Source of the DNA: a virus
Taxonomy: Duplodnaviria; Caudoviricetes
Virus record (IMG/VR): IMGVR_UViG_3300009687_000008
Location: 1 to 64,000 of that record
Direction: 5' to 3' (one strand)
Length of the DNA: 64,000 bases
Below the pieces are notes generated by a model. That model made no database searches. It saw only the letters and a list, made by a program, of their open reading frames with translations, and was not told the origin of the DNA. Made by a program: the position numbers and the translations under genes. This document shows positions 1-64,000 of the stretch, in pieces (the stretch's first letter is position 1; every line of letters starts with the position of its first letter).

Positions 1-88
1 GCACTCCTACTAATGTAGGCAGTTCGTTCCGAGTTTTAGTATCCGTCCCAGATACATAATTTCTTAACGCAAAGTTTTTAATATTCAA
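1..88 (-). mobile_element. Orphan 3' tail of an IS200/IS605 tnpB (omega-RNA-like region), running off the window edge
   Basis: Minus strand reads LNIKNFALRNYVSGTDTKTRNELPTLVGV, resembling recalled TnpB C-terminal tails (INIKNFAL...NELPTLVGV). An in-frame TAA lies at 98-100 and there is no upstream tnpB body. Hairpins at 6-19 and 39-55. Confidence 0.55.
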
Positions 89-117
89 TTTTAAATTTTA
101 ATTTTTGTTATATAATA

Positions 118-126
118 ATAAATATT
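118..126 (-). promoter_or_regulatory. Variant phage promoter motif AATATTTAT
   Basis: One mismatch to the GATATTTAT motif seen before eight minus-strand starts; lies just past the terminator of 165..1265. Confidence 0.4.
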
Positions 127-136
127 AGTAAGCATT

Positions 137-166
137 AAAAAACCCCTCTATTGAGGGGTTATTTTT
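137..166 (-). terminator. Rho-independent terminator
   Basis: Stem AACCCCTC/GAGGGGTT (141-148/153-160), 4-nt loop, U tract on minus, directly after the stop of 165..1265. Confidence 0.8.
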
Positions 167-1265
167 AATCTTCGTCTTCTTCAGACTCTTCTTTCTTTTT
201 TCCTCTTAAGAGTTTGAAATCTTCAGAGTCTAATTTATTATTTTTATTCTTGTCAAGTTTTTTCTGACCACCCTTCAATCCTTCTTCAATTTCTTCTTCC
301 TCTTCAGTTTCAACTTCTTCAACTTCTTCTTTCATAAGTTTTAACATTCTCTTGAAAGCATCTTCGCCAGATTCGGTGATGTTTTTCTTTGTTGAAATAG
401 AATCACTTGATTTGAAACCCCAAAGATGTTTCATCTTTTGAATATCTTCACTTACCAATTGGTTGTTTTTAAAATTAGTGATAACCGCTTCACCGTTCTT
501 AGAATCACCTTCCCAAATCAATCTATATGTGTTTTCACCATCTGTGATTGCGAAAGCTGTTTCATCAATTTTAACTCTTGATGGGACTTTATTAGCAAGT
601 TTTAAAACTTGTTCTTCTGATACTAATTTTCCGTTTGCTTTGAAGATGTTTTTTGAATCTACACCTTTATATTCATTTTCAGCCATTGGTTGAGGAGATT
701 TTTGTGACTTTACAGGTCTTGTGTTATTAGCTTCTTTTTTATATTTTAAATCATTTGTCTTTTTAGCATTTTTCATCATTTTTTGTGCTGTAGGATCATC
801 TGATTTAATTCTTTCTTTATATTTTTTAGTTACTGATTCTGGACCATTTTGAGATGCTAAATCAGCCGTAACTTCCATTCCACTAATACCTACATCATAT
901 CCAGTAGTTTCGATTCTTTCATCTTCATTACTACCGTTTGTTGGTACTTTAGGTGCGTCAATTTTTTCTTTATCATTAGGTGTTTGGTAATCCTTAATCT
1001 TTTTAGCAACTTCTTTGTAGTATGCTTTAGCATCAATACCGTCTTGTTTATTTGCTTTATTAACTTCCTTCATACCGTTAGTAACAGGGTTTTTAAAGCT
1101 TCCACCTTCAGATGTTTTCAATTGACCCATAGGACCAAATTGGTCTTTTTCAGCACCAGAAAGATCACTTTTCTTCTTTGTTCCAAAAGCCACTTCCATG
1201 TCTTCGAAATTTTCGAACAATCTTTCTAAGTTTTCTTTTAATATTTTCTTTAAATCTTTTGACAT
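165..1265 (-). CDS. Hypothetical charged protein, putative head-associated
   Basis: 366-aa ORF preceded by GATATTTAT; acidic C-terminus; I/L-x-E motifs (ILKE, ITES). Confidence 0.75.
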   Translation of the reverse strand: MSKDLKKILKENLERLFENFEDMEVAFGTKKKSDLSGAEKDQFGPMGQLKTSEGGSFKNPVTNGMKEVNKANKQDGIDAKAYYKEVAKKIKDYQTPNDKEKIDAPKVPTNGSNEDERIETTGYDVGISGMEVTADLASQNGPESVTKKYKERIKSDDPTAQKMMKNAKKTNDLKYKKEANNTRPVKSQKSPQPMAENEYKGVDSKNIFKANGKLVSEEQVLKLANKVPSRVKIDETAFAITDGENTYRLIWEGDSKNGEAVITNFKNNQLVSEDIQKMKHLWGFKSSDSISTKKNITESGEDAFKRMLKLMKEEVEEVETEEEEEIEEGLKGGQKKLDKNKNNKLDSEDFKLLRGKKKEESEEDED

Positions 1266-1280
1266 CTTTAATGTTTTACA

Positions 1281-1289
1281 ATAAATATC
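1281..1289 (-). promoter_or_regulatory. Phage promoter motif GATATTTAT
   Basis: Exact motif 15 nt upstream of the ATG at 1265. Confidence 0.6.
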
Positions 1290-1301
1290 TACTAGTTGAT
1301 A

Positions 1302-2912
1302 TTAAGCATTTCTTTTTAATAATTTATAGATTTCAATGAAGGGTTTACCTGTCTCTTTTGAAACCTCATGAATGTTTTTGATAGTCTCATTATCTAACCC
1401 CTCAACATAGGTACCTGGTCCACTCACTGAATCTGATATCTTTAAAGGGTTATCTATTGCACCTTGGTTACAATAAGGAAACTTAGTACACTTCTTAGCT
1501 ATTTTAACATACTTCCCTTTAGGGTTGTATTTAACCTTATTCATTTCATTTATAGGTTCAGTCTCATTAATTGGGTTTAAAATACCTTCATTAGCATCTT
1601 TCTGAACTATAACTCCACCTGTCCAAACAGGTTTCTTAGCTGTTCTCCACTCTCCTTTTTTAGCCGCAAAAGCTGGACCAACAGGAGGGCCATTAGATCC
1701 CCATACAGAACCAAATGTTGTTGTTTCATCTAATTCTTCCTCTTCAATCGGTGGGGGTGTGTAATTATCTTTTACACTATCTAAATTTTTATCGTTAACG
1801 ATTTGATGTTCGTTCAATCTATTGTTAACAATTCTAAATAAATCTTCTTTCTTTAATGTTTTTTTAATACCAGGGACTTTAACACCTGTTTTTTTACTTT
1901 TAGTTTCACCTTTGTTAGGCCCATGAAATGGTCCCCAAAATTTCTCTCCACTAGTAATATCTTTATTTTTAGATAGTGGATCTACTATTTGACCACCATC
2001 CCAAAATGATACATCATCTAAATACCAGCCATCATGGTCTAAATCGGCAAACTCAATACCTGAAACACCTTCTGTTTTATCGGTATTAAATGTTGTAGTG
2101 TGTTCTTCGATAGGACCTGGTTTAGCAACACCTTTATTTTTAGTTAAAGGACCACTTCCCCATGCATTACCTGTGTAAGCACCAACAGAAGCGCCACCTG
2201 CTGCGGCTGTAGTTTCTGTTTTAATTTTCCTTTTTTTCTCATCTTTTTTGAGACCTTTTTCAGATGCTAAAACACCATATCTCTTGTTTGAGTAGTAATC
2301 AGAAAATTCTGATATATGGTCCATAGCAATTTCTTTAGCTTTATCTATGTTGTCACCAACATGTTCTTTCTCAATCTTAACACCAATTTTAATTTCTTTT
2401 TTAATGTCTTCAATTGATACTTTATGTTTTTTAGCTAAATCTTTAATTGATAATTTATCAGCTTTACCACCTTTTATTTCATTAGATTCTACCTTAATGT
2501 CTTTGATTTTAACTGATTTAAAATTTTTAGTTACTTGGTCTGTCTTAACACCACTAGATTTCATCGAACTCGATGTTGATGAAGAAATCTTTGTAGTTTT
2601 AGGCATTGATTTACTAATATTAGAAGGTGTTTGTTTAATAGCTGTTTTAACGGCTGAAGAATTTTCACCTTCGAACATTTTGTTAGTCTCATCGTAAAGA
2701 TCAGTTTTAACGTCAGGCATTAATTGGTAGCGGTCGATTCCAGGTATTACACCTAAAGTTCTACCATCATCCCACTTAACGTGAATAATACCCATCCCAT
2801 CAACAAGACGAATGGTACCTTCTGTACCTGGGGTAATAGGATTAGGATCGTCTGTCATCGAGACCATCCTAATTCTCATTCCCTCTTTAGCGTTTGGATC
2901 TTTTTGATTCAT
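1302..2912 (-). CDS. Mosaic protein with N-terminal DUF4314-like and internal DUF5661-like domains
   Basis: RIRMVSMTDDPNPITPGTEGTIRLVDGMGIIHVKWDDGRTLGVIPGIDRY (DUF4314-like); GVKIEKEH...AKEIAMDHISEFSDYY (DUF5661-like). Confidence 0.65.
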   Translation of the reverse strand: MNQKDPNAKEGMRIRMVSMTDDPNPITPGTEGTIRLVDGMGIIHVKWDDGRTLGVIPGIDRYQLMPDVKTDLYDETNKMFEGENSSAVKTAIKQTPSNISKSMPKTTKISSSTSSSMKSSGVKTDQVTKNFKSVKIKDIKVESNEIKGGKADKLSIKDLAKKHKVSIEDIKKEIKIGVKIEKEHVGDNIDKAKEIAMDHISEFSDYYSNKRYGVLASEKGLKKDEKKRKIKTETTAAAGGASVGAYTGNAWGSGPLTKNKGVAKPGPIEEHTTTFNTDKTEGVSGIEFADLDHDGWYLDDVSFWDGGQIVDPLSKNKDITSGEKFWGPFHGPNKGETKSKKTGVKVPGIKKTLKKEDLFRIVNNRLNEHQIVNDKNLDSVKDNYTPPPIEEEELDETTTFGSVWGSNGPPVGPAFAAKKGEWRTAKKPVWTGGVIVQKDANEGILNPINETEPINEMNKVKYNPKGKYVKIAKKCTKFPYCNQGAIDNPLKISDSVSGPGTYVEGLDNETIKNIHEVSKETGKPFIEIYKLLKRNA

Positions 2913-3199
2913 TAGATACTTTCTAAATTGTTACTCCAGAAATTTTTTCTCATCCAAAGTACTTTATAAAGTTTAAGTATAACTTCTTTAGTAATTGATG
3001 CAACCTCTCTTTGTGTGGGTTTATCTTTCTTAAGGTGTTTAAGCACAAGTTCTTGAACCTTCTTTTCAAGTTGGTCACTGTTAAGGTGTCTCTTGATTAA
3101 AGTATCAAATTCGTCACGTGCTATTTTTTTAATTTTAGCCTCGTCAGATTTGTTTAACTCTTCCTTAAGAATATGTTTTATATTAACCCTATTACTCAT
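2912..3199 (-). CDS. Hypothetical protein
   Basis: 95-aa ORF translationally coupled to its neighbour. Confidence 0.7.
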   Translation of the reverse strand: MSNRVNIKHILKEELNKSDEAKIKKIARDEFDTLIKRHLNSDQLEKKVQELVLKHLKKDKPTQREVASITKEVILKLYKVLWMRKNFWSNNLESI

Positions 3200-3203
3200 T
3201 AGA

Positions 3204-3383
3204 TTATTTCAATTTTCTAAATCTGTCTTGATTGTTTCTGTTTCTGTTTTCAGTAATTCTTCTGTTAGAATTAACTTTTTTAGACTCATCAATTCTTTTT
3301 TGTTCAGCTTTAACCTTGTTAACGATGTTTTCTAAAAGGGTGATGAATTCTTCTTCTGTGTACCTTAATACTCTTTTGGCCAT
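3204..3383 (-). CDS. Small hypothetical protein (59 aa), absent from the ORF track
   Basis: Manual translation MAKRVLRYTEEEFITLLENIVNKVKAEQKRIDESKKVNSNRRITENRNRNNQDRFRKLK fills the gap between flanking minus-strand genes. Confidence 0.75.
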   Translation of the reverse strand: MAKRVLRYTEEEFITLLENIVNKVKAEQKRIDESKKVNSNRRITENRNRNNQDRFRKLK

Positions 3384-3416
3384 TTTGAGTTGTTTTTGTT
3401 TGTTTGTTATTTGTGA

Positions 3417-3734
3417 TTATAATCTATATTTAGAAAGGTAGTACCTCTTTCTAGCTTTTCTACTTAAAATCTTAGACATCATATCCTCTGATTGGGGTAT
3501 TTCTACTTGAGATTTTAATTCTTTATTTAATGTTTGGAGGTAATCTAATAATTCAGCTGTTAACTGTCTTATATATCCAACTCTCCCTAAATTATCTCCT
3601 AATTCTAAGTCTATATCATCAATTCTTGAGGATAAGTCTTCAACATCAATCTCTACATCATCTTCCATTTCTTCCATTAATCGGTTTAATCCATTTTTAA
3701 ATGTAAATTCTGTTACGATTAAGTTATCACTCAT
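3417..3734 (-). CDS. Hypothetical protein
   Basis: 105-aa ORF preceded by GATATTTAT. Confidence 0.7.
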   Translation of the reverse strand: MSDNLIVTEFTFKNGLNRLMEEMEDDVEIDVEDLSSRIDDIDLELGDNLGRVGYIRQLTAELLDYLQTLNKELKSQVEIPQSEDMMSKILSRKARKRYYLSKYRL

Positions 3735-3752
3735 AATTAATGCAGTTTTTTA

Positions 3753-3761
3753 ATAAATATC
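3753..3761 (-). promoter_or_regulatory. Phage promoter motif GATATTTAT
   Basis: Exact motif 18 nt upstream of the ATG at 3734. Confidence 0.6.
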
Positions 3762-3773
3762 ATTAAAGCATAG

Positions 3774-3800
3774 AAAAACCACCCCAGTGGAGTGGTTTCC
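3774..3800 (-). terminator. Rho-independent terminator
   Basis: Minus strand AAACCACUCC-ACU-GGGGUGGUUU plus U run, downstream of the glutaredoxin stop. Confidence 0.7.
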
Positions 3801-3816
3801 TTTTATTTTCTATGTA

Positions 3817-4131
3817 TTATTTAATTACGATTTTACGACCAATCATTTCACTAATCACCATACCAACTAAATCATTAATTTCATCGAATTCACTAATTAG
3901 TTTATCTTCTACCTTAACTTGTGGTACATAATCTTTACCACCATTTTCTTTTAGCCATTCCCACATCTCATCGTTACCTTCCATCTCCACATTCTCATAT
4001 ACAATACCAACATGGTCTAATTTAGTTTTTAATTCTTTACAGGCTGGACAATGTTCCATTGTGTAAAGTGTAATATCTTTATGGTTGTTATTACCGATAT
4101 CTTCTAATAATTTTTGTACTTGTTGATTCAT
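3817..4131 (-). CDS. Glutaredoxin / NrdH-like redoxin
   Basis: TLYTMEHCPACKELK CxxC motif and YVPQV cis-Pro motif. Confidence 0.85.
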   Translation of the reverse strand: MNQQVQKLLEDIGNNNHKDITLYTMEHCPACKELKTKLDHVGIVYENVEMEGNDEMWEWLKENGGKDYVPQVKVEDKLISEFDEINDLVGMVISEMIGRKIVIK

Positions 4132-4133
4132 AT

Positions 4134-4928
4134 TTATTTTCTCTTTTTGAATGATTGAAACTTATAGTAGTAATTAACCCCTACTTCTTTGTTAGTATTC
4201 GTATTAACAATTATATTATGTTTGTCAAATAAGTTAAGTCCAAAACCAACACTAATTGCATCAGGTCCAGTTGCTGTCAATGATTTGTTATAACCACCAC
4301 CAACTAAAAACTGCATCTTTCTTGGTGTTGTAGGTGGATATTGTTCAGCAGGTAAACTATTAATTGACATAGAATCTACTACTAACCAATCTGGTCCAAT
4401 TAACCTAGATTTCCATAAACCTCTTTTTTCTTCTGTTAAAACAATTTGTAGTGGTAATTTACCGAAAGTCCACTCACCTTTATAGTAAGCAGTTCTTCTA
4501 TCTACATTACCGTTCCAATTAATAAACGGATTACCGTCATTAGGGTATTTTAATGCTAAATCAATTTTATTAGTATCATTCGGATTGATTCTACCCATAC
4601 CTTCACTAACTTGTCCTTGTAAAGTGATTACAGCGTTAGTTAAACTAAGAAGTCTTTCATTTTGTTTTTTTATAACCTTATAAAGTTCTTCATTAGTTTC
4701 TTTAAGTTCTTTTTTTAAATCTTTCTCTGTGTTATAGTAATCAACCAATTTGGCATATCTACCGTCAGCCTCTTTTTTTAAGGAATCACCTTCTATAATA
4801 GACTTTTTAAGTTCATCGGCAGCTTCTTCAAATTTATTGTTGTTACGACCGATTCTCCAAGCAAGAAATAGGACGACTATAATAAGTCCCCCAATCATTG
4901 CTAAATAAAATTTATCTCTTTTTTCCAT
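4134..4928 (-). CDS. N-terminally membrane-anchored protein with coiled coil and beta-rich C-terminus
   Basis: TM helix FYLAMIGGLIIVVLFLAW followed by a heptad-like segment. Confidence 0.65.
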   Translation of the reverse strand: MEKRDKFYLAMIGGLIIVVLFLAWRIGRNNNKFEEAADELKKSIIEGDSLKKEADGRYAKLVDYYNTEKDLKKELKETNEELYKVIKKQNERLLSLTNAVITLQGQVSEGMGRINPNDTNKIDLALKYPNDGNPFINWNGNVDRRTAYYKGEWTFGKLPLQIVLTEEKRGLWKSRLIGPDWLVVDSMSINSLPAEQYPPTTPRKMQFLVGGGYNKSLTATGPDAISVGFGLNLFDKHNIIVNTNTNKEVGVNYYYKFQSFKKRK

Positions 4929-4935
4929 TTTCTAA

Positions 4936-5535
4936 TTAAAATTTAAAAGGTTCTGTACCTGCTCCCTCAGAGGAACCTTGAGATCCTTCAGGACCTTGTG
5001 GTGCCGCAGTACCAAGACCTTCACCACCTGAAGCTGGTGTTCCAGTCAATCTAGAACTCCATTCGTCTGACCATACATCATAATAACCTCTAAGTTTTTT
5101 AAATATTTCAATAACCTCAGCTGTTAATTGTAACATATCTTCAGAATCGATAGAAATATAACAACCATTGTTTTCATTCAATGAATAAACCCATTTAACC
5201 CTCTCACGAACAAGTTCTCCAGACCATTCAACATTTTGACGATAAACTTTTATTTTATCGAATTTCACTAATTTGGACACTGTATCTTTGAATTTATTCT
5301 CCTCTTCTCTTTGTTCATCGGGTGTTACTTCTTGAGATTCTTGTTCAGTCTCCTCTACTTCCATTTCCACCTCTTCCTCTTCGAAAAGACGTAACTTCAC
5401 CTTAGGACTTTTTTGTTCCTGTAATAATTTTTTAATGTCATCAAACTGTAAAGAACCAATTTGTTGGTTATTTTCTTGTAATTTTCTAATCTTACCTAGA
5501 AGGTCTCTAACATCATCTTTTTGTTGTTTTTTCAT
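4936..5535 (-). CDS. Hypothetical protein
   Basis: 199-aa ORF in operon context. Confidence 0.7.
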   Translation of the reverse strand: MKKQQKDDVRDLLGKIRKLQENNQQIGSLQFDDIKKLLQEQKSPKVKLRLFEEEEVEMEVEETEQESQEVTPDEQREEENKFKDTVSKLVKFDKIKVYRQNVEWSGELVRERVKWVYSLNENNGCYISIDSEDMLQLTAEVIEIFKKLRGYYDVWSDEWSSRLTGTPASGGEGLGTAAPQGPEGSQGSSEGAGTEPFKF

Positions 5536-5536
5536 T

Positions 5537-6133
5537 TTATAGGTTTTTTAATACTTCCATGTTAAATGCTGGACTCACGTCCGTTGATTCTTGGTGATAA
5601 TTACTTCTAAATGTCACTCCTTTATAAAGATCCACACTTTCGTCATACACATTATGTCCAATAAAATTTTTAGATATTTTATAATCATCACAAAGTTTAT
5701 TCACCAAATTCTTTAATGATTCCATTTGTGGTTCTGTGTACTTATCCCAATATGTGTAATTACGCCAACGTTTCATAACAACCTCATTAGGTTGTTTCTT
5801 ATAATTATGCCCCAACCAATCAACATATCTATCTATCATACTATCTTTTCGATACCATCCGACATTTTCTAAAGTAATAGATATTGAAGCTTTGTCTTGT
5901 TGGTGTCCTACGAAATCTGAAAAATATTTTGGATCATAGTGTTGAAATACCTTACCCTCTTTATCTATCGTAAAAGTGGAAGTTTTTTTATTCTTCCCAT
6001 TTAAACGATAAATCCAACTACCATAATGTAACATACCTGTACGGTATGAATGACCTATGATAATTTGTGTTTTATCATAAATCTCACTATAATAGTTAGT
6101 GTCAGGTAATTTATATGTTTCAGTGTCAATCAT
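5537..6133 (-). CDS. Amidase_2-fold (N-acetylmuramoyl-L-alanine amidase-like) protein with a degenerate active site
   Basis: Scaffold motifs FTIDKEGKVFQ, SISITLEN, YTEPQMESLKNLVNKLCDDYKI and TDVSP are present; expected Zn ligands appear substituted. Confidence 0.7.
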   Translation of the reverse strand: MIDTETYKLPDTNYYSEIYDKTQIIIGHSYRTGMLHYGSWIYRLNGKNKKTSTFTIDKEGKVFQHYDPKYFSDFVGHQQDKASISITLENVGWYRKDSMIDRYVDWLGHNYKKQPNEVVMKRWRNYTYWDKYTEPQMESLKNLVNKLCDDYKISKNFIGHNVYDESVDLYKGVTFRSNYHQESTDVSPAFNMEVLKNL

Positions 6134-6140
6134 ATCCTTC

Positions 6141-6941
6141 TTATCCCCATCTGTCTCGCCCTTCTACTTTTTTTTTAAAATTTTCTCTTAAAGTTTCCTC
6201 AATATTCATGGATTGAGCTTCAGTTTTTGGTTGATTTTCCGTTGGAAAAATAGATTCAATGGTTACATTGTTAGATTCATCCTTAATTTCCTCAATGATT
6301 GGTTCTTCAATTTTTACTTCTTCTGATTTAACATCCTCAACAGGTCGTTCAATAACATATACATCCTCACTTGGAGTTGGTGGATCTAAATTCGTAATCG
6401 TAGCAGGGCCTTCAGGGATTACTGTTGGTTCTGTGGGTACTATAGGGTTAGTTGGTGTGACAGTTTTTGGTTCGTCGTCCATACCACCGTATTTAATGAA
6501 GAAATGTAATGAAGCTAAAGATATTAAAGGCAATAATCCACCAGATAATAAAGCTAACCAACGTCTTTGGGCTATCATATCACTAGTATCAGAACCTAAA
6601 GCATCAAAAACGGGTTGTGTTAATTCAACCCAATCTTTAAATTCCTGACTATTAACGTTTATGTCTTTATAGGAGAAAAATATATTACCAATAAATTGAA
6701 TTAAGGTAACTATGGCAAATACAAACCACACACCACCTTTAATTCTAACTGATGCGGCAGCAATTGAACTCATTGCAGCAATCTCAATAGCTATCGATAG
6801 ATATATCGCCCAACTAACGGGATTTGATAAGTCATACCAACTCACAACGTGAGAAATTGATATTATCATTACCAAAATAATAGGAACAAGGAACATTCCA
6901 CGAATGATTTCCTTCTTGTTGTTTTTAATCCAATTTAACAT
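6141..6941 (-). CDS. Multi-pass membrane protein with Pro/Thr/Glu-rich C-terminal tail
   Basis: Four hydrophobic segments in the first ~150 aa. Confidence 0.7.
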   Translation of the reverse strand: MLNWIKNNKKEIIRGMFLVPIILVMIISISHVVSWYDLSNPVSWAIYLSIAIEIAAMSSIAAASVRIKGGVWFVFAIVTLIQFIGNIFFSYKDINVNSQEFKDWVELTQPVFDALGSDTSDMIAQRRWLALLSGGLLPLISLASLHFFIKYGGMDDEPKTVTPTNPIVPTEPTVIPEGPATITNLDPPTPSEDVYVIERPVEDVKSEEVKIEEPIIEEIKDESNNVTIESIFPTENQPKTEAQSMNIEETLRENFKKKVEGRDRWG

Positions 6942-7255
6942 TATTTTCCTTCTAATGCTTGAATTTCCTTATCAATTTCAGATTGACGATTCACGTCTAG
7001 AATCTTTCTGTCTGTTGATTGGATCATTCTTTTTTCAGCTTTCAAACCTTCAATAGTTAACATTTTTTTCAACTCTTCTTTTGTAATGATACGTGACCTT
7101 ACTGTTGAGTCTTCAGCTGTTATTTGAGTAGAAAGTTCTTCTTTAACTTTCTCTATCTTACCATTTGTCGTACATGTCTTAAAGAACATAATCAAAACTA
7201 ATGGTAACATGATTCTTGTGGACCAAGTGTCTAAAAAATTTACAATGTTTTTCAT
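6941..7255 (-). CDS. Small membrane protein, possibly a lipoprotein; start reassigned to ATG 7255
   Basis: MKNIVNF... hydrophobic stretch ending FFKTC; GATATTTAT at 7272-7280 lies inside the track's longer ORF, which favours the downstream start. Confidence 0.6.
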   Translation of the reverse strand: MKNIVNFLDTWSTRIMLPLVLIMFFKTCTTNGKIEKVKEELSTQITAEDSTVRSRIITKEELKKMLTIEGLKAEKRMIQSTDRKILDVNRQSEIDKEIQALEGK

Positions 7256-7271
7256 CTTTTTGAATTTATTT

Positions 7272-7280
7272 ATAAATATC
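7272..7280 (-). promoter_or_regulatory. Phage promoter motif GATATTTAT
   Basis: Exact motif 16 nt upstream of ATG 7255. Confidence 0.6.
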
Positions 7281-7335
7281 ACATTATTAGTTATCGTAAT
7301 AATAAGAATATTTGTAGGAATTTAAATATTTATTA

Positions 7336-7740
7336 ATGATGGAAATTAAAAGAATTATACTCGAACAATTAGTTAATGAAGCTAGAATAGCTCAAATTTC
7401 TACTGATATTAAATTTTTTCTAAATATAAATGACACTGCACACTCCCAAGAACAAAAGACTAGACACCAATCAAAGGGGGTTATAATAACAGATGCACAA
7501 ATTATATCTATTTTAGAAAAGGCTAAACCTAGAATAGCTGCATACATAATTGGTGGTAGAATTTTCGAAAAAATACCTTTTATTGTTACAGAAGTTTCTG
7601 GTGATAAAATAAGTTTGGCTATTGTAGGTAAAGCTTCAACACCTTACAGATGGGATTTAACTGTTAAAACAGTTTGGAGTGAACGAGCTGAAGGTAAACC
7701 TTTTAAAGTTGGCCGAGAACAATTAGTAATTAATGTATAA
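7336..7740 (+). CDS. Hypothetical protein, possible BECR/RelE-like RNase fold
   Basis: Isolated plus-strand gene with AATATTTAT (7325-7333) and its own terminator; pattern HSQEQKTRH...IISILEKA...TVKTV. Confidence 0.6.
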   Translation: MMEIKRIILEQLVNEARIAQISTDIKFFLNINDTAHSQEQKTRHQSKGVIITDAQIISILEKAKPRIAAYIIGGRIFEKIPFIVTEVSGDKISLAIVGKASTPYRWDLTVKTVWSERAEGKPFKVGREQLVINV

Positions 7741-7745
7741 ATGAC

Positions 7746-7770
7746 AAACCCCTCACTCGAGGGGTTTTTT
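7746..7770. terminator. Rho-independent terminator, possibly bidirectional
   Basis: AAACCCCTC-ACTC-GAGGGGTTT followed by a T run. Confidence 0.8.
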
Positions 7771-7784
7771 CATAATATCTTATA

Positions 7785-7877
7785 GAAATCATTGAGGTTT
7801 GTCAGACCTTGAACATTCGTTTGTTCATCCCGCCGAGTTGTATGGGTAATCTCGGTTCAACCCATTTCCTTATTTGA
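7785..7877 (-). ncRNA. Candidate structured small RNA (H-type pseudoknot plus two hairpins); strand tentative
   Basis: GC-richer non-coding island with stems 7833-7837/7851-7855, 7842-7847/7860-7865 (pseudoknotted), 7810-7815/7822-7827 and 7795-7798/7806-7809; upstream minus-strand promoter. Confidence 0.5.
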
Positions 7878-7882
7878 TAGTA

Positions 7883-7914
7883 CAAATATATAGATAAATA
7901 TTTATTCCACCAAA
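7883..7914 (-). promoter_or_regulatory. Bacteroidota-type promoter TTTG-N20-TATATTTG
   Basis: Matches the -33 TTTG / -7 TAnnTTTG consensus; points at the structured non-coding region. Confidence 0.6.
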
Positions 7915-7935
7915 TAAATTAGTATCTTTTTAGTT

Positions 7936-8790
7936 ATGGATTTATCAATTTTAATAGCAACAGTACCACCTAGAAAAAAATACCTTAATAGATTATTAAC
8001 AAAGATACAAAAACAAATTGTAGATAACAACTTACAAGATAGGGTTGAGGTTATTATTTATGAAGATGATTTTGAAGCATCTTTAGGTCAAAAAAAGAAT
8101 AAACTATATAAGTCAGCAAAGGGAAAGTATACTGTTTCTATTGATGATGATGACGATATTAGTGATGACTACTGTAAAACCATTTGTGATGTTATTAAAG
8201 AATATGATGTCGACCAAATATGTATTGGTCATCGTTATTTCCATAATAACAGTTCGAGGTGGATACCTATCTACATTTCTAAAAAGTATAAATACTATTC
8301 ATTAGTGTTTAAAAACCTTTTTTACTTATACATCACCAAATACCATTTAGATAAGAATTGTGATTGGGAGTTATGTTTCAAGAAAATTCCAATATTAAGA
8401 GCTAAAGAAAAGGGTTTAAAAATGTTCTTTATTGTTCTTTTTTTACATCTATTTAAAAACAAAGTATCTTCTAATATTAGACACACTTGTCACACAACCC
8501 CGATAAAAAGGGAAATTACACAATCAGTTGATTTCACAAGTAGACCGAGAGAACAAGATATTGAATGGGCAACAGAAATATATAAACAAGGTTTAATAAA
8601 GACCGAACATATTGTGGATAAAGACCTATATTTTTATTATTACGACCATGAAATGTCAATAAATAGAGGTAAGTGGGGTAGATTAGAAAAGAATGAAAAA
8701 AGAAAAAAATTAACAGAAGTTACAAACACAATCAAAGATATTGATTGGGAACTTCAACCCATAGATAAAATCGAAATAAAATGGATTTAA
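7936..8790 (+). CDS. Glycosyltransferase family 2 (GT-A fold)
   Basis: MDLSILIAT start, GQKKNKLYKSAKGKYTVSIDDDD (DxD) motif. Confidence 0.85.
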   Translation: MDLSILIATVPPRKKYLNRLLTKIQKQIVDNNLQDRVEVIIYEDDFEASLGQKKNKLYKSAKGKYTVSIDDDDDISDDYCKTICDVIKEYDVDQICIGHRYFHNNSSRWIPIYISKKYKYYSLVFKNLFYLYITKYHLDKNCDWELCFKKIPILRAKEKGLKMFFIVLFLHLFKNKVSSNIRHTCHTTPIKREITQSVDFTSRPREQDIEWATEIYKQGLIKTEHIVDKDLYFYYYDHEMSINRGKWGRLEKNEKRKKLTEVTNTIKDIDWELQPIDKIEIKWI

Positions 8791-9155
8791 CACTTATAAA
8801 ATTAAAAGACATTAAATTTAGTCCATTCGATAAACCTAAAAATAGTATACCTTACGATAGTAAAAAATATGACTGGGTTAGGTTGAGTAATAGTATTAAA
8901 TTAAACGGTTTCAAACCAGAAAAATATGGTTATATGACTATAAGTAAAAACAATTACTGTTTAAATGGTCACCATAGATATGCCGTATTAAAAGAATTAT
9001 ATGGTGAAAACTATGAGTTGTTCGTTGAGAGAAAGAGATTGAATTATATACCCCAAATCACGTTAGATTTAGGTCGTTTTTTAATTTTAATACCTTTCAT
9101 ACTTATTTCAAAATTATTAGGTTATGATAAGACAAATAGTAAAAATATTTACTGA
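8781..9155 (+). CDS. ParB/sulfiredoxin-like N-terminal domain protein
   Basis: RLSNSIKLNGF...YCLNGHHRYAVLKEL; hydrophobic C-terminal segment. Confidence 0.7.
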   Translation: MDLTLIKLKDIKFSPFDKPKNSIPYDSKKYDWVRLSNSIKLNGFKPEKYGYMTISKNNYCLNGHHRYAVLKELYGENYELFVERKRLNYIPQITLDLGRFLILIPFILISKLLGYDKTNSKNIY

Positions 9156-9708
9156 AGAAGAATCTAAGTTAATTGTTAATGACTTTGAGAAGAACAAAGA
9201 TCATATAAAATTATCTAGGGATCACGGTGTTGAAAGAATTAGTTCTTATGAGATTGATGTTCAACATTTTTCAGAAGACATTAAAGAATTAATCTATTCT
9301 AAAATAGAAAGTAAATTAAAGCCAATAACTAAAGGTAAATTGGGGATGGTTTTTGGTGTTCGTTATTCTTTGGATACCAAAAGTTATATGTCAGCACACC
9401 ATGATTGTAATTCTTACAGTTGTGTTATTAAATTAAATAATGATTATAGTGGTGGTGGGACTTATTTCCCTTTAACAGGAGAAGTTTTATCACCCGAAAA
9501 TGTGGGTGAAGGTTTATTGTTTAAAGCCGATACAATAGATTCGTATCATGAAGCATATCCAATAACAAAAGGTGTTAGATATGTTTTAGTTGTTAGAATG
9601 GAGAAAAAGAATATTTTCCACCTCATATTAAAGGCGTATTTTTTCCATTTTGTAGATAAATGGATTCAAAAAAGAAAAGATAGATATTACAAAAAACCCC
9701 TCATATAG
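9124..9708 (+). CDS. 2OG-Fe(II) dioxygenase, lysyl-hydroxylase (PLOD)-like
   Basis: VRYS...HHDCNSYSCVIKLNNDYSGGGTYF...YHEAYPITKGVRYVLV gives the HxD...H triad and the RY 2OG-binding motif. Confidence 0.85.
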   Translation: MIRQIVKIFTEEESKLIVNDFEKNKDHIKLSRDHGVERISSYEIDVQHFSEDIKELIYSKIESKLKPITKGKLGMVFGVRYSLDTKSYMSAHHDCNSYSCVIKLNNDYSGGGTYFPLTGEVLSPENVGEGLLFKADTIDSYHEAYPITKGVRYVLVVRMEKKNIFHLILKAYFFHFVDKWIQKRKDRYYKKPLI

Positions 9709-9718
9709 AGGGGTTTTT
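9691..9718. terminator. Bidirectional Rho-independent terminator
   Basis: AAAAACCCCTC-ATATA-GAGGGGTTTTT between convergent genes. Confidence 0.85.
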
Positions 9719-9719
9719 A

Positions 9720-10544
9720 TTATTTGTAGATGAACTCAAACAAGTCCTTACTTTTATTTCTCAACTTACGTAGAGCCTTTTCCTTGATTTGACGGATACG
9801 TTCCTTTGTCAAATCGTAGTCCTCACCGATTTCTTCAAGAGTTAATGGAGTCCCATTTAAACCGAAGTAAAGTTCGATGATTTGTCTTTCTCTTGGAGAA
9901 AGAACAGACAATGTGTTCTCTAATTGAGTTTTTAACATGTCTTTAGGTTTTTCAAAAGACTCGTCTGGTCTCTCGAAAGAATCGTCAGCAATGATATCCA
10001 TCATTTCATCACCATCTTCATTAATAGTTTCATTCAATGAAGTACAAGATGGTTGGATAAGTAATGTCAAATCCATATCAACATCAGTAGGTTTTCTACC
10101 ATGTTCTTGTTCGAAAGCTGAAATCTCTCTCTTTAACTTAGCAATGTTGTTTGTAACATTAACTGGAAGACGTACAGTTCTAGCGTTATCATTCAAAGAT
10201 TGGATGATAGATTGTTTAACCCACCAAACAGCGTAAGAGATAAATCTGAAACCACGCTCAGGGTCAAACTTTTGTGCAGCTTTAATCAAACCGAAGTTAC
10301 CTTCGTTAATTAAATCAGCCAACGGTAAACCTTGATTCTGATATTCCTTTGCGATAGAAATAACGAATCTTAGGTTAGCAGTAACTAACTTTTCGGTAGC
10401 GGCCTTGTCACCCTCACGAACTTTCTTTGCTAATTCAACTTCTTGTTCAGGAGTTAACATATCAATTTTTCTGACATCTTTAAAATATCTTGAAATGCTT
10501 TCTTCTGATGTATCGATGAATCTTTTAATGTTTACTGTACTCAT
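9720..10544 (-). CDS. rpoD: Sigma-70 family RNA polymerase sigma factor, Bacteroidota primary-sigma-like
   Basis: ANLRFVISIAKEYQNQGLPLADLINEGNFGLIKAAQKFDPERGFRFISYAVWW (region 2); TLEEIG...LTKERIRQIKEKALRKLR (region 4); no region 1.1 or NCR. Confidence 0.92.
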   Translation of the reverse strand: MSTVNIKRFIDTSEESISRYFKDVRKIDMLTPEQEVELAKKVREGDKAATEKLVTANLRFVISIAKEYQNQGLPLADLINEGNFGLIKAAQKFDPERGFRFISYAVWWVKQSIIQSLNDNARTVRLPVNVTNNIAKLKREISAFEQEHGRKPTDVDMDLTLLIQPSCTSLNETINEDGDEMMDIIADDSFERPDESFEKPKDMLKTQLENTLSVLSPRERQIIELYFGLNGTPLTLEEIGEDYDLTKERIRQIKEKALRKLRNKSKDLFEFIYK

Positions 10545-10552
10545 ATATAACT

Positions 10553-10933
10553 TTATTTGTTTTTATTTCCGAAAATTAAACTACTATTTTTTGTAACCTT
10601 TGTTTTTGATACTTCCTGAACCTTACTTATACGTTCTTTCTTTGGTTTAGGTTTCTCATTTTTAATCTTTTCTTCTATTTCTCTCTTTTTAATTAAATAG
10701 AAGTCACCATTCATTTTGTAAGGTAAATCTCTAACATTTGCCCAAAGAGATAAAATATAGTTATTTTTATTGGGTCTATCAACGCCCCCCTCTAATTTAT
10801 TTATCTGTTCGACAAGTTGGTTAGCCATCTCCTTAATGGCTGGTGTTATTAGAGCCTCAGGTACTTCAGTTTCGTACCATTCAACCCTCTTACCTTTCCT
10901 TAAAATCTTTTCATATTCACTATAACTTAACAT
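10553..10933 (-). CDS. Hypothetical protein
   Basis: 126-aa ORF coupled to the upstream gene. Confidence 0.65.
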   Translation of the reverse strand: MLSYSEYEKILRKGKRVEWYETEVPEALITPAIKEMANQLVEQINKLEGGVDRPNKNNYILSLWANVRDLPYKMNGDFYLIKKREIEEKIKNEKPKPKKERISKVQEVSKTKVTKNSSLIFGNKNK

Positions 10934-11565
10934 TAATAACTATAATTCTTTGTCGGTTTACGGAACTTCATTTGTGAGTCCGTATTATTCTTTTCAGACA
11001 ACCCATTTTTTAATTTGGCTGACTTTTTTTTAAGTACCCACCCTTCATACATATCTGTTTGGGTGATTTTATCCCATAATGATTCAAAATTTTGGGTAAA
11101 AGTGTTAACAATGTAAACGTTATCATTAATTTTATTTATAAAATCATCGTACTTAGTAGACGGAAATAACTCATTCAAAAGTTGTATACGTTGATTGAAT
11201 GTCATTCCTATAGTTTGAACTCCGTCATATACCAACACATCAAAGATAACTAATTTATGGTTAAAAACCTCACCTTTTGAATTATTTTTTGATTTATTCA
11301 TGTATTCACCATTAAGCACAAACCATCCTTTCCCCTTATGTAAGGAAAGGAATTCAGATTCTTTCATTTTAACGTTTGTGATTGGTGAATTATGGCGGTT
11401 ATAAAGATGAACCTCTTCACCATTTGTGAAAATTACAATGTTGGATCCATTAAGTTTTGGTTGTCCTACCCATTCACCATTATCATACTTACTCAACTCA
11501 GAAGAAGGTAAGTTAATCTCAGGTCTTGGGGGAAATATGTACCGATACTTGTTATAAGGAATCAT
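10933..11565 (-). CDS. ATP-dependent ligase-family nucleotidyltransferase, adenylation domain only
   Basis: Motifs I QPKLNG, III LNGEY, IIIa IFDVL, IV EGWVLK and V MKFRK; no OB domain. Confidence 0.75.
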   Translation of the reverse strand: MIPYNKYRYIFPPRPEINLPSSELSKYDNGEWVGQPKLNGSNIVIFTNGEEVHLYNRHNSPITNVKMKESEFLSLHKGKGWFVLNGEYMNKSKNNSKGEVFNHKLVIFDVLVYDGVQTIGMTFNQRIQLLNELFPSTKYDDFINKINDNVYIVNTFTQNFESLWDKITQTDMYEGWVLKKKSAKLKNGLSEKNNTDSQMKFRKPTKNYSY

Positions 11566-11570
11566 CGGTA

Positions 11571-11578
11571 CAAAGATA
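11571..11578 (-). promoter_or_regulatory. Bacteroidota-type -7 element TATCTTTG
   Basis: Exact TAnnTTTG only 5 nt before ATG 11565, implying a leaderless or near-leaderless mRNA. Confidence 0.5.
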
Positions 11579-11586
11579 GTAATTAT

Positions 11587-12099
11587 TTATTTCTCGGCAT
11601 GGAATTTTGAGAATTTTTCTCTCTTTTTGAAGAATTCTTCTTTCTTCAACATTTGTTCCTCACTATATCTAGCCTCTTCAGGTACCAAATAGTTCCATTG
11701 TTCTAAAGGTTTTAAAGACCTTAAAGATTTCATTAAGTCTTCAGAATAGGGTTTAATAATACCGTTAACACCCCAAATTTTACCTGTTCTAATGTTTCTA
11801 ACTCTAGGTACCGCAGTTTCCCATTGACCTTTATTATCCCAAAATTCTACTATCTTACCAACCCAAAGTGGATGTGGTTCATTAGAACGACAAATTACTT
11901 TATCACCTATTTTATATAAATGACCACCAATTTCGTATTCAGTCTTAGTTTTGTGTTTCTTTTTTGGTGTTTGTGTTTTCTTTTTGTCTAACACTATTTT
12001 AGCGAAAGACTCTCTATCTTTATCCGTTATCCTCGGATCTGGTTTCTTCTCAGCCCTTTTAAATGGGTTGATACTTTGTAAAAATGTTTTAAAACTCAT
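11587..12099 (-). CDS. Hypothetical protein
   Basis: 170-aa ORF with an SH3/KOW-like stretch YKIGDKVICR. Confidence 0.65.
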   Translation of the reverse strand: MSFKTFLQSINPFKRAEKKPDPRITDKDRESFAKIVLDKKKTQTPKKKHKTKTEYEIGGHLYKIGDKVICRSNEPHPLWVGKIVEFWDNKGQWETAVPRVRNIRTGKIWGVNGIIKPYSEDLMKSLRSLKPLEQWNYLVPEEARYSEEQMLKKEEFFKKREKFSKFHAEK

Positions 12100-12263
12100 T
12101 TTTTTCTAATTAATTCATATATTATGTGAAGTGGCCATAATGTTACTATCATTAATGAACCAATCACGTTTTCTGATTGAATCTTCCTCTTATTTGAGAA
12201 GTAGTTCAACCAAATAATCCCTAAAAGGACATATAACGTCCATATTCCAAATAATTTTATCAT
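12096..12263 (-). CDS. Small two-helix membrane protein (55 aa), absent from the ORF track
   Basis: MIKLFGIWTLYVLLGIIWLNYFSNKRKIQSENVIGSLMIVTLWPLHIIYELIRKK; 4-nt overlaps with both neighbours. Confidence 0.75.
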   Translation of the reverse strand: MIKLFGIWTLYVLLGIIWLNYFSNKRKIQSENVIGSLMIVTLWPLHIIYELIRKK

Positions 12264-12739
12264 ATATCTTTAATAATTTTATCTAAAATATCCTTATTAT
12301 AAAGGTTATAAACGGGTATCTTTAAATCTTCAGCCATTCTTAAGGCTTGTCCCGTACCTCCTGTGGCTTTACCATCTTTAGTCCAACAAACAATAAAATC
12401 TGTGGGTGATTTCAAATCTAAACCTAACACTTGGTGACAGTTTCTAGCCATTAATTTTTTGGCTCCATAAGATAATCTACCCCAATTAGGGTGATATTTT
12501 TGAGCCATTTCAAAAGCTTCGGGTGTTGGATTGAAAAGTAGAGAAGTATTACCATTAAAACCCCTCCAAGGGAGATAAATTTCCTTCTTTTCAGCATGTT
12601 CTTCAAAGAAAGAGTCTGCTCCTGGTGCTCCACCTGACCTTAAAGTATAACCCTTTTTGTTTAAGTGTTCTACTATAGTTTTAATGTCATTCTTTAATTC
12701 AGTAGGTGTTTCTCTAGAACCAATGCCGGTATAAATCAT
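12260..12739 (-). CDS. SLOG-superfamily (DprA/Smf-like Rossmann) protein
   Basis: YTGIGSRETP, LRSGGAPGAD, ARNCHQV, GGTGQALRMA. Confidence 0.8.
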   Translation of the reverse strand: MIYTGIGSRETPTELKNDIKTIVEHLNKKGYTLRSGGAPGADSFFEEHAEKKEIYLPWRGFNGNTSLLFNPTPEAFEMAQKYHPNWGRLSYGAKKLMARNCHQVLGLDLKSPTDFIVCWTKDGKATGGTGQALRMAEDLKIPVYNLYNKDILDKIIKDI

Positions 12740-13233
12740 TAACCTTTATTAAGAATTTCTATTTCTTTCTCTGTTAAACACTTCCTATCGTAATTGTTAC
12801 GAGAAAGTTTATCTAAAATGTCGTTAACAGAATCATATTCTTCAACAATTGGTTCGGGTTTTCTTTTATTAACCCTTGTGAAGGTATTACCATTTGTTTC
12901 GTCGTAAATGGTGTTAGGATCGTTAATCATTTGTTTTTGAATATCCATCATAGAATCCAACTCTTTTTTAACCTCAGGGAAAATACCTGTGTAGTATTTT
13001 GAAGGTAAGTTTACACCGTAAGATTCAGAATTTGTGATGTCAAAAACCATCATAGCTGGTCTATGAACCAATTTTTCATGTATTTCGGATGTTGAATAAG
13101 GGCTATAGAAAGTACAAATAAACATACCCTTACCGTCAACAAAATTAACACCACTCTCACTGTCTGCAATGTGATTTAAGTCTTGGTCTATACCCATTGC
13201 TGTTCCAAGTATCACTAAAAGAAATCTGTTCAT
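12739..13233 (-). CDS. Hypothetical protein
   Basis: 164-aa ORF; C-terminal DILDKL...LTEKE helix pair. Confidence 0.7.
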   Translation of the reverse strand: MNRFLLVILGTAMGIDQDLNHIADSESGVNFVDGKGMFICTFYSPYSTSEIHEKLVHRPAMMVFDITNSESYGVNLPSKYYTGIFPEVKKELDSMMDIQKQMINDPNTIYDETNGNTFTRVNKRKPEPIVEEYDSVNDILDKLSRNNYDRKCLTEKEIEILNKG

Positions 13234-13244
13234 AGTTTTTATTT

Positions 13245-13266
13245 ATAAATATCTACAACAAATATA
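13245..13266 (-). promoter_or_regulatory. Tandem promoter motifs TATATTTG (13259-13266) and GATATTTAT (13245-13253)
   Basis: Both recurrent motifs lie upstream of ATG 13233. Confidence 0.55.
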
Positions 13267-13270
13267 ATCA

Positions 13271-15646
13271 TTATCTTGAAAGAGTCAAAGAAGAAATGTT
13301 ATTAACCTTTTCAATTGTTACTACATTAGTAGACCAATCCTTAACAAGTGGATTATGTGTGATTAAAAAGATATTATCAAACATTTCAGAACACTTTTGG
13401 AAGAAATTACCTACTAGTTCTAAATTCTCATTTGCTACTTTACCTAAAACTTCATCAAAAACGATAATATTTGGTTTAGGTAAGGAACTTATTCTAGATA
13501 AAACAACTCTTAAAGCTAAAGAACCTAAAGTTTTCTCCAAACCACTACCCTCAGTTAACAAATAGTTAATTTTCTGTCCATTTTCATCTTCTTTCTCCAA
13601 CAAGAAATCAACTTCTTGTTTAGAATTAATATCGACTGTTAATCTAAAATTAGCCGAATCAAATAAAAGTCTATCCAATTCTGAATTAAGTAAAGGCATT
13701 ACATTTTTCATGATTAATTTAGTAATACCATTCTTACCAACCATTCTTGTGTATATTTCAAAAATAATCTTAACTTCTTCCTCTATCTTAATTGTTTTAA
13801 TTAATTCCTTATTCTTGTTAATTGTGTCTTCAGACCTTTCGATATCGAATTTATTACGTTGGATTCTAGCATTTAGTTCGTCTTTCTCCCTATTAAGTCT
13901 ATCTAACTTAGCGTTATAACCTAATATCTTGGAATCTAAATCTTTATTCTTCTCAATATTACCAACATTATCTTCATACTTCTTCTTAAGGTCTTTTTTC
14001 TCCTTAAGTTGTAGTCTCATATTTTCTATTTCAAGTTCAATCTTGTCAATCATGATAGATTTTCTATCATATTCATCAACCTTTTCTTTGATTTTATCTA
14101 ATTTTTCAATTTCAGATTTGGCTTCCTCAATTTCAACGTCTAATTCTTTAAGAATTTTATCCCATTCCTCCAAAGCTGTCTTATTTTTAGCAATTTCATC
14201 AGAATGATCAACATCTTTTAATGGTTGTTTACATAAAGAACAAAACTCACCTTCCTCTAAATTTTTAATTAACGACTCAACAGCCTCTTTTTTGATACTT
14301 CTATGACTTCTAGCAATGTTTAAATCACTTAATTGTTGTTTCCACTCCTTATGTGTTTGAACATCGTATTCAATCTCAGTTAATTTATCAAATTCCTCTT
14401 TAAGGATATCGTATTTTTCCTTAGATTTCTTACCTTTTTCAGTTATAGCCTCAATTTCTCTATCAATATCTTCAGGTCTTAATCTAATAACTTCAGTATC
14501 AATTATAATTTTTTGAGACAAAAATGTTTCTTTAATACTGTTTGCCTCATTTATCTCAACTTTTAAGTCTTCTAACTTACCTTCACAGAAAGAAATATCA
14601 GAATTTAAATCATTAATCTTAACAACTAAAGTTTCAATTTCTTTGGTTAAATCGCCAGAGTTATATTGGTCTGATTTAAGGTTTTTAGCCCAAGCTGATT
14701 TAATTTCCTTAACAATCTCTTCTTTTTGTTCAATAACCTCTAACCCAATAAACTTGGAAAGTAGTCTTCCTTTTTGTGTTGGTAGTGTGTGGATTAATTC
14801 TTCTAAATTATCGGATGTGGCAATAATAGTTAATAAGAAATCATCAACATCACCGATAGATTTCTTAATAAAATCATCAGTTTCTCTACGTTGTTCACCC
14901 TCAAGATTTTGGATCGAACCGTCAGCCATTACCTTTTGGAAGTTCAAATCTGTTTTAACGTTATAACCTTCTTCACTTTTCTTTTTAGTTCTAGTTAAAA
15001 TTCTTTCAATGATATAATCACCGCCATCAATGTTAATTTTACCTTTAACTCTAACAGTGTTTACATCCCTAAATTTGTTAAATACTTGTGCAGCAACCTT
15101 TGTTCTTGTTGTTTCATTAAAGAATAAGAACAGTAATAAATCAACCGATAAAGCAGTCTTACCACCTTGATTGGCTGGGTTGGAAGAAATAGTTGTAATA
15201 CCTCTTAAACCATCAAAAGAAAGTTTATTTCCATCACCGTAGGATAAGAAGTTATCCCATTCAAGTTCTTTAATATACCAATTACGATAACGATATTCGA
15301 TATCACGAACTTGTTTTAACTTATCATTAACTTTATCATCAAGACGAAGTAACCTATCCCAATCTACCTCAATTTTATTACCATCTAACCATTCTTTGAA
15401 CAATCTACGTTGGTAATTTGTGTCCATTACATTGTCAGCAATAGACATTTCAACCTGTCCATGTTCTGTATCGACCTTTTTAGGTTTAAAAATTACTTGG
15501 ACTTTTTCTACAGAGTATTTCTGTGCAATATACTGTTCAATTCTTTTAACCCTATCTTTAGTATAGTTTTCAGGTGCATCTTCCCATACAACACGAACAT
15601 GTGCTTTAGGTGGTATTATTACTTTTTGTTTTTCTTTAGTTGCCAT
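13271..15646 (-). CDS. sbcC: SbcC/Rad50/gp46-like SMC ATPase with an extra ~120-aa N-terminal domain
   Basis: WDNFLSYG, Walker A NQGGKT, Zn hook CSLC, coiled coils, signature GSGLE, Walker B IIVFDE, H-loop LITHN. Confidence 0.92.
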   Translation of the reverse strand: MATKEKQKVIIPPKAHVRVVWEDAPENYTKDRVKRIEQYIAQKYSVEKVQVIFKPKKVDTEHGQVEMSIADNVMDTNYQRRLFKEWLDGNKIEVDWDRLLRLDDKVNDKLKQVRDIEYRYRNWYIKELEWDNFLSYGDGNKLSFDGLRGITTISSNPANQGGKTALSVDLLLFLFFNETTRTKVAAQVFNKFRDVNTVRVKGKINIDGGDYIIERILTRTKKKSEEGYNVKTDLNFQKVMADGSIQNLEGEQRRETDDFIKKSIGDVDDFLLTIIATSDNLEELIHTLPTQKGRLLSKFIGLEVIEQKEEIVKEIKSAWAKNLKSDQYNSGDLTKEIETLVVKINDLNSDISFCEGKLEDLKVEINEANSIKETFLSQKIIIDTEVIRLRPEDIDREIEAITEKGKKSKEKYDILKEEFDKLTEIEYDVQTHKEWKQQLSDLNIARSHRSIKKEAVESLIKNLEEGEFCSLCKQPLKDVDHSDEIAKNKTALEEWDKILKELDVEIEEAKSEIEKLDKIKEKVDEYDRKSIMIDKIELEIENMRLQLKEKKDLKKKYEDNVGNIEKNKDLDSKILGYNAKLDRLNREKDELNARIQRNKFDIERSEDTINKNKELIKTIKIEEEVKIIFEIYTRMVGKNGITKLIMKNVMPLLNSELDRLLFDSANFRLTVDINSKQEVDFLLEKEDENGQKINYLLTEGSGLEKTLGSLALRVVLSRISSLPKPNIIVFDEVLGKVANENLELVGNFFQKCSEMFDNIFLITHNPLVKDWSTNVVTIEKVNNISSLTLSR

Positions 15647-16164
15647 TACTCTCCGTATAAATCTTTATCTTTCTTTTCTTGTGGAACCCATTTAATCACA
15701 TCCTTAGGTTTATCACCAAAGGGGTTTGATGTGTCTATTCTAGGTTTATTACGATTCTTTTCAATCTCTAATAAATCCTCTAATCTTTGTATTTTTTGGT
15801 ACAACTTACCAAGTTCACTTCCTGAAGTTTTTTCTTTCTCTAATTTAAGTTCTTTCTCTAGTGTTTCTAGTTTTACTAATAATTCTTTAACTTGTGAATC
15901 GTCAGTAATAACTTTCTCAACAATCTTTTCAACAGGAACTTCTACTACTTTCTCAACAATCTTTTCAACAGGAACTTCTACTACTTTCTCAACAATCTTT
16001 TCAATTTCTTTTTCAATAACTTGAGGCATGATTGGTGATGTACCATATTTTTCAACATTAAAACCTTGTTTAACCATATTAAGTATAAATTGGTCTACAT
16101 TGGTTATACTGTTCAATCTACAATAATCCCATATTTCGTTTTGTATATCCTTTGGTAATTCCAT
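15646..16164 (-). CDS. Hypothetical protein with VEVPVEKIVEKV tandem repeats
   Basis: 172-aa ORF with an in-frame 36-bp repeat. Confidence 0.75.
   Translation of the reverse strand: MELPKDIQNEIWDYCRLNSITNVDQFILNMVKQGFNVEKYGTSPIMPQVIEKEIEKIVEKVVEVPVEKIVEKVVEVPVEKIVEKVITDDSQVKELLVKLETLEKELKLEKEKTSGSELGKLYQKIQRLEDLLEIEKNRNKPRIDTSNPFGDKPKDVIKWVPQEKKDKDLYGE
15911..16004. repeat. 36-bp in-frame tandem repeat, ~2.6 copies
   Basis: actttctcaacaatcttttcaacaggaacttctact at 15911-15946 and 15947-15982, plus a 22-nt partial copy. Confidence 0.95.
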
Positions 16165-16385
16165 TAAACTAACCTTTCTGACTCTGTTTCAATATCCTCA
16201 ATTGATTTTATTTTAAAAGTGTAAAAGCCGTAGTCACTTTCAATCTTTTTCAATTCATGTTTTCTTGTTGGAATATCCCAAATAACATAACCATGATTGT
16301 AAGGGTCTTCACCGAAGTCTTGTTGAATCATTGATGAAGGCATTACAATTGGTGTTTTACGACAAATTTTAATTTTTTTACTCAT
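16164..16385 (-). CDS. sbcD: Downstream fragment of the split SbcD/Mre11 nuclease
   Basis: PIVMPSSMIQQDFGE...HGYVIWD...DYGFYTF matches the Y(P/S)GS..QQ.FGE...G...WD strands that normally follow the GxxH motif. Confidence 0.8.
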   Translation of the reverse strand: MSKKIKICRKTPIVMPSSMIQQDFGEDPYNHGYVIWDIPTRKHELKKIESDYGFYTFKIKSIEDIETESERLV

Positions 16386-16412
16386 TTTATATTTTATTTA
16401 ATAATAACATAA

Positions 16413-16646
16413 TTAATTAATGAATTCAAACTCTTCTTCTCTTAACCTTAATTGTCTTCCTTCATCAGTTTCTACCCATTTAAAACCAGAACCAGAATCA
16501 AAATAATAATAAGCTAAAACACCTTTCAAATTATCATAATCGGTTATAATTTTAATACGTTTTTTCATTTTATATTGTGGTCTGTAATTCACTGAAACAA
16601 CTTCCCAACCATTAGGTGTTATATCCCCTTCTTTATAATCTTTCAT
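16413..16646 (-). CDS. Hypothetical protein inside the sbcD interruption
   Basis: 77-aa ORF with ATGA overlap to the endonuclease gene. Confidence 0.6.
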   Translation of the reverse strand: MKDYKEGDITPNGWEVVSVNYRPQYKMKKRIKIITDYDNLKGVLAYYYFDSGSGFKWVETDEGRQLRLREEEFEFIN

Positions 16647-17482
16647 ATTATTAATTTTTTGTATCTATCATAATTTTTCATAAAGTTAATTACATGTTTA
16701 ATATTGTTGTTATCACAAAATATTTTACATTGTTTGTGTTTTAATAAAAAAATTTCCTCGTCTTCTATGAAACCTTTTACTTCCTCTATGACTTTATCAC
16801 CGTTTCTATATTCTATGTAAAAATCAGGTACATATCGTTTTGTTTTACCGTTATGTTCATATTTTATAATAAAACCATGTTTTTTAGTCCAATAAATAAC
16901 ATTTTCGTCACCATCTAATTCAATCATTCTTTGTTTTTCCCAAGATGAATGATATTGTTCGTCTACCTTATTTTTATTATTAAAATAATACCCTCTTTCA
17001 CAATTACCGTATGTATTATGATTACCACCAAGTATTCTATTAACATTGGCTATAGAAATCTTTTCCCTACCTTCATCACTCATCATAGGGTAATGTCCGT
17101 TCTTTAGTTTATAATTTTCCCTACCTAATTGATTTTTAATTTTTCTATCCTCGCTAGACCAATGGTTTTTGACAGTCTCACTTATTTTTTTCTTTCTTTC
17201 ATCACTGTGTTTACCCCAAGAATTTTTTCTACCGTAATTACCGTTGTTTTCACCTAATTGTGTGTATTTTTGCCAATCTGCTTGACACTCCCTCGAACAA
17301 AACCTTTTTTCTCTTGTTGAATTTTTTACATATGTTACTGTATTGGTGCACCCAGTGTATTCACATTTTCTTATATCTCTCTCTAATTTTTTTATAGATT
17401 GTGCACATATTTTACCACAAAATCTTCTTTCTTTATGGTAGGTTTTAAATTCTTTTTGACATATTTCACATGTTTTTATCAT
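16643..17482 (-). CDS. Putative free-standing homing endonuclease (Zn fingers, NUMOD3-like motif, TnsA-N-type PD-(D/E)XK domain)
   Basis: CEIC...FCGKIC; CEYTGC...FCSREC; HSDERKKKISE; YHSSWEK...RYVPDFYIEY...IEEVKG. Confidence 0.75.
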   Translation of the reverse strand: MIKTCEICQKEFKTYHKERRFCGKICAQSIKKLERDIRKCEYTGCTNTVTYVKNSTREKRFCSRECQADWQKYTQLGENNGNYGRKNSWGKHSDERKKKISETVKNHWSSEDRKIKNQLGRENYKLKNGHYPMMSDEGREKISIANVNRILGGNHNTYGNCERGYYFNNKNKVDEQYHSSWEKQRMIELDGDENVIYWTKKHGFIIKYEHNGKTKRYVPDFYIEYRNGDKVIEEVKGFIEDEEIFLLKHKQCKIFCDNNNIKHVINFMKNYDRYKKLII

Positions 17483-17495
17483 ATTTTTTTATTAT

Positions 17496-17504
17496 ATAAA
17501 TATC
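17496..17504 (-). promoter_or_regulatory. Phage promoter motif GATATTTAT
   Basis: Exact motif 13 nt upstream of the endonuclease ATG. Confidence 0.6.
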
Positions 17505-17525
17505 ACCAAACAAGACAAAATAAGA

Positions 17526-18188
17526 TTAATCACAAAGAACCCAACCGTTATGTAAATAATGACTTAACATAGATTCATCAATTTCTCTTTCTTGTGTTAA
17601 ATAAGTACAACTATATTTGTGGATATCACCACACATAACCAAATCACAACCTTCGAATATGGATATGTCTTTACCATCTTCAAACTCAAATCCAACAGCC
17701 GTTTTAAGACCAATTAAAGGATCGTGATACAAACCAATATAAGATACTTCTTCACCGTATAATTCTCTTGCCTCTTCTATATTAGGTCTCTCAGAACCTT
17801 CCATATGTCCGTATACACACCAAACCACATTTTCATCTTTATATGTTCCTGTGTGTTTTAAAAACATTATATTAGGATTATCCATAGTAGAAATGATGGG
17901 TGTTAAAGCATCCATTCTATCCAAATTGTTAGCCAAGAAATCGTGATTACCCAACGTAATAATAGTCTTTGCTATCTTAGAACATTTATTTAAAAAAGTG
18001 GTAACCATATAGATAAGTTCGGGTGTCATTTGATTCTTAGAATGAACCAAATCACCTACAATAACAATTCTATCAGGTTTCAATTCCTCACATTCTTTGT
18101 AAAACTTCTCAAACTGTTCTGTATATTCTTCATGTCTTTTAAAAAGACGTAAGTGGATGTCTGCTGTATGTACTACTTTATTAATCAT
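17526..18188 (-). CDS. sbcD: SbcD/Mre11/gp47 metallophosphoesterase, N-terminal fragment
   Basis: HTADIH, VGDLVH, LGNHD, LYHD and CGDIHK motifs; the ORF stops ~30 aa after GDIH. Confidence 0.9.
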   Translation of the reverse strand: MINKVVHTADIHLRLFKRHEEYTEQFEKFYKECEELKPDRIVIVGDLVHSKNQMTPELIYMVTTFLNKCSKIAKTIITLGNHDFLANNLDRMDALTPIISTMDNPNIMFLKHTGTYKDENVVWCVYGHMEGSERPNIEEARELYGEEVSYIGLYHDPLIGLKTAVGFEFEDGKDISIFEGCDLVMCGDIHKYSCTYLTQEREIDESMLSHYLHNGWVLCD

Positions 18189-18493
18189 ATAAAACTAAGT
18201 TTAGTTATTTTTTCTATCGGTCTAAAGTCTTTGGATTTGAAAACATCGGGGAATTGTCTTCTGATTTCCATTCTAACTAATTCTCTAAGTGTTTCAACGT
18301 GATGGTCATAAGTTAACCCATAAGCTTGTAAATCATCAGTTAACTCTGGTGTTAATTTTATGTTTGTTTTTCTAACACCGTATCTGTCTTGGAACATAAC
18401 AAATTTCATTGGTACAAAAGTAAAAGCATCATACACAGTTGGTGATGTGGAAAACCCATATTGAGCGAACTCATTTAAAAACCATTCTTCCAT
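18185..18493 (-). CDS. Hypothetical protein
   Basis: 102-aa coupled ORF. Confidence 0.65.
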   Translation of the reverse strand: MEEWFLNEFAQYGFSTSPTVYDAFTFVPMKFVMFQDRYGVRKTNIKLTPELTDDLQAYGLTYDHHVETLRELVRMEIRRQFPDVFKSKDFRPIEKITKLSFI

Positions 18494-18494
18494 A

Positions 18495-18968
18495 TTATAA
18501 TCTATGTTTTTTCATAAATTTTAGTGGTTCAATAGGTCCGTTAACTGAATCAACATGGTTATCGTTCCTAAATCTAGGTCCAACCATTTCACTATATACA
18601 CTAAGTAATTCAGCTTCGACATCTATACTAGCGTAAACATTAAGGTCAGACCTTAATGCCATAGCATTATCACCGTTCCACCAAGTTTTAAATTCATCTA
18701 AAACTCTTAAGGGATTAACACCACCGTGAAAAATGTAACTATCGTCTTGCCAATTATTTTCACTCTCAACACATATCCTACGTAATAGTGGGAATATTAG
18801 TACTTCTATTTGACCATAATCACGTTGATAATTTGGTTGGTCCTGAATAGTAAGTAGATGTCTAGCTAAAATCTCAAATTTTAAAGCCATACGTGTTTTA
18901 TGAAAATCACTTAGTTTAACTAAAAGACCAGTTACCTCCCAATTACCCACTAATAAATTTAAATCCAT
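18495..18968 (-). CDS. Hypothetical protein
   Basis: 157-aa coupled ORF. Confidence 0.65.
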   Translation of the reverse strand: MDLNLLVGNWEVTGLLVKLSDFHKTRMALKFEILARHLLTIQDQPNYQRDYGQIEVLIFPLLRRICVESENNWQDDSYIFHGGVNPLRVLDEFKTWWNGDNAMALRSDLNVYASIDVEAELLSVYSEMVGPRFRNDNHVDSVNGPIEPLKFMKKHRL

Positions 18969-19915
18969 TATACTTTTTGTTTAATATTATCTAACCTCTT
19001 ATAAGCCCATCTTTCCTTCCAATGGTTGACCAAAGTGTCAACACTTAAATCATATGGTTTAAGTTCTTTATCGATACCTTTTAAGAATTCGGATGTATTC
19101 TCACCTCTATCACACCAATAAATCCCTCTACGATTACCGTGGGTTGTTAAGGTTCTAGCATCAATTCCTAAATAATCACTTGCTTTTCTAATGATATTAA
19201 TTCTTGAATTTTTACCACTAGTAAACTGACCACCAGGTATTTCACCCTCTTCCTCTTCCACCACCAACCTCATCTGTTGATAAAGCCCTTCATCAATTTG
19301 AACAGTTCCCTGTCCTTGGGTTAATCCAAGATATTTGAAATGTTTCAGTCGGTTATACTGTACTCCTCTACCATATAAAGAAGTTACTGTTAAACCAGCC
19401 AATTCATCATTATATTTTTCTTTCCAATGGTTAGCAACAACATCAGAAGCAGCTAATAGTGTTAATAATTTACCCCCACACATATTATAACCAAAATGTC
19501 TTGTTGGTACACAAACCGAAATGTTTGCGATATTACGATTCCTCAAAACTCTATCATTTTTATCCCAACCAATATGTCTATCTCTAGGTCCTAGAGCTAA
19601 AAAATCGGCAGCTATATCCAAAATACCTAAATTCTTTTCATCGTAAGCATTCTTAACTAAGAAATAATTGTTACGACCTGGACTTCGTCTAAACGGAAAA
19701 GAAGATACATGTTCTTCAATACTTTTCCATTCTCTCCATAATTTACTTGTAGAATCAACAGGTATTAAAATCGGTTGGATATTGTTTGGGTCTTCAACCA
19801 CACTCTCACCAATCCATATAGGATCATACTTTTTAACCTGTCTATCTTTTTGTTCTTCTTGACTTAAAAACTTAAAGTTTAACAAGTCGTGTTTAAGTTG
19901 TTCTCTATTTACCAT
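18968..19915 (-). CDS. DUF4338 / DruA-like protein
   Basis: PGRNNYFLV, RDRHIGW, ISVCVPTRHFGYNMCGGKLL, TVTSLYG...QYNRL. Confidence 0.75.
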   Translation of the reverse strand: MVNREQLKHDLLNFKFLSQEEQKDRQVKKYDPIWIGESVVEDPNNIQPILIPVDSTSKLWREWKSIEEHVSSFPFRRSPGRNNYFLVKNAYDEKNLGILDIAADFLALGPRDRHIGWDKNDRVLRNRNIANISVCVPTRHFGYNMCGGKLLTLLAASDVVANHWKEKYNDELAGLTVTSLYGRGVQYNRLKHFKYLGLTQGQGTVQIDEGLYQQMRLVVEEEEGEIPGGQFTSGKNSRINIIRKASDYLGIDARTLTTHGNRRGIYWCDRGENTSEFLKGIDKELKPYDLSVDTLVNHWKERWAYKRLDNIKQKV

Positions 19916-20561
19916 TTAAAAAATTATGTGGTTTTAAAAATTTAGTTAACCAATTTTCTTTCAATCCTCTTATTGGAAATCCGTGACCCGTCATAAAGTC
20001 TACCCAACTATCCAAAACTTCTCGTCTAATATAGGCATCAAAACCGTATTGCTCTTGAATTCGACTCTCTGTCCAAGGATTATGAAAGTGAATTGTATGG
20101 TTATTATCTCGACACCATTCAATTAACCTTAGAGTTACATCCGTATTACCGTTTGGTGTTGTACAATAATAAGCGTTTAGAGGTAACCCATAGTAAGATG
20201 GATATCTGTAAGTTGTTGAATCAAAGAAGTCAGAAGGAAAATAACCAAACTCATCTAAAAACCAAAAATCGGGGTCCATTTGACCTCTATTTAATTTAAG
20301 TGAATGACGTAAACTAATTCTAGACATGTAGACGTTATCTACCATTCTATAAATTAGTTCGTCAGGCCACTCTAAACCGTATTCTAAAGAACAATTTAAG
20401 GCAAGTTTTTCCCTAATCATTCTTTGAATATTTTTTGTACAACCAGTGTGAAGTCCAACAACAGCTATCTTGTGCTCGGTATTGTTACGTAAATAATCTA
20501 CCGCGGCATTGACAAGTCTTGTTGTTTTACCTGATTGTCGTGGAGAAATTTCTACATACAT
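19905..20561 (-). CDS. Stand-alone terminase-like P-loop ATPase domain
   Basis: SPRQSGKT Walker A, WFLDEF Walker B, TTPNG coupling motif; no nuclease domain. Confidence 0.65.
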   Translation of the reverse strand: MYVEISPRQSGKTTRLVNAAVDYLRNNTEHKIAVVGLHTGCTKNIQRMIREKLALNCSLEYGLEWPDELIYRMVDNVYMSRISLRHSLKLNRGQMDPDFWFLDEFGYFPSDFFDSTTYRYPSYYGLPLNAYYCTTPNGNTDVTLRLIEWCRDNNHTIHFHNPWTESRIQEQYGFDAYIRREVLDSWVDFMTGHGFPIRGLKENWLTKFLKPHNFLNGK

Positions 20562-20565
20562 GAAA

Positions 20566-20967
20566 TTACTTTGTTACTGCATCACTTATTATCTTCGCCT
20601 CTTCGGTAACGTGTTCCCCCATTTTTCTTAAGTTAGAATTAGCCTTGTCCCAAGCTTGATAAAGGTCCATTGGGAAATCTTTTGATTCTTTAATCATATC
20701 CTCAAGAGCCTTTTCTCTTAATTCTTGAATTTCTTTCAATGCATCAGCAAGACTTTTATTCTTTTTAAACAACTCATTTTTGTAAGCTCTAAGTTTATCA
20801 TTCTCTTCAATCCTGTTCATTAATTTCAAAGAGTGAGTTAAGAAATCTTGATTAGCTTTTTCAACATTTTTTACCACTTGTTTTTGTGTTTCTACAACCA
20901 CTTCGGTTGTTTGGTCCATTAAGTCTGCTACAGCTCTTAATAGATTTGATACTTTTTTGTTATCCAT
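20566..20967 (-). CDS. Hypothetical coiled-coil protein
   Basis: 133-aa helical ORF. Confidence 0.65.
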   Translation of the reverse strand: MDNKKVSNLLRAVADLMDQTTEVVVETQKQVVKNVEKANQDFLTHSLKLMNRIEENDKLRAYKNELFKKNKSLADALKEIQELREKALEDMIKESKDFPMDLYQAWDKANSNLRKMGEHVTEEAKIISDAVTK

Positions 20968-21253
20968 TTTTTATGAATTTATGTTTTGTTATTCTTTTTT
21001 TAATATTAAACTCAGGGTATAAAATTTCCTGAATTTCAGGCCTTTGTACCCATCTTGGCCAAAAATCTTCATCTGTTAGTGTGACATCATACCTCAAATT
21101 AATAGTCCCACAAGTTTCACATATATGGTTTTTACAATCATGTTTAAACATCTTTATTCTGAAAATTTTGTAGTAAATAAATTCTACAACCTTTCCGAGG
21201 TATCCAACGTTTTCACCACATTTTTGACAACAATATGAAGGATGCTTTCTCAT
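20960..21253 (-). CDS. Hypothetical protein with CxxC pairs
   Basis: CQKC and CETC motifs. Confidence 0.55.
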   Translation of the reverse strand: MRKHPSYCCQKCGENVGYLGKVVEFIYYKIFRIKMFKHDCKNHICETCGTINLRYDVTLTDEDFWPRWVQRPEIQEILYPEFNIKKRITKHKFIKNG

Positions 21254-22401
21254 TATCTTACCATATCAACATTACCAGACTCAATTCTCTCTAACGTGTA
21301 GATTTCTAAGTCGTTTCTTAATCTACCTTCATTCTTTAATGTCTCATAACGATTTTGAGCCTTATTCTTCCACCAATCAATCATATGAGTTAAATGGTAT
21401 CTATCCCAATTATCTCTCTTAACTAAAGGAACTTTACCATCACTAGCAATATATTGTGGTACGTTATCATAACCGTAGTTACAATAATAGTATCTCTTTT
21501 TAGTTTTAGCCTTCATATGGGTCTTAGTGAATTCACTAAATTCTTTAAACTTCAAAGGGTTTTGTACCTTTAAATGGTTTTTAAGGATAGAAACCATTTT
21601 ATTGAATTCTCTCATTTTAGGACCAGAAGGACCTGGGTCTACCATAGAACCACCCCATTCAGGTTTACCGTAATGCGGTCTCAAGGCATCTCTAACAGCC
21701 ATAAAAACATCATCATTAGGGAATAAGAATAAATCAGATTCAGTCATACTACCATATCTCATAAACGGTTTAAGACCGTCATATTGACTCACACCTTTAA
21801 TATCACCATAAAGTGAGGTTGTCTCCATAAAGACAGTATCAATACGGTCACCGTATTTATCTTTTAACATTTGACGTGCCTCATGTGAACAACATATTAA
21901 AGCTAATAATTTACCACCCAAGTAGTTATACCCAAACGGTTGAACGGGAACGATAATCGCTCCATTAATCATGTATTTATTAACTTCGTTTGCTGTAATT
22001 TTTAAACCTTGGAATAGGTCGTTACGGGGTTTAATTGATAAAACGGGTGAAGCTAGACGAATAAAACCAACATATTTGTTAGTTGTTGTTTCTTTAACCC
22101 CAATCATAATTTGTCTACCAATTTGGGATTCTAGGGGTAGGGATGTAATAATTTGTGTTGCTGGATTGAATAATTTACCCTCAATAATTTCAATCTCAAA
22201 CTTCATATCCTTTGGTTCAACACCATAGTCATCGAACATTAGTTTAGTGTATTTATCGTGGTCAACACCCACTACTTTCTCTTTCTTTCTTTCAAGGAAA
22301 TAATCCTGAATTGTGTCTAATCCTTCATAAAAACCCATCAACCTATTTGTTAAATCAAGGGTTTCTTCGGGTGTTAATTTTGTATCGAAAACTTCTGCCA
22401 T
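21253..22401 (-). CDS. Second DUF4338-like protein; likely start MAEVFD at 22401
   Basis: IGRQI, YVGFIRLASP, IIVPVQPFGYNYLGGKLLALICCS, ETTSLYG...SQYDG. Confidence 0.75.
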   Translation of the reverse strand: MAEVFDTKLTPEETLDLTNRLMGFYEGLDTIQDYFLERKKEKVVGVDHDKYTKLMFDDYGVEPKDMKFEIEIIEGKLFNPATQIITSLPLESQIGRQIMIGVKETTTNKYVGFIRLASPVLSIKPRNDLFQGLKITANEVNKYMINGAIIVPVQPFGYNYLGGKLLALICCSHEARQMLKDKYGDRIDTVFMETTSLYGDIKGVSQYDGLKPFMRYGSMTESDLFLFPNDDVFMAVRDALRPHYGKPEWGGSMVDPGPSGPKMREFNKMVSILKNHLKVQNPLKFKEFSEFTKTHMKAKTKKRYYYCNYGYDNVPQYIASDGKVPLVKRDNWDRYHLTHMIDWWKNKAQNRYETLKNEGRLRNDLEIYTLERIESGNVDMVR

Positions 22402-22402
22402 T

Positions 22403-22433
22403 TTTGCCAATTTAAATATTATTATTATCTTTG
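22403..22433 (+). promoter_or_regulatory. Bacteroidota-type promoter TTTG-N19-TATCTTTG
   Basis: Full consensus with canonical spacing upstream of ATG 22464. Confidence 0.7.
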
Positions 22434-22463
22434 TAATGTTAATCAAAAAAGGTCAATCAGTAA

Positions 22464-23021
22464 ATGGGACAATCAAGAAATAAAACAGGTGTGGACTTCG
22501 AAAAGATGATTTGTGAAACCAAGGGTTGGTCCCACACTCCGGCATCACCTAAAATTATATGGACGGGTGTTGGTCGTACCAATTTCGATAAGATTGCCTC
22601 TGTTGGATTTGATGCTAGTAAATTTTTACCCACTTCTGAATCTACTTTTGAAAAGTTTGACGCTATTACCCCTAACGGTGAGAAGGTTGAACTTAAGAAA
22701 TATAAAACCTCTAAAGCTAAAAAATGGACTGCTTATTCAGAGCCCATTTTTAAAGTAGCTTCAAAAAATATGGTTGAACATGTTACCTTACTTTTCGGTA
22801 AAGGTAATTTATCTTTAGCTCAAACAAATTACAATAAATTTGTTTCAGATATGTTCAACTACGTTGGTCAGGATATCTTAGACAATATCACCCGTTCTAA
22901 TATTGGTATTCAATTAGAAGATGGTTTCGTACCACAATCTAACTTGGAATACCGTTGGAGAATTAAAAAGGGTTGGAAGGGTTTTAACCGTCTTTCTATT
23001 GAATTCCGTATCAAAGATTAA
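22464..23021 (+). CDS. Putative PD-(D/E)XK restriction-endonuclease-like protein
   Basis: GVDFEKMI helix and KFDAITPNGEKVELKK (D-x8-E-x-K). Confidence 0.5.
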   Translation: MGQSRNKTGVDFEKMICETKGWSHTPASPKIIWTGVGRTNFDKIASVGFDASKFLPTSESTFEKFDAITPNGEKVELKKYKTSKAKKWTAYSEPIFKVASKNMVEHVTLLFGKGNLSLAQTNYNKFVSDMFNYVGQDILDNITRSNIGIQLEDGFVPQSNLEYRWRIKKGWKGFNRLSIEFRIKD

Positions 23022-23329
23022 TTAATTAATGAATTAATTCTCTGTGTGTAAGCCTGTGCTTGTTGTAATCCAACCATTTTATCTACAACAACACCGTTTT
23101 TATAAAATACTACTGTAGGTACACCTCTAATACCATCTTTAATAGCTAAATCTGAGTGGACATCAATATTAACTTCACCAGCATTAATGTTTGGGAAATC
23201 GTTTAATACACCATCAAGAATTGGTGATAATACTTTACAGGGTCCACACCAATCTGCTGCGTATTTTACAAGTGTTAATTTGTCTTCTTTTATCTTTTCT
23301 TGATAAGTTGTTGAATCGAATTGTTGCAT
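23018..23329 (-). CDS. trxA: Thioredoxin
   Basis: ADWCGPCK and IRGVPT. Confidence 0.95.
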   Translation of the reverse strand: MQQFDSTTYQEKIKEDKLTLVKYAADWCGPCKVLSPILDGVLNDFPNINAGEVNIDVHSDLAIKDGIRGVPTVVFYKNGVVVDKMVGLQQAQAYTQRINSLIN

Positions 23330-23339
23330 AATTTTACTT

Positions 23340-24086
23340 TTATTTATTATTATTTTTAGACCAGTAATCTAATATGGCTTTAGCTTCTAACCCCATATAT
23401 GGAAGAGGGATTAGTTGAAAACCTTTTTCTTTATCATAATAGAAGATACCTAATCTTCCTACTTTCTTTTTCGTTTCCATTTGGAACATGTAAGCGTATA
23501 TCGATAACTGTAAAGCATAAATATTATACTGACAGTCAGAAAGATGAGAAACTGGAGCATTTAACCAATGATTATATTCTGATATAAATCTAAACTTTTT
23601 GTTAGTTTTCCAATCCCAAACATTAAAATAGTCACCACAATCTTCAATTATATCGGCAGTACCAGCTAATTTATGTTTTTCAGAAAAGAGTATGGTTTCA
23701 GGATATATAGTTCCCACGGTCATGGGATCAATCTCTTGGAACTTGGATATTAATTCTCTCTCGTAATCGTCTTTAGGGAAATAAATTTTATTAGCTAAAA
23801 GATATCTTTCCATTATTTCATGGATTTCAGTACCATATTCGTTAGCCTCATCGTTAATACGTTTCCATTCAGCTAATATCTCAGCTTGAGACATGTTCTG
23901 ATATTGTTCCTTCTTTTTGGAAGGGTCTTGCATAGAAATAGCTAGGGCAATCTCTTCTGAGTTAAACTCAGGTTCCAACATACCCAATACGGTGGTTACC
24001 GATTTAAATTTTTCCTTTGTGAACTTATGGATATAAACGTGTTCAATAGGTTCTAGGAAAACTACACTATCTCTCTTTTTTGCCAT
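23340..24086 (-). CDS. PD-(D/E)XK exonuclease (RecB/Cas4/lambda-exonuclease-like, no Fe-S cysteines)
   Basis: GTEIHE, LAGTADII, VWDWKT, YALQLSIY. Confidence 0.85.
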   Translation of the reverse strand: MAKKRDSVVFLEPIEHVYIHKFTKEKFKSVTTVLGMLEPEFNSEEIALAISMQDPSKKKEQYQNMSQAEILAEWKRINDEANEYGTEIHEIMERYLLANKIYFPKDDYERELISKFQEIDPMTVGTIYPETILFSEKHKLAGTADIIEDCGDYFNVWDWKTNKKFRFISEYNHWLNAPVSHLSDCQYNIYALQLSIYAYMFQMETKKKVGRLGIFYYDKEKGFQLIPLPYMGLEAKAILDYWSKNNNK

Positions 24087-24367
24087 TATCTACTAATTGA
24101 TTTTAATATACGGGACATTCTTTCCACATGTCTTCTTCTTTCTTCCTCTTCTAATAATTCTTTTTGTTTCCTAAGTTCTTCTTCTTCATTGAATTTGAAT
24201 ACTTTGAAATCGGTGAAAGATGCACGTGCGGACAACAACTTCTTCATTTCATTTATTTCTCGTGTCAAAGTATTAACAACATCTTTTAATTCATTAATTT
24301 CTTCTTCCATCCTATCTTTTTCGTGATAATAAGGTGGATTTGTGTAGTGATAACTAGCCATTCCCAT
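24086..24367 (-). CDS. Hypothetical coiled-coil protein
   Basis: 93-aa coupled ORF. Confidence 0.55.
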   Translation of the reverse strand: MGMASYHYTNPPYYHEKDRMEEEINELKDVVNTLTREINEMKKLLSARASFTDFKVFKFNEEEELRKQKELLEEEERRRHVERMSRILKSISR

Positions 24368-24569
24368 ATAAATTTGTTTCTTTTATTAACCTATCTAATA
24401 TTTTAGGTTCTTCTGTTTCTTTAATAATATCACAAACTTTAGATGAAAAATCATCTTCAGTTATAAGAGCATCGGGTTTTTTAATTAACTTAATTAAAGA
24501 TTCTAAACCATCTTCTCTAACTACATCTCTTATTATTTTTTCATTAATATATCTTTTATTGAATCCCAT
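24354..24569 (-). CDS. Hypothetical protein
   Basis: 71-aa coupled ORF. Confidence 0.6.
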   Translation of the reverse strand: MGFNKRYINEKIIRDVVREDGLESLIKLIKKPDALITEDDFSSKVCDIIKETEEPKILDRLIKETNLYGNG

Positions 24570-25543
24570 TATATCGAACTTTCTTTTAATTTAAAACTAG
24601 ATTTTAATACATCTACAACACCTTCACGTCCGAAATCCTCGTTAACTTTTGAAATGTCATATCCGTCTTTCATCTTTATTATTTTTACTTTACCGTATAA
24701 TCTACCAACATTTAATTGTGTATAAATTTGTTTAGCCCTAGTCCACGCATCATCATCTAATAACACAACAACCCAACTATTGGCGTTCTTCATAATTAAA
24801 TCATATAACTTTGGATGTAAATCCTTACCTAACATTGGGATTGAATTGTAAACAACAATGTGGTCAAAAGGACCTTCAACTATATAAACAGTTGAGTCCC
24901 AATTAACAAGTTGCTCGTTGAAAATAACTTGTTCTCTAGGTAAGTCAGGATTTTTATATTTTGGTTTCTTTCGTGATAACCACGTTCTACCTGTGAAGTA
25001 ATTTAACTTACCCTCTTTATCATATGAAGGTACTATAATTCTATACCCATACTCACCAGAAGTGGTAAATCCCATTTTAAACTTATGGATAATATCGGGT
25101 GTTAAATTTCTCTCTTTGGTTAAGTAATTCCAAGCTTCTTTATATTGAATACTGTTGGGGTTGGAATCTTTAAAGGATTGATACTCTTCAGGTAATTGTA
25201 TCTCCCTAACTTCTTGAATTACTTTCTTCCCTGTTTTAATTTCTTCTAAAACAATACCTAATTGTTTCAGTTTTTTACGATGTTCTTTTCTACCAAACTT
25301 TGTGATTAATTTACCAATAGAACCGTGGGTTTGGTGAGTACCACCACAAGCCCAACAATGATAAACACCTTTATTTAGGTTAACCTCAAAGTTACCTTTA
25401 CCGTCACCCTCTGGTGTGTCATTTTCAACCGAACAAACAGGACAATCAAACGCAAATTGAGATTTTGTACGGTTCTCCTTTCTTGGATTCCCTAAAATTT
25501 CAATTATAATATCTAAGAGTAAATTAGATTCAATTTGTCCCAT
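24569..25543 (-). CDS. dnaG: DNA primase (Zn-binding plus TOPRIM)
   Basis: CPVC...HCWAC Zn ribbon, IIVP, KYKNP, VEGPFD, LDDDA. Confidence 0.85.
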   Translation of the reverse strand: MGQIESNLLLDIIIEILGNPRKENRTKSQFAFDCPVCSVENDTPEGDGKGNFEVNLNKGVYHCWACGGTHQTHGSIGKLITKFGRKEHRKKLKQLGIVLEEIKTGKKVIQEVREIQLPEEYQSFKDSNPNSIQYKEAWNYLTKERNLTPDIIHKFKMGFTTSGEYGYRIIVPSYDKEGKLNYFTGRTWLSRKKPKYKNPDLPREQVIFNEQLVNWDSTVYIVEGPFDHIVVYNSIPMLGKDLHPKLYDLIMKNANSWVVVLLDDDAWTRAKQIYTQLNVGRLYGKVKIIKMKDGYDISKVNEDFGREGVVDVLKSSFKLKESSI

Positions 25544-25608
25544 ATAGAAAATATAAGAAAAAGATATTGGTTAGTAAATTACTTGGTTATTCAATATATT
25601 TATTGTAT

Positions 25609-26343
25609 ATGGAATACAAGAAAATAATTAAGAATATGTTGATGGAGGATAACGATTTTTACAGTTATTACCAAGAGGGGTATAATACTTATACTTATAG
25701 TCCTTATACTAAACTTCGTTCTAAACATCTAACAAATCCTAAGTATATGGAGATTGTTGAAAAAAACGTTACAAGTGGTAAGAATTTAGTAATTCACCCA
25801 GATGATAGAACTACAGATTTTCTTGACCCTTCTTACGCTGACCTTGACGCAAGAGTTATGACAACTCAAAAAGAAATGTTTAATCTTAGAGAAAACATGA
25901 GACAATATGATAGAATTATCATGATGGGTCACGGTTCACCTATGGGTTTAATGATGCCTAAAATTACTTTAAATGGTGTTGATTTAATCGACGGTGAGTT
26001 ACACAAATATAGTCTACACAGTCTTAACAGTAGTTTTGTTGATATCCTAAAAACAAAACCTATTGTCGCTGTTTGGTGTAATGCCGACCAATTTGTTCTT
26101 AAACATGATTTACATGGTTTCTACACAGGAATGGTAATCTCTGAAATGTGTGAGGCTAACTACTGTAACGTTCACAAATGTAACACGAAGGATTTGGAAG
26201 AATCGAATAGATTATTTACTGAAGCTTTAAGAGCGGCAATAAAAATTCAATCACCAGAAGCGGTTAAAGTATTTAAAGAAATTTACAATAATCCTAAGAA
26301 TGAAATTATGAATTATAATAGACAAAGAATCTATTATAGATAA
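25609..26343 (+). CDS. Hypothetical protein, candidate clan CD (caspase/gingipain-fold) cysteine peptidase; start reassigned to ATG 25609
   Basis: IIMMGHG and IVAVWC motifs; TATATTTATT motif just before ATG 25609. Confidence 0.55.
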   Translation: MEYKKIIKNMLMEDNDFYSYYQEGYNTYTYSPYTKLRSKHLTNPKYMEIVEKNVTSGKNLVIHPDDRTTDFLDPSYADLDARVMTTQKEMFNLRENMRQYDRIIMMGHGSPMGLMMPKITLNGVDLIDGELHKYSLHSLNSSFVDILKTKPIVAVWCNADQFVLKHDLHGFYTGMVISEMCEANYCNVHKCNTKDLEESNRLFTEALRAAIKIQSPEAVKVFKEIYNNPKNEIMNYNRQRIYYR

Positions 26344-26371
26344 AAAAAAAGGGACTTAAGTCCCTTTTTTT
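26342..26371. terminator. Bidirectional Rho-independent terminator
   Basis: A9-GGGAC-TTAA-GTCCC-T7 between convergent genes. Confidence 0.85.
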
Positions 26372-26987
26372 ATTTCCAATAACCTTCTTTTCTCATAAAC
26401 CCTAGAACGGCTGTATAAGCATCCGTCATATCGAAATTCTCTTTCTTAAGGATATTATGTTTGTTATATTCCCAAACAATTTGTGGTTCACGGTCTGCAA
26501 CTAAATCCCAAATAATTTGTTTCTTATCAACATCCCAAGGGTGTCCGCCAAATAAAACAGGTTTCTTCTTACTTAATTCTTTTTCATTGTAAGGTACGCC
26601 CTTTTTATCGTGAGTTCTAATTGCCATTAATTGTGGGAAAGCATAAGCACGAGAATCATATGAAGATATGAATTCTGGTGTTACACCTAAAACCTCACTA
26701 ACGATTTTTGAAATCATCCCGTTGAATTTAAGAAGTGTTCCAACGGTATAAACATTATTACTATTGAGTAGTGGTTCTTCAATTACAACTTTCTCAATAT
26801 CGAGTTCGATGTATCTTGTTAAAAGCTTCTCAAATGCATCAACTTTCTTAAAAAGTTCTTCCAATTTGTTCTCAGGTAATGGTTTAATTTTTGGTGTAAT
26901 ATGTGTTAACTCCAATAATTTACCATCTTCTTCAAACAGTGCCATACCAATTGTTTTGGTGGACACATCTAAGCCTAAAATTCTCAT
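26370..26987 (-). CDS. ruvC: RuvC-like Holliday junction resolvase
   Basis: ILGLDVS, VVIEEP, DMTDAY acidic catalytic set. Confidence 0.8.
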   Translation of the reverse strand: MRILGLDVSTKTIGMALFEEDGKLLELTHITPKIKPLPENKLEELFKKVDAFEKLLTRYIELDIEKVVIEEPLLNSNNVYTVGTLLKFNGMISKIVSEVLGVTPEFISSYDSRAYAFPQLMAIRTHDKKGVPYNEKELSKKKPVLFGGHPWDVDKKQIIWDLVADREPQIVWEYNKHNILKKENFDMTDAYTAVLGFMRKEGYWK

Positions 26988-27011
26988 TTAAAAACATTAA
27001 TTTAATTATTA

Positions 27012-28214
27012 TTATATAGTAAAACCAGGGTCTATTCTACCTCTAAGGTCTAAACCATTTTCATTAATTCCACTATCAAGTGGTAACATAAACTCTAATG
27101 GTTGTACATTACCCATTACTAAAGCCTCATCAAGTTGTGCTATCGCAACAACACTACCGTCAGAAGCGTGAAGACAAATTTTATCAACTGCTAAATCACA
27201 ACCATCGTTTTGTCCTATATATGATGGGTTGGATGTTGCATTAGGTTCATCTGAAGGGATTGTAAGATTGATTTTAAGTTGTGTACTATAATCGATATCA
27301 CTTGTTACAACAAATGTGGTTCCTGAATTAGTTGGTGTTGCTCCTGTGTAGAAACTACCACTAAAAGTGGTTAAATCTAACGCGTTCACAATTTCTGGGG
27401 AGAATAAAACACCCACACCCTTATCTATATAGTAGAGTCCAACAACTCTATCATAACCATATGATGTATTCCATCTTGTTGGGTTTGTTTGACCAGCTCT
27501 AAAGCCAGCTAATTGTCCATTAAATCTACCATATCTATTTGTCTCACCATAACCAGTAGACCAAGAAACACTAGTTCCTGTAGAACCAGTGAATGTGTAA
27601 TAAACACTATCGCTAAATAACGGTACTACTTTGGATTGGAAGTATGGATAATCTGTATCTGCCGGATTTGGGTTTGATCCCTCAACATAGGAGTAACCAA
27701 TACCATAGGTTTCGAATATTCTACTTGGTTCACTTGTAACCATATCAATCTTAGCGCCAGAACATAAACTACTTGTATCTTTACCTAAACAACCTTCAGT
27801 GTAAAAGAAACTACTGTAAAGTGTAGTTGCTGTTAAACCTGAAGTCATACCTGTATAAGCTGAATTTAATGGGATATTAATCGCTAAATTATAACCATTT
27901 GTTTCAACTCTATATTGTTCTTGATTAATACTAAAAACGTAAGCCCCATAAGTACCAAAAGCACTTACTAAATCAGCTAAACTAGTATCCAAAACCCCAC
28001 CATAAGCATATGGTTGGTTCAACATATTCAAACTAGATTGGTCGTACATTCCCATTAATGACATCCATAAATGGTTAGTTGATTCAGTTTTATAAGTAGG
28101 ACTAGTTACTGGATCTAAGTAATACCATTTCCATTCAGTTGGGTGGATAGCAACGGTATATAAATCTGAAATATCTTTTACTGTTGCAATACTTGTTTTA
28201 TCTATTTTATACAT
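27012..28214 (-). CDS. Putative virion structural protein
   Basis: S/T/G/Y-rich 400-aa ORF at the end of the structural block; C-terminal VVAIAQLD motif parallels that of 29815..31914. Confidence 0.6.
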   Translation of the reverse strand: MYKIDKTSIATVKDISDLYTVAIHPTEWKWYYLDPVTSPTYKTESTNHLWMSLMGMYDQSSLNMLNQPYAYGGVLDTSLADLVSAFGTYGAYVFSINQEQYRVETNGYNLAINIPLNSAYTGMTSGLTATTLYSSFFYTEGCLGKDTSSLCSGAKIDMVTSEPSRIFETYGIGYSYVEGSNPNPADTDYPYFQSKVVPLFSDSVYYTFTGSTGTSVSWSTGYGETNRYGRFNGQLAGFRAGQTNPTRWNTSYGYDRVVGLYYIDKGVGVLFSPEIVNALDLTTFSGSFYTGATPTNSGTTFVVTSDIDYSTQLKINLTIPSDEPNATSNPSYIGQNDGCDLAVDKICLHASDGSVVAIAQLDEALVMGNVQPLEFMLPLDSGINENGLDLRGRIDPGFTI

Positions 28215-28215
28215 T

Positions 28216-28443
28216 TTATAATGTTGTTAATTTCGCATTATTTTCATCACCCACCGCAAATAAATTATTCATTTCAGCTCCAGGTATTTGGACATTTACT
28301 GTTGGTGCCTCTTTATTTGTTTTTGAAATAAAAACTCTACTTTGTGATGAAAGTAAAAAGTTCTTGTCAGTTATTGTTCCTGAATATTCATTATCAGGGT
28401 ATCTATAAGTTAATAAGTAACTTGGTATGATTGATTTTGCCAT
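28216..28443 (-). CDS. Hypothetical protein (structural block)
   Basis: 75-aa coupled ORF. Confidence 0.55.
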   Translation of the reverse strand: MAKSIIPSYLLTYRYPDNEYSGTITDKNFLLSSQSRVFISKTNKEAPTVNVQIPGAEMNNLFAVGDENNAKLTTL

Positions 28444-29582
28444 TACACTAATTCTATAATTTCACCTTCTGATGATGGTACTAAAGAATCCGTAGGATCT
28501 AAAATAAAATTAATCACCAGTTTATTACCATAAATTTTGTTTAAATTATTTATAGTTCTATTTTCTAACGTCATATCAAAATTTAAAGGTACTTGATATT
28601 TTCCATCAACTAACTGACCGTTAGATTTGAAATAAAGATATAATCTATCTGTTAAACCTTTTAATGCTGATTGACCGTTAGTATTGAAGAAATTCATAAA
28701 ATACCCTATTTGGTCCTTAGATTTGGTATTGTATAATAATTTATTACTTCTTAAGTCATAAATCGTACCACCAATACTCATTGCCGGGTAAATCCAATCA
28801 TAATAATCAGTTTTAGATTCAACTTCTTCAAAATTAGTTACAAAACCAAAATTAGTATTATAACCCCAATAATCAGGTTGTAAACTAATTCTTAAATTAG
28901 TACCATCGATTTGTTTACCACCAACTAAAGCTGATGTCGCACCAAGCCTAAGGGGTGACCAAAATCTAGTTGATCCAAAACCTTCATAAAGATATTTTTC
29001 ACCACCCTTATCAACTCTCATAAATAAAGGGTTTATAGAACGATATCTATTGATATCTTCTTTTGATGAGAAAACATAACTAATTTTAAAATCGGTAGTA
29101 TTACTAATATCGTCAAAAGTACCTGTTGTAAAATTCTTTTCTCTAACCGTAAGACTTATATAGTCAAATATATCCATCGTTACTTTTTCTGTCATATCGA
29201 AAGAATACCCGTTAGTAAGAGCGTGGTTAAGATAATTAATCCATCTCATAACATGGAAGTTCACAGTTAAGTTAGGGTCTTTAAATTCGTCAGCACAATC
29301 TTCTTTATTAAAGAAAACAATCCCATTTTGAATTAAATCTTGAATTTCTTGTGTGGTAGGATTTGTCATCATACCTTGATAACCAGCTTTTGAACAATAT
29401 GCGGCTGTTTTAGGTGTTAAAGCATCTAACCCAGCTATCGATGGGATAATTGTTTGGTCACCTGTTACAGCATAATTTCTTCCAGAATCTCCTAAAGAAA
29501 AATACTGAATAGTATCTAACCAACCTTTCTTACCTAAAAGTTCAGCTCCATATTTTGTTGTATACAGTGTAATATTAGCCAT
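28443..29582 (-). CDS. Putative virion structural protein
   Basis: N-terminus TKYGAELL...YFSLGD parallels LTNEGRLLL...FRLGD of 29815..31914. Confidence 0.6.
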   Translation of the reverse strand: MANITLYTTKYGAELLGKKGWLDTIQYFSLGDSGRNYAVTGDQTIIPSIAGLDALTPKTAAYCSKAGYQGMMTNPTTQEIQDLIQNGIVFFNKEDCADEFKDPNLTVNFHVMRWINYLNHALTNGYSFDMTEKVTMDIFDYISLTVREKNFTTGTFDDISNTTDFKISYVFSSKEDINRYRSINPLFMRVDKGGEKYLYEGFGSTRFWSPLRLGATSALVGGKQIDGTNLRISLQPDYWGYNTNFGFVTNFEEVESKTDYYDWIYPAMSIGGTIYDLRSNKLLYNTKSKDQIGYFMNFFNTNGQSALKGLTDRLYLYFKSNGQLVDGKYQVPLNFDMTLENRTINNLNKIYGNKLVINFILDPTDSLVPSSEGEIIELV

Positions 29583-29812
29583 TATTTAGTTGTTATTTCA
29601 TATCTATTATTTATTAAATCTACTTTTGACTTCTCAGAACCATTTATATCTGGCATGAAATCAGGTGGAACATCTAAACTATAAATAAAGTTATCATTCC
29701 ATAGACTATAATAAAATATTTCATTTACTAAACCCTTTGTCATTAATAATTTCTTACCTTCTTTAGTGAGGACAAAATTAAGTGAGTTTGGGTTGCCATT
29801 TATAAAAGCCAT
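29582..29812 (-). CDS. Hypothetical protein (structural block)
   Basis: LTKEGKKLL motif shared with its neighbours. Confidence 0.6.
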   Translation of the reverse strand: MAFINGNPNSLNFVLTKEGKKLLMTKGLVNEIFYYSLWNDNFIYSLDVPPDFMPDINGSEKSKVDLINNRYEITTK

Positions 29813-29814
29813 AA

Positions 29815-31914
29815 TTATAAATCAAAAGCTATTTCAATTAATATGGTAGCGTTTGTTATTTTTTCAATAGGTAGATTTGTTTTACCAACCGCAACTAAAG
29901 GTCTATTACCTAATTGTGTTGGTGAACCGTATACATGAATTTCATCGATGTGAACTTTTTGTCCAGATGAGGCCCATGTTGGGTTTGTCGACCAATTGAA
30001 CATTGTTGGTGGAATTGCAAATACGAATTTTGTTCTATACTTGTTTGTAACACCAGTTGCTTCAACGTTACCATATAAAAATCTTTCATCACCAAATTGT
30101 AGATAATTTGATTCAGCTATCTGTGGTATCTTAATGAAATTACTCAAATCATAAGTTGTACCTGATAGATAGTCAGTGTTAGTTATCTCAAATTCAGACA
30201 CCACTAAATTATTTGGATCTATTCTTGTACCAAGTGTATGTCCAACAATGTCAGAAGTGTAGTCCATCAATTTCCATTGAGTTGGATCTGGGTAAGTACC
30301 TAAAGGTTGTTTTTGAGCTAAGATATAGAATTTATCTGCGTACCAACCAGTACCACCACTAACTTTCATGTATGGGAATTCGTTTGGTAATGTAACCTTA
30401 ATTGTTTTACTATCAATTGGGTTGCAGTCACAGTCTTCTGTTTCTGTTGTTACACAAACAATATTTTGACAGTGTAAACCACTTGTATACCCTGAAGTAC
30501 TTTCTAACATGTATGTTATATATACAACTTCAGTTCCATCAACAATACCGTCAATTAAACTTCCTAATTGTGTATTAGCTGTTGGAAGTGTCCAATTTCT
30601 ATTTGATTTATATGAAAGTGCTGCCACAAGTTCTTGGTTATCTAAACTAAACATATGAAGTTCAGGATAAATTCGACCAACTTTATTACTATATTTGTCT
30701 ACTAAGTCATAGTAATAAACATTTTTCTCCATTGAATTTGGTTGTGGAGCTGGATAAATTGTGTTACCAGATAATGTAACATATTGCATACTACCTGAAC
30801 CACTAAATACTTGTCCTATTGTTGTTGCACTATATTCTTTATGCCACATTAAAGTAGGTAAGATTAATTTAGGTGAATCAGGAATGGTAGTGTCAATATA
30901 GAATTTCTGACCATATTTTTGTTCACTTTGGTTATCACAAGTTTCTTTGTTAGTATAATGAATAAGACTAACAGAAGGTACTATATTACAAGCCGTATTA
31001 GCCGTATATAGATAACCTATCTCAGATGTATAACCAAAATATTCTTTTGTGCCTATATAAGTTTCTGAACCGTAGTCGTCGAAAGTTTCATGTGTTGAAG
31101 GGTTAACTCCTGGAATTGGGTATGACCAAACATTGTTCATGTTCCATACACAACCACCACTAAAGAACCCACCATCACTAAATAAAGTGTCTTTCGTAGT
31201 TCCTGTTCCTAATGGATAGAAAATTACTTGTGCTTCATTTGCTCCAACATAAGATGGGAAACTAGCAAAATTTCTATCTATAGTAATTTGTAAATCGTTA
31301 GATGCTAAAGTAGTACCGCTTACAATATCTTGTACTTGAAACCATAGATAAGGTACTGGAACTGTTAAATCTACAACATTAGGTGCCTGTGTTAATGACA
31401 ATTCATCATTACTCATCTTAACCATTAATAGGTCACCGATTTTAGGTTCATAAGTATTTGAACCATAAGTACCTGATTGTCTAATAGGAATAGAAGTACC
31501 ACCTGTTAAACCAGCTAAAGGAATAACCGCATCAGGTTGTAATACATGACAAACAGTATCAGTATAGGCTGTGTACTCAATAGTTGCACCTGAACCATAT
31601 TCAAAGAAACCAAGTCTTGGTGATTGAATTAAGGTCTGTAAAATTACAGGGGGTTGACTAGGCATACTAACATAAGTGTTAGTTGCATTTGCAGTAGGTA
31701 ATATTGGTGTTTTAATATCAGGATTTTCAGCCTTAGCTCTTATAATATTTTCCAATGTAATATCATATGTCGGACCTAAGGTGGTGTAATCAATATTTGA
31801 ATCACCTAACCTAAATGTGTCAAAGTTAAGTAGACCTAAAGAAAGTAGTAATCTACCCTCATTTGTAAGTCTAGCACTTATTACTGTATTGCTGTTTTTA
31901 TCTATATAACTCAC
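29815..31914 (-). CDS. Putative virion structural protein
   Basis: 699 aa, preceded by GATATTTAT; ARLTNEGR N-terminal and LVAVGK C-terminal motifs. Confidence 0.65.
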   Translation of the reverse strand: MSYIDKNSNTVISARLTNEGRLLLSLGLLNFDTFRLGDSNIDYTTLGPTYDITLENIIRAKAENPDIKTPILPTANATNTYVSMPSQPPVILQTLIQSPRLGFFEYGSGATIEYTAYTDTVCHVLQPDAVIPLAGLTGGTSIPIRQSGTYGSNTYEPKIGDLLMVKMSNDELSLTQAPNVVDLTVPVPYLWFQVQDIVSGTTLASNDLQITIDRNFASFPSYVGANEAQVIFYPLGTGTTKDTLFSDGGFFSGGCVWNMNNVWSYPIPGVNPSTHETFDDYGSETYIGTKEYFGYTSEIGYLYTANTACNIVPSVSLIHYTNKETCDNQSEQKYGQKFYIDTTIPDSPKLILPTLMWHKEYSATTIGQVFSGSGSMQYVTLSGNTIYPAPQPNSMEKNVYYYDLVDKYSNKVGRIYPELHMFSLDNQELVAALSYKSNRNWTLPTANTQLGSLIDGIVDGTEVVYITYMLESTSGYTSGLHCQNIVCVTTETEDCDCNPIDSKTIKVTLPNEFPYMKVSGGTGWYADKFYILAQKQPLGTYPDPTQWKLMDYTSDIVGHTLGTRIDPNNLVVSEFEITNTDYLSGTTYDLSNFIKIPQIAESNYLQFGDERFLYGNVEATGVTNKYRTKFVFAIPPTMFNWSTNPTWASSGQKVHIDEIHVYGSPTQLGNRPLVAVGKTNLPIEKITNATILIEIAFDL

Positions 31915-31929
31915 TTTCTACTTTTTTTT

Positions 31930-31938
31930 ATAAATATC
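31930..31938 (-). promoter_or_regulatory. Phage promoter motif GATATTTAT
   Basis: Exact motif 15 nt upstream of ATG 31914. Confidence 0.6.
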
Positions 31939-31957
31939 GTTATATTATCTTTTTATA

Positions 31958-34957
31958 TTATTTTTCAAAGAAGAAGTCCTTCTTTAATTTAGTTAATGCT
32001 GTTTTACCAGGGATGATACCAAAATAGTAATATGGTATATTTGACCTAGTATTTGGGTTGTTTCTGTTGTTTCTATCATTATATCTATCCCAACCATCAT
32101 TATCAGCCTCATTGAGGTCTGGACTTGTTGGTGTGATGGGTGAAACACCTCTAGTCCAATTATCGTTAGGTTTACCAACACAATTTGATGGGTTACCTCC
32201 ACAAGGACTAAATCTACTAGCCACATCCTTATCAACCACAAACCCACCGTAATTATTAGGATCGTTAACTAAATCACCGTAAGGGTTAGAAACTCCAGGT
32301 GGATTAAATTCATCTTGTGTTGGCGGTGGTGTATCTGATAATTGAATGTCTGTGTAAATTTTAGATACTTCTTTCATAAAGAAATACGGATTGTCTTGTA
32401 ACTCAAACTCGTGACATCCTCCTGGTCCCCAAAATAATTCTCTGAAACTACAAGGTGGGTTAGTTTGTGTTTTTGCTAAATAAAGTAGAACTTCTCTTGG
32501 ATCTTCATATGAACTTTCCTTTAAGAAATTCACCCAATAATTAGTATCCCAACCATCTTCAAAGAAAGTACCCGTAAAGAATGTTGCTGATTGTGTATAC
32601 TCACTTAATGCCTGACTAGCTTGAATTGAGGTTTCGATTTGTTCTAAAGTCTCTTGACACATTTCAATCCTACCTAATGACACAATTTTAGTTGATAACA
32701 ATGCGTTACAATATATAATATCACCTATATCGGTAGCACCAGTTTCTTTTGATGTTGTTGCGCTATTGTGCCAAACTTCATGATAGTTACCAACACCAAC
32801 ATAAGGATGACCCTTTGTTGTATTAGGGCCTCTCAATAAACATCTTGCGCATTGGTCACCACCATCGGTATCAATACAACATTTATTACTCTTATAGTTA
32901 TCACCTCTTAAATGGTCGGCTCCTGGTCCACAGAATTTCTCTTTTCCATTTCTATTTTTCTTATACTTAAATTGGAATAAGTATGCTGTTCCAAATACCC
33001 AAGCATCGTTAAACACTCTTCTAATAACATTTCTATTTTCAGCTGCGTTTAATTTAACACAACATTTCCAATCTAAAAGAGCTTGTAAACATGGGTTATT
33101 TCCTAAATTAGTGCCAGTAACGTCTAAATTTACACAGGTATCACATCCTGAACATGGATTTCCTTGACAACTACAGCCTAAAGTACTTCCACCACAACTT
33201 GCTGGGTTACAACTTGCCCAAGTACCACCACTTGGTGGGATATCATATCCCTCACCGTTTGGTGCGTTCTCACAAGGTAGTTGGAACTGAGGGATTAACC
33301 CTCCTAACCAAGCAAATGGACATATTTGATAACAGAAATCTACTAAAGTGAAATCAATGGTAAAACCTAAACTTATCTTAACCAAGGTGGGGCCATCCCA
33401 ACTCCAATAAAACCTTATCTTAACACAGAATTTTATACATAGACTTACTAATATTATTAGAAGTTTCAGTATAAAAGATATTTTATCTATAATAAAAGCA
33501 ATAATGTAGTATATAATATCAAACTTCCATATTGCATTAGTGAAAGGGAATAAGTTAGTTTCAGCACTAACATCAGTATTTTTAATACCTATATGACTAA
33601 ACCTGTTAGCCCCCTTTTTATATTTTTTAATATAATGAGCAATAGTATAAAGTTGTTTCCACTCAAATAAATGGAAATCTAATTCTGGATTTCTATATGC
33701 ATTAATATCATCAGTAAATCTTTGGTCTTCCGTACCACCAGGTGTACTACCATTAACAGACCCTAAAGTTCCACCAAAATCTCTACCCAAACTCGGGAAA
33801 AATATGTGTGCAGTTCTAAATTTAGGGTTCTCATTAGGTTCAACAAAGTTCATCTTAAACCTATATAAACCTTTAGTCGCTATACCCACAGAAGGGTCAG
33901 CTGAAGGAACTAAATTACCAAACTCATCGGTAATTACATGACCAAGATTCATTGGTACCGCATAAGCAAACGTACCATTCTCATCAATTAAATCACCACC
34001 ATTAACTGTAAAATTTTCTAATTCAGTAGGTACTATCTTATCGTTATTAACCCACTCTAATAAGTCATAATCTGAGGCCCTTATCATTTCGATACGACCA
34101 ACACCAGTTCTTAACTCATCCTCTTCACCCATATCATTTCTTGGGTTACATCCTTTATTTAAGTTCATCTTACCTGAGTCAGTAAAGATAGAACCAAAGA
34201 ATAAAGCGTTAGGTTTAATCTCTAAACCAGTATCAAAATCAGCTCTTGTAATACCAATTTCACAGGTTTCTGAATCACCCCAAAATGGTATTACTTCAAC
34301 ACCCCTATTACCTGTTTTAATTTGAGGTAATGAGTCTAGATTTGTTGAGGATTTAAATTCAACTCTCGATTTGAAGAGTTTTTCAGGGTAACCTTCTTCG
34401 ATTAAATCGTAAGGTCTAACACTTGCTGTTCCAATATCACTCATATCTAAATCCATATGAATCGTATATTGTCCAACAGGGACTCCAAATATCATGAAAT
34501 CTCCCGCATTGTTGGTTTTAGTTGTGTATTTGTAATATTTTTCAAAGACTTCCAACACTATATCATTATCTAAAACCTCCTCTTTAGTTGGGAATGTACC
34601 AACTGGAGTGTTTAGTTGACATGTTGATTTAGAAAGTAAAAGATTATATCTAATACCATCCTTATTTTTTTGAAAAGGTGTCTTAAATGGGTAAAGGTCC
34701 TTGATTAATTCATTTTTTTGGTCTTCATTTGTAATAGGAATAAAGATTGATACCTTTGCATTAGGCAAACCAAATCCTTTGTTTGCAATTACACGACCAA
34801 CAACAACACCGTAATTGGCACAAAATGGTTGGTACAAGTCTTCCTGACTAATTTTGAGACTTAATATCTCAAGAAAGTCAAAGTCTTGATCTAATTTGAA
34901 CCTAATATTTTTACTACTACCAGGTGTAGTTCTTATTCGTATTGATTGATTAGACAT
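31958..34957 (-). CDS. Putative virion protein with carboxypeptidase-regulatory-like beta-sandwich and Cys-rich region
   Basis: GVVVGRV...PNAKVSIF...TNNAGDFMIFGVPVGQYTIH; hydrophobic stretch and Cys cluster mid-protein. Confidence 0.6.
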   Translation of the reverse strand: MSNQSIRIRTTPGSSKNIRFKLDQDFDFLEILSLKISQEDLYQPFCANYGVVVGRVIANKGFGLPNAKVSIFIPITNEDQKNELIKDLYPFKTPFQKNKDGIRYNLLLSKSTCQLNTPVGTFPTKEEVLDNDIVLEVFEKYYKYTTKTNNAGDFMIFGVPVGQYTIHMDLDMSDIGTASVRPYDLIEEGYPEKLFKSRVEFKSSTNLDSLPQIKTGNRGVEVIPFWGDSETCEIGITRADFDTGLEIKPNALFFGSIFTDSGKMNLNKGCNPRNDMGEEDELRTGVGRIEMIRASDYDLLEWVNNDKIVPTELENFTVNGGDLIDENGTFAYAVPMNLGHVITDEFGNLVPSADPSVGIATKGLYRFKMNFVEPNENPKFRTAHIFFPSLGRDFGGTLGSVNGSTPGGTEDQRFTDDINAYRNPELDFHLFEWKQLYTIAHYIKKYKKGANRFSHIGIKNTDVSAETNLFPFTNAIWKFDIIYYIIAFIIDKISFILKLLIILVSLCIKFCVKIRFYWSWDGPTLVKISLGFTIDFTLVDFCYQICPFAWLGGLIPQFQLPCENAPNGEGYDIPPSGGTWASCNPASCGGSTLGCSCQGNPCSGCDTCVNLDVTGTNLGNNPCLQALLDWKCCVKLNAAENRNVIRRVFNDAWVFGTAYLFQFKYKKNRNGKEKFCGPGADHLRGDNYKSNKCCIDTDGGDQCARCLLRGPNTTKGHPYVGVGNYHEVWHNSATTSKETGATDIGDIIYCNALLSTKIVSLGRIEMCQETLEQIETSIQASQALSEYTQSATFFTGTFFEDGWDTNYWVNFLKESSYEDPREVLLYLAKTQTNPPCSFRELFWGPGGCHEFELQDNPYFFMKEVSKIYTDIQLSDTPPPTQDEFNPPGVSNPYGDLVNDPNNYGGFVVDKDVASRFSPCGGNPSNCVGKPNDNWTRGVSPITPTSPDLNEADNDGWDRYNDRNNRNNPNTRSNIPYYYFGIIPGKTALTKLKKDFFFEK

Positions 34958-36588
34958 TAAGTACTATATAATAACTTAGGGTTATTGGTATTAAAGTAAC
35001 CATATGCGAAAGAACATGTTGAAACACTGTTATCCATTTTTGCATAATAATTGACTTTAAATTCAACTTCAATTTTATATTTAACGTTGACTGACAAATT
35101 TGTAAATGAAGAAGAATAATTTACTTGATCTCTCAAGTATGGGACATTGGAATTTTGGTATAGTAGTAGATTACTATCTTCATCGTATAATTTCACGTTA
35201 AAATAACCTGTGACATTAGATGGTAATTGTTCATTAATTGACCAATTAACTGTGAAATCTCTACTATCTATTGTACCATAATCATAATCACCGTTATCTG
35301 GTTTAGAGTAGGCTAATAAACCGACAATATCCCCAACTCTAAGTGTTACAAAATCAGGATTAAAGTTGATTCTACCATCAAAAGTTGATAAGAAAAACTC
35401 TCTATCTTCCGTTAAAGCAACACCATTTACATATACTTTAATACTATATTCACTATTGATGGCTCTAGTAGTAAACATCTGTTGTGTTGGTGTAAGACAT
35501 GATAAGGTACATACATTAATTGTATTATCACCTGGTGTTCTATAATGATCAGTATCATCAAAAATGAAACCATCAATAAGGATTGTATCCATGAAATACC
35601 TCTCAAAACTCATAGGCCATGAATTAGGTTGTGCATTAATATATGTTGCAACAACCGTATCACTAGGTCTAATTACATTACCACCCTCAATAGGTCCAAA
35701 AACCTCAACAACTTTAGGCGTTCCCCATCCGTTATCTATTATTTGGAAATCTCCTTCGGTTGGGCCGTTAAAACTTTGTTTTAACGTGATACCATTTACA
35801 GTCAATAACACTTCATTATTTAGTGGATAACCACCTAAAATCCAATAATTTAAATTACCGTTAATAGCTTGAAAACTCATTTGAGATGATACGCCATTAA
35901 ATAACAATCTTTCAGATACCAAAACATAATTAGGTAAAACCTTTCCTTCGGGTAATGGTAAAATTGGTTCTGGTGGATCGACTACAGTTATAAAGTATCT
36001 ATCTTCACTTTGTACTGTATTAAGTTGTACAGAACTATTCCAAGTGTTAAAACCGTAACCCACATTACAATCTTTAGATACGAATGTGTAATAAAATCTC
36101 ATTAGATAATCACCCCATGTATTTGGTAATACCGAACCTTGAGTAAAATTATGTGTGATAGTACTACTTGTTATAGCACTAAATGGTGTACAATAATTTA
36201 ATCTTTCACCGACTAATCTTGTTGCTGCACCACTAGTTATAAATCTAGAACCATCAAATAATTTATAACATAAATTACCTGTATATCCAGTATAATCAGT
36301 ACCACCCGTAATTATAACACTTATATCAAAGGTTGGTGTGTAGTCGAAATTATAAACAGCAGTATCACCTGTAGTACATCCAGTTAACGTAGAAGTTAAT
36401 CCTGAAACTAATTCTACAGCACCTGAAACTATAAATTCAGGACTTCTAAAAACTTCAGAGCAAAATTCAACACTAGGATTAATATTATAAACATTACTTA
36501 AACCTAAGTCACTTAGTAGAACGTTTTCTTTAATCAACGTTAAAGAAACTACCTTTTCTTCTTCTTTTTTATTACACAAAAATCCCAT
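34957..36588 (-). CDS. Putative virion structural protein
   Basis: 543 aa with repeated V.VNG..L beta-strand motifs. Confidence 0.6.
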   Translation of the reverse strand: MGFLCNKKEEEKVVSLTLIKENVLLSDLGLSNVYNINPSVEFCSEVFRSPEFIVSGAVELVSGLTSTLTGCTTGDTAVYNFDYTPTFDISVIITGGTDYTGYTGNLCYKLFDGSRFITSGAATRLVGERLNYCTPFSAITSSTITHNFTQGSVLPNTWGDYLMRFYYTFVSKDCNVGYGFNTWNSSVQLNTVQSEDRYFITVVDPPEPILPLPEGKVLPNYVLVSERLLFNGVSSQMSFQAINGNLNYWILGGYPLNNEVLLTVNGITLKQSFNGPTEGDFQIIDNGWGTPKVVEVFGPIEGGNVIRPSDTVVATYINAQPNSWPMSFERYFMDTILIDGFIFDDTDHYRTPGDNTINVCTLSCLTPTQQMFTTRAINSEYSIKVYVNGVALTEDREFFLSTFDGRINFNPDFVTLRVGDIVGLLAYSKPDNGDYDYGTIDSRDFTVNWSINEQLPSNVTGYFNVKLYDEDSNLLLYQNSNVPYLRDQVNYSSSFTNLSVNVKYKIEVEFKVNYYAKMDNSVSTCSFAYGYFNTNNPKLLYST

Positions 36589-39500
36589 TATGTTACTATT
36601 TCTGTTGTTACGTCGCTAAATCTAAACCTAGATGATGTAAGGTCAACACTTAACTGATCTGTTGTTGGTATCAATACTGTTTCTCTCACCAATCCAAGTT
36701 CTTTTATTGGCATTATATAAGGTGTCTCTGTCGGTATACTTCCTGTCGGTTCCGAACTAGATGTTGTTGTTGATGTAGATGTTGTTGGTACTGGCATCGC
36801 ACTACTTCCAACACTTCTTGGTGTTGAAGGTAAGAACCCTGGTTGTATAGGTTCTATTGAAATCTCAGCCTCAGTTAATTCAAAATCATAATCACAAACA
36901 TCTATGATAGTACAAGGTTCATTACACCATCTTTCACCTGCCACCCAAATAGTTGTTGCTGGAATAAATTGTTCCATGAATGGAATCCAGAAACTTTGGA
37001 AGGTCTTTTTATAGTTCTCTAAATCGTAAAGGTTTAAATATGTTACAGTCGGTTCTGTTGTTGCAGATGTTGTTATTATTGTACTACTTGCTGGTATTAC
37101 ACAAATATTATCAACATATATAACCCCATTTGGTGAACAAGCATCAACAGCGAAAATACTGAAAGTGACATTATCAGCAGTTAAAGTTAAACTAACTGTT
37201 GTATGTCCAGATACGTAAATAGATGAAGATGTTACATTACCAGCATATACTTGTACATAGGTACCAACACTACCACAAGGAGGGTCAGCGAAATCCCAAT
37301 ATAAATCAAAAGATATTTGGTATGTAACCCCAGAAGTTAGAATATCTTGTTGTAGAAAACCACCTTCATCAACTCCAGTATACAAAGCCGAACCACCCTT
37401 CCACACCCAATTAGTAATAGGAGTTATAGTCCATCCTGTAGTACTAACATCAAAAGTCCCGTTAACTACTAAATTATTATTGTTACAATCATAATTTATT
37501 GTTTGATAACAAACTGTTGTACCCGCAGATAATGTATAACCACTAGGACATGCCAATGTTGTACCACTAATTGGACAATCAGCACACATATCGAATGTAA
37601 GTCCTAACTCTTTTGAATTTAAAACTAGATTACTATGTCTTTCTAAAACACTAGATTGTACCCAATAATCTGTATATCTCCAAGGTATATCAGCATCTAA
37701 ACTAGGTGCGAAGGTTCTATTAATATTACCCTCACCATTTAACATACCAAAATCACCATCCCCTCTTTCTATGTTATCATATTCTGATATACCAACCAAA
37801 GGAGTACCTGGGTTGTATACCCAAGATTTTTTATTATCAATTACTCTTGTAATTTCAAAACCTGGACATTGTACATTATTGTAAGTAATTAGTGATTCAT
37901 CCTTAGGACAATCAACTCTAATATCATCAATGAAGATGTCATAATTACAACAACAATTTAAACCTTGATAGATTTCTAAATAAATTCCAAAATTTAATGT
38001 TAACCCAGAAGTTGGTAGTGTTGCTTTAATTTGTACCCATTTATCAAAATAATCAGTACTAGAATTGTACTCTTTTACTTGAACTAATGATGCATTTAAT
38101 AAAGGATCGGTTGTAGTAATTCTAGCCAAAATAGGGTTAAAAATACTATAACAACAAGTAATACTATTTTGACCGGTACCTATTGGTCCAACAGGTTCAA
38201 CAGGGGTTCCAGAATCAACAACCCTTATACTTCTTTGTACGAATTCAGTCCCAAGACCGACTTCTATACCACCACCTGTGGTTCCAGTTGTTACAATCAC
38301 ACCTGTATTAGGGGTTAGTGTAATATCACAAACCTCACCATCAATAACTATTATATCATCATCTGGTGGATCAGGGATTGGTTGACAAGGATTTGATGGT
38401 TTACCAAAGTACACCCACATAGAAAGTTCTAAACTATTAGAACATGCAGGTATAGTCATATTTTCATTATTCAATGAAAATTGAACTGGTAGACAATCTT
38501 CTTTAGGAACTGCATAACACCAAGGACTTTGCCATTCCCAAGGTAAGTTGTAATCTTTTATTAACCTATTACAACAAGCTTCACCGATGTATTCATCTTT
38601 ATCTTTATATCCAACAATTTGTATTGGATTGTTATAGAAATCGGTTGTGCTAATTACCTGTACTTGTGTTATATCAATTTCACATTGATCAACAACAGGT
38701 TGACACATACATTGACTAGATGATGTATCCCAATAACCACCAATACTGTCACAAATACCTTTTGTAACTACAATAGGGTTGTTAGTGATAGTACCAAAAT
38801 TAACATAAAAACCACCAGTAACACTTAAAGCGTTAGTAATTAAAAGTCTTGCCTCAGTTAAATCTGAAACACCATTACCGTTGTTATCGTTTGAATTAAA
38901 TAAGTTAGCTAATACAAAATTAAATTGTGTGTTGGTTAAACCTAAACCACCACCAACAGATGTTGCGTTTGAAACAAGATAGTTATATCCTTCAGTTGTT
39001 GAATAAAAATCTAAAAACTGTTGTAAAGTGTTTATACATTTAGGTTCATAGTCTTCTTCAACTACTTGATTACAAAAACAAACACCATTATCCCAAACAC
39101 CAGGACAACAATCAACATCTAATAAATTACCTGTAGATATTTGTACATAAAATGTTTGTCCACTATTAGTTACAACATCTACTAGGTGTTGCCACAAAAC
39201 TGGGTTTGATGTTTGTAAACTTTGACCTCCGTGATTTACGATGTAAGTATCATTCCACCAATCAAAATTATTACAATCAACACATACAATATCAGCAGGG
39301 CATTCTATTATTGGTCTGTAATAACAATTTCTACCATCCCAATAGTATTCATGTCCTTCAGCAACAGGACCTATTGCTGTTATGTTACAACAATCAACCG
39401 ATGTTACACCAAGAACTTGGCCATCAATAGCAATCTGATAAGGCCCTTCACATACCACTGGTAAATCAAGAGGACTATATACTGTATCAAAATTTGCCGG

Positions 39501-39680
39501 ACCAGCATTAGCGGAAGAATTATAGTTCACAGCAAGAGGATCGAGACAACCAACTACAATTTGACCATATTCACAACAACCGTTACAAGGTTCTGTTGCA
39601 GTAGGGTCATAGTTGGATGCTAATGGGTCCATACAACCTATTTTTTGAAAGATACTACTTGCGTATACTATTTGTGCCAT
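36588..39680 (-). CDS. Large Cys-rich putative virion protein
   Basis: 1030 aa; GCxDPLAxNY repeats, CC...W...C repeats and a carbohydrate-binding-like module (NGTFD...GW). Confidence 0.6.
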   Translation of the reverse strand: MAQIVYASSIFQKIGCMDPLASNYDPTATEPCNGCCEYGQIVVGCLDPLAVNYNSSANAGPANFDTVYSPLDLPVVCEGPYQIAIDGQVLGVTSVDCCNITAIGPVAEGHEYYWDGRNCYYRPIIECPADIVCVDCNNFDWWNDTYIVNHGGQSLQTSNPVLWQHLVDVVTNSGQTFYVQISTGNLLDVDCCPGVWDNGVCFCNQVVEEDYEPKCINTLQQFLDFYSTTEGYNYLVSNATSVGGGLGLTNTQFNFVLANLFNSNDNNGNGVSDLTEARLLITNALSVTGGFYVNFGTITNNPIVVTKGICDSIGGYWDTSSSQCMCQPVVDQCEIDITQVQVISTTDFYNNPIQIVGYKDKDEYIGEACCNRLIKDYNLPWEWQSPWCYAVPKEDCLPVQFSLNNENMTIPACSNSLELSMWVYFGKPSNPCQPIPDPPDDDIIVIDGEVCDITLTPNTGVIVTTGTTGGGIEVGLGTEFVQRSIRVVDSGTPVEPVGPIGTGQNSITCCYSIFNPILARITTTDPLLNASLVQVKEYNSSTDYFDKWVQIKATLPTSGLTLNFGIYLEIYQGLNCCCNYDIFIDDIRVDCPKDESLITYNNVQCPGFEITRVIDNKKSWVYNPGTPLVGISEYDNIERGDGDFGMLNGEGNINRTFAPSLDADIPWRYTDYWVQSSVLERHSNLVLNSKELGLTFDMCADCPISGTTLACPSGYTLSAGTTVCYQTINYDCNNNNLVVNGTFDVSTTGWTITPITNWVWKGGSALYTGVDEGGFLQQDILTSGVTYQISFDLYWDFADPPCGSVGTYVQVYAGNVTSSSIYVSGHTTVSLTLTADNVTFSIFAVDACSPNGVIYVDNICVIPASSTIITTSATTEPTVTYLNLYDLENYKKTFQSFWIPFMEQFIPATTIWVAGERWCNEPCTIIDVCDYDFELTEAEISIEPIQPGFLPSTPRSVGSSAMPVPTTSTSTTTSSSEPTGSIPTETPYIMPIKELGLVRETVLIPTTDQLSVDLTSSRFRFSDVTTEIVT

Positions 39681-39724
39681 TACCTATAATTATTTTTTAA
39701 TCTGTTTTTTTATATAATAATATT

Positions 39725-42700
39725 TTAAAATCCACTACAATTTAATCCTATCTGCCCTTTTAATGTTGGGGTTGGCCAAGGTGAAACAGGGGTTGGGAGT
39801 GTCCAAGACCATGAACCAAAATTAAGATTATAAACATTATTATTATATTCAAATGTTCTTTCCCATCTTCCATTAGGTGAATTAAATGTTGAATTAGGAC
39901 TTACATAAAATGTCAAATTAGGATCCATAAACATAGGTGATGTTAAAGGAGTTTGTCCGATTGGTACATACACTGTTATATAAACCCCGTCTGATGCGTA
40001 ACTAATACTTCCTATCGGATTTATAATCCAAGCACCTCTAGTTTGAGTTCCACTCGCACTGCCTGTAGTACCACAACTAGTATCACCAAACTTTAATGTG
40101 AATTGTTGTGAAGTAGGTTCTTGTTGCACATCCACTAAACATTTTTGTGATGCTACATCAAATGAAACCCCACCAATTTCAGTGTTATAGTTATTACAAC
40201 AAGTTTGTGATAATGATAATCCACCGTATAATACCTCACCATTAATAATACTATAATTTGTATTTTGAACTGCGGTTGTACTACTTTCTATTGGATAATA
40301 GAACGTTGGTGGACATTGGTAACACTTTTTAACTCCAGGGTTATATGGTTCACCTACATCATTTAATAATTGTGGTAAACCGTACCAACCACCTTTTTCA
40401 CTACAACAATATTCTGTTAAATTACTATCGTTTAAGTTAGTAATAGTATATGGATAAACACTAGATGTGTTAACTACTGCCGGACAAACATAACACTTGT
40501 TATTATTCCAACTAAAACCGTAGTCAGTACAACATTGTTGTGATAAATCAGCCCCACTTAGACCATCTTTAACTATAGAATTACAAGGTAATGTAGTACA
40601 ATCTTCTACAAACATTATCTCAGTAGGACAATTAGTACAATATTGTTTTAATCCGAATTGATTAACGTAAGATGTTGCGTGATAATCCTGCATTGTACCA
40701 ACACTAGCTATGTTAACAGTACCATCCGTCCAAATACCACCTAATGATGTACAACAATCAGATGAAGTTAAACTACCATCACTATTAACCCAAATATGAT
40801 TTCCATTTAATATTGTAGCACCATCACAAGGATTAGGTAATGGCTTAACACAATATCCACTACCGTTGATTGTTGTATAAACCCCACCTTTCATCTTACA
40901 ACAAACACTATTAGTTATTGGTTTATCATCACCATCTAATATAAAACATCCGTATTTATCAAAAAATCTAGTATAAACTTTAACAATGAATGAGGTTGCC
41001 TCATCAAGAGATGGTTGTGTCGCACCTAAACTAATAGCTGTGTTAATTATTTGGGTGTCAGTTAAAGTATTTAAATACTCGTCAACACTACATACCACTT
41101 GTATTGAATTATCAGGTGGACACCAATAACAAGCATATGTTATTGCTTCAGCCGGTGGTTCTATCCCTATAGCCGCCATCTCAATAATGGTATAATCTCG
41201 TTGTTTTATAGGTGCTTCAACAGCTACAGCTATTTGTGGTGTACCATTACTACTTTTAATGCAATTAGCATCAACACAATTTCTACCATCCCACACTACA
41301 TCAAAGCCCAATGTTTGTCTGTTACAACAACTTTGTGATACCGATACTGTTGCCTTCTCATTTGACATATCTAAGACCACACAAGGTCCAAAAGGACTAT
41401 CAGGTGAGGTAATTGCTAATTGATCTGGTTTAGGGCAAACAACTGATGAATTGGATGTTGCCATTGGTAACCAATAATTTTGACAACATTTTTGGTCGGT
41501 TAGAGGTTTATTTGGAGTTTCTTTATCACCCCTAATATATACTATACCGTCCTCACCATAGATTAAGTTATAAGAACAAGGTTCACATATCGATTTAAGA
41601 CCAGTTGTGAAATTAATTTTCATTGAATACGTATCACCACTTGGTACGCCGTATTTTGGTGCGTTGTTACCACCAATAGCAGTAAGACCAGCTGAATTAA
41701 CTACAGCGTTAACTACAGAACCGTTAGTGTTTAAGGTGTTTGCATATCCTGTACCATAATAAGGAACAGGTAATCCGTTTTGATCGAAGATAAAACTACC
41801 TTCATTGTAATTGTTGAAGTGATTTTCATTAACTCTTACTGTTGTTGAACCAGTTGCTAATGAATCAAACTCACTTACAAAACATTCAAATTGTGAAAAA
41901 TATGATTTACCATAATCATATGGACCGATATGTGGGTTATTACCAACAGTAGATTCATTTCCACCATTATACCAAAAACCGCCCATTTGAAAGTAATTGT
42001 CATTAGTTTCTGGTAAAACCCTTGGAAAACCATCTATATCGATGGGATAGTTAGATAATCTAACATCATCAACATTTAACCCAGCTAATTCAAATATGGT
42101 TATTAATTGGTCATATACTTTATCGATATCTAATCTATTAGACGCTATATAAACGTACTCATCAAGTGATACCATACATTGTGGTATGTTAAACAACTTG
42201 AAGAAAAATTCTATAACTTTTCTAGTTCCTTTAGATTTAAACAACCACCAAGCATTAATGACTAATCTTCTCCATAGTTCGATATCTAATTCTTTAGATG
42301 ATAAACTTCTTGAGTACCCACTAAAAGGTGTTTCAAAAGAAGGTTGTATCTGTTCCAATAAATTAAAATTATCAGTACCAGTTGTTAGTAAAACATCAAA
42401 ACCTAAATTTTGTGCTATTATCTTAATTAATTCATCAGAGGTGTTATCTAATTTATTATATGTTACAACATTAGCGAATGATATACCATCAATATATTTC
42501 TTAACCTCATCAAATTCTCTACCATAAATTCTTAATAATTTATTAGCCTTTCTACCTGTAACTTCACTACCACCACCGTCTGTATCATATTCATGGATTG
42601 ACTCGGCAACAAACTTTCTAGCCACCAAATCGGTTCTGTATTGATCGAAAAGATTTGCCATATTAAGCATTTCTTCAACATATAAACCATAATCACGAGT

Positions 42701-43615
42701 ACTAATATCTAGGTTATACCCATCAGAAATTGGCCATGTTAATCTTTTTTGATTAAAAACTATAAATCCATCAGCTTCTTGTGGTACACTAAAAGAAGAG
42801 GTGTATATTGGAACCGTTAATCTATTTAATAAGATAGATTCAAAATCACTTAGGTTTGTAAAAAATAACTCTACTTCAGTATTATTAGGTTTAAAATGAT
42901 AGGTTAATTGTCCAAATGTTGAAGCACTTAAAGACGGAAATGGATTACCTTCCGTTTGTACCCTCAAATAAGGAAATGATGTTGTGTCACCAGTGTAACC
43001 TACAACATTGAATTCGCCGTAGTTATTATATATAACATATTTGTTATAATCTCTAGATATATTAAAGATGTCACTAGGTAATAGATTACTAAAATCTTGG
43101 TTATCCGCTGTTATTAATTCAAACGGGTTTTGGACGACAGATTTTGGTATTAAAAACGTTGATATATCAGTTCCATTATCATAACTGAAAGATAGAACCG
43201 TATTGACCGCCGTATTAGTAATTTGTGGGTTTAAATATAAAGAACCCTTCCATTTTTGGATTATTTGTTCGATGGTAACTCTAGCAAACTCATGGAAACT
43301 ACCGAAATAAACATATCTATTAATTTTATTTATGTCAAAATTAAGTTTAATGAATAAATCATTAGACATTAAAAGTTCAGACTGACTTTCAGTTAGGTTT
43401 AAATTATCTAAAGAATAATAATCTGACCACTGACCCCCTAAGGTAAAATTCTTATTAATCTTAGAGTCAAAATTGGTTGTAATTTGGAAGTTACCGAACG
43501 TGAAAAGAGATACCCCGTCGGTAAATTGAAAACCAACTAGATTAGGGGAAAAGTCACCCTCTCTCCTTTTATATGCATCCGTTAATGAACGAGGTATTAC
43601 TTTAACTGTTCCCAT
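39725..43615 (-). CDS. Large putative virion protein with C-terminal Cys-rich repeats
   Basis: 1296 aa; WRRLVINAWWLFKSKGTRKVIEFF resembles tail/baseplate P2 gpI-like motifs; at least 7 CC repeats. Confidence 0.6.
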   Translation of the reverse strand: MGTVKVIPRSLTDAYKRREGDFSPNLVGFQFTDGVSLFTFGNFQITTNFDSKINKNFTLGGQWSDYYSLDNLNLTESQSELLMSNDLFIKLNFDINKINRYVYFGSFHEFARVTIEQIIQKWKGSLYLNPQITNTAVNTVLSFSYDNGTDISTFLIPKSVVQNPFELITADNQDFSNLLPSDIFNISRDYNKYVIYNNYGEFNVVGYTGDTTSFPYLRVQTEGNPFPSLSASTFGQLTYHFKPNNTEVELFFTNLSDFESILLNRLTVPIYTSSFSVPQEADGFIVFNQKRLTWPISDGYNLDISTRDYGLYVEEMLNMANLFDQYRTDLVARKFVAESIHEYDTDGGGSEVTGRKANKLLRIYGREFDEVKKYIDGISFANVVTYNKLDNTSDELIKIIAQNLGFDVLLTTGTDNFNLLEQIQPSFETPFSGYSRSLSSKELDIELWRRLVINAWWLFKSKGTRKVIEFFFKLFNIPQCMVSLDEYVYIASNRLDIDKVYDQLITIFELAGLNVDDVRLSNYPIDIDGFPRVLPETNDNYFQMGGFWYNGGNESTVGNNPHIGPYDYGKSYFSQFECFVSEFDSLATGSTTVRVNENHFNNYNEGSFIFDQNGLPVPYYGTGYANTLNTNGSVVNAVVNSAGLTAIGGNNAPKYGVPSGDTYSMKINFTTGLKSICEPCSYNLIYGEDGIVYIRGDKETPNKPLTDQKCCQNYWLPMATSNSSVVCPKPDQLAITSPDSPFGPCVVLDMSNEKATVSVSQSCCNRQTLGFDVVWDGRNCVDANCIKSSNGTPQIAVAVEAPIKQRDYTIIEMAAIGIEPPAEAITYACYWCPPDNSIQVVCSVDEYLNTLTDTQIINTAISLGATQPSLDEATSFIVKVYTRFFDKYGCFILDGDDKPITNSVCCKMKGGVYTTINGSGYCVKPLPNPCDGATILNGNHIWVNSDGSLTSSDCCTSLGGIWTDGTVNIASVGTMQDYHATSYVNQFGLKQYCTNCPTEIMFVEDCTTLPCNSIVKDGLSGADLSQQCCTDYGFSWNNNKCYVCPAVVNTSSVYPYTITNLNDSNLTEYCCSEKGGWYGLPQLLNDVGEPYNPGVKKCYQCPPTFYYPIESSTTAVQNTNYSIINGEVLYGGLSLSQTCCNNYNTEIGGVSFDVASQKCLVDVQQEPTSQQFTLKFGDTSCGTTGSASGTQTRGAWIINPIGSISYASDGVYITVYVPIGQTPLTSPMFMDPNLTFYVSPNSTFNSPNGRWERTFEYNNNVYNLNFGSWSWTLPTPVSPWPTPTLKGQIGLNCSGF

Positions 43616-44511
43616 TATAAACTTGGAATATTCGTGATTGTGTTAAAATCTTTACTGAAATCAATGTTATTAACCAATTGACGTACTTCGTGTAGTGGTT
43701 CACCACTGAATTGGTCTTGAACTTCGTATAAGTTATATTGTTTATAAATACGATTTTGGAAGTCGTAGATGGTGTATTTACCGTCAACAATAGATTTAAT
43801 TTGGTTACCGTAAATACCGTAAGCCAACGTTTCAATATCGTACTCAACCATGTCAATTTCTAAACAAACAGGATTGAAAAAGGTGTTAGTGATGGATATA
43901 GCCTGTCCAGGTACACCAATGTCAGGAAATTGATTTGGTTTAACATTTGGTGCTGAACTAGGTGTTAGAGTACAAAAAATTAAATTAGAAGTATCGTTAA
44001 AACGATATCTAACTGCCTTTTGCGTTGTATTGGATAAATTAGCGTTTACAGGTTCAACCCTGTTAGCTGATGTAATAATTCTAAAAAAGTTAGGTATTCT
44101 ACTACCAGTTTCACCATAATATTCTATCCTATAACCAACAAGACTACTCGCATCTTGTACCCCTAATTGATTAGCGTCTAACACAAGTCCCTTAACGTCT
44201 GGGAATGCCGCTAAAACACCACAATCGGTAATTGTTGTTCTAATTTCTCTTGGTTTAATAATAACTGTGTATATACCTTTAGTTGAAAAATTAGCCACTG
44301 GTAGTTGTAGGTTATATAAACCGTCAAACAACGGAATACCGTTTGCGTTAGGTGTTGGGTGATTAAACCTAGATATTACTTGACTAGGTACTAATTGTTG
44401 TAATGGTATTGTTGGTTTAGTATCACGAGAAGGTGCATATGTGAAATAAATTTCCATATCATCTGGACCTGCTGTTGATGGTCTAACTATACCGTAATTT
44501 CCTGTTGCCAT
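43615..44511 (-). CDS. Putative virion structural protein
   Basis: 298 aa, coupled within the structural operon. Confidence 0.65.
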   Translation of the reverse strand: MATGNYGIVRPSTAGPDDMEIYFTYAPSRDTKPTIPLQQLVPSQVISRFNHPTPNANGIPLFDGLYNLQLPVANFSTKGIYTVIIKPREIRTTITDCGVLAAFPDVKGLVLDANQLGVQDASSLVGYRIEYYGETGSRIPNFFRIITSANRVEPVNANLSNTTQKAVRYRFNDTSNLIFCTLTPSSAPNVKPNQFPDIGVPGQAISITNTFFNPVCLEIDMVEYDIETLAYGIYGNQIKSIVDGKYTIYDFQNRIYKQYNLYEVQDQFSGEPLHEVRQLVNNIDFSKDFNTITNIPSL

Positions 44512-44514
44512 ATC

Positions 44515-44970
44515 TTATCTATTTTCTATTATATTATAATAACCGTTTCTATATTCTATTAATCCGTCTAACGTTTTAATTTCTGAAAGTCTAGAATGAC
44601 GTTCAAAAACCGCCACACTCATCCTTTCTATAAATAGCTCGTTACTTACTTTTGGAGGGAAAACTAATCCCATTTTAGCCTCTTCTTTTATTGAAAAATA
44701 GTCATCAAAATCATAACCCGACATTGTGGTTTTAAAAATAGTAGGGAATTGTGAACCATAAGGTTGTCTACTATTACTTATTGAGACATTTTTTCTATAA
44801 TCAGTAATATAGTCAACATTACCAATTGTGTAGTACACTTTAGTAATTGCTGTTAAATTAGTTGGATCATATTCAACATTTGTAACACCATTAACTCCAA
44901 TTTGGAATGGGTTATTTTTATCATATGTACTAACTAAATCTAGTTTATGTGATGTAAACCCTGTTATCAT
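44515..44970 (-). CDS. Putative virion structural protein; likely start ATG 44970
   Basis: ATGA overlap with the stop of 44967..46787 gives MITGFTSHKL. Confidence 0.6.
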   Translation of the reverse strand: MITGFTSHKLDLVSTYDKNNPFQIGVNGVTNVEYDPTNLTAITKVYYTIGNVDYITDYRKNVSISNSRQPYGSQFPTIFKTTMSGYDFDDYFSIKEEAKMGLVFPPKVSNELFIERMSVAVFERHSRLSEIKTLDGLIEYRNGYYNIIENR

Positions 44971-46787
44971 ACTAAAATTGAGTCTGTTACTGTACATCCA
45001 TTAGCATCAGTAACCAATACATTCAACGATGTATAAGAGGCTTCTGTAGCACAATATCTGTTTGATGTTATTCCTGAACCCCAAGAAAGTGGAGCTCCGA
45101 TTGTAGGTGTCATTGTCCAAGTTATTGTGTAAGGACCTACACCACCATTTACATTAACTATACCTTGGCGACATTCAGACGTACCACATGATGTGCATCC
45201 AGTTACACCACCGATATAATCTATACCACCAACAATAGATAGTGGCATTGCAGGTTGTGTAATAGTAACTTCTGATTCCACACTACATCCTGCCGGATCT
45301 ACTACTCTTATAGTATGAGTACCAGCTGTTAACGTTATGTTAGTTGACGTTGAGAATACTGTCCCAACTAAAACATTGTCTCTATAGAAAGACATCGGAT
45401 AGGTGGTTGTGAAACCAGGTATTGTAGTACCATCTGTTGTGTAATAAACACTAAAAGTACCTGTTATTGAACCACCAAAACAAGGTATATTATAACCGTT
45501 AGTTGTTGAGAATGAAGGTACAGTTAAGTTAAACACGGGTCTTTGGTACATCACTTGTGAAGTGGAAGGACCTGTACACCCATTAGCATCTGTAATTGTT
45601 GCTGAATAGGTGCCAACATTTAGGTTTGTTAAACTATAAGGACCTGTTAATGATAGGGAAGTTAATGGTACACTATTTTTTTGTATATTAACAGCATATG
45701 GTGGGGTTCCACCACCTGGTGTGAATAAAATAGACCCATTACTATTACCATAACAAGTAACATTTGTTTTAGAACTCGTAAACGAAACCGATGAAGGTTG
45801 TGATAATACGGTAGGTCCCACTGTCGTGAAGTTACCAACACTATCATATATAGTTGTATTATATGTACCTGCAGGTAAATTTATGAAAGTACCCGTATTG
45901 TTTGTTACACCAGTAGGCCCTGTTAATATATAAGTGTAACCTGAAAATGCGTTACCACCATTAGCTGTTAAAATAATAGTACCTGTATTACCACCATTAC
46001 AGTCAATATTTCCTGTCGTAACAACAGAACCACTAACCGCGGAAGGTTGTGTGATTGTGAATACGGTAGATATTGTCACAGGTGGGACGGCTGAATCTGT
46101 AACTTGTGCACTATACACACCAGCACATAAACCAGTTAAACCTGTTATAGTTGTAGAAGGTCCTGCAACAACAGTTGTTGCTGTATAAGCCGGTGGTGTA
46201 AAAGAGTACCAAGTATATGTATAAGGTGGTTGTCCACCACTAGGTGTTATACTTGCAGTACCATTACAACCTACTGTTGCATTAGTTGTAGAACCTTGTG
46301 ATTGCATGTTAACATATAAAGCTTGTGGTTGTTGTAGATAGTATGAAACATATGAAAAATCACAATTACCATCAGTAATTTTTAATGTATAATTTCCTGT
46401 TTTTAAACCTGAAATAGATAAACTATTAGAGGTGAAACCGTTTGGTCCTGTCCAAGAATATGTATAAGGTCCAGGACAACCAGGGTTTATTGTTGCACTA
46501 ATTGTACCATCACTACCACCAAAATAACTAATTGGTGTTGACGATATTGATGCTGTACAGTTATTGAGTGTTAAACAAGGTTTTTGTCCACTACCACTAT
46601 TTGTGGTATTCCATAAACCACTTAAATCGATAATCTCATAAACAGGGTTTTCAACATCAGTATAAATCCCAATATCTTCAAAATCTTGTTTTAACATTAT
46701 CTGAAAGTTCAAAGTAGTGGAAGTAACAACTAAATTAGTTGTTCTACCAAAATCTTCATAACCTACTTTTTTTCTTATGTATTCCAT
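44967..46787 (-). CDS. SprB-repeat-containing putative virion adhesin
   Basis: Repeated C.G...G.I...GG..PYTYSW...LTGL.AG.Y...VTDANGC...ITQP units. Confidence 0.8.
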   Translation of the reverse strand: MEYIRKKVGYEDFGRTTNLVVTSTTLNFQIMLKQDFEDIGIYTDVENPVYEIIDLSGLWNTTNSGSGQKPCLTLNNCTASISSTPISYFGGSDGTISATINPGCPGPYTYSWTGPNGFTSNSLSISGLKTGNYTLKITDGNCDFSYVSYYLQQPQALYVNMQSQGSTTNATVGCNGTASITPSGGQPPYTYTWYSFTPPAYTATTVVAGPSTTITGLTGLCAGVYSAQVTDSAVPPVTISTVFTITQPSAVSGSVVTTGNIDCNGGNTGTIILTANGGNAFSGYTYILTGPTGVTNNTGTFINLPAGTYNTTIYDSVGNFTTVGPTVLSQPSSVSFTSSKTNVTCYGNSNGSILFTPGGGTPPYAVNIQKNSVPLTSLSLTGPYSLTNLNVGTYSATITDANGCTGPSTSQVMYQRPVFNLTVPSFSTTNGYNIPCFGGSITGTFSVYYTTDGTTIPGFTTTYPMSFYRDNVLVGTVFSTSTNITLTAGTHTIRVVDPAGCSVESEVTITQPAMPLSIVGGIDYIGGVTGCTSCGTSECRQGIVNVNGGVGPYTITWTMTPTIGAPLSWGSGITSNRYCATEASYTSLNVLVTDANGCTVTDSILV

Positions 46788-47584
46788 TAAACCATAATAA
46801 ATTCAGATAGTGTTATCACACTAGGTGTGTTAGCCCCAAAAGGCATATAAGGTCTAAAATTAAATTCCCCATTATTTAATTTTGGATTTAATAACTCAAT
46901 AGCACTTGTTCTCCAATCTCTATTACCTGTATTACTATATTGAGCTATCGTCAATGGGGATGTGATATATGTTGGTGGATTTATGAATCTTGTTACTTTA
47001 CCTGTTTTTGCATTAAAGAATCTAGCATCCATATAGACCACCCTATTGTTATTGTTTTCTTTAAAATATTCATCATTTCTTAACCAATAAAGTCGATTAA
47101 AAGGGATGATTGGTTGTGTTGTTTCACCAACATCCAAATCTTCTGTGAATATTAAATTATTCGTGTCACCACTATTTGTATCGTAAAAATATAATCTAAA
47201 GAAACTTTTTTTAAACCCATTTCTTCTTTTATTTATATCTAAATTTGTAAAATCAGCTGCACTATAAGATGTTGTAAAAGTAGATGATGTTGTGTTCCAA
47301 AATCTAAATTGTATCAACAAACCTTTACCGTAATTAACTAGAGGGTTATTATCATCTCTAAATTTATACTTTGTTGTTTCAGCATCAAAAGTTGGATTTA
47401 TTGCCTTTTTTCTCTCAGCAACAACAATATCTTGTACATCCTCACCGTAATCAACAGGGAAGAAATTTAAACCCAAAGGGACAGTTATAGATTTATATAA
47501 ACCACCATCCGTTCCACCACTTACTGTGAAAGTTTGTCCAGTTACTGACTGAAATGTATTTTGTATTTGATATTTTATTAACAT
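46787..47584 (-). CDS. Putative virion structural protein
   Basis: 265 aa in the baseplate-proximal operon. Confidence 0.65.
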   Translation of the reverse strand: MLIKYQIQNTFQSVTGQTFTVSGGTDGGLYKSITVPLGLNFFPVDYGEDVQDIVVAERKKAINPTFDAETTKYKFRDDNNPLVNYGKGLLIQFRFWNTTSSTFTTSYSAADFTNLDINKRRNGFKKSFFRLYFYDTNSGDTNNLIFTEDLDVGETTQPIIPFNRLYWLRNDEYFKENNNNRVVYMDARFFNAKTGKVTRFINPPTYITSPLTIAQYSNTGNRDWRTSAIELLNPKLNNGEFNFRPYMPFGANTPSVITLSEFIMV

Positions 47585-49407
47585 TCTTCGTTTATATTTC
47601 TAATAACCCTAGCATCATCTTGGTTTATTAAAATTGGTGGGGTTTGTCTTCTTATGTATAGATTATGATTAAAGTAAAAATAATGTGCTCCATTGACGAA
47701 TGGATAGTCAACACCATTAACACCTTCTTCAAAATATCCTATTGTTAACAAATCCCTCCAAGCTATTGAACCATCAGGGTAGGTTTCGTAATTATCGGGG
47801 ATGTCAACCATTGTTTCACCGGAAGCAGCAGTTTCAATAACATTTGAATATTTCCTAACTTGTAATTTTTTAAAAGGTTTATAATAATAACCTTCCCCGT
47901 TAGGGTTTGAATTAACACCAAACCTGTGAATAACATCTGAGATAACAACTTCTCTCAATTCTTTACTGTTGTAATCTATAAAATCACCAATATACATGTC
48001 ACCATCTACTCCAACAATTTCACCATCAGTGCCTATAGTTTCAGTTCTTGCTGAAAACTTTTCAATACTACCAATACCTGAAGGATTGTTAATTGATATA
48101 AATTCTAACCCATTTGCTGTTGTAGTTGTTTCATGGTTAAAATCCCAATCAGCAGTTACGTGTGAAAAATTGTAAGGATTCTTACCTGACCTTCTTATAA
48201 TAGTATAGTAAAGTTCTGAAATAGGTCCATTTCTACTATCTCTAATTCTCTCAACACTAACGTCTTGTGTGAATTGAAACATCCACGTATCATTGACCGC
48301 CCCTATAGTAGGATCACTCACATCTGAGTATATATTACTACTAAAAGCACAAGGATAAACATCGTAACTATTAGTTGTTAATAGTTCAAACTTCCTTATA
48401 TAATATTCGGAAGGTGTACCATCTAATCTTCTCCACTGTGGTAACGGGGAGTAACTTTGAGTAAAACCTTTTGTTAGGGAGATGGTTGCTCTAATAACAA
48501 ATTTTGTTGTATTAATCACATTATAAACTCTCCATGTACCGTTTAATATGTTAGATGTACCAAACCTTATGTCCACAAAATCCCCAACCAATAGATTATG
48601 TGGAAGGGTTGTGTTTATTGTTGTATATTTTACCTCATTTAATCCATATGTATCAATAGTAGTCCCACTAATATCAGTTGCTGTAGCGAAATTAAAATTC
48701 TGTGGGTTATTAAAATTAACATCATCAAATGATGGTTCCACAATTTTAACAAAATTACCCACACCACTAGGTATGGAATTAACAATAGTTTCTAGTGTTA
48801 AATCTTGTTTAAGATTTTCACCATCTATACCTCTACTTAATATTTTATGTATACCTTGTAATGGATTAAAACTGGTATTACTATAAAGGTAAATAAACTC
48901 ACCTTCTTGTAGATTATGAGATTGTACCCCCTTTACCGTTAATCTATCATTACCATTAACTACTGTTGAGCCTAAAAACTGATATTGAAACCCTCTGAAG
49001 GCTTCTGAAGTAATGTTACCAACAGGTGTTCTAGCCTGAATTGAGTAAAAAGGATCCATTTTTGATGGGTATGTTATTTGCATTACCCAATTACTAGGTG
49101 TTACCGCTGGTGTACCATAAAACATTGGACTCCAAGCTGAATCATCAAACTTACCCATAACGTATGCGGTAGAACCTGTCGATAATACATTGGAGGTGTA
49201 GATGTTTAGTTTCCCGTTGAAACGATAGTTAAAAGTCTTTCGTCTTTCTTCTTCAAATAATTGTTGTAGATTAACTATGTCAATAATATCATATTCAGTT
49301 AGTGGTTTTGTTTTCTCCTCTAACTGTAACTGTAAATTTGTGTCTGTATTGGGAGCAAGTTTATATCTTTTACTACCAATAAGTTGTGTAACATAGTTAT
49401 TTTCCAT
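47578..49407 (-). CDS. Putative virion structural protein
   Basis: 609 aa with two HNLxxG(E/D)F(I/V) repeats, adjacent to the baseplate wedge gene. Confidence 0.65.
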   Translation of the reverse strand: MENNYVTQLIGSKRYKLAPNTDTNLQLQLEEKTKPLTEYDIIDIVNLQQLFEEERRKTFNYRFNGKLNIYTSNVLSTGSTAYVMGKFDDSAWSPMFYGTPAVTPSNWVMQITYPSKMDPFYSIQARTPVGNITSEAFRGFQYQFLGSTVVNGNDRLTVKGVQSHNLQEGEFIYLYSNTSFNPLQGIHKILSRGIDGENLKQDLTLETIVNSIPSGVGNFVKIVEPSFDDVNFNNPQNFNFATATDISGTTIDTYGLNEVKYTTINTTLPHNLLVGDFVDIRFGTSNILNGTWRVYNVINTTKFVIRATISLTKGFTQSYSPLPQWRRLDGTPSEYYIRKFELLTTNSYDVYPCAFSSNIYSDVSDPTIGAVNDTWMFQFTQDVSVERIRDSRNGPISELYYTIIRRSGKNPYNFSHVTADWDFNHETTTTANGLEFISINNPSGIGSIEKFSARTETIGTDGEIVGVDGDMYIGDFIDYNSKELREVVISDVIHRFGVNSNPNGEGYYYKPFKKLQVRKYSNVIETAASGETMVDIPDNYETYPDGSIAWRDLLTIGYFEEGVNGVDYPFVNGAHYFYFNHNLYIRRQTPPILINQDDARVIRNINEEC

Positions 49408-51224
49408 TAAGATTTAACTCTTACTCTAATATCTGACTGAGGATATTTTATTTCAAACATTGTATCGTATTCACCAAATAACGCAAAATCATCAGTTAAA
49501 TCGATTTGTTTTGTAACGTTATCTAGGTAAGGTTGATTGGTAGTATTTAATGAGTACCTACCGTCAACTTCATTATAAACTTTAATATCAACTACGTTTA
49601 AAACCCCAGCAACATTATTAATTTGTTCTATTAATTGTGCCAAATAAACATTTTGTCCCATTTGCCACTTTTTAATATCAAAATAATTTTTAATAGTATT
49701 AATTGTATTGTTTATTAATTCTCCCTGATTAAATGTTTTATCAACATATAAATCAATATCAAAAGATAAATTAATAATCTTACCATCTCTAATTAGAACA
49801 TAGTCATTTATCATCCTATAGTCGGCCAACCAAGTAGCCATATTTTCTTTTAGGGTGTTTGTTGATGAATTATCTAATTTACCTTCAGCGTTTAAACCTA
49901 AGATGGCAAATTCCACTTTGTTTTGATTTTCAGCCACTTGCATTCTAAACGGTACTCCGTATTGACCTGGCATCTTAAACATTGTAGCAATATAATCTTT
50001 AATCGTAACCGCTCTATTTTGAGAAGCGAAATTATATTTGGTTATCCATCTAATTTCGTCGATTGACGGTTCGTCTGCCCCACCAAATGCTGGTACAGGG
50101 TTATTAACTCTTAGTGATTGTCTAACACTCTGATTTATCGTAGCATTAGGTCCGTTAATAAACATATCAACAAACCCTAAACTGTTTATCACATTACTAC
50201 CTATATTAGCCGCACTACCACCACCCACTCTATATCTAACATATAGTGTTGTGTTAGGTTTCGGTATTTCCCCTAATGCTGTAGTGTTGAAAAAGTTAGC
50301 AATTTGTAAGACATACTGATTTTGAGTATAGTTCTGTAAATTTTGTTGATCGGAGAATCCTGAACCAAATGTTAATTTACAGAAACCTGTGTCAGTGTAT
50401 TCTCTAACAAATTTTTTATTAATACTAATCCATTTACCTGGTTTAATACCTGAATTATCAGTACTTCTTGTTGGATCATCAACAAATATTTTATCTTCAG
50501 CTAGTGAATCCACTTCCCACCATCTTATATTATTATCCATAAACTCAGCAGTTGTTGGATTTGTAACTAATGAAGTACCTTCTTTAGTTATTACTTGTTC
50601 TACAGAAACTACATTGTTGTCAGGTAAAATAACCTCTAAGAATGGTATTGCATCAGCGGAATTAATAATTTTCTTGAAGATTTTAGATTGCCCATTACTT
50701 ACAATCTCCCTCTTAACTAAAGTGTAATTAACAATTTGATTGTTAGCGTTAATGTTTGGGATTATAAGTCTGTTTGGTATACCGCCAGAACTATATGGAG
50801 ATGAAAAATCAATGTCATCTAATGTTTCAAAGATTTGTCCAGCCCCAGCAACTTGGGTTCCGTATTTAACTATTGGTGCGTATCTTATATCGAATGTGTC
50901 ACCAAAAACAGGGACAGTAACAGAGAAATCAACTAAAGTTATTGATGACCTCTTACCTGGTATTTTTAACCCTAAAGTTCTAGCAATATTAAGAAGTGAC
51001 CTTCTTTCTTGTGCGTAATCAATTTGGGTTTCATTGAACATCCTATCTGTGTGATAAGATAACATATCAGATACCGCAGCATTTAATTCTAATAACATCA
51101 TACCGATAGATGCATCATTAAAATCTTGGTAGAGTTCGGGGTAAAAGTGTTTTACGTAAGTAATTAACTCACCTCTAACATCTGCGAAATTTCTTGCGAA
51201 ATAATTAATTTTCTTTTCTGCCAT
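49407..51224 (-). CDS. Baseplate wedge subunit (T4 gp6 / baseplate J-like)
   Basis: NFADVRGELI, DFNDASIGMMLLEL, SLLNIARTLG, GGADEPSIDEIR, QNRAVTIKDY. Confidence 0.9.
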   Translation of the reverse strand: MAEKKINYFARNFADVRGELITYVKHFYPELYQDFNDASIGMMLLELNAAVSDMLSYHTDRMFNETQIDYAQERRSLLNIARTLGLKIPGKRSSITLVDFSVTVPVFGDTFDIRYAPIVKYGTQVAGAGQIFETLDDIDFSSPYSSGGIPNRLIIPNINANNQIVNYTLVKREIVSNGQSKIFKKIINSADAIPFLEVILPDNNVVSVEQVITKEGTSLVTNPTTAEFMDNNIRWWEVDSLAEDKIFVDDPTRSTDNSGIKPGKWISINKKFVREYTDTGFCKLTFGSGFSDQQNLQNYTQNQYVLQIANFFNTTALGEIPKPNTTLYVRYRVGGGSAANIGSNVINSLGFVDMFINGPNATINQSVRQSLRVNNPVPAFGGADEPSIDEIRWITKYNFASQNRAVTIKDYIATMFKMPGQYGVPFRMQVAENQNKVEFAILGLNAEGKLDNSSTNTLKENMATWLADYRMINDYVLIRDGKIINLSFDIDLYVDKTFNQGELINNTINTIKNYFDIKKWQMGQNVYLAQLIEQINNVAGVLNVVDIKVYNEVDGRYSLNTTNQPYLDNVTKQIDLTDDFALFGEYDTMFEIKYPQSDIRVRVKS

Positions 51225-51229
51225 AGTTT

Positions 51230-51616
51230 TTACATTTTTAATGTTACAAAGTCAGAGGATTGGAAAGCCCCTGTTGTTACTGTGTAATCTATCTTAACGA
51301 CAACGGCATGAATATTATCATCCGATGGTGTTGTTGATAATTCTGTTATAGTTAAATTTGGAATATATTTTTTAACCGCTGTGTTTATTTCATTTTTAAT
51401 CCCATCCCAAGATGGGGCATCATTTTGTTCAAAAATATATTGTCTAAGATTAGCACCAAAATCTGGTAAATAAAGTCTTTCACCCTTATTAGTTAATAAT
51501 AAATGCATTAAGTCAGCTTTGATTGCCTTCTTAGAATTATCATTCATTTGAAGGAATTTACCATCTTTATCATCCGAGAATGGAAATTGAATATTTATGA
51601 ACCTTTCCTGTGCCAT
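51230..51616 (-). CDS. Baseplate wedge protein gp25-like
   Basis: IKADLMHLLLTNKGERLYLPDFGANLRQYIFE. Confidence 0.9.
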   Translation of the reverse strand: MAQERFINIQFPFSDDKDGKFLQMNDNSKKAIKADLMHLLLTNKGERLYLPDFGANLRQYIFEQNDAPSWDGIKNEINTAVKKYIPNLTITELSTTPSDDNIHAVVVKIDYTVTTGAFQSSDFVTLKM

Positions 51617-51627
51617 TTGTTTTCTTT

Positions 51628-51636
51628 ATAAATATC
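51628..51636 (-). promoter_or_regulatory. Phage promoter motif GATATTTAT heading the baseplate/tail operon
   Basis: Exact motif 11 nt upstream of ATG 51616. Confidence 0.65.
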
Positions 51637-51691
51637 TATTGAGGAAATTTACCAACAAAAAATAAAATCTAAAGTGTAAAGTTTAGAGCAT

Positions 51692-51716
51692 AAAAAACCC
51701 CCGAATTTCGGGGGTT
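51692..51716 (-). terminator. Rho-independent terminator after nrdJ
   Basis: AACCCCCG-AATTT-CGGGGGTT with a U6 tract on minus. Confidence 0.85.
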
Positions 51717-51724
51717 AATTTTTA

Positions 51725-54262
51725 TTATCCACATTTAGAATAACCACAGTCTTTACACTTGTAACATCCCTCTTGCATTGTCATTCCATATGGAGAACCA
51801 CAAGATTCACAAGCTATAGCTGAAAAATTTTCATCCTTTAAATATTTCTTTAAAGTTCTTGCGATAGCCTTAGAGAATGATACAATAGTACCTTCAGATT
51901 TCATTAATTGTTCATAAATGAAATTGATGTCAGCTCCATGACGTAACGATGTTGAAATCATACGTGTTAAAGCTTCTTGTTCATCAGATTCAAAAAGTTC
52001 TTTCAAATCTTCAAGTGTAAATCCATCAAGTTCAAGGTCATATTTACCTTTTCTAACTTTAGTTAATTTACCGTGTTTGAATTTTTCAGAAAGGTTAATG
52101 TTCTTCTTTTTGAAAGCGAAAATCTCATATGGGTCTTCACCTAATAAACCAACCAATACAATCCATTTATCACCTGAAACTGTTAAGTGGTGTACATCAC
52201 AATCTAAAGTTTTAGGTCTTTTTGGTGCGTTTGTTTTAGGTATTGTCTTATCGTCTACAGTATTTTCAGAACTTGATTTATCTGAAAGTACAGCTGTCAT
52301 AGTACCAGCTCTATAAGTAGTACCACCTTTAACAACACCAGTGTTGTATAATTCAGTATAAAGTCTTTTGAAGTCTTCGTATGGATATTCAAAAGGTAAG
52401 TTTACTGTTTTAGACATAGCTGAATCAATGTATTTTGCCATGATAGCCATTGTCTTAACGTGTTCATCAATAGTAAGTTCAGTTGTTGTAGCTGCCCAAG
52501 TTGCTGTTGCATCCCACTCACCTTTACCTTCTAAGAAACGAACTGCGTAATCTTTAACCCAAGATTCTCTCAATAAACCTCTTGATTTATCAAATTTCCA
52601 AACATAACCACCAAACTCAGTTTTTAAAAGGTTTTCATCACCTTCTTTAATCCAAGTCCAAGTTGTTGTTGAATCGTAAGTTTTGTTTTCCCAATCAATA
52701 TTTTTTGGTTTATCTAAACCTTCAGGTGCGTAAGGCATGATAGATGTTCTAACATACAAAGGCATAAATAATGGTTCTAAACCACCACTAACGTTGTTAG
52801 CGAATACTGAAGAGTTACCTGTTGGTTGGATTGATAACAAATGTGAGTTACGAAGACCGTACTTTCTAATCATTGATTTAGTTTCCTCAGAAAGTGATTG
52901 TTTAACGAAGTTAGAGTTTAAATATTTCTCTTCATCATATAAAGGGAATGCACCTTTTTCTGAAGCAATAACAGCTGAAGATTGGTACGCTTTATTAGCT
53001 AAGAAATCCATTAATTTTTGTGTTAAGTTAAGAGCTTCTTCAGAACCATAACGTACTTTTAACATCATAAGTGCTGAACCATAACCTAAGAACCCTAAAC
53101 CAATTCTTCTCTTATTTTTTAATCCTTCTCTTTGTGTTGGAAGTGGGACGTAAGTTTTATCGTTTACGTTATCCATCATACGAACTGCGATAGGTATTAA
53201 CTTACCAAGTTTGTTATAATCCCAATCTTTCTTATCAAAATCAACAAATTGTGTTAAGTTAATAGAACCTAATAAACAAACACCACCGATAGGTAAAATT
53301 TGTTCTCCACAAGGGTTAGTTGCGTTAATATGTTCACAGTAATAAAGATTATTCAACTTATTCATTGTGTCAACGAAAAGAACACCTGGTTCATTTCTCG
53401 TATAAGTTGATGTCATGATTAAATCCCAAAGTTGGTTAGCATTCTCGTATGTTTTGTAAACCACAGTACTATAACCAAGTGCTTTCCATTTCTTTAAGTT
53501 ACCATCCCATTCCTTTTTATATTCATCAGAATGTGTTTCATAATCAGGGAATTCTAAATTCCAAGGTTGGTTGTTTTTAACAGCATCCATAAACTCATCA
53601 GTAATCAATACTGACATGTTGAATTTGGTTAAGCGACCTGGTGTTTGTTTAGCTTGGATGTATTCTTCAATATCAGGGTGCCAAACAGATTGTGTTACCA
53701 TCTGTGCTCCTTTACGAATTTTTACTTTAGCTTTTTTCTTTTTGGTTTTATTACCACTACCTTCAGTAATAACAGCAGATTGTGTATCCCACATATCTAA
53801 CATTCTCACTGAACCAGGTGATTCATTACCAATACCACCGATAAAGGCACCTCTAGGTCTCATAACGTCAGCACAAAATCCATAACCACCTTCTGATTTA
53901 AGGATTAAAGCCTGTCTTCTAAGTGCGTCAAGAATTCCTTCCATTGAATCTTGGTCTTCTCCCATGAACCCGTCAACGAAACAGTTTATATAGGTTGTAC
54001 CTTTTAATCCTGTTCCTGCGTTAGATGTGATTCTACCACCTGGTACAAACTTAAAATCTTCTAAAGCCCATAAAAATTCTTGAGTCCAATGATTTGTATC
54101 TTTTTCGATTGAAGCCAAATCTTTAGCTACACGAAGTTGGGTACCGTTGATGTCTTCGTCACCATATCTGTAGGTTTGTTCATAAATTTCTTTACTAAAA
54201 TCGTCTACAAATTTAGTGTCAACTTTAAATTTCACATCATCCATAATTTGATTGTTTTCCAT
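51725..54262 (-). CDS. nrdJ: Class II (adenosylcobalamin-dependent) ribonucleotide reductase
   Basis: PGGRI, INCFV, TNPCGEQ, CLLGSINL, RRIGLG, QPTGNSS, SAMSKTVN, C-terminal CESC...CKDC Zn ribbon; no beta-subunit gene nearby. Confidence 0.92.
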   Translation of the reverse strand: MENNQIMDDVKFKVDTKFVDDFSKEIYEQTYRYGDEDINGTQLRVAKDLASIEKDTNHWTQEFLWALEDFKFVPGGRITSNAGTGLKGTTYINCFVDGFMGEDQDSMEGILDALRRQALILKSEGGYGFCADVMRPRGAFIGGIGNESPGSVRMLDMWDTQSAVITEGSGNKTKKKKAKVKIRKGAQMVTQSVWHPDIEEYIQAKQTPGRLTKFNMSVLITDEFMDAVKNNQPWNLEFPDYETHSDEYKKEWDGNLKKWKALGYSTVVYKTYENANQLWDLIMTSTYTRNEPGVLFVDTMNKLNNLYYCEHINATNPCGEQILPIGGVCLLGSINLTQFVDFDKKDWDYNKLGKLIPIAVRMMDNVNDKTYVPLPTQREGLKNKRRIGLGFLGYGSALMMLKVRYGSEEALNLTQKLMDFLANKAYQSSAVIASEKGAFPLYDEEKYLNSNFVKQSLSEETKSMIRKYGLRNSHLLSIQPTGNSSVFANNVSGGLEPLFMPLYVRTSIMPYAPEGLDKPKNIDWENKTYDSTTTWTWIKEGDENLLKTEFGGYVWKFDKSRGLLRESWVKDYAVRFLEGKGEWDATATWAATTTELTIDEHVKTMAIMAKYIDSAMSKTVNLPFEYPYEDFKRLYTELYNTGVVKGGTTYRAGTMTAVLSDKSSSENTVDDKTIPKTNAPKRPKTLDCDVHHLTVSGDKWIVLVGLLGEDPYEIFAFKKKNINLSEKFKHGKLTKVRKGKYDLELDGFTLEDLKELFESDEQEALTRMISTSLRHGADINFIYEQLMKSEGTIVSFSKAIARTLKKYLKDENFSAIACESCGSPYGMTMQEGCYKCKDCGYSKCG

Positions 54263-54286
54263 GTTTTTAAATTGTTTAAATAATAT

Positions 54287-54313
54287 AACCCCATAAGACT
54301 ACCCTATGGGGTT
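54287..54313 (-). terminator. Hairpin between helicase and nrdJ (terminator or processing/regulatory site)
   Basis: 11-bp stem on minus including one G-U pair; only a weak U tract. Confidence 0.5.
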
Positions 54314-54318
54314 AATAA

Positions 54319-55737
54319 TTAATTTTCTTGTTGTTGTTTTTTCTGTAAATCTTTTGCTCTTTGTATTCTTTGACGAGTTTCTGACTCTTTTTTAACTTCT
54401 TGGGTTTTCTCATAACCTAAGAATGTTTGAGATGTTTCAGTGTCAATATGTACCTTACCGTTATCGAAAGTACAATCTTCGAATACAACACCATCACGTC
54501 CGAAACGTGATTTTAAAACAGCTATAGTAGCACGTCCTGACTCTTTTTGTGGTAAAGTTCTAGCAATTGACATAATAAAATGTCCTATTTGTGCTTTCTT
54601 AATCGAACCACCCATTTGGTCACCTGTAACAACATCAGCACTAATTGAGCTTCTGTTACCTTGAACGGCTGTCCATCCTACCACACCGAATTCACTTAAC
54701 ATTGATTCAAACCCCCTCATAACGTTTCCTTCACCTGACCATTCATCACTATACTGTTTTGTTGATTCAACACAGTCAATATAGTCGAGAACAATCATGT
54801 CGGGTTTAAATCCTGTAGAGATTTCGTGTCTTACAAAGGATTTAATTGTTTGCATTGTTACACCTTCTGAAGAGAATTTTCTAATTCTCAAATCATTAGT
54901 TCTGTTAGAGGTTACTTCTTTGTGTTTATTTAAAACTTCTATTTTCCTGTCAGCCAACTCATTTAAGTCGATACCTGACCAACATGCCAAGTGTTTACGT
55001 TTAATTACGTCTGGCATATCTTCGAAAACTATTTGTAAAACATTGTACCCCACATTATAGGCTGTATTAGCAATTTTAGTAAGAATAGTTGTTTTACCAA
55101 CACCATATGGTGCTAAGATTACCCCTAACTCACCTCTTGATAAACCTCCGTCGGTTAATTGATCGATACCATTTATTCCCGTAGGAATCGGATGTCTAAA
55201 ATCTTTTTCTAATACGGCCTCAATATTTTCCGTAATGGAAGTACCGTCATCTTTTTCAGACCCAACTGAAAGAGCCTCTCTTAAAATCTCTGCACAAGTT
55301 TCGTAGTTTTCGAACTCCCCATTATCAACAATTTTGTTGATTTTTTCGTTTGCCTTTTTGAGTTCCTGTTGTCTACAGAAATTAAGTGCCTTACTTTGAA
55401 CGAATTCCCAATCCTCAACCGTAATCTCACGAATTTCTTTTAACATTTCGAAAACGTAGTCCTGAGTAACTTTATCTTTTACTTCCATTTTAATAATGGT
55501 TTCCAAAGTATCAGATGAAGGTACTTTTTCGTACTTCTCATAGTAGTCCTTAATTTGGGCTACTATGAGACGAAAATATTCATTGTCAAAGTACTTTGCA
55601 TGTACGATGTCAATGATTCTGTCAGAAAATTTGTGATTTGCTGGGTGTAGGATTTGGTTGATTAGTTCCATTTGAAACTTGTAACCTAAATAACCTAATG
55701 TAACATTTTTACCCATTTTTTTGTTCTGTGTATTCAT
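54319..55737 (-). CDS. dnaB: Replicative DNA helicase (DnaB/gp41 family)
   Basis: PTGINGID, GELGVILAPYGVGKT, IVLDYID, WTAVQGNR, KSRFG. Confidence 0.92.
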   Translation of the reverse strand: MNTQNKKMGKNVTLGYLGYKFQMELINQILHPANHKFSDRIIDIVHAKYFDNEYFRLIVAQIKDYYEKYEKVPSSDTLETIIKMEVKDKVTQDYVFEMLKEIREITVEDWEFVQSKALNFCRQQELKKANEKINKIVDNGEFENYETCAEILREALSVGSEKDDGTSITENIEAVLEKDFRHPIPTGINGIDQLTDGGLSRGELGVILAPYGVGKTTILTKIANTAYNVGYNVLQIVFEDMPDVIKRKHLACWSGIDLNELADRKIEVLNKHKEVTSNRTNDLRIRKFSSEGVTMQTIKSFVRHEISTGFKPDMIVLDYIDCVESTKQYSDEWSGEGNVMRGFESMLSEFGVVGWTAVQGNRSSISADVVTGDQMGGSIKKAQIGHFIMSIARTLPQKESGRATIAVLKSRFGRDGVVFEDCTFDNGKVHIDTETSQTFLGYEKTQEVKKESETRQRIQRAKDLQKKQQQEN

Positions 55738-55746
55738 AAATACTTC

Positions 55747-56184
55747 TTACGATTTTGTTGTGCTATATTCCACAGAAAATTTTTCTTGACCTAAAGTATC
55801 TTGGATACGGGAGATAATTTTAGGTATTAAATCACGAATATCAACACTATAACGAACTCTTTGTGGGTAAACATTTCCAGTGAAACGTTTAGCGGCAACT
55901 ACTCTTTCGTCAATTCTAATTTCGAAATCAAAGATGTCTTCTTTGTCGTAAATTGGTGTTCTATTAATTTGGTCTTCCGTTTGTTTCTCGTACGGATTGT
56001 ATTGGTTCCATAGGTATTCTAAAGACTTATTTTTCAATTGTCCTTGAATCATATCAACACAGTCTTCCACACAATCTATGGTTAAAACAGACCAAACTGT
56101 TTTTGGATTAAAATTTTTAACAGCGAAATATCTTTGGCAGATTATGTTACCGTTAATTTTTAGTAAAAATTCAAATTTCTTCAT
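55747..56184 (-). CDS. Hypothetical protein
   Basis: 145-aa ORF upstream of the helicase. Confidence 0.7.
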   Translation of the reverse strand: MKKFEFLLKINGNIICQRYFAVKNFNPKTVWSVLTIDCVEDCVDMIQGQLKNKSLEYLWNQYNPYEKQTEDQINRTPIYDKEDIFDFEIRIDERVVAAKRFTGNVYPQRVRYSVDIRDLIPKIISRIQDTLGQEKFSVEYSTTKS

Positions 56185-56195
56185 AAATTTTTCAT

Positions 56196-56795
56196 TTAAT
56201 TATTAATATTTCTTTTTAAATCCCTATTAATTTTACTACATAGGGGTTGTAGGTTTGTATAGTGAAATAATTTTAATAATTCCTCTTCATTCTTTGCCGA
56301 TGATAATGGAATTATGTGGTCTATATCCCACCCATAATTTAATTCACCATTATATTTTCCATAATTTTCCCAAGACATCCAAGTTTCAAATTTAGATTCA
56401 ATATATGTTTTAAGATATGGAATTTCACACCCAATAATTTCTTGTGTTTTAGATTTTTTTGTATTTCTTTTTAAAGATTCTGTAACAATAGTCCTCATTC
56501 TACAAGTTAAATTAAACAACGGGTCTTTCTTTCTTCTTTCTTTTTTATACCTTTTTTGATACTCTTTGTATTTATCTTTTTTTTGATACTTCTTCTTATA
56601 GTCTAAATGGTACTCCCTATTTTCAATATAATATTTTTTATTATACTCTAAAATTTCATCTTTTCGTTTAAGAGTGTTTTGTTTTATTTTTTCTTTGTTT
56701 TTTTCTTGATATTCTTTTTGTTTAAGTAAAATTTCTTCTTTTTTTTGTTCATACCTTTTTTTATCGTATGCTTTTTTTTGTTCTTTAGAAATCAT
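56196..56795 (-). CDS. Putative HNH homing endonuclease
   Basis: Lys/Tyr-rich helical N-terminus; MSWENYG...WDIDHIIPLS...HYTNLQPL. Confidence 0.85.
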   Translation of the reverse strand: MISKEQKKAYDKKRYEQKKEEILLKQKEYQEKNKEKIKQNTLKRKDEILEYNKKYYIENREYHLDYKKKYQKKDKYKEYQKRYKKERRKKDPLFNLTCRMRTIVTESLKRNTKKSKTQEIIGCEIPYLKTYIESKFETWMSWENYGKYNGELNYGWDIDHIIPLSSAKNEEELLKLFHYTNLQPLCSKINRDLKRNINN

Positions 56796-56809
56796 ATTTA
56801 TTTTTTATT

Positions 56810-56818
56810 ATAAATATT
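56810..56818 (-). promoter_or_regulatory. Variant phage promoter motif AATATTTAT
   Basis: 14 nt upstream of the HNH ATG. Confidence 0.45.
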
Positions 56819-56836
56819 AAGTCAATTCGAATTTCT

Positions 56837-57859
56837 TCATACTTTTGAATTTTTATAATTTGTTTTTTCTTTTTTACTTAACTTAATAAATGGGTCTAAA
56901 AAATTTACATACCCATTTTCACCACCTGGGATTGCGTACATAACACCATCCTCGAACATCATTTTGAGAACGTTTTTATAATCACGTCCTTCAGGGTTTA
57001 AAGGTAGGTTTATGAGGCTTCTAATCTCTTCTTTGGCTTCATCTGTTAAAAGAGGTTGTAATAAATCGATTATGATTTTGTTTACCTCATAAACATTACC
57101 TTTATGACGTCCTTTTGTTTTACCTTCTAAAATAGATTCAAAAACTTTTAATTTCTTTTCCTCTTGGAGAGTTTTGGTTTTATCCATGATTTCTTCCAAG
57201 GTCATTTTCCTATCTTTAATTTCGGGAAAATGTGTTAAAAGTGTAGTCTCAGTTACTCCTTCAATTCCTTTAATATTATCTGTAGAACAACCTTCAATAA
57301 TTTTAACTAATCCAGCATTTTCATAGTGATGTTGGAAGTACCAACTATAATTTCCTGTTCCCACCAAAACTTTCTTATCAGCTAAAAAAAGACTTACATC
57401 TTCTGAAATTAACTGACATAGGTCTCTATCGTTTGTATAGATAATAACCTCCTCACTTTTCTTTCGGTTAAGGGTGTAGAATGCTAGTAAATCATCAGAT
57501 TCACAATCAGGGTGTTCGTACTGTCTAAGGAATAAGTCTTCAGCGTAAGCTTTAACTCTTAATTTTTGGAGTTCGTAAGATTCATCAAAGAATCTTGGTC
57601 TATTTCCTTTGTATTCAGGATAATAATCAAGTCTCAAAGAACCACCTCTCTCACCATCCCACATAATAACAACCTTATCAACTGATAAATCAACGATAAG
57701 TTTTCTAAGTGTGGTGTAAAATTGGAAGATTCCACCTATATGTTTTTCCTTATAGAAAACGTTTTTAGCTCCGTTATAAGAACGTTTCATTAAAACGTTA
57801 CCATCAATAAGAAGTGTTTTGGTTTTTTCTTTTTTCTTAGTTACTTTGAGGCCTGTCAT
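56837..57859 (-). CDS. 5'-3' exonuclease / flap endonuclease (T4 RNase H, Pol I N-terminal family)
   Basis: LLIDGN, MWDG, EYKGNR, ESDDLLA, TNDRDLCQL, TDNIKGIEGV. Confidence 0.9.
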   Translation of the reverse strand: MTGLKVTKKKEKTKTLLIDGNVLMKRSYNGAKNVFYKEKHIGGIFQFYTTLRKLIVDLSVDKVVIMWDGERGGSLRLDYYPEYKGNRPRFFDESYELQKLRVKAYAEDLFLRQYEHPDCESDDLLAFYTLNRKKSEEVIIYTNDRDLCQLISEDVSLFLADKKVLVGTGNYSWYFQHHYENAGLVKIIEGCSTDNIKGIEGVTETTLLTHFPEIKDRKMTLEEIMDKTKTLQEEKKLKVFESILEGKTKGRHKGNVYEVNKIIIDLLQPLLTDEAKEEIRSLINLPLNPEGRDYKNVLKMMFEDGVMYAIPGGENGYVNFLDPFIKLSKKEKTNYKNSKV

Positions 57860-58088
57860 TACCCATATTCATTTTAAAGGGTTCAACAATTTTTTTTCTT
57901 TCTTCTTGATTTGATTCGATAAGAATTCCTAAATCAACTAATAGATTTTTATGAACTTCAGATAATTCATCTCCATGGAGAAATCTTTCTACACCAGATT
58001 GGATTACCCAAAATGATGCTAATTGGTCACCTCTATCTGTTAGAGCCTCCCTATTTAGTTCTATTAATCTATTATAATTAATTTTCAT
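57837..58088 (-). CDS. Hypothetical protein
   Basis: 83-aa coupled ORF. Confidence 0.6.
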   Translation of the reverse strand: MKINYNRLIELNREALTDRGDQLASFWVIQSGVERFLHGDELSEVHKNLLVDLGILIESNQEERKKIVEPFKMNMGNDRPQSN

Positions 58089-59143
58089 TATTCTAATCCT
58101 TCAAGTTCAATGTCGGTTTCAGAGTTTTCCAATGCAAAGTCTTCTCCTTCTTGGATTTCTAGTCCGTTCTTAATGAACATTTCAGACCAAAAATCAGAGT
58201 ATTCTTTTTTGTATTTCTCTTCCGCCTCTTTTGTATCGTCAATAAAACCATGTGGTGTTACGATAACTTTACCGTCTTCATACCCAATACCATTTACGTG
58301 GTTCTTAAGAATAGAAACTTTACTACGAGTAGCGAACTTAATCTTTCTACCGTTCTTAGTTGCCATAATCTTGTTTGTACCAGCACCTTTTTGATTACCA
58401 AAAAGGAAGATTAGAGTACTATTAAGATAGATGGCTTCCCCACCTTTCATCTTAATTTTAGGTTGTCCCATTGGACTATCAGGTAACTCAACCCAAGGTT
58501 GATTAACGAATACAATTGTGTTGGTATATTTATTCGGTTTACCATCCGATAGTGTTTCTTTTCTTGAGGATGTAATTCTACCATTCAATCCCATTCCGAT
58601 TTTATCAGATAATACAGAAGCGTTATGCATCTTACCACCTTTACCGTCGAAAGTCATTTTACAAGGAATTGAACCAACAGAGTCCCAAAAGAAACAAATG
58701 TCATATGGAATGTCACCCTTTGCTTGGGCATCCAATACTTCATTTATATAATCTGTAATCTGTTCAATATAATCAAAATCATCACGGAAAAGGAAAAATC
58801 CATCCCATTCACCTGGAGCCGTTTCAGTAACGTCTAAACCCATTAATTGAGCGTGGGGGAAACTCCATTTCTTTTCTGTAATAATAAAGATTGGTAGAAT
58901 ACCATTTTGTTGACACCAAATAGCACTTTTTAAAAGAGCTGTGGTTTTACCTGTGTCAGAATGTCCCAAGAAAACATTTAAGTGCCCAAGAGCTGGACCG
59001 GGTACTCCCGTAGCTTTTTGGAAGGCAGGTCCTAAATCAATGAACCTATCAGCCTTATATTTAGTTTTTGTACTAAATTTATCCTTAAGTCCATCCAAGG
59101 AGAACTCCTTTTTACCTATTGATTTCTTTTTTCCGTCAGACAT
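58088..59143 (-). CDS. recA: RecA/UvsX recombinase
   Basis: GHSDTGKT Walker A, FFWDSVG Walker B, VFVNQ, KMKGG. Confidence 0.9.
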   Translation of the reverse strand: MSDGKKKSIGKKEFSLDGLKDKFSTKTKYKADRFIDLGPAFQKATGVPGPALGHLNVFLGHSDTGKTTALLKSAIWCQQNGILPIFIITEKKWSFPHAQLMGLDVTETAPGEWDGFFLFRDDFDYIEQITDYINEVLDAQAKGDIPYDICFFWDSVGSIPCKMTFDGKGGKMHNASVLSDKIGMGLNGRITSSRKETLSDGKPNKYTNTIVFVNQPWVELPDSPMGQPKIKMKGGEAIYLNSTLIFLFGNQKGAGTNKIMATKNGRKIKFATRSKVSILKNHVNGIGYEDGKVIVTPHGFIDDTKEAEEKYKKEYSDFWSEMFIKNGLEIQEGEDFALENSETDIELEGLE

Positions 59144-59153
59144 AGTTTATAAA

Positions 59154-59996
59154 TTAAAATGGCATTTCATCATCTTCACCTTCAGCTGAATCATCAGTAT
59201 CAGGAGCTGAATATTTTGCTGAACTTGTTGGTGTTTCTTTCTTAACAGTTTCTTCACCTTTAGCAACAAACTTCTCAAGTTTTTTATCCCAAACTGGTGT
59301 TTCACCGTTTGCAATAATTTCAAGATAATCTAATGGAGATGCCTTGTAGATATCTTTCCATGTCATTTCATCTTTAATCCAAGCGTTAGCTTTGGTCTTG
59401 TCGTTTGTTAACATTGATGGGTCCTCGGCCATTACAGAAGTAACTTTAGTGTTATTCTTGTCACCTCTTCCTAACATAAGGACAAGGTCACGGCCTTCTC
59501 TAGGGTCTGATAAGTCACCCTTTTTTGTGAATAGAGGAATCATTTTATCTAACTCCCCTTCACCTTTGTAGTTGTGACGGAAACGCCAGATTTTAATACC
59601 ATCATCCTCTTTAGAACGGTCAATTACACGAGCTAAATAAAACTTAGCTGCTTTGTAAGTTTTGGCAATTTTCTTGTCTTCTTCACTGCCTGTGGCTTTT
59701 AAAGCCTTTTCTACTTCACATAATGGACAAGTTTCACCGTCATTATGTTCTCTACAATAAAGTTTTCTCCATTGTCCATTAACCTGCATAACGTGGAAAT
59801 AGCCCTCTTCAAAAGGTGAACCACCTTTTACTTTAGACGGCATAAGACGAATGGTTGCTTCACCATTTTTTTCGCCTTCTTCCAAACGTGGGTTAAAATA
59901 CTTTGAGAAATCTTTTTCTTCGAAGGTTTTACCTCCACCAGAATTGCTTTTGTTTTTTTCATACTGCGACATAATCGCACCTAAAACATCACTCAT
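59154..59996 (-). CDS. Single-stranded DNA-binding protein (T4 gp32-like)
   Basis: IRLMP, LYC...CPLC Zn motif, DPREGRDL, acidic C-terminal tail ending DDEMPF. Confidence 0.85.
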   Translation of the reverse strand: MSDVLGAIMSQYEKNKSNSGGGKTFEEKDFSKYFNPRLEEGEKNGEATIRLMPSKVKGGSPFEEGYFHVMQVNGQWRKLYCREHNDGETCPLCEVEKALKATGSEEDKKIAKTYKAAKFYLARVIDRSKEDDGIKIWRFRHNYKGEGELDKMIPLFTKKGDLSDPREGRDLVLMLGRGDKNNTKVTSVMAEDPSMLTNDKTKANAWIKDEMTWKDIYKASPLDYLEIIANGETPVWDKKLEKFVAKGEETVKKETPTSSAKYSAPDTDDSAEGEDDEMPF

Positions 59997-60068
59997 TTTT
60001 CTTTGTTTTTAATTGTTTAACAATAATACTTGGTCTAATACTAAGTCAAAATTGTCTTATTGTAAATG

Positions 60069-60096
60069 AAAAAAGAGGTCATTTAGCCTCTTTTTT
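60069..60096. terminator. Rho-independent terminator
   Basis: AAAAAAGAGG...CCTCTTTTTT downstream of 60113..61558. Confidence 0.75.
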
Positions 60097-60112
60097 CTAT
60101 CTTTGTAAAATT

Positions 60113-61558
60113 TTATTGACTTTTCATCTTGTGATAATGTGGTAGTGGGAAACAATTGTTAGGATCTTTACAATCCTCCTCCACTTCGATAATATTTCTA
60201 TACATACTTAAAAATGGTATCCTAAAACCTATAACTTTAACCCTATATACCGAACCAACTTCTAATTCGTTATAAACATCTGATGAATTGAATTTACCTC
60301 TAAACATCTCATCTGATTCTTCAAAAACTTCATCGTCAGTGAAAATAAGGTATTTACTTTCTGTTGATTTTCCAGTTGACACTGTTGTAATATCTTTATC
60401 TTTTACTCTAATTGTTAAAGTTTCTGTACGAGATTGACGTGATATTTCAAAACCAATCATAATAGCTATAGCTAATGTTAATATTTTAAAATACCCACTC
60501 TTAGTAAAGGCAGATTCAGTTAATGAAAGGCCCAATTTACTGTTTAAATTATTATAAACCTCTTTGGTTTGGTTAGCATCTATATCATACCCTAAATTAG
60601 ATCTAACCAAGTTAATGGCCTTATCTAAATCAGTTACGTTGTTAACTTTTAATGTGTTAAAAATTTGTTTAAATGTTTTAACATTTCCACCAATTTGTGT
60701 GATTATCTCTTTTATTTTATCTAATACCCTATTTTCAGTTAAAACTTTTTTTTTTGACCTGGATTCAGGAATAAAAGATTTCTTAATATCTACACCACTG
60801 TAATCTTTAGCCTCATCAGGATCTAATTTCCAAACTTTGACCTCACCATCTGGACTTTGAGCGTCAGGTGTTGAACCGTCAGTGATTTCATAATTATCTT
60901 TTCCGTTCACATCATTCCAATAATCTGTTAACTTAACGTTGAATGGATAACTATCTAATGAACGTAATTCTAATTTCTCTTTTGGTTTTTGTGCTTGTAA
61001 ATCCTTTTTAATTGAGGATACTTCAGTTGAAACTGTATCAATTTTAGATAATGATTGTTGTAAAGCTTCAAACTTACCCATCAAGTCTTTAATCATATTC
61101 TTACCTTCTTCAGCCGCAGTTACAGCTTTCTCAGCGTAACCCTTAGCGTCATCAGCTCTTTTTACAATATCAGTAACGTCAATTTCTTCTACGTCATCAC
61201 TTGAACCTTCGAGTTCGTCGGCTGCACTAAATTCATCAGCTGTACCGAATTCATCAACTTCTTCAGTATCTCCACCTTCAGCATCACCGCCACCAAAGTC
61301 AAAGTCAACATTGTCTCCACCTTCAGCATCACCACCTTCTTTTCCACCTTCATCAGCACCAAAATCGAAGTCAGCATTGTCTTCACCTTCATCACTTTTG
61401 TTTTCATCGTCAGCGTAATCGGTGTAAGCATCCTCCTCTAAGTAAGTGTGTCTTCTAACTTCAGTCAAAGATGATTTACCTTTCTTAGGGTCGTACCCAA
61501 GAAGTTCTATATGTCTTTTTAAAGACTCTTTTAAATCTTTAGATAAACTTTTTTCCAT
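60113..61558 (-). CDS. Acidic putative head protein with C-terminal TM plus DUF1523-like domain
   Basis: D/E/G-rich N-half, coiled coil and LELRSLDSYPF; C-terminal KYLIFTDDEVF...KFNSSDVYNELEVG..Y...GFRIPFLSMYRNI. Confidence 0.7.
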   Translation of the reverse strand: MEKSLSKDLKESLKRHIELLGYDPKKGKSSLTEVRRHTYLEEDAYTDYADDENKSDEGEDNADFDFGADEGGKEGGDAEGGDNVDFDFGGGDAEGGDTEEVDEFGTADEFSAADELEGSSDDVEEIDVTDIVKRADDAKGYAEKAVTAAEEGKNMIKDLMGKFEALQQSLSKIDTVSTEVSSIKKDLQAQKPKEKLELRSLDSYPFNVKLTDYWNDVNGKDNYEITDGSTPDAQSPDGEVKVWKLDPDEAKDYSGVDIKKSFIPESRSKKKVLTENRVLDKIKEIITQIGGNVKTFKQIFNTLKVNNVTDLDKAINLVRSNLGYDIDANQTKEVYNNLNSKLGLSLTESAFTKSGYFKILTLAIAIMIGFEISRQSRTETLTIRVKDKDITTVSTGKSTESKYLIFTDDEVFEESDEMFRGKFNSSDVYNELEVGSVYRVKVIGFRIPFLSMYRNIIEVEEDCKDPNNCFPLPHYHKMKSQ

Positions 61559-61752
61559 TATCGTGTGTATTCGTTTAAAAGTTGTCTACCATCGTTAGTG
61601 ATGATTTTCTTATGTTCTCTTTTAACAATCTCTTCAGGATTGTTAATCATACATTCCTCATCATTACATTCAGGTTTATTACCCTTCAAAAAAGAATCTA
61701 AATTTTTCTTTAAATCTTTTTCTTTGTTTTGTTTGTTTTTATCTGTTAACAT
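61558..61752 (-). CDS. Small hypothetical protein
   Basis: 64 aa, preceded by GATATTTAT. Confidence 0.65.
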   Translation of the reverse strand: MLTDKNKQNKEKDLKKNLDSFLKGNKPECNDEECMINNPEEIVKREHKKIITNDGRQLLNEYTR

Positions 61753-61766
61753 GACTACTTTTCTTT

Positions 61767-61775
61767 ATAAATATC
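61767..61775 (-). promoter_or_regulatory. Phage promoter motif GATATTTAT
   Basis: Exact motif 14 nt upstream of ATG 61752. Confidence 0.6.
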
Positions 61776-62181
61776 AAGATTCAGGTAAAAACACTTGTTC
61801 TATTTTGTTTATTTCCAAAACATCACCTTTTAATAGAATTATTTTGTTTTCGTATTTAGTCCAATCTATTTGGTAGTCCTTGTGGTTGACATTACCTTGT
61901 AACCCACTTTCTTCCTCAATTAATCTGTTCAAAGCATTAATAGTAAAAATGGTATTACCTTTTTTATGTATTTGGATTGTTTTAGGAAGTTCTTTTTTAA
62001 TGTCAATTTTGTTCTCAATATCGACACGTAACTTATATGTTAAAACGAAACTACCATCTTCTAGTTTAAAGAAGAAGACGTTTTCTTTTTTAATCCCGAA
62101 TTTCTTTTTGATTTTATGTAAAAATCCCTCTATCCAATCTTCCTTAACAAATGAGGCTAGAAGTAGTATTTTTTGTTGCAT
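61774..62181 (-). CDS. Hypothetical protein
   Basis: 135-aa ORF. Confidence 0.7.
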   Translation of the reverse strand: MQQKILLLASFVKEDWIEGFLHKIKKKFGIKKENVFFFKLEDGSFVLTYKLRVDIENKIDIKKELPKTIQIHKKGNTIFTINALNRLIEEESGLQGNVNHKDYQIDWTKYENKIILLKGDVLEINKIEQVFLPES

Positions 62182-62782
62182 CCTTAAACATTAAGTATGG
62201 TATATATTTTATGTTTAAGTACTTGAGTTCATTCTTGAATTTTGTTGTTCCCTTTCCGTCGTTACCTTCGAATTGAGTCATGTCTTTCTTTAAAATACTC
62301 AGTACTTTTTCTCTATCAAACCCGATGAACTCTATTTGTTCGAGATCGATAGAAAAAAGATTAAAGTTGTGATAAACATATACAACTTTATCTGAATATA
62401 AATATGCAAATCCACCCGCAAGGCTTTTGATTTTTTCAATAAGTTCTTCGGTAGAATTTATTTTATACATTATTGGGTCTATATTGAAATATTTTATGCC
62501 TTTTACAAAATCATCATAGGATCTTTTAATAAATTTTTTCAAATCATCTTCAAAGACACCACGTTTTTCACTTGTATTAAAAGTCCAATAAAGTCCATCT
62601 GATATTTTTTTTCTAAGTATTGATGCTTTATCGAAATTAGTTTTAGCTAACTCCCAACCTATTATTAAAGTAGGTAAATCATTACCGTCAGCATTCAGAT
62701 ATTCTTCCATTGTCAAAACATTAAAGTTTTGTGGAACACCTGTAATACCCTCATTTGATACTATATTTCCTACAATAATCAT
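62144..62782 (-). CDS. Hypothetical protein
   Basis: 212-aa ORF containing LPTLIIGW. Confidence 0.7.
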   Translation of the reverse strand: MIIVGNIVSNEGITGVPQNFNVLTMEEYLNADGNDLPTLIIGWELAKTNFDKASILRKKISDGLYWTFNTSEKRGVFEDDLKKFIKRSYDDFVKGIKYFNIDPIMYKINSTEELIEKIKSLAGGFAYLYSDKVVYVYHNFNLFSIDLEQIEFIGFDREKVLSILKKDMTQFEGNDGKGTTKFKNELKYLNIKYIPYLMFKDATKNTTSSLIC

Positions 62783-62803
62783 TGCCTATATAAAATATTT
62801 TTT

Positions 62804-62811
62804 TATCTTTG
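62804..62811 (+). promoter_or_regulatory. Bacteroidota-type -7 element TATCTTTG
   Basis: Exact TAnnTTTG with ATTG 19 nt upstream; precedes ATG 62826. Confidence 0.55.
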
Positions 62812-62825
62812 TATAAAGATAAGAA

Positions 62826-63289
62826 ATGAAAACAGAAAAAGAAATACACCCACTTACAGTTTCAGATTTAACTAACTTTATTTTTGCGGGTAATGCCACC
62901 TTTACTGTAGTTAATGAAACCACAGGTAACCGTTTTACATTTCGTGTTCGTAAAGCTGGTTGGGGTACTCCTACATATAATGAAAAATCTGGCATTTTCT
63001 ATGTTTCTGTTTTGACAGGATCTGATAACAATTCTTCTTATACTTTTATTGGTACTTATTTTGGTGGAACAAATCAAGTTTACCGTCATTCCCATAAGAG
63101 TAAAATCACAGATAAGGCTGTTTCCAACCAAGTTTTAGTTTGGTTCTTTTCTTCCTACATCAAGAATCCATCTTCTTTCCCAACTGTTAAAGTTTTTCAC
63201 TCAGGTAAATGTGGGAAGTGTGGAAAAAACTAACCACCCCTGAATCTGTCAAGAGTGGTTTAGGTCCTAAATGTGGTAATAGAGATTAA
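62826..63289 (+). CDS. DUF6011-like Zn-finger protein interrupted by a -1 frameshift at 63224-63230
   Basis: Frame 0 ends CGKCGKN* at 63233; the -1 frame continues LTTPESVKSGLGPKCGNRD* to 63289. Confidence 0.75.
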
Positions 63290-64000
63290 GCTAAATTATC
63301 CCACCTATTTATAGCTGTGTTAAATATTGATTTTTTATTATCATATGTTTCACCACCTATTTTAACTGTGTCGTGGAAATCCGCCCAAGTTTTAGTACTA
63401 TCTTTATAAATTTTAGTTTTAGCAGCAACACCACCATTTTTATCTTCTAAACCTGGGGACCACCATTTTTGTACATAAGTCGTAGTCCAACCATCGGGAG
63501 TACTACTATTAAATCCTTTAGCTTTAATTCTATCAATCATAAAATCTAAGAATTTTTCATTATTCTCAAAAGAAGCGAAAGCTCGATATTGATTACCACT
63601 ATCTTTTCTACAATATTGTGATGAAAAAAATGGGTATCTATTTTCAGTTCCAGTTCTTTCTTTATCCCCCCAATTACCGTCTGATTGAACGCCCGCGTAA
63701 TTGTAATTACCCGAACTAATAAAAGCTGGTGTAGCCTTTTCTTCAGGTGTTGCTCCACAATTTTTGTTACTAGTATGACAAGCTTCTGCCCACAATATTG
63801 CGAATACTGATTTAGCTGTTGCCTCATCTGTGGCCTTACTTAGATATTTTTTAGCATCTCTATATGTTAATAAAGTACGTTTATGTTCAGTCCAAGGAAG
63901 TTTAGGGTAAGAGGTTTTACATCTTTGATTTGATGAGGCTAAACTATCATCTTGTGCATTATCAGAACCTTCAACACCACTACCTTTTGTTGGACTCGTA
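63286..64000 (-). CDS. C-terminal part of a larger protein with a glucosaminidase (GH73)/lysozyme-like domain; start lies outside the window
   Basis: The frame stays open from TTG 63795 to the window end on manual translation; AE...NYNYAGVQ...W...YRAFASF...FLDFM pattern. Confidence 0.6.
   Translation of the reverse strand, partial: TSPTKGSGVEGSDNAQDDSLASSNQRCKTSYPKLPWTEHKRTLLTYRDAKKYLSKATDEATAKSVFAILWAEACHTSNKNCGATPEEKATPAFISSGNYNYAGVQSDGNWGDKERTGTENRYPFFSSQYCRKDSGNQYRAFASFENNEKFLDFMIDRIKAKGFNSSTPDGWTTTYVQKWWSPGLEDKNGGVAAKTKIYKDSTKTWADFHDTVKIGGETYDNKKSIFNTAINRWDNLA

What the first reader, a model, noticed from the sequence alone, without database searches (positions are those of the whole stretch)
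1..126. Orphan tnpB 3' tail (omega-RNA-like) directly behind a phage promoter
Seen: minus-strand 88..1 translates as LNIKNFALRNYVSGTDTKTRNELPTLVGV. It is preceded by an in-frame TAA (98-100), a promoter-like AATATTTAT (118-126) and the terminator of the upstream gene, so no tnpB body is present. Hairpins occur at 6-19 and 39-55; the latter has a G-U pair on minus. Established: IS200/IS605 TnpB guide RNAs (omega-RNAs) are transcribed from the tnpB 3' end through the transposon right end, with the guide taken from flanking DNA. Inference: the peptide match to TnpB tails is from memory. This could be a protein-less guide-RNA locus expressed from a phage promoter that programs a TnpB in trans, akin to phage mini-CRISPR arrays, or just a transposon scar.
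Basis: partly seen in the sequence, partly recalled or inferred. Interest (0 to 1): 0.75.

Follow-up and report, generated by a model that had tools for sequence, protein, structure and literature searches.

The report
Gene-less TnpB guide-RNA stub in phage
The first 87 bases of this giant-phage contig are the front part of a TnpB transposon's guide-RNA scaffold, with no nuclease gene and no transposon left end. This is a real but already known kind of leftover or stand-alone guide module, and the contig ends before the part that would show what it targets.

Summary
Window 1-87 (minus strand) is the 5' two-thirds of an IS200/IS605 TnpB omega-RNA scaffold.

- It is 98.9% identical to nine loci in phage-like and Bacteroidota contigs (seven distinct copies).
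- It matches positions 1-86 of a 135-nt covariance model built without it (97.7 bits, E 2.8e-22).
- Its peptide is identical to the TnpB tail in a sister-phage contig.

No tnpB body, tnpA, left end (LE) or right end (RE) is present anywhere in the 73-kb contig. Window base 1 is the contig end, so the last third of the scaffold, the right end and the guide cannot be seen.

It contains the family's insertion motif TTTAT, found at 51 of 57 left-end junctions. The window diverges from a near-identical element-free phage directly after it.

The most likely reading is a recently formed, immobile deletion derivative of an inserted element. It may still act as a guide-only homing cassette using TnpB supplied in trans, but this cannot be tested here.

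Stand-alone omega-RNAs and omega-RNA-bearing PATEs are already published. This scan has also noted similar, more complete phage cases on other DNA. It is a new member of a known kind.

The parts
1..87 (-). 5' 64% of a type-A TnpB omega-RNA scaffold (model positions 1-86 of 135), cut at its 3' side by the contig end
   Evidence: CM R1 hit at 97.7 bits, E 2.8e-22, flagged as cut at 3'. 98.9% identity over 87 nt to L023, L027, L031, L035, L036, L041, L043, L045 and L053. Alignments A1 and A2.
39..55 (-). Helix 1 of the scaffold: a 7-bp stem including one U-G pair, with a 3-nt loop
   Evidence: RNAalifold and CM structure. Across 53 copies, 5 of 7 pairs show changes on both sides and 96.8% of cells are paired.
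3..23 (-). Inner hairpin of helix 2 (ACUGCCUAC-AUUA-GUAGGAGU)
   Evidence: Compensatory variants such as CCCAC/GUGGG, CCUGU/ACAGG and CCAAC/GUUGG are seen in other copies.
27..32 (-). 5' strand (UCGGAA) of the outer part of helix 2. Its partner (UUCCGA) lies beyond the contig end.
   Evidence: Structure. Pairs 67-72 with 121-126 covary (GC/AU, AU/GC).
86..100 (-). Start of homology to tnpB (TGAATATT...), a fortuitous TTG at 88-86, and the in-frame TAA at 100-98
   Evidence: The homology boundary lies within 10 nt of the boundaries in the tnpB-less copies L017 and L036/L045.
88..117 (-). AT-rich spacer of about 30 nt between the TAM and the scaffold. It has no LE hairpin. It may derive from the element's own tnpB-upstream leader (inconclusive).
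   Evidence: No LE motif in the window. Similarity to the type-A tnpB-upstream region: dinucleotide-shuffle p 0.01-0.18, and only 0.4% of window tiles score as high. Similarity to the L005 5' UTR is not significant.
118..126 (-). AATATTTAT, containing the family TAM TTTAT (122..118). The window and the element-free sister phage L005 diverge directly after it.
   Evidence: 51 of 57 LE junctions have TTTAT 4-10 nt before the LE motif, against a 5% background. Divergence point shown. The motif is conserved in L005 and L006.
141..160 (.). Bidirectional intrinsic-terminator hairpin of the upstream 366-aa gene. It is phage sequence, not a transposon end.
   Evidence: The same hairpin is present in element-free L005.
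165..1265 (-). Upstream phage gene (366 aa, no Pfam family), used as the anchor for finding sister phages
   Evidence: It is 99% identical to a gene in L005 and 61% to one in L006.

Best explanation
Window 1-87(-) is the front part of the guide-RNA (omega-RNA) scaffold of a 'type-A' IS200/IS605 TnpB element. That family is common in Bacteroidota and their phages.

The element probably inserted at the TTTAT TAM in a variable intergenic spot, just downstream of the terminator of the 366-aa gene. It then lost its left-end hairpin, its promoter and nearly all of tnpB by deletion. What remains is spacer plus scaffold.

Without LE and TnpA it cannot transpose. Without tnpB it cannot cut. On the evidence available it is most likely a young transposon remnant with no demonstrated role of its own.

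The contig stops inside it because the same 85-nt stretch occurs in other copies in the sample (inference).

Shown: identity, truncation, absence of tnpB, tnpA and LE, the RNA structure, and the TAM.

Inferred: insertion followed by deletion, and a repeat-induced assembly break.
For: - Homology to bona fide tnpB 3' ends and their downstream right ends.
- CM match to model positions 1-86 of 135, cut by the contig end.
- Structure supported by covariation: 98.6% of cells paired against 36-42% when partners are slid, and 26 of 36 pairs show changes on both sides.
- No tnpB, tnpA, RE or LE anywhere in the 73-kb contig.
- The sister phage L005 (99% identical neighbouring gene) lacks the element and diverges right after AATATTTAT.
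- TTTAT is the family TAM. An empty-site comparison of L085 with L005 confirms it.
- No recognisable promoter upstream.
- Deletion derivatives are frequent in this family. L017 and L036/L045 are internal deletions. L029, L074, L071 and L156 lack LE.
- Many other contigs also break inside this scaffold: L024, L030, L032, L051 and L053.
Against: - The visible 87 nt are essentially identical to the consensus of intact copies. There is no decay that would mark a dead relic. The whole family is about 96% identical, however, so this mainly says the event is recent.
- The 5' boundary falls within 10 nt of the boundaries of the independent tnpB-less copies L017 and L036/L045, and the TAM junction is preserved. 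Both fit selection for a working guide cassette as well as chance.
- The right end and guide are unseen, so completeness is unknown.
Confidence: 0.5

Rival explanations
1. It is a working guide-only homing cassette. The locus is transcribed by read-through or from an unrecognised phage promoter. The RNA folds into the omega-RNA scaffold, continues through the unseen right end into a guide copied from the adjacent phage DNA, and loads TnpB made by a full-length type-A element elsewhere in the phage, in a co-infecting sister phage, or in the Bacteroidota host. The complex cuts sister-phage genomes that have TTTAT directly followed by the guide sequence, that is, the empty allele such as L005. 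Recombinational repair then copies the cassette in. LE, TnpA and tnpB in cis are dispensable for this route.
For: - Stand-alone omega-RNAs work in trans with compatible effectors (PMC10691335, read). PATEs 'often encode omega-RNAs' that need TnpB in trans (PMC10055086).
- A sister-phage contig shares 524 nt at 100% identity with L005. It carries a type-A tnpB whose tail peptide is identical to the window's, open over the 322 aa visible.
- The cassette sits exactly behind a TAM, which is what homing logic requires.
- In the same phage group, the guide of the L085 element matches a TTTAT-flanked site in L005.
- The scaffold shows no decay.
Against: - No promoter was found. If the spacer is IS-derived, the native tnpB promoter kept by mini-elements L017 and L036 is missing here.
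- No TnpB in the 73 kb available.
- The right end and guide are not observable, so the key prediction cannot be checked.
- There are no expression data.
Confidence: 0.3
2. It is an assembly artefact. The last ~87 nt come from an abundant IS copy in another genome and were joined to the phage contig through a shared AT-rich k-mer.
For: - The element sits at the very end of the contig.
- The contig ends at a position that varies among copies.
- Several other contigs also break inside this repeat.
Against: - About 30 nt of unique spacer separate the point where the window leaves L005 from the start of the scaffold. A simple k-mer join between L005-like sequence and an IS does not reproduce this junction.
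- Any de Bruijn join still needs a shared word at least as long as the k-mer, so the phage must hold a real piece of the scaffold (inference).
- Sister phages demonstrably carry these elements.
Confidence: 0.07
3. It is the start of an ordinary small protein-coding gene that begins at TTG 88 and merely resembles a TnpB tail.
For: An open frame with a TTG start runs off the contig.
Against: - By homology the frame would end about 16 codons beyond the contig end, at the TnpB stop.
- Nucleotide identity of 98.9%, including third codon positions, and covarying stems point to an RNA and transposon origin.
- No Pfam family matches the peptide.
Confidence: 0.02

Closest known systems
Stand-alone omega-RNAs of OMEGA (TnpB/IscB) systems (Altae-Tran et al. 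2021, as summarised in PMC10691335)
   Same: A guide-RNA scaffold derived from a tnpB 3' end, with no effector or transposase gene next to it. Compatible TnpB genes exist in related genomes.
   Different: The published cases are described as mobilised and lie in the same genome as an effector. Here only 22% of the phage genome is available, no effector is seen, LE is absent, and the right end and guide are not observable.
PATEs (palindrome-associated transposable elements) of IS200/IS605 that carry omega-RNAs (Meers et al., PMC10055086; PATE concept from PMC3119063, which I did not read)
   Same: A protein-less derivative of an IS200/IS605 element that retains the omega-RNA region and sits at the family TAM.
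   Different: A PATE keeps both LE and RE hairpins and is mobilised by TnpA. The window copy has no LE hairpin. True PATE-like relatives of the same family are L017, L036/L045, L078, L081 and L143.
Full-length type-A IS200/IS605 elements, such as L015 (tnpA + tnpB) and the tnpB in sister-phage contig IMGVR_UViG_3300025861_000504 (L018/L028)
   Same: Scaffold identity is 93-99% and the tail peptide is identical. The TAM (TTTAT) is the same.
   Different: Those copies have LE, a Bacteroidota-type promoter (TATATTTG), a tnpB of about 392 aa and a right end ending in ...GGGTAGTTCAC. The window keeps only scaffold positions 1-86.
Free-standing homing endonuclease cassettes of T4-like phages (Seg/Mob; reviewed in PMC13565253)
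   Same: If functional, it would spread between co-infecting phages by cutting the empty allele and being copied in during repair. It also occupies a variable intergenic slot between conserved genes.
   Different: Recognition would be RNA-guided, and the nuclease would be supplied in trans rather than encoded in the cassette.

Membership tests
IS200/IS605 TnpB omega-RNA scaffold | Sequence homology to the 3' end of bona fide tnpB genes, continuing into the transposon right end | tested here: met
   TnpB residues 342-378 at E 1.2e-12. TnpB domains confirmed in the reference protein. 98.9% DNA identity over 87 nt. The right-end portion lies beyond the contig end.
IS200/IS605 TnpB omega-RNA scaffold | Conserved RNA secondary structure supported by covariation | tested here: met
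   In 53 copies, 98.6% of cells are paired against 36-42% when partners are slid, and 26 of 36 pairs show double changes. The alignment was fitted to the model. The window holds helix 1 and the 5' strand and inner hairpin of helix 2.
IS200/IS605 TnpB omega-RNA scaffold | Complete scaffold ending at the right end, followed by a guide of about 16-20 nt from flanking DNA | not testable with these tools
   Window base 1 is the contig end. Model positions 87-135 and the guide are missing. No continuation was found.
IS200/IS605 TnpB omega-RNA scaffold | Element lies 3' of the family TAM | tested here: met
   TTTAT lies at 122..118, about 30 nt before the scaffold. The window diverges from the empty allele L005 right after it. 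The TAM was defined from 51 of 57 LE junctions and one empty-site pair.
Autonomous or tnpB-bearing IS200/IS605 element | tnpB (and/or tnpA) encoded in cis | tested here: not met
   An in-frame TAA and a terminator lie upstream. There is no PF07282 hit, no TnpB beyond the tail and no TnpA in the 73-kb contig.
PATE / non-autonomous IS200/IS605 mini-element | Left end with a subterminal hairpin (GAGCGTAAAACCC... in this family) | tested here: not met
   No match with up to 2 mismatches in the window. The only hairpin upstream is the phage terminator, which is also present in element-free L005.
PATE / non-autonomous IS200/IS605 mini-element | Right-end hairpin present | not testable with these tools
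   It lies beyond the contig end. No RE occurs elsewhere in the contig.
Stand-alone (trans-acting) omega-RNA | Compatible effector in the same genome or cell | tested here: inconclusive
   None in the 22% of the genome available. A sister-phage contig carries a tnpB with an identical tail. Bacteroidota MAGs carry the same scaffold.
Stand-alone (trans-acting) omega-RNA | Transcribed and used by TnpB | not testable with these tools
   No expression data are available. No promoter consensus was found.

The most novel reading that the evidence does not exclude
A giant Bacteroidota phage keeps a minimal cassette stripped of LE, tnpA and tnpB, leaving only 'TAM | omega-RNA - RE | target'. The cassette no longer transposes at all. 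It persists purely as an RNA-guided homing element, or as a weapon against rival phages, borrowing TnpB from sister phages or the host. The recurrent tnpB-less scaffolds in related viral contigs would then be a lineage of guide-only gene drives rather than debris.
Probability: 0.2. Interest if true: 0.6.

Novelty: new member of a known kind. Interest (0 to 1): 0.33.

Why it matters
If the cassette is active, it would be a natural case of a phage carrying only the guide half of an RNA-guided nuclease system and relying on a nuclease supplied by others. That bears on how TnpB elements spread among phages and on how guide and effector became separable before CRISPR arrays evolved.

As it stands, the locus adds one incomplete example to a phenomenon already described in bacteria and seen repeatedly in this scan. 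The more useful by-products are these:
- a well-supported 135-nt omega-RNA model, which drew no Rfam match from the window copy;
- the TTTAT TAM of a large element family in Bacteroidota and their phages;
- an empty-site and filled-site pair in sister phages.

Tried and rejected
- **Rfam.** Nothing at gathering threshold over the whole window. The E-value mode on 1-400 found only terminator-like leader hits.
- **tRNA and tmRNA.** None in the window.
- **Pfam on the 32-aa peptide.** No hit, because the peptide is too short and lies outside the Pfam domain models.
- **Continuation of the phage beyond base 1.**
  - An exact 35-mer across the junction found nothing in viral contigs.
  - Relatives of the L005 amidase returned only L005's own contig as a close match.
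  - L024 starts inside an identical scaffold, but its flank shows no link to this phage.
  - tblastx of L028 against the phage relatives found only the tail.
- **Per-column conservation along the tnpB 3' 400 nt.** This was meant to locate the RNA's 5' end. The copies are too similar overall (85-100%) for a clear step.
- **Origin of the 30-nt spacer.** Similarity to the L005 5' UTR is not significant. Similarity to the element's own tnpB-upstream leader is suggestive only.
- **AATATTTAT as a repeated phage promoter.** It is not enriched.
- **Cultured phages.** None carries this scaffold. TnpB relatives of under 60% identity occur in 430 phage records.
- **This scan's index.** No look-alike sequence was found.

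Full report
**Where the finding sits.** The window is bases 1-64000 of a 73,143-nt IMG/VR viral contig that CheckV rates 22% complete. Relatives found through the neighbouring gene reach 353-362 kb (L007 and L009), so this is a fragment of a giant phage. A TTTG-N20-TATATTTG promoter at 7914..7883 (sequence) points to a Bacteroidota host. So does the occurrence of the element family in Flavobacteriaceae, Flammeovirgaceae and Saprospiraceae MAGs.

**The observation.**
- the open frame on the minus strand from 88 to the contig end;
- the in-frame TAA at 98-100;
- AATATTTAT at 118-126;
- the terminator hairpin at 141-160 behind the 366-aa gene (165-1265);
- hairpins at 6-19 and 39-55.

**It is a TnpB tail and omega-RNA scaffold.** A 21-mer from the region found five viral loci. 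Aligning them shows that four have, directly upstream, the zinc-ribbon cysteine pair and the HDRDINAAVNI motif of a TnpB C-terminus. All five continue about 50 nt beyond the window's end to ...GGGTGGGTAGTTCAC and then diverge.

- L015 is a textbook IS200/IS605 element. It has a 132-aa Y1 transposase (PF01797) and a 392-aa TnpB (PF12323, PF01385, PF07282), and the tnpB stop codon lies 5 nt before the right end.
- That TnpB matches window 2-112(-) over residues 342-378 at E 1.2e-12. Nothing else in the 73 kb matches it.
- Wider pattern scans found about 30 distinct copies of this "type-A" scaffold in viral, metagenome and Bacteroidota MAG contigs.
- The window's 87 nt are 98.9% identical to nine of these loci, seven distinct copies.

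**RNA structure.** I built a covariance model from 21 copies, excluding the window. It has 135 positions and 36 base pairs.

- The model matches window 1-86(-) as positions 1-86, at 97.7 bits and E 2.8e-22, flagged as cut at the 3' side.
- It finds no other copy in the window, in the rest of the contig (L174), or in the relatives L005-L013.
- On 53 copies of two scaffold subtypes, 98.6% of cells pair, against 36-42% when partners are slid by 1-3 columns.
- In the same set, 26 of 36 pairs show changes on both sides. The alignment was fitted to the model, which favours the structure somewhat.
The UCGGAA at 27-32 is the 5' strand of the outer helix 2, whose partner lies beyond the contig end.
- The window copy drew no Rfam match.

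**What is missing.** The 73-kb contig has none of the following:
- a PF07282 hit;
- a TnpA;
- a right end;
- the family's left-end motif, even with up to 2 mismatches.

The only hairpin upstream of the scaffold is the phage terminator. It is also present in L005, a contig whose copy of the 366-aa gene is 99% identical and which lacks the element. The copy is therefore tnpB-less and also LE-less. It does not meet the definition of a PATE and cannot be moved by TnpA.

**The "promoter".** AATATTTAT is not enriched in the window, with 7 occurrences against 5.4 expected. No sigma-70-like site lies on the minus strand between the terminator and the scaffold. No TAnnTTTG box occurs in window 1-1900.

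The motif is conserved at the same place in L005 and in the more distant L006, so it may have a phage function. It also contains TTTAT, and several results identify TTTAT as the family's transposon-adjacent motif:
- At 51 of 57 distinct left-end junctions, TTTAT ends 4-10 nt (mode 6) before the LE motif. The background rate is 5%.
- Four of those junctions carry the same 9-mer, AATATTTAT.
- L085 is a second region of the 18-kb contig that also holds L018/L028, and it is 100% identical to L005 over 524 nt. It carries a full element whose LE abuts ...ATATTTATA and whose RE abuts TAAATTTGAGAG.
- In L005 that same sequence follows CCTTTAT. The element-free phage therefore carries TAM plus target for the guide of its sister's element.

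The window and L005 part company directly after AATATTTAT(TA). This fits an insertion at this TAM. TTTAT is common in AT-rich DNA, so I give this moderate weight.

**The spacer.** About 30 AT-rich nucleotides (88-117) lie between the TAM and the scaffold.

- They are not significantly similar to the 5' UTR that follows the motif in L005.
- They resemble the stretch just upstream of the tnpB promoter in type-A elements. An 11-nt identical block and an 8-nt identical block are followed by GAA, which would place the deletion junction at a TGAA microhomology.
- The statistics are only suggestive. Dinucleotide-shuffle p ranges from 0.01 to 0.18, and 0.4% of window tiles score as high.
- If this reading is right, the native Bacteroidota-type promoter (TATATTTG) was deleted together with tnpB.

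**Comparison with other tnpB-less copies.**

- In L017 (the same contig as L022), the tnpB start codon plus five codons are fused to the scaffold.
- In L036/L045 eleven codons are kept and the 3' junction lies 8 nt further upstream. The flank differs from L017's, so this mini-element has moved.
- Both L017 and L036/L045 keep the LE region and the tnpB promoter.
- L029 starts about 27 nt later and has no LE motif in the 1,025 nt of contig upstream of it.
- Of 65 distinct scaffolds scored, 32 have a long tnpB frame, 10 are cut by contig ends and 23 lack one.
- The 23 include pseudogenes, about nine "LE + TTG/TAnnTTTG promoter + scaffold + RE" mini-elements, and LE-less stubs such as L074, L071, L156, L129 and L116.

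The window belongs to this decay and derivative series. Its 5' boundary (TGAATATT) lies within 10 nt of the boundaries in L017 and L036/L045. That could reflect selection for a whole scaffold or AT-rich microhomology.

**Why the contig ends here.** Several other contigs also begin or end inside this scaffold (L024, L030, L032, L051 and L053). The window's last base falls on a position that varies among copies (GGAGTG followed by C, T, A or G). I infer a repeat-induced assembly break, which implies that other copies exist in the same sample.

**Trans partner.** The sister-phage contig IMGVR_UViG_3300025861_000504 starts inside a type-A tnpB. The frame is open for all 322 visible codons, and its tail is identical to the window's peptide. 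TnpB is thus available in this phage lineage and in candidate hosts. No TnpB is shown for this phage itself.

**Mechanism and odds.** The identity of the sequence is secure, at about 0.9 or higher. On function:

| Reading | Odds |
|---|---|
| Young, immobile remnant with no shown role | 0.5 |
| Guide-only homing cassette using TnpB in trans | 0.3 |
| Assembly artefact | 0.07 |
| Ordinary small gene | 0.02 |

For the homing-cassette reading, LE, TnpA and cis tnpB are all dispensable, and a preserved TAM junction is exactly what is needed. The decisive feature is the guide, which lies beyond the contig end.

**What is known.** Stand-alone omega-RNAs that lack an effector and work in trans are described in PMC10691335. 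Meers et al. state that PATEs often encode omega-RNAs that must be used in trans by TnpB from other elements (PMC10055086). Homing between co-infecting phages is discussed in PMC13565253. tblastn with the L015 TnpB found relatives of under 60% identity in 430 of 50,697 cultured-phage records, but none of those records carries this scaffold. Earlier notes of this scan list several more complete phage cases on other DNA. I used them only as leads.

**Verdict.** It is a new, incomplete member of a known kind, of modest interest.

Noticed in passing
L085:1131-2457 versus L005:11337-12306: A sister phage is 100% identical to L005 over 524 nt and carries a full tnpB element. Its LE abuts one TTTAT site (L005 ~11380) and its RE abuts the sequence after a second TTTAT site (L005 ~11782). 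The 402 nt between them, most of a 148-aa Nudix-like ORF, are absent. L005 itself holds TAM plus target for that element's guide.
   Followed up: partly
L078, L081, L143, L096 (~9675), L115, L103, L086, L147 (viral contigs): These are protein-less mini-elements built as LE hairpin + 50-65 nt holding a Bacteroidota-type promoter (TTG...TAnnTTTG) + omega-RNA scaffold + RE. In L147 and L165 the promoter box sits 6-7 nt before the scaffold start, which suggests dedicated guide-RNA genes.
   Followed up: partly
L166, L145, L060, L058, L076, L141, L134, L122: Single-hairpin units of about 45 nt begin like the LE (GAGCGTAAAACCC...) and end like the RE (...GTGGGTGGGTAGTTCAC), with no scaffold. They look like minimal LE/RE hybrid (REP-like) derivatives of the same family.
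   Followed up: no
L005:7102-8009 versus L006:~6975-7100 and window 88-165: The slot after the 366-aa gene's terminator is variable. L006 goes straight to the 179-aa gene homologue, L005 has an Amidase_2 gene (276 aa) inserted, and the window has the omega-RNA stub.
   Followed up: partly
L044:~3897-4014: A second, solitary RE hairpin ending in ...GGGTAGTTCAC lies about 100 nt downstream of the RE of a full type-A element.
   Followed up: no
L144:4006-4152 and 12230-12376: Two tnpB-less scaffold copies share at least 260 nt of identical upstream sequence but have different downstream flanks. A larger repeated unit appears to carry the guide module.
   Followed up: no
L017:3834-5063: The 128.5-kb contig that holds the type-A mini-element also encodes an unrelated 409-aa TnpB-like protein about 2 kb upstream. 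The contig also has T9SS-tail and YqeY-like genes, so it may be bacterial rather than viral.
   Followed up: no
L110, L128, L169, L156, L078/L098 versus window 10.2-10.5 kb, 26.4-26.9 kb and 50.8-58.8 kb: Several viral contigs that carry elements of this RE family share 64-84% nucleotide identity with genes of this window. Relatives of this phage are frequent carriers of the family.
   Followed up: no
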